Assembly: GCA_963750165.1 (NCBI GenBank)
Contig: CAVVPN010000007.1
Span: 1-19,672, forward strand
From: an uncultured Gemmataceae bacterium
GTDB lineage: Bacteria; Planctomycetota; Planctomycetia; Gemmatales; Gemmataceae
Length of the DNA: 19,672 nucleotides
Reading direction: 5' to 3'
The position numbers and the translations under genes were made by a program. Shown here piece after piece: positions 1-19,672 of this stretch. Below the pieces are notes generated by a model. It was not told the DNA's origin. It was given only the letters and a program-made list of their open reading frames with translations, and made no database searches. Within the stretch, counting starts at the first letter, position 1; each line of letters starts with the position of its first letter.

Positions 1-231
1 TCGCGCTATAGCCAAACTTACCACGGCCCGATTTTTACTAACCCGCTATCATGTCAGAGTTTCCGTCGCGTGGGGTGAGCCTTTCAACTCCACGACATTT
101 TAACGATTTTACTTCTTTTTCTGACATTTTTCAATGGCTACTCTGACATTCTCCGATAGCCGGACAGAAGGGCGCTCGCCCAGGATCAAAACAAGCAAGC
201 AAATTATACCGGTTATACGCACCCGCGAAAG

Positions 232-468
232 GTGTACGTCTGCTACGGAACCGTATTCGGTCATGCGAAGGACGAGATGCAAATCATCATGGTCCAGACC
301 GCCCGCGACCTGCTGGCGGAGGGCGACATTCTGGACGGCATCGCCCGGTGGAGTGGGGAGCACCGAAGACGCTGGGAGCAATCCAAATACTTCAAACTCT
401 ACCAGGCGGAGAAGGCCGCGGGGCGGAACCCACGCAAGGCCTTTGCTCAGCGCCGCTGGGAGATGTAG
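232..468 (+). CDS. Small hypothetical protein or gene fragment
   Basis: 78-aa ORF with GC3-rich codons and protein-like composition. The frame is open from ~160 but has no clear RBS or ATG. Confidence 0.4.
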   Translation: MYVCYGTVFGHAKDEMQIIMVQTARDLLAEGDILDGIARWSGEHRRRWEQSKYFKLYQAEKAAGRNPRKAFAQRRWEM

Positions 469-599
469 GGGCCTGCTCAGCGAACGTGGGGAGACGCCGG
501 TGAGTGTCCTGGACGACGCTGCCATTCGCGGGGTCGAATCGGTCGGAGAGACGACAACCGTGTTGCAGACCAACCGAACCACGCACGCGCTCCTTTCCG

Positions 600-795
600 A
601 GTGGCCGGCCCCTTGAAAGGGTCGGTCGTGGCCTCGTAGATGAAGGCAGCCAGGAACTCTCGTTCTTGATCGGTCAGCACATGCTGAGAAATTGTCCGCT
701 GGCGAATTCCCGCCCGGTTCAATGAAATCGGCGTCCGGTCCCCTTCCCAGGATGCGCTGACCCCGCCACAGCGTCGTGCCAGGAAACACGATCAT
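600..795 (-). pseudogene. Two abutting short gene fragments (MIVFPGTTLWRGQRILGRGPDADFIEPGG... and VLTDQEREFLAAFIYEATTDPFKGPAT...)
   Basis: Two protein-like stretches in different minus-strand frames that each degrade after 25-40 aa. An extended -10-like TGgTATAGT lies at 810-818 (-), just upstream of the ATG at 795. Confidence 0.35.
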
Positions 796-843
796 CTTCG
801 CGTTCTCTTACTATACCAAAATCCGCCCCCGCAGGTCGATCTA

Positions 844-3144
844 TCACAACATATTCAGCGGGTCCACGTCCACCGTAATCTCCACCCCGCTCGGGCAGCG
901 CAGCGCCGGCAGCACGGCACGCAGCACCTGATGCAGCACGGCCGGGCTCGTCGATTGCAGCTGAAAATGAAAGCGATAGTAATTCTTCAGCCGGAACACC
1001 GGCGCCTCCGCCGGGCCGAGCAGTCGCACCGGCAGCTTGCCGCCGTCCGGCGTCTTCAGGCGGTCCAGCGCGTCGCGGAACGCCACCAGCAACCGCTCCG
1101 CGAACGCCGCCGCGTCCTCCTGCTGCCGGCTGCGCACCAGCACCCGCGCCAGCCGCTGATACGGCGGATAGTCGAACTGCTTGCGGTGTCCCAGTTCGCC
1201 GACCACGAAGCTCTTGTAATCGTGTGCCGCCGCCAGGCTGATGCACGGGTGCTCCGGGTTGAACGTCTGCACCAGCACCCGACCGCCGCGTGGCCCACGC
1301 CCCGCCCGCCCCGACACCTGCGCCAGCAACTGGAACGTCCGCTCCGCCGCGCGGAAGTCCGGCAGGTGCAGCCCCACGTCCGCGTTGATGACGCCCACCA
1401 GCGTCACGTTCGGGAAGTCCAGCCCCTTCGCGATCATCTGCGTGCCCAGCAAAATATGCACCTCGCCGCGGCGGAAGGCGCTCAGCAGCTTGCCGTGACT
1501 GCCCGGCCGCTTCATCGTGTCGCTGTCCATGCGCTGCACGACGTAGCCCTGGAACTTCTCCTCGATCTCCGCCTGCAACTTCTCGGTGCCGAGGCCCTGG
1601 TAGCGCACCTGGGCGACGCCGCACTTCGGGCACAACTTCGGCGGTTCCTGTTCGTAGCCGCAGTGATGGCACAGCAGCACGTCGCGCTGGCGGTGGTACG
1701 TCAGCGCCAGGTCGCAGCAGCGGCACGATTCGACCTGACCACAGCCGGGACAATGGACATGCGTCGAAAAACCGCGGCGGTTCAGCAGCAGAATCACCTG
1801 GCCGCCGCTGCCCAGCGCGTGCCGCATCGCCGACTCCAGCGTCGGGCTGACCGCGTGGAACCGGCCGCCGCGCTGGTATTCGTGCCGCAGATCGATCAGG
1901 CCGACGTGCGGCAGCGGCCGGTCCAGCACACGCTTCGGCAGCGTCAGCAGCGTGTACTGGCCGCGGTGGGCGTTGTGCCAGCTCTCCAGCGATGGCGTCG
2001 CCGAGCCCAGCAGGATCGGGATGTTCTCCAGCCGCGCCCGCATCACCGCCACGTCGCGGGCGTGGTAGCGCGGCGTCGCCTCCTGCTTGAAACTGCCCTC
2101 GTGCTCCTCGTCGATGACGATCAGGCCGAGATTGGGCGTCGGCGCGAACACCGCACTGCGGGCGCCGACGACGACCTGCACCTTGCCCGCGGCGATGCGC
2201 CGCCAGTGGCCGCCGCGCTCCACGTTGCCGAGGTGGCTGTGCAGCACCGCGACCTCGCCGCAGCGGCCGCGGAAGCACTGGATCGTCTGCGGCGTCAGGC
2301 TGATTTCCGGCACCAGCACCAGCGCCGTCTTGCCCTGCTTGACCACCGCCTCGATGGCCCGCAGGTACAACTCCGTCTTGCCCGAACCGGTGACGCCGTA
2401 CAGCAGGAACGCCTTGAAACCGCCCTGGTGCAGCGCCGGCTCAATGGCTGCCCACGCCTGCTGCTGATCGGGGTTGAGCACGATCGGTCCGGCGGGTGCC
2501 TGGCCGTCGTCGCCGCGCGGCGTCTCGAAGCGATCAACGCGCTTCACCTGGCGACGCGCGAACCCCTTCTCCAGCAGCGTCTCGACCACGCGCGGCCCGC
2601 ACTGGGCCAGGCGAGCCAGGCGGCGGGCCTCGATGGGCTGGCGCTGCTGGCGGAGGATGTCGAGCGCCGCGGCCTGCTTGGCGGTCAACCGCGGCGGCTC
2701 GGCGGCCAACTCCGCGGGGGGGATCGCTTCAAGGAAGACGGCGGTGCGGGTGCCGGCCTGGTCCTTGGCGCCGGCGGGGATGACGGCGTTGAGCACCTGG
2801 CCCCAACCGCATAGGTAATAGTCCGCCATCCAGCGCGTCAGCCGCAGCAGGTCCGCGTTGAACAGCGGTTCGTCGTCGAGCACGCGCACCAGGCTCTTGA
2901 CCTCGCGCGGCGGCGGCGTCTCGCTCAGACCGACACAGTAGCCGACGGTCGTTTTGTCGCCGCGGCCAAACGGCACCTGCACGCGCTTGCCGACCGCCAC
3001 GCCGCCGCGCAGCGCCTCGGGCACGGCGTAGCTGTAAGCGTGGTCCAGCGGCCGGTCGAACACCACGTCCGCGAACAGGCCCGTCGCCGGGGTGGCTTCG
3101 GGGGTTGGATCGTCAAACAAATTGGGTTGAGTTGTCTGCGTCAC
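844..3144 (-). CDS. priA: Primosomal protein N' (replication restart helicase PriA)
   Basis: Walker A GVTGSGKT, DEEH box, LGSATPSLES, Cys-rich Zn region (CPGC, CRCC, CHHC, CPKC), GTQMIAKGLDFP, QVSGRAGR, C-terminal VDVDP. Confidence 0.98.
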   Translation of the reverse strand: MTQTTQPNLFDDPTPEATPATGLFADVVFDRPLDHAYSYAVPEALRGGVAVGKRVQVPFGRGDKTTVGYCVGLSETPPPREVKSLVRVLDDEPLFNADLLRLTRWMADYYLCGWGQVLNAVIPAGAKDQAGTRTAVFLEAIPPAELAAEPPRLTAKQAAALDILRQQRQPIEARRLARLAQCGPRVVETLLEKGFARRQVKRVDRFETPRGDDGQAPAGPIVLNPDQQQAWAAIEPALHQGGFKAFLLYGVTGSGKTELYLRAIEAVVKQGKTALVLVPEISLTPQTIQCFRGRCGEVAVLHSHLGNVERGGHWRRIAAGKVQVVVGARSAVFAPTPNLGLIVIDEEHEGSFKQEATPRYHARDVAVMRARLENIPILLGSATPSLESWHNAHRGQYTLLTLPKRVLDRPLPHVGLIDLRHEYQRGGRFHAVSPTLESAMRHALGSGGQVILLLNRRGFSTHVHCPGCGQVESCRCCDLALTYHRQRDVLLCHHCGYEQEPPKLCPKCGVAQVRYQGLGTEKLQAEIEEKFQGYVVQRMDSDTMKRPGSHGKLLSAFRRGEVHILLGTQMIAKGLDFPNVTLVGVINADVGLHLPDFRAAERTFQLLAQVSGRAGRGPRGGRVLVQTFNPEHPCISLAAAHDYKSFVVGELGHRKQFDYPPYQRLARVLVRSRQQEDAAAFAERLLVAFRDALDRLKTPDGGKLPVRLLGPAEAPVFRLKNYYRFHFQLQSTSPAVLHQVLRAVLPALRCPSGVEITVDVDPLNML

Positions 3145-3187
3145 GGCGGCCTCTCGGAATCAACCGCGATGGGATTCAGTGAACACT

Positions 3188-3193
3188 ATTATA
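3188..3193 (-). promoter_or_regulatory. Candidate sigma70 -10 box for priA
   Basis: Perfect TATAAT on the minus strand ~44 nt upstream of the priA start in GC-rich DNA. No clear -35. Confidence 0.45.
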
Positions 3194-3341
3194 CCTTACC
3201 TGCGGCGCGTGCGGGTTGCGAGGTACGTTGCCGGGGCGGGAAACTGTCGGAAGCTGGGCGGACGGTGCGGGCAGCAGCGGGAGTGACGGCCGAGAGGGGT
3301 TCACGCACGGTTTGCACACGAGTGGGCGGCGGGCACGGGCT

Positions 3342-3526
3342 GACCACCAGCGGCCTGCACTGCCACAGCAAGGGGGCCAAGGGGGCCAAGGGGGCCAACT
3401 TTTTCGCACGTCGAGAATTGGCGCCCTTGCCCCGCACGGCTGGTACGGCGCGACCACCAGCGGCGGCGGTTGCCACAGCAAGAACGCCAAGAACGCCAAC
3501 TTTTTCATACGTCGAGATTCGCCGCC
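3342..3526. repeat. Degenerate tandem duplication (110-bp period) with internal 9-bp tandem repeats
   Basis: GACCACCAGCGGC...TGCCACAGCAAG...GCCAACTTTTTC...ACGTCGAGA starts at 3342 and at 3452. Internal CAAGGGGGC x3 versus CAAGAACGC x2. Confidence 0.85.
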
Positions 3527-3584
3527 TGGCAGCGCCGGCCTGCCGTTCGTGGTCCACACAACTGCGAACCACTCTAAATCGCCT

Positions 3585-3684
3585 GAAGCGCATGGCCCTG
3601 GAGGTGTAGCGGAAGTCGCCAGACTTCCGTCCGATACTTCTCGGAAGTCTGGCGACTTCCGCTACACCTCCAGGCCATGCGTTC
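3585..3684. repeat. REPIN-like doublet of GTAG-led palindromes
   Basis: Perfect 33-bp inverted arms 3597-3629 and 3642-3674 with a 12-nt loop. Each arm contains GTAG followed by the hairpin CGGAAGTC-GCCA-GACTTCCG. Confidence 0.9.
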
Positions 3685-3730
3685 TAAATTGTCGTGCACG
3701 TCCGGGCTTACGTTTTTTACGGTTTTTCGC

Positions 3731-3758
3731 TGGCCAACCCCAAATGCCGCGTTATAAT
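3731..3758 (+). promoter_or_regulatory. Candidate sigma70 promoter for the C26-like gene
   Basis: TGGCCA-16 nt-TATAAT (3753-3758). RBS AGGAG at 3841-3845 precedes the ATG at 3852. Confidence 0.45.
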
Positions 3759-3851
3759 CTCTCCCATACATCTGCCGCGAACTGGCACCCTCGGCGGGAC
3801 CGCCGGTGGGTCAAACTCGGAAGACCTGTGTTTTGAGGAAAGGAGTCCTCC

Positions 3852-4607
3852 ATGTCTGCCGTTTCCCCGTGCGTTAATATCGGCATCCTCAACACCGACC
3901 CGACGGCCCCGTGCGCGCACCGCGGCTGGGGCATCTGGTCGCCGGGTTACCCGGCCGCGGTCACCGCTTCAGGCGGCGTCCCCGTGGAGCTGCCGCCACG
4001 ACCGCCGCGCTCCTGGGCAGACACCCTGCAGGGCATTCACGGCGTCGTCTTCGCCGGCGCCGACCGGCCTGGCCCGCACGCAGCGCTCGAGGAAGAGGGC
4101 CTGCTGGCGCACTGCCGTCAGCAGCGGCTGCCGCTGCTGGCCATCGACCGCGGCCTGCTGGCGCTCAACACCGCGTTCGGCGGCAGCAATTACCTGGACC
4201 TGGCGCGCGAACTGCCCGAGGCGCTGCAGCACCGCCATCCGCCGGAGCAGGGCGTGCGGCACGCGATGACGGTGGAACACGGCACGGAGCTGGCGCGGCT
4301 CTACGGCGAGGGCGAGATTGTCGTTAACAGCGAACACCGGCGGGCGGTGTGCCGGGTGGCACGCGGCTTCCGCGTCAGCGCCCGGGCGCTGGACGGCGTC
4401 ATCGAGGCGCTGGAGGCGGAGGACAGCTGGTTTGCGTTGGCGGTGCAGTGGCAGCCGGCGTCGGCGACGGCGTCGGGGCTGGACATTCAGCTGTTCCGCG
4501 GTCTGGTGGACGCGGCGACGCGGCTCGCAGTGCGGTCGAAGCCGGCTCGCGTCCCGGCAGCGCGCACCCCGGTGCGGCCGCGGCGCCGGCTGGCGGTGGC
4601 GAGTTGA
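3852..4607 (+). CDS. Class I glutamine amidotransferase-like protein (peptidase C26 / PuuD family), predicted catalytically inactive
   Basis: Family motifs AVTASGGVPVELP, PLLAIDRGLLALNTAFGG, VNSEHRRAV, GFRVSARALDGVIEALE, LAVQWQP. Strong RBS. Confidence 0.85.
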   Translation: MSAVSPCVNIGILNTDPTAPCAHRGWGIWSPGYPAAVTASGGVPVELPPRPPRSWADTLQGIHGVVFAGADRPGPHAALEEEGLLAHCRQQRLPLLAIDRGLLALNTAFGGSNYLDLARELPEALQHRHPPEQGVRHAMTVEHGTELARLYGEGEIVVNSEHRRAVCRVARGFRVSARALDGVIEALEAEDSWFALAVQWQPASATASGLDIQLFRGLVDAATRLAVRSKPARVPAARTPVRPRRRLAVAS

Positions 4608-4649
4608 CCGCACTTTAAAGCGGATTGCGGTTAGGTGTAGCGGTCTGGG

Positions 4650-4708
4650 GTAGGTGCCGCGAGCCGAGCGGCACCCGCTGCGGGTCCGGCTCGGCTCGCC
4701 GGACCTAC
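4650..4708. repeat. REPIN-like inverted pair of GTAG-led palindromes
   Basis: GTAGGTGCCGCGAGCCGAGCGGCACC (4650-4675) and inverted GTAGGTCCGGCGAGCCGAGCCGGACC (4708-4683). Enclosed by TGTAGCGG (4636-4643) and CCGCTACA (4712-4719). Confidence 0.88.
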
Positions 4709-4736
4709 TACCCGCTACAGTCGTCTGCGAACCGAT

Positions 4737-4863
4737 CTAGAGCGGTTCGCGTTTGGGTAGCGCACAAGTCGTGGGACGGCTCTCCAGAGCCGTCAGCGTT
4801 CTCCCGACGGCTCTGGAGAGCCGTCCCACGACTTGTAGTCCACGCGACTGGGAACCGCTCTAG
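4737..4863. mobile_element. MITE-like element with CTAG-ended 12-bp terminal inverted repeats enclosing a REP doublet
   Basis: CTAGAGCGGTTC (4737-4748) and GAACCGCTCTAG (4852-4863). Inside are perfect 31-bp arms 4764-4794 and 4806-4836. Confidence 0.65.
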
Positions 4864-4921
4864 CTGACCCTGTTTACGTTTCGCGCGACCTGCAACCGCG
4901 CGAAACGTAAACGGGGTCAGC
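4863..4921. repeat. Long hairpin (25-bp arms, one T-G pair)
   Basis: GCTGACCCTGTTTACGTTTCGCGCG, 9-nt loop, CGCGCGAAACGTAAACGGGGTCAGC, located between convergent genes. Confidence 0.85.
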
Positions 4922-4953
4922 ACCGTCCCGACAGCGGCTCATGGGATTCTCAA

Positions 4954-5850
4954 TCAGGGCGGCGCCGGCCGGCGCCGCTCCGTCGTGGCGTTGTTCATGC
5001 GGATCTGCATCCGGTGCAGCGCCAGGTTCGGAATCGGCCCCGACACGTTCGCCGCAATGCGATTGGTGACCGCCGCCGCCGTCGAGGAACCGTCGATGCA
5101 GCCATCCAGTTCGCTGGAGAGCACCATCTTCGCCCCCTTCTCAAGCGGGACGGTTTCCTTGCCGTACGGGATCGATTTGAGCGGCACCACAATCTCCAGG
5201 CGCAGCACGCCGAACTGTTTGCCGTCCTGCCGATACGCCTTGAGCAGCTTGCCCGTGATGGTGACGCCGGTCGGGTCAATGGCGAAGTCGCCCGGCACCG
5301 CCTTCATCGCCGCCGTGAGCAGGCCCGCGTCGATCTTCCAGGTGTCGCCCACCGCGACGGCCCTGGCCGGCACCAGCACCCGCACCATGTCGGTCAGTTG
5401 CTTCTTGTTGAACTCCTGGTCCAGCGGTGCCGCGGCCGGCCCGGCCAGTTCGCCGCCGCCCTCCACCTGGAAGTGATAGCGGGCGCCCTTTTTCTCAATC
5501 AGAACCGTCTTGCCCTGCAACGGCAGCGTCGTCGTTTTGCCATCAGTGGTGGTTTCGGCCGTGGTGTAGTGTCGCTTCAGCTTCACCGGCGGCCTGGCCA
5601 GCGACGGCCGATCCAGCAGCGTTTCGCGGTACACGTAGCGGATTTTGGTATCCACCGTCTTCAGGGGCGTGGCCTTGCCCTGCATGTCGATGATGCTGGG
5701 GCCGCCGCTCTCCGTTTCGGTTCGCTCAACCAGCTCGGGCTCGTCCTCGTCGGTCACTCGGAGTTTGATGGTGTATTTCTCCTGGGCCGGCGCCAGCGGC
5801 GCGGCCGCCAGCAGGGTCAGCACAATCAGCGCGGCGGTGCGGGGGGTCAT
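4954..5850 (-). CDS. Secreted hypothetical protein, one copy of a ~280-aa beta-rich domain
   Basis: AAGGAG RBS before the ATG at 5850. Signal peptide ends APA-QEK. Clear paralogy to both halves of 5971-7758. Confidence 0.88.
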   Translation of the reverse strand: MTPRTAALIVLTLLAAAPLAPAQEKYTIKLRVTDEDEPELVERTETESGGPSIIDMQGKATPLKTVDTKIRYVYRETLLDRPSLARPPVKLKRHYTTAETTTDGKTTTLPLQGKTVLIEKKGARYHFQVEGGGELAGPAAAPLDQEFNKKQLTDMVRVLVPARAVAVGDTWKIDAGLLTAAMKAVPGDFAIDPTGVTITGKLLKAYRQDGKQFGVLRLEIVVPLKSIPYGKETVPLEKGAKMVLSSELDGCIDGSSTAAAVTNRIAANVSGPIPNLALHRMQIRMNNATTERRRPAPP

Positions 5851-5876
5851 GGTCAAGGACTCCTTTGAAGTGGTGT

Positions 5877-5945
5877 GGCGAGCGGCGCGGCGTTAGCCCG
5901 CCGGTAATCGCGCAGTACCGGCGGCCTGACGCCGCGCCGCTCGCC
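5877..5945. repeat. Intergenic palindromic element (28/30-bp arms)
   Basis: GGCGAGCGGCGCGGCGTTAGCCCGCCGGTA (5877-5906) pairs with 5916-5945, 9-nt loop. Confidence 0.85.
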
Positions 5946-5970
5946 TCCTTCCGCCATTACTCCTCATGGG

Positions 5971-7758
5971 TCACGGCTTCGGCAGCGCGGTGCGCGTCTC
6001 CGTCGTGGCGTTGCGCGTGTTCACCCGCATCCGCATCTCGGCACCGGGCACCGGGCCGATCAGGCTCAACTCCATCCGTTGCGTGACCGTGCCCAGCGCC
6101 GCACTGCCGTCAATGCACACGTCGAGGTCCAGGCCAATGACCAACTTGGCCCCCGGCTCCAGCTTCATGATCTTGCCGCCGCCCAGCGGCAGCACCCTGG
6201 GCGCCATCACGATTTCCATCGTCAGCACGCCGTACTGCCGGCCGTCCTTCCTGTACGCCTTGACCAGTTTGCCCGTGAACTTGAGGCTCTTCGGATCGAC
6301 CTCCATGCCGGCCATGCCCATGCCCTGAGCCACCTGTTTCACCGTGTCGCCGGCCTGCCAGGTTCCGCCGACCCCGAGCGGTTCGGTCGGCAGCAGCAGG
6401 TCCATCAATTCGCGAAGATCGCCCGACTGGCTGAAACTCTTCTCGAGCGCCGCCGCGTCCTTGCCGGTCAGCTCGGCGCTGCCCTCGATCTGGTAGCGGT
6501 ACTTGCCGTCCTTCTTCTCGATGAGCACCGTCTTGCCCTGGATCGGCAGCGGCTTCATCTTGCGACCGGGTTCGGCCGCCTCTGCCTGGGTGTACACGCG
6601 CTTCAACTTCGTCGGCGTGGTGGCTCCCGGCAGCTGTTCAAGGATGGTTTCGCGGTAGACGAACTTGTAGGTCTTGCTCTCCAGGTTCGGAATCTGTAAT
6701 TCGGTGCCGTTCTTGTCAATCATCTTGCCGTCGTTGAGTTCCTGCAGCGTCCGCTGCACCAGGGCGCTGTCGCCCTGGGCGGGCCGCTTGATCTGGAAGT
6801 TGTACTTGCCCGGCGGCGCCGGCTTCACCGGCAAATCCTTGACGATGTTCGGCTTCTCCTTCGGGTCCACCTCACGGTGCGACTCGGTCATTTGCTTGGC
6901 GCTGGCGATGCGGAGGCGGGACTGGTCGGGCTGGACGTGGAGCATGACAATCTTCATGCTCCCCGTGTCCGTGCCGTCGGTCACACTGCCGTCGATGCAC
7001 CGATCCATGACCGCGTTGAGGGAAAACCCATCCCCCTTGCCGGCCTTTTCGACCTTCCCCTTGACCCGATACTCCTTGATCGGCATCACGACCGTCATGT
7101 GCATCACGCCGAAGCGGTGGCCGTCCTTCTGGTACACCTTGACCAGTTTGGCGGTGGCCTTGAGGTTGTCCTGGTCCGGTTGCGGGCCGTCCTCGCCGGG
7201 CTTGAAGCCCCTGAGCAAGAGGGCCTTGTCCACCGCCCAGGTTTCACCGATGGCCACCGGCCGGCCCGGCAGGATCAGATCGTCACTGGGCTTCTCGTCG
7301 TCCTTGCGGAAGGTGAATTTTCCCTTGAGCGCCTGAACGACCTCGACGGGCAACTCCTTGCCCTGGGCGTCCCGGAAGCGGTACTCCTTGTCGGTGCGCT
7401 CGACCACCGCGGTCAGCCCGTGCAGCGGCAGCGGCTTCGTGAGGCCATTCACGGTTTCCTCGGCGCGTTCGTAGGTCACCTGAATCCGCTTCGCCCAGTA
7501 AGCGCCCGCGGCCTGCTCCAGGTAGTGTTTGCGGCTGACGACAGTGGTGCTCTTGCGGATCTTGATGGGGTCGCCGGTCGCCTTGCCGTCGGCGTCCACG
7601 GGAATGAGGGTGGTGTCTTCCGTCTCGGTGAAGTGCCCCAGATCGGCGAGGCCCTGCACGGAGTTCTTGAGCTTGATCTCGTACTTCTGCTGGGCCTGGG
7701 CCGGCAGGGCGGCCGCCAGCGCGACCAGCAGGCCGGCGCAATGAAGGCGTGCGGGCAT
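5971..7758 (-). CDS. Secreted hypothetical protein with two tandem copies of the same domain
   Basis: GGAG RBS before the ATG at 7758. Signal peptide ends AQA-QQK. Repeated motifs LPL/IxGxTxxxE, P..P..vG.TW, KLVKxYxKDGxxxGV, DxCIDGS. Confidence 0.88.
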   Translation of the reverse strand: MPARLHCAGLLVALAAALPAQAQQKYEIKLKNSVQGLADLGHFTETEDTTLIPVDADGKATGDPIKIRKSTTVVSRKHYLEQAAGAYWAKRIQVTYERAEETVNGLTKPLPLHGLTAVVERTDKEYRFRDAQGKELPVEVVQALKGKFTFRKDDEKPSDDLILPGRPVAIGETWAVDKALLLRGFKPGEDGPQPDQDNLKATAKLVKVYQKDGHRFGVMHMTVVMPIKEYRVKGKVEKAGKGDGFSLNAVMDRCIDGSVTDGTDTGSMKIVMLHVQPDQSRLRIASAKQMTESHREVDPKEKPNIVKDLPVKPAPPGKYNFQIKRPAQGDSALVQRTLQELNDGKMIDKNGTELQIPNLESKTYKFVYRETILEQLPGATTPTKLKRVYTQAEAAEPGRKMKPLPIQGKTVLIEKKDGKYRYQIEGSAELTGKDAAALEKSFSQSGDLRELMDLLLPTEPLGVGGTWQAGDTVKQVAQGMGMAGMEVDPKSLKFTGKLVKAYRKDGRQYGVLTMEIVMAPRVLPLGGGKIMKLEPGAKLVIGLDLDVCIDGSAALGTVTQRMELSLIGPVPGAEMRMRVNTRNATTETRTALPKP

Positions 7759-8084
7759 GGATTGCTCCAGTTTGGGATGAAGCGGGCGGCCAGACGGCGG
7801 CGCGACCCTTGGAGGATGATTGTACGGCAATAGGATGAAGGAGGTGAGAAAAAAACCGCCGCCCGCCGGTGGCTCCCTGGGGAGGGTGCAGTCGTTCGGG
7901 ACAGGGAATCGGCGGGCACCCCAGCAGGAAAAGGGGGTGTGTGAAATGAAATGAAACGAAAGCCTTCCCTGGCACTATTGATATTGTACCGCCGAGCCCG
8001 CTTCACGGGAATGGCGAACGCCCTCCCCGCCGTTGCCACGATCCATCGACCTCGCGCCCCGTTGGAGGACGCCGCGCGCCGACC

Positions 8085-11495
<3,411 letters not shown>

Positions 11496-11574
11496 GGCGG
11501 ATTTCCCTGAACTTTTTAAGGGGCGGTTTGTCTATCCCTGCGGATAACTACTGGTCCGTTGCAGCTCAAGTGTA

Positions 11575-11606
11575 TCGTGGCACGGCTCTCCAGAGCCGTG
11601 CCACGA
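11575..11606. repeat. Single REP-like palindrome related to the 4764-4836 arms
   Basis: TCGTGGCACGGCTCT-CC-AGAGCCGTGCCACGA, perfect 15-bp stem. Outer inverted repeat TTGCAGCT (11559-11566) and AGCTGCAA (11629-11636). Confidence 0.88.
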
Positions 11607-11705
11607 AGGTCGAAGGCCGCCACTGTTCAGCTGCAATGACCCCCTACCTTCCTACCACAACAGGGACTGCCGCGCTGGCGCTTCGGGCTGGTCGGGAGAT
11701 CGGTC

Positions 11706-12483
11706 ATGGAATACCAGGAATACTGCGATCTCATCGCGGAACACTACCGGCCGCGGCACCGCCACCTGTACATCCTCCGTGAGGAGATGTTCGTGCCGGA
11801 CCTGGCACAGGCCGTGCGCGCCGGCACCCCGGAGGCGCTGCGGCAGCTGTGCCGCGAGGTCCACCCCCAGGTCTACACCTTCGACATGCTGCGGCCGCGC
11901 TTCTGTGCCGAGTTGCTGGAGGAGGCTGCTTGCTTCGAGCAGTGGTGCGCCCAGACTGAACTGCCGCTCCTCCGCCCGAACACGATGAACAACTACGGCA
12001 CCGTCCTCGACAGCTTCGGCTTCGCCCCCGCGCTGCAGCAATTGATGGCGGAATACGTCCTGCCCTTCTCAGCGTTGTTTTACCCCGACGTGGGCGGCGA
12101 CTCCCTCGACAGTCATCACGGCTTCATCGTGGAGTACGCGCACCGGCAAGGACACGGCGCTCGACTTCCATGTCGATGCCAGCGATGTGACGCTCAACGT
12201 CTGCCTGGGCAAGCAGTTCACCGGCGGCACGCTGTTCTTCCGCGGCGTGCGCTGCGCCCTGCACCAGCAGACGGACTGGCACTCGCATGAGGAGTTTGAG
12301 GTCGTCCATGTCCCGGGCCGGGCCGTGCTGCACCGGGGCAAGCATCGCCATGGCGCCAACCCCATCACTGGCGGCGCGCGGCACAACCTGATCCTGTGGT
12401 GCTACAGTTCGCGCTTTGAACAGGAGCGCGACGCGACGCACTGCCCCCGCTGGTGCGGCGAACCGGGGCCAGATGGAGAATGA
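11706..12483 (+). CDS. 2OG-Fe(II) oxygenase, OGFOD2/ICU11-like, with one frameshift near 12140
   Basis: Removing one base in GCGCACC joins ...HHGFIVEYA to TGKDTALDFHVDASDVTLNVCLG... (258 aa). HxD = HVD, distal H in HRHGA, 2OG-binding R in RHNLILW. Confidence 0.88.
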
Positions 12484-12561
12484 GGCACGGAGACCTTCAT
12501 CTCGACGGCTGCTCCCCCGATCGAGGAAGGCTCATCGGGTCCCCAGAGGGCAGCCGTTGGC

Positions 12562-13116
12562 CTATTCAACCCGGAACGACTTCGCGCAAGCGTCGCAGGC
12601 AGCGTCGTATCTCTCCCCTTCCTCCGCCAGAGCCGTACCGGTGAGGACGAAACCGCGCCCGCCGCTGTGGTAGAGGTAGGCCGTCTGCCGCAGGTGTTTG
12701 CCGCCCTGCTTGTTTTCCGAGGTGAACTTCACGCAGGGCAGCCCTTGCGCGGTCTGGAATTTTTCGCGGCGCAGTAACTTGAACCCCGGCAGCGCAGTCT
12801 TCAGCGCGGCCAGGTTCTGGTCGGCGTAGGTGTCCACGGTGCCCCGAAACATTTCGTCCGTGACGTTCAGGTTCGGGGCAAAGCCGTTCACCGGCGTCGT
12901 GTGAACGATCTTGTATCTCAGCCCGGGGAAGTCGCGCATGGTCCAGCCTGGCGGCGGCACGTAGGAGAACCTGCCCGTGGACTCAACGTGGCGGCCAGCC
13001 TCACGGGGGCCGTCCTGTTTCGCTAGCTTTTTCGGAGCGTCTTGCTCGCCGAATTTCCAGCAGCCCACGGCAACGCAGCAGCAGACGAGCACGGCAACAT
13101 AACGAGCGAATTTCAT
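12562..13116 (-). CDS. Lipoprotein with PsbP/Mog1p/DcrB-like fold
   Basis: GGAG RBS, MKFARY...AVG-C lipobox, FSYVPPPGW and APNLNV motifs, C-terminal ...KSFRVE. 184 aa. Confidence 0.8.
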   Translation of the reverse strand: MKFARYVAVLVCCCVAVGCWKFGEQDAPKKLAKQDGPREAGRHVESTGRFSYVPPPGWTMRDFPGLRYKIVHTTPVNGFAPNLNVTDEMFRGTVDTYADQNLAALKTALPGFKLLRREKFQTAQGLPCVKFTSENKQGGKHLRQTAYLYHSGGRGFVLTGTALAEEGERYDAACDACAKSFRVE

Positions 13117-13347
13117 GGCTGTCTCCAGGGTGTCCGGGAAATAACTCCTTCCATGCTCGTCGCCGCTGGCCGGCCCGTCAAGCAAAAAGGCAGAGCGGCA
13201 GTGGGCAAACGGTCGCACATTCCACCCCTGGGGACTTGAAAACCCGCCTGCCTCCCCGCAAGCTATTGCCAGACGGCCCGCGCCTCCCCGTGCGGCCGCG
13301 GCGTTCCTGGCCGTGCGCCGGGCGAGAGCAAGCAGGGAGTCTTTCTC

Positions 13348-15990
13348 ATGGCGTCCACGAACATCACCGAAATCCCGCAAGCCGCGCCGGCGGAAGCGGC
13401 CGAGGCGGACGGCCACAAACCGTACGTCCCCGATTATGTGACCATGCCGGAGTTCACCTGGTCGGCAGTGCTGGTCGGCGCCGTGCTCGGCATCATTTTC
13501 GGAGCGTCGTCGCTGTACCTGGTGCTCAAGGTGGGGCTGACCGTGTCGGCGTCGATCCCGGTGGCGGTCCTGTCGATCACCCTGTTCCGCGTGTTCTCGA
13601 AACTGCCCTTCATCCGCCGGGCGAACATCCTGGAAAACAACATCGTCCAGACCACCGGCTCGGCCGGCGAGTCGATCGCCTTCGGCGTCGGCGTCACCAT
13701 GCCGGCACTGATGCTGCTCGGCTTCGAGATGGACATCGGCCGCGTCATGGTCGTGTCCGTACTCGGCGGCCTCCTGGGCATTTTGATGATGATCCCGCTG
13801 CGGCGGGCCTTCATCGTCAAGCAGCACGGCACCCTGATCTACCCGGAAGGGACCGCCTGCGCGGACGTGCTCATCGTCGGCGAGCAGGGCGGGGCCACGG
13901 CCAAGACGGTCTTCATCGGCTTCGGCGTCGCCTTCGTGTACCAGTTTCTGTGGCAGGGCCTGAAGCTGTGGAAGGACACGGCCAGCAAGTCGCTGAGCTG
14001 GTTCCGCGGAGCGGTGCCGGCCATTGAGGTGAACCCGGCCCTGCTCGGCGTCGGCTACATCATCGGCACGCGCATCGCCTGTGTCATGGTGGCCGGCGGC
14101 GTGCTGTCGGCGTTCGTGCTGACGCCGGCCATCCGCCTGTTCGGCGACGGTCTGGCGCAACCGCTCTACCCCGCCAAGACGCTCATCAAGGACATGGACG
14201 AGGAGCAGATCTGGAAGGAGTACATCCTCTACATCGGCGCGGGCGCGGTGGCCGCGGGCGGCATCATCAGCCTGTTCCAGGCGCTGCCGCTGATCCTGTC
14301 CTCGCTCCGTGCCGGGCTGCGGGACCTGCCGATTTTCCAGCAAAAAACCGACGGCAACGGCGCCGGTACGGCCCGCACCGACCGCGACCTGCCGCTGTGG
14401 TTCGTGGGCGTCGGCACCCTCGGCGTGGTGGCGGCCATCTGGTTGACACGGCCGCTGCACGCGGTCTTGCCCTGGGTGCCGAACCTGGAAATGAACCCGC
14501 TCGGGGCGGTCCTCATCGTGCTGTTCGGCTTCCTGTTCGTCACGGTGTCGTCGCGCATCACCGGCGAAATCGGTTCGTCGTCGAACCCCATCTCCGGCAT
14601 GACCGTGGCCACCTTGCTGCTGACGTGTCTGATTTTCCTGCTGATCGGCTGGACGCGGCCGGAAGACCGCCTGACCGCCCTGTCCGTGGCCGCGGTGGTA
14701 TGCATCGCGGCCTCCAACGGCGGCACCACGTCGCAGGACTTGAAGACCGGCTACCTGGTCGGCGCCACGCCGAAATACCAGCAACTGGCCATCCTCATCG
14801 GCGCCCTGTCGTCGGCGCTGGTGATTGGCTGGATCCTCATCAGCCTCAACGACGCCTACACCGTGTACTCGCGCAAGGACCTGCCCGAGTTGAAAACCCC
14901 GGTGGAGGTGCGCGACCTGCCCGAAGGCCACGCCCCCGGCGACGACTCCACCTATTTCATCTGGCACGCGGCGGAGGGCAACGAGCAGGGCGTGCCGCAG
15001 GGCAAATATCTCCTCGACGCTCAGGGCCGGATTCAGTATCTGGTGGACCCCGGCATCAACGGCAAGCGGTCGCGGCGTGACGACGGCAGCGAAGTCATCC
15101 GCTTCAAGGCGCCGAAGGCGCAACTGATGTCGCTGATCACGGACGGCATTTTGCAGCAAAAATTGCCGTGGGCGCTGGTGCTGCTCGGCGTGTCCATCGC
15201 GGTGGTGCTGGAGTTGTGCGGCGTGTCGTCGCTGGCGTTCGCGGTGGGCGTGTACCTGCCGTTGTCCTCGTCGGCGCCGATCTTCGTGGGCGGCCTGGTC
15301 CGCTACGCCGCCGACCGCTGGGTGCGCAAGCCCGCGGGCGCGGCGCCCCACTCCGCGACGGAATCCGACAGCAGCCCGGGGGTGTTGATGTCCACGGGCT
15401 ACATCGCCGGCGGCGCCATCGCCGGCGTGGTGATCGGCTTTCTGTCGTTCAGCGACACCATCCCGCAGGCGCTGGCCCACTGGCAGTACAATACCTATGC
15501 CAGCCGGGGGGAACTGTCCTTTGACGAGTTGGCCCGCGAAGCCGCCCGGGACGAACTCGGTTGGACCGTGAAAGAGGAGTTGACGAAGGAGGAGAAGCAG
15601 GAGGTGGAGAAGTTGGCGGGCGAGATCAAGGAACTGAACGGCACCCTGCCGCAAAAGTACGTCACCGTGCCCGCGCGGACGGAACTAAAACTGCCCGGCA
15701 ACAAAACCTACCGGACGATGGAGGAGGCGTACCTACGGGACATCGCCGCCGAGCAACTCGGCAGCGCCGACAAGGCGCAGCTGCTCTACGAAGACAACAA
15801 GAAGCGGTTGCAGTTACCGGAGCGTCTGCCCGTGGGCGTAGCGGTGAAGCTGCCGCAAAGTAATACGCCGGCGCTGATCGCGTTCGGCGTGCTGACGTTG
15901 TTCCTGGTTCTGGTGGGCACGGGCTGGTTGCTGGCGACCCCCGCCGTGGCCGCGCCCCGCACGCCGCCGACGGCCGGCGGCAACCCCTGA
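13348..15990 (+). CDS. OPT-family oligopeptide transporter with extra soluble domains
   Basis: LKVGLTVSASIP, ENNIVQTTGSAGES, YPEGTACA, SSNPISGMT, SQDLKTGYLVGATP, AFAVGVYLPL. Many TM helices. GGGAG RBS. Confidence 0.95.
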   Translation: MASTNITEIPQAAPAEAAEADGHKPYVPDYVTMPEFTWSAVLVGAVLGIIFGASSLYLVLKVGLTVSASIPVAVLSITLFRVFSKLPFIRRANILENNIVQTTGSAGESIAFGVGVTMPALMLLGFEMDIGRVMVVSVLGGLLGILMMIPLRRAFIVKQHGTLIYPEGTACADVLIVGEQGGATAKTVFIGFGVAFVYQFLWQGLKLWKDTASKSLSWFRGAVPAIEVNPALLGVGYIIGTRIACVMVAGGVLSAFVLTPAIRLFGDGLAQPLYPAKTLIKDMDEEQIWKEYILYIGAGAVAAGGIISLFQALPLILSSLRAGLRDLPIFQQKTDGNGAGTARTDRDLPLWFVGVGTLGVVAAIWLTRPLHAVLPWVPNLEMNPLGAVLIVLFGFLFVTVSSRITGEIGSSSNPISGMTVATLLLTCLIFLLIGWTRPEDRLTALSVAAVVCIAASNGGTTSQDLKTGYLVGATPKYQQLAILIGALSSALVIGWILISLNDAYTVYSRKDLPELKTPVEVRDLPEGHAPGDDSTYFIWHAAEGNEQGVPQGKYLLDAQGRIQYLVDPGINGKRSRRDDGSEVIRFKAPKAQLMSLITDGILQQKLPWALVLLGVSIAVVLELCGVSSLAFAVGVYLPLSSSAPIFVGGLVRYAADRWVRKPAGAAPHSATESDSSPGVLMSTGYIAGGAIAGVVIGFLSFSDTIPQALAHWQYNTYASRGELSFDELAREAARDELGWTVKEELTKEEKQEVEKLAGEIKELNGTLPQKYVTVPARTELKLPGNKTYRTMEEAYLRDIAAEQLGSADKAQLLYEDNKKRLQLPERLPVGVAVKLPQSNTPALIAFGVLTLFLVLVGTGWLLATPAVAAPRTPPTAGGNP

Positions 15991-16047
15991 ACCACCAGGG
16001 CGCTGGAAACAATCACCACGATCCCCAACATCCAGGGAGGCTCATCC

Positions 16048-18143
16048 ATGCACCCCCGTTTCCGCGCGGCCCTGTTGCTGGCCGCCTCTGGTATCCTCAT
16101 GCTCACGACAAACGACCGTGCCGCTGCCGACGAGGGCATGTGGCTGTTCAACAACCCGCCGCGCAAGCTCCTCAAGGACAGGTACGGCTTCGAGAAGCCC
16201 GCCGACTGGTACGAGCACGTGCAGAAGTCGTCCGTGCGCTTCAACAGCGGCGGCTCCGGCTCGTTCATTTCCGCCGACGGCCTGGTCATGACCAACCACC
16301 ACGTCGGCCTGGAGACGCTGCAAAAGGTCAGCAGCAAGGACAAGGACTACGTGAAGGACGGCTTCTACGCCAAGACCCGCGCCGACGAGATCAAGGCGGT
16401 GGACCTGGAGCTGAACATCCTGATGGGCATCGTGGACGTGACCAAACAGGTGCAGGACGCGATCGACCCGAAGATGTCGCCCGAGCAGGCTTTCAAGGCC
16501 AGGCGGGCGGTCATCGCCAAGATCGAGCAGGAGTCCCTGAAAAAGACCGGGCTGCGCAGCGATGTCGTCACGCTCTACCAGGGCAACAAGTTCAACCTGT
16601 ACCGCTACAAGCGCTACACGGACGTGCGGCTGGTGTTCGCCCCGGAGCAGCAGATCGCCTTCTATGGCGGCGACGCCGACAACTTCGCCTACCCGCGCTA
16701 CGACCTGGATGTCTGCTTCTTCCGCGTCTACGAGAACGACAAGCCGGCGAAGATCGAGCATTATCTGAAGTGGAGCCCGAAGGGCGTCTCGGACGGCGAG
16801 TTGGTGTTCGTCTCCGGCAACCCGGGCAAGACGGATCGGCTGACGACGGTGGCGGAGCTGGAGTACCTGCGCGACACGGGCTTCCCGTACCTGCTGCAGC
16901 GGCTGTACCGCTGGGAGGTGCTGTACTCGGTTTACAGCGGCTACGGCGCGGAGCACAAGCGCAAGATTAAAGACAGCCTGTTCAGCGTCGCCAACAGCCG
17001 CAAGGCGCGGGACGGCGGCCTGGCCGCCCTGCTCGACCCGGAGTTCATGGCCACCAAGAAGGCGCACGAGGCGAAGCTGCGCAAGGCGGTCGCGGCCAAC
17101 CCGAAACTGCGCAACCTGGCGGGCGCTGGGAGACGATCGCCAAGGTACAGCCGCTCCGGGCGGCCAACATCAAACGCTACACGGTGCTGGAGGGCGGTGC
17201 CGGCTTCAACACGACCCTGTTCGGCTATGCCCGCACGCTGGTGCGGGCCGCCGAGGAACACACCAAGCCGAACGGCGAGCGGTTGTCCGAGTTCGCCGAC
17301 GCGAACAAGAAGTCACTGGAGCTCAGGCTGTTCTCGAGCCGGCCGCTGTACGCGGACCTGGAGACGGTCAAGCTCGCGGACAGTTTGACGTTCCTGGCGG
17401 AGACGTTGAAGGCGGAGAACAAGTTGGTCAAGCAGGTGCTGGCCGGCAAGTCGCCCGGCGAGCGGGCCGCAGAGCTGATTAACGGCACGAAGTTGTTCGA
17501 CGTGCAGGCCCGCAAGGCCCTGTACAAGGGCGGCAAGGAGGCGATCACGAAGTCGGACGACCCGCTGATCAAACTGGCCCTGCTGGTGGACCCGGCGGCG
17601 CGGGCAGTCCGGGAGCTGATGGAAACGAAGGTGGTGGAGGTGAAGGAGCAGGCGTACGACAAGGTGGCGAAGGCGAAGTTCGCGGTGGAAGGCACGGACA
17701 CGTATCCGGACGCGACGTTCACGCTGCGGCTGTCGTTCGGCACGGTGAAGGGCTACGAGGAGGGCGGCAAAAAGATCCCGTTCCAGACGACGTTCGGCGG
17801 CCTGTACGAGTACGCGGAGTCGAAGGGCTATGTGTATCCGTTCGACCTGCCGAAGCGCTGGGAGAAGCGCAAGGGCAAGCTGGACCTGAAGACGCCGTTC
17901 AACTTCGTCTGCACGGCGGACATCATCGGCGGCAATTCCGGCAGTCCGGTGATCAACGCCAACGCGGAGGTGGTGGGGCTGATCTTCGACGGCAACATTC
18001 AGTCGCTGGCGTGGGACTTCCTGTACACCGACCGGCAGGCGCGGGCGGTGGCGGTGAACTCGCAGGCGCTGACCGAGGCGGTGCGGGCCGTCTACGACGC
18101 CGGCGACCTGGCGGATGAGATTGTCGGCACCCGCCGGAAGTGA
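16048..18143 (+). CDS. S46-family dipeptidyl peptidase (DPP7/DAP BII-like), with one frameshift near 17126
   Basis: Signal peptide then ADEGMWL, GSGSFISADGLVMTNHH, DVRLVFAP, PDATFTLRLSFG, DIIGGNSGSP. Adding one base at GGCGC/TGG gives a continuous 698-aa protein. Confidence 0.93.
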
Positions 18144-18210
18144 GGGGGTGAAGGGGTGAGGGGGTGAAGGGGTGACAGAGGACCGTCTTTCACCCCCTCA
18201 CCCCCTTCAC
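18140..18210. repeat. Octamer tandem-repeat hairpin, possible terminator
   Basis: GTGARGGG x4 (18140-18171), then complementary TCACCCCC repeats (18188-18210) followed by GTTTT. Confidence 0.75.
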
Positions 18211-18274
18211 GTTTTGGCCTGGACACGCAGCGTCCGCAACGCTATGGCTGGTGGCCCAAAGAGGAGGTGCCGTC

Positions 18275-19003
18275 ATGGTGCGTAGCGCATGGCCTGTGCT
18301 GGGCGTGCTGGCCCTGGTTGGCGGCTGTGTTCCGCTGGACGTGTTCAAGACCAGCGACACGGGCGACATGCCCGTCGTGAACGTCGGCGCGTTCGGCACA
18401 CCGCCGGCCGGTCAGACAGTGAGCGTCTCGGCCTCGGCGCCGCCGGGCGGCAACGCGGAACTGGCGCTGCACCTCGACTGCATCGGCCGCAAGGTCAACG
18501 CCGCCAACCGCGACACGGGACTGGAGCCGAAGTTCGCCACCATCGGCACCGAGACACCGGAAATCTTCCACCAGGGCACCCTGGTCGTGTACGTCACCGA
18601 GGGTTTAATCAAGCAGTGCAAGACCGAGGGCGAGATTGCGGCGCTGCTGTGCCTGGAGCTGGGCAAGATGGCGTCGAGCGCGAGGCGACCGCCAACTTCA
18701 AGGCTCGCCAGACGGAGGGCCGGCCGCCCATGGAAGTGCCGATCGGCAACGCCGGCCAGTTCACCGCGATGGACGGCATTCATCAGGTGGAAATGGCGAA
18801 GTACGAACAGCAGCGTCCGCGGCGCGTGGCGGCGCCAGCCGCGGGCATGGCCCGCATCTATCTCGAAAGGGCGGGCTACGCCAAAACCGAACTGGACAAC
18901 GTGACGCCGCTGTTGCCCACCCGCCGAACGCAACTACGTCGTCGAGAAGCAATTCAAGGGCGCCGCCGGGCCGTCGTGGAGCGTTGGCGAACAGCCACGC
19001 TGA
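18275..19003 (+). CDS. Lipoprotein with degenerate M48 metalloprotease-like domain, two compensating frameshifts (~18675 and ~18920)
   Basis: GAGGAGG RBS, LVGG-C lipobox, [28 protein letters not shown] protein-like frame continues after correcting the two indels and stops at TGA 19001-19003. Confidence 0.7.
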
Positions 19004-19030
19004 AAGCGGTTGTTGCCCCCCGCCGCGTTT

Positions 19031-19672
<642 letters not shown>

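Follow-up and report, generated by a model that had tools for sequence, protein, structure and literature searches.

Tandem LysM-derived repeats with a predicted exchange of their final strands in an OPT-family transporter of a planctomycete

The window, a stretch of 19,672 nucleotides from an uncultured Gemmataceae bacterium, carries on the forward strand an OPT-family transporter gene (13348..15990, 880 aa) and, directly downstream on the same strand, an S46 dipeptidyl peptidase gene (16048..18143) that occupies two reading frames, with the change near 17184-17190, the two pieces matching Pfam S46 at E 1e-114 and 1e-80. The transporter scores above the cut-offs of both Pfam OPT (PF03169; E 1e-92, 311.9 bits versus 25.8) and TIGR00733 (335.4 bits versus 182.5); no promoter or terminator signals above chance were found at its locus. 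The AlphaFold2 model of the whole protein (pLDDT 91.9, pTM 0.90) has the core-plus-scaffold fold of the barley OPT-family protein HvYS1 (PDB 7wsr/7wst), with residues 33..719 matching YS1 46..678 in VIA (Z 34.2, rmsd 4.3, 541 residues aligned with 7wst; Foldseek E 2e-14). With an identity of 17-19%, this likeness was recovered by fold only, as phmmer with the full protein returned no match among the PDB sequences. The fold is shown by the model, while mechanism and cargo are inferred, the proton-coupled uptake of peptides from the S46 neighbour and from PMC3061005; the protein is probably a proton-coupled elevator.

The last helix common to YS1 (residues 677-699; 15376..15444, +) is present in the model and runs from inside to outside, the loop before it having a Lys/Arg fraction of 0.20 and the loop after it 0.07. 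An extra last transmembrane helix (15862..15933, +; hydropathy 2.31) returns the C-terminus to the inside, being followed by a segment with Lys/Arg 0.22 versus Asp/Glu 0.10. An additional C-terminal TMS is also described for subclusters 4A-4D of bacterial OPT proteins, and in subcluster 4A the gene lies upstream of a dipeptidyl aminopeptidase, like the S46 arrangement here (PMC3061005); this helix, the gene order and the score above the TIGR00733 cut-off make up the likeness to that group. The loop between the two helices, about 120 residues longer than in most relatives, contains the insert. Both the charge bias and the overlay on YS1, in which the outside position of strand S1 is deduced from its disulfide, put this loop on the periplasmic side, so that the insert is very probably periplasmic, in line with the non-cytoplasmic loop on which the preliminary description had made its proposal depend. 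In the same overlay, the insert is placed on the scaffold and not on the moving core, and the first strand of repeat 1 coincides with the terminal strand S1 of YS1 (model residue 719 = YS1 678), the C-terminal strand that builds the YS1 dimer (PMC9691689). HvYS1 ends at this strand, whereas the planctomycete protein goes on into the LysM-derived stalk and one more helix. It further differs from HvYS1 in a second loop domain (residues 503-588; 14854..15111, +), beta-rich by the strands of the AlphaFold2 model, which is common to the members of this bacterial OPT group that have the insert and those that do not, has a similar loop length in insert-less relatives and found no match in Pfam or the ESM Atlas.

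The pocket motifs of the transporter are near-invariant in carriers and non-carriers of the insert, except for two positions in one subclade, and an S46 gene is adjacent at 14 of the 24 carrier loci that could be tested and at 23 of 39 loci without the insert. Since pocket motifs and S46 neighbour are thus common to insert-less relatives, the cargo is probably peptides, whereas that of HvYS1 is iron-phytosiderophore. The same adjacency counts led us to reject any particular association of the insert with the S46 gene, and the 10 of 24 carrier loci that have no adjacent S46 gene make the peptidase no obvious partner of the insert.

Two LysM-like stretches had been proposed from the letters of the DNA, and both (repeat 1, 15493-15696; repeat 2, 15706-15855) lie in frame in the 880-aa reading frame, before the last helix of the OPT protein. 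Pfam LysM (PF01476), at its gathering cut-off of 20.9 bits, failed the proposed check, matching neither the protein nor the insert nor single repeats, and across the family it matched 1 of 49 members, below the cut-off (E 0.006). The Kbp-type LysM model PRK11198 of NCBIfam matched repeat 2 (E 0.003), reaching on the transporter 17.9 bits of the 134 required and covering model positions 93-148 only, so that the BON-plus-LysM architecture is absent. The family profile had Kbp (7pvc) as its first match in the PDB (E 8e-4); the ESM Atlas placed a LysM/phage-tail-X cluster on top for the insert (0.91), with the ten best named matches all in that family or clan; and 57 of 125 phmmer matches were free LysM-type proteins, 55 of them above the Pfam cut-off. 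AlphaFold2 modelled the isolated repeat pair as two beta-alpha-alpha-beta units (pLDDT 93.5, pTM 0.83), the fold anticipated in the preliminary description. Among 482 chains compared with the insert model in VIA, the nine best rows were LysM domains at low Z (3.3-3.6); a wide VIA search gave no chain at Z 5, with unrelated helical chains tying with the LysMs, and Foldseek gave nothing at E 0.001 or better. Repeat 1, which matches LysM through structure, the conserved Asn and the strand motif, without a profile match of its own, is indeed the more degenerate copy with a helical insert, as had been surmised. Model elements, VIA rows, the Asn (90% and 100% conserved in the two repeats) and the Kbp profile match place the insert in the LysM superfamily by fold and ancestry, and it is almost certainly LysM-derived; profile, language-model and fold searches thereby bear out the proposed fusion of tandem LysM-like modules into an OPT transporter. 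A second insert copy on contig C4, 100% identical, lies in an overlapping contig end and was rejected as a paralogue, being an assembly overlap.

The insert opens with a conserved WQY anchor and the body of repeat 1 (residues 712-764; 15481..15639, +), consisting of strand, helix, variable helical insert, helix and Asn, which in the models forms half of a membrane-proximal split LysM. Together with the body of repeat 2 (residues 786-817; 15703..15798, +; Leu 96%, Ala 96% and Asn 100% conserved), the hinge of repeat 1 and its strand arm (residues 765-783; 15640..15696, +) are predicted to make up a circularly permuted LysM. A tight inter-repeat turn (15694..15708, +) forms the hairpin tip, and the hinge of repeat 2 with its strand arm (residues 818-836; 15799..15855, +) would return to complete repeat 1. 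AlphaFold2 and ESMFold2 agree that the repeats trade their final strands instead of lying as beads on a string: in insert numbering, ESMFold2 pairs the arm of repeat 1 by 75-83, 74-84, 73-85 and 69-90 and that of repeat 2 by 12-128, 19-122 and 59-128, and the lengths of the paired strands in the two AlphaFold2 models are consistent with the swap. Each modelled domain is built from both repeats, in place of one contiguous module of 43-50 residues; single LysM chains align in VIA to both ends of the insert model (7..136, 44-64 residues), and Foldseek, matching Kbp sequentially, arrives at an rmsd of 14.4. When the repeats were given to ESMFold2 as separate chains, the score was 0.75 versus 0.00 for the best control, a mark that 116 of 157 solved pairs attain, as do 2 of 215 mismatched ones, with at least 97% of contacts common to the runs, partner pLDDT of at least 87 and cross-repeat pairs in LysM register. 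The register is the only informative part, since two halves of the same protein are apt to pass this test. Covariation, redone without one gappy column that dominated the raw signal, leans to the swap (contrast 0.68 versus an off-register mean of 0.21, sd 0.20, reached by 0 of 63), weakly so at 64 rows, and it shares overlapping alignments with AlphaFold2 and ESMFold2, so that the three are not independent. From the arm Leu to the next Tyr there are exactly 5 residues in 53 of 69 sequences, versus linkers of 17-97 residues in free LysMs. We regard the strand-swapped fold as probable on these models, and the swapped unit is predicted to be rigid. The two LysM copies of the preliminary description hold as a tandem, predicted not to consist of separate modules; the predicted exchange had been missed there.

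Of 400 other genomes of the class, 24 also carry the insert; a search of 300 further genomes of the phylum at E 1e-14 did not find it, and it occurs in none of the 62 rows on the non-planctomycete side of the tree, from which six truncated and seven duplicate rows were excluded, and a metagenome scan confirmed 0 of 598 candidate stretches. Substitution rates in 11 of 12 pairs, all from genomes lacking a Mur ligase (for the 4 pairs that allowed an estimate of dS, dN/dS 0.20-0.50; for 7 more, at saturated dS, dN 0.09-0.50), indicate that the insert is under purifying selection.

The preliminary description had offered the LysM-like pattern chiefly as an anchor to the cell wall, a role that found no support here. 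Mur ligase, MraY and transpeptidase were found in all 10 control bacteria and in 3 of the 25 carriers (G025, G251 and G175), whereas none of the three was found in the other 22 carrier genomes (88-100% complete), this genome included. The G-D-T loop motif is retained in 1 of 125 insert repeats (1/55 in repeat 1, 0/70 in repeat 2) versus 102 of 132 free LysMs, leaving the insert devoid of the AtlA-type loop, with the Thr alone kept in 51% of repeat 2 sequences. An ordinary peptidoglycan anchor tying the inner-membrane transporter to the sacculus would fit the LysM ancestry and the periplasmic position, and may have been the ancestral role, the gene of this genome grouping with those of G025, G251 and G175; it is nevertheless quite unlikely today, given the motif loss, the 22 carriers and an 18-member clade from such genomes in which the insert is kept under selection. 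Because the motif is absent and the insert persists in bacteria in which no standard wall-synthesis genes were found, its role is probably other than gripping the cell wall. It is possible, though not probable, that the swapped stalk binds a GlcNAc-containing polymer, either a non-standard wall polymer or periplasmic chitin fragments, by main-chain contacts, positioning the transporter at the envelope with extra repeats adding avidity. LysM sugar contacts are largely made by main-chain groups, mainly backbone amides, and are additive with module number (PMC4083421), so that the loss of G-D-T does not exclude binding; core fold residues and groove geometry are preserved, a conserved aromatic at insert position 66 (87% Tyr/Trp/Phe) is next to the outer domain's groove, and repeats number 2 to 5 among relatives. 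This genome still has one ordinary membrane-anchored LysM protein with G-D-T kept, and peptidoglycan components have been reported in Gemmata, as has chitin use for Gemmataceae (PMC12673574). Against such binding stand the near-absence of G-D-T and the rarity of ordinary Pfam LysM proteins, absent from 19 of the 22 carriers without wall genes and present in 6 of 42 genomes within the order versus 18 of 18 outside, which suggests that the usual ligand is gone; moreover, no glycan-processing or recycling gene recurs among 71 neighbours scanned. The glycan reading of the insert is weak.

Capture of muropeptides or chito-oligomers for the transporter, also raised in the preliminary description, would suit the location of the insert on the side where the YS1 cavity opens, but is very unlikely: pocket motifs and the S46 neighbour are alike in carriers and non-carriers, no recycling gene recurs nearby, and the insert sits on the static scaffold. 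That the swap is an artefact of prediction and the insert two ordinary LysM beads is unlikely. The predictors share an alignment signal, the covariation is weak, in most two-repeat members each hinge is of ordinary length, 10 residues, and the literature describes tandem swaps as misfolded states, of which no example had been solved by 2019 (PMC6863430); yet two programs, one of them without the covalent link, arrive at one residue register, a hairpin in LysM register needs a link of just the conserved 5 residues, and the isolated pair is confidently modelled. We likewise consider it improbable that the insert is a functionless relic, kept only since its folding is needed for insertion of the last helix. 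Its absence from closely related sister genes, or its loss there, with 5 changes along the tree and a single clade rejected (p-AU 9e-41), and its evolution 2.2-3.6 times faster than the transporter core are in favour, but deletion is evidently easy and the insert is nonetheless retained on deep branches at dN/dS below 1, has expanded to 5 repeats and in some relatives has gained further domains at the hairpin tip.

The reading that we tentatively prefer is a protein-contact stalk that either braces the dimer of the transporter or serves as a docking site for a protein of the periplasm or envelope. In the predicted scheme, the transporter imports short peptides, often cut by the neighbouring periplasmic S46 dipeptidyl peptidase. 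A Planctomycetia ancestor would have gained a long, Kbp/phage-tail-X-type LysM module in the periplasmic loop that leads to the additional final helix, and two repeats joined by a tight turn would have swapped their final strands, leaving the split LysM next to the membrane and the circularly permuted one farther out, with both chain ends back at the membrane. The stalk, extended to 3-5 repeats in relatives, would stand on the static scaffold domain at the site of the YS1 dimer strand, serving neither as a peptidoglycan anchor nor in substrate choice, and would be dispensable for transport. By analogy, the most likely role is one of protein contact as in phage baseplates, where LysM is encircled by proteins (PMC10966104). 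Rather doubtful is the further proposal of a natively swapped LysM that grows by circularly permuted units into an adjustable rigid stalk, binding an envelope polymer or protein layer of planctomycetes without standard peptidoglycan genes; if true, it would offer both a natural stable tandem domain swap and a probe of wall composition.

The insert is worth comparing with the long-type LysMs, namely E. coli Kbp (7pvc), those of the phage-tail-X/contractile baseplate type (7aeb, 8kea, 9gtp, 6u5b) and the free membrane-anchored planctomycete LysM, with which it shares length, buried Leu/Ala/Asn, 10-residue hinge and C-terminal strand motif, whereas in the insert the G-D-T loop is lost, the link is 5 residues instead of 17-97 and the final strands are predicted to be exchanged. 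Kbp binds potassium; Kbp-like potassium sensing was rejected, there being no BON domain in the transporter. The fold is also that of Thermus P60 LysM (4uz2/4uz3; 4uz2 Z 3.6, rmsd 2.2, 44 aligned), and the P60 and Enterococcus AtlA tandems vary in repeat number, as does the insert family. However, the AtlA modules are independent, with linkers of 16-23 residues and no quaternary structure (PMC4083421), whereas the two repeats of the insert are interlocked in the predictions and have no equivalents of G11-D12 in the AtlA loop G11-D12-T13. In their survey of OPT, Gomolplitinant and Saier (2011) described just two fused domains, both peptidases, with LysM unmentioned (PMC3061005), and we found no OPT-LysM fusion in the printed literature, consistent with the preliminary description, nor a strand-swapped LysM tandem in the open-licence literature. 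The OPT and LysM parts are each known; new, as far as the literature was searched, are their fusion and the predicted swapped tandem. Selection here maintains a LysM-derived module in bacteria in which Mur ligases, MraY, transpeptidases and the majority of ordinary LysM proteins were not found, which makes the envelope question testable, and a LysM-like pattern should not by default be annotated as peptidoglycan binding. CBS-domain pairs may be a precedent for native intertwined tandems. The same permuted central domain, with a terminal domain made from both ends, characterizes the tandem domain swap of Lafita et al. (2019), there a misfolded state without a solved structure, whereas in the insert it would be native and conserved; if so, a soluble piece of about 120 residues, easy to express, would provide the structure called missing in that review (PMC6863430).

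The open reading frame at 13348-15990 (+ strand) encodes an 880-residue OPT transporter (Pfam OPT, E 1e-92; NCBIfam TIGR00733 above cut-off), the source genome being 9.6 Mb in size with 66% GC and the window a complete 19.7-kb contig. Both stretches assigned to LysM-like repeats in the preliminary description (repeat 1, 15493-15696; repeat 2, 15706-15855) lie in frame within it, at the coordinates claimed. The tail after the penultimate helix comprises 198 residues in this protein; among 80 related loci in named genomes, 78 lack such an insert, their tails having mostly 60-100 residues (three are truncated), and the two exceptions with the insert are Planctomycetia. An apparent second copy at the end of another contig (C4), identical in its insert, is an overlap with the window and not an additional gene.

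The LysM-like nature of the tandem, proposed from the sequence, holds on evidence other than Pfam, whose LysM profile gave no match to the window's OPT protein and matched one of 49 relatives, below cut-off. The NCBIfam Kbp model matches repeat 2 (E 0.003), Kbp is the first PDB match of the insert-family profile (E 8e-4), and the ESM Atlas places the insert in a LysM/phage-tail-X cluster (0.91). A phmmer search of 1.84 billion proteins returned 125 matches: 68 are of the insert type and the remaining 57 are free LysM-type proteins, many with a membrane anchor; 22 of the 68 carry Pfam OPT, the others being short fragments without a further recognised domain, and all seven longer homologues are OPT proteins. 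These results agree on a LysM ancestry, and the module belongs to the long Kbp/baseplate LysM type. No OPT-LysM fusion was found in the openly accessible literature searched, and neither of the two OPT surveys searched, one of them PMC3061005, mentions LysM.

Referring to the predicted fold, AlphaFold2 gave pLDDT 93.5 and pTM 0.83 for the insert alone and 91.9 and 0.90 for the whole protein, and in both models the strand lengths match across the repeats (11-13/127-129, 18/122, 68-69/89-90 and 74-77/81-84, insert numbering). In a VIA search of 482 chains the nine best rows were all LysM (Z 3.3-3.6, rmsd 2.2-3.3), solved single LysM domains aligning to both ends of the model (~7..136, 44-64 residues) and not to repeat 2; a wider VIA search gave a similar LysM alignment, but unrelated helices scored equally, and sequential alignment of Kbp left an rmsd of 14.4 (Foldseek). 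Given the repeats as separate chains, ESMFold2 scored 0.75 versus 0.00 for the best control, on a scale whose mark is reached by 116 of 157 solved pairs and 2 of 215 mismatched ones; its runs had at least 97% of contacts in common, with partner pLDDT of at least 87. Since this test is readily passed by two halves of a single protein, we place weight on the register and not on the score: the surest predicted cross-repeat pairs, including 75-83, 74-84, 69-90, 12-128 and 19-122, have the register expected when each terminal strand arm completes the LysM of the other repeat. The repeats are thus predicted to exchange their final strands as a tandem domain swap, an arrangement described in PMC6863430 as misfolding, without a solved example; no swapped LysM tandem was found in the openly accessible literature searched. 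Five residues link the repeats in 53 of 69 insert sequences, versus 17-97 in free LysM proteins, and covariation favours the swap (0.68 versus an off-register mean of 0.21, sd 0.20), weakly and from the same sequences as the predictors use. That the swap is a prediction artefact appears unlikely.

The OPT model superimposes on the barley transporter YS1 (Foldseek E 2e-14; VIA Z 34.2, model 33..719 on YS1 46..678); since model residue 719 corresponds to YS1 678, the insert starts at the terminal strand S1, which in YS1 is part of the static scaffold and builds the dimer sheet (PMC9691689). S1 is disulfide-linked in the same source and would therefore lie outside. The Lys/Arg fraction concurs in a predicted placement on the outer side of the membrane: it is 0.20 in the loop that precedes the penultimate helix, falls to 0.06-0.07 at the two insert ends and reaches 0.22 past the last helix. 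A Gram-negative envelope plan in which the periplasm is enlarged is supported by PMC5394234. The extra last helix is shared with OPT subclusters 4A-4D, as described in PMC3061005. A beta-rich loop domain of ~85 residues (14854-15111, +), which is shared across this bacterial OPT group and has no Pfam or ESM Atlas match, occupies the position of an outer loop that YS1 has in its moving core; in two relatives (P0035 and P0101), ~50 of its residues are copied between the two LysM repeats, at the hairpin tip.

Within the class (Planctomycetia, as judged by named loci), 25 of 401 genomes, counting the source genome, contain a match to the insert profile at E < 1e-19; a gap in scores follows, and the matches beyond it, from 1e-12, are LysM proteins of the ordinary kind (five were inspected). 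Each of the remaining 24 matches falls within an OPT frame. Gene content suggests Gemmataceae as the family of the source genome; 19 of 88 other genomes in that family carry the insert, as do 2 of 9 in its sister family and 3 genomes belonging to other orders. A search of 300 additional genomes from the phylum found no insert. Mapped onto a tree of 140 core sequences, the presence of the insert in 28 carriers takes five changes, and grouping the carriers into one clade is rejected (p-AU 9e-41, 30 rows). The insert tree broadly agrees with the groups of the core tree, its deep branches being weakly supported. One early gain followed by repeated losses would be the simplest account. Repeat number varies from 2 to 5; members with 3 or 5 repeats (P0008, P0009, P0010, P0012 and P0019) alternate hinges of 10, 7, 10 or 10, 7, 13, 7, 10 residues, a regularity that hints at a fixed out-and-back geometry. 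An Acidobacteriota OPT (L034) has an unrelated charged insert of ~75 residues at the same loop, so that independent insertions are tolerated there. A record titled Candidatus Kuenenia (L009) clusters closely with OPT genes of the Isosphaeraceae type, which may reflect a mislabelled bin or a transfer.

The preliminary description suggested that the tandem could anchor the transporter to the wall; three observations oppose peptidoglycan as its ligand. The G-D-T loop, present in 102 of 132 free LysMs, is seen in 1 of 55 copies of repeat 1 and in none of 70 copies of repeat 2, buried residues being retained. Searches of the source genome for Mur ligase and transpeptidase gave no match, and 22 of 25 carriers have neither of these nor MraY above cut-off, with all three present in 3 carriers and 10 control bacteria; incomplete genomes or very divergent enzymes may contribute to such absence, and PMC12673574 reports wall-gene loss within part of the class. 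Ordinary LysM proteins were detected in 6 of 42 genomes of the source order versus 18 of 18 outside it, and 19 of the 22 carriers without detected wall genes have none. Together, motif loss, missing wall genes and LysM scarcity argue against peptidoglycan, which makes an ordinary wall anchor improbable. Counting the other way, LysM sugar contacts are mostly main-chain (PMC4083421), a conserved aromatic adjoins the outer groove, peptidoglycan components are reported in Gemmata (PMC12673574), and the source genome retains one ordinary anchored LysM (L183, on contig C12) with no Mur ligase or transpeptidase found. We regard binding of a non-standard GlcNAc polymer as fairly unlikely. This L183, the only Pfam LysM of the genome, is small, membrane-anchored and proline-rich, with an intact G-D-T. 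A relic is also hardly probable: insert dN/dS is 0.20-0.50 in four pairs from carriers without Mur ligase (dS saturated in seven), showing purifying selection in these genomes, although insert dN is 2.2-3.6 times core dN.

Capture of muropeptides or chito-oligomers, also proposed initially, is highly improbable. Presumed pocket motifs are near-invariant with and without the insert (48 carrier and 99 non-carrier rows, of which 23-33 carrier rows span the motifs), the gene directly downstream encodes an S46 dipeptidyl peptidase at 14 of the 24 carrier loci that could be tested and at 23 of 39 loci of the class without the insert, and the 71 neighbours scanned include no recurrent gene for glycan recycling. 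The insert seems to leave the cargo unchanged. S46 enzymes of Porphyromonas are periplasmic and yield dipeptides (PMC8048996). The core, moving elevator-wise, would import peptides. For the insert we tentatively prefer, at somewhat under even odds, a role in protein contact: as a rigid, scaffold-borne stalk it would brace the transporter dimer or dock an envelope or periplasmic protein, by analogy to baseplate LysMs, which make protein contacts (PMC10966104).

In the pocket helix, Ser462 and Asp464 are conserved except in roughly half of the carrier rows, apparently an 18-row clade (L143-L161), where Ala and Ser take their place. The S46 gene of the window (16048-18143, +) is read in two frames and is also split in the overlapping C4 copy, which may reflect assembly error or real decay. 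Three dispersed repeats (3293-3580, 3603-3668 and 4616-4863) have many genomic copies: one of ~290 bp with copies 80-95% alike, one of 66 bp, and one with a 126-bp part identical at many places. A short repeat at 9748-9879, with few other genomic sites, is an in-frame insertion within the carB reading frame. Adjacent minus-strand genes (4954-5856 and 5971-7830) hold one and two copies of an unannotated, probably exported domain of ~280 residues without a Pfam match, and an OGFOD2-like gene (11706-12483) is read in two frames.
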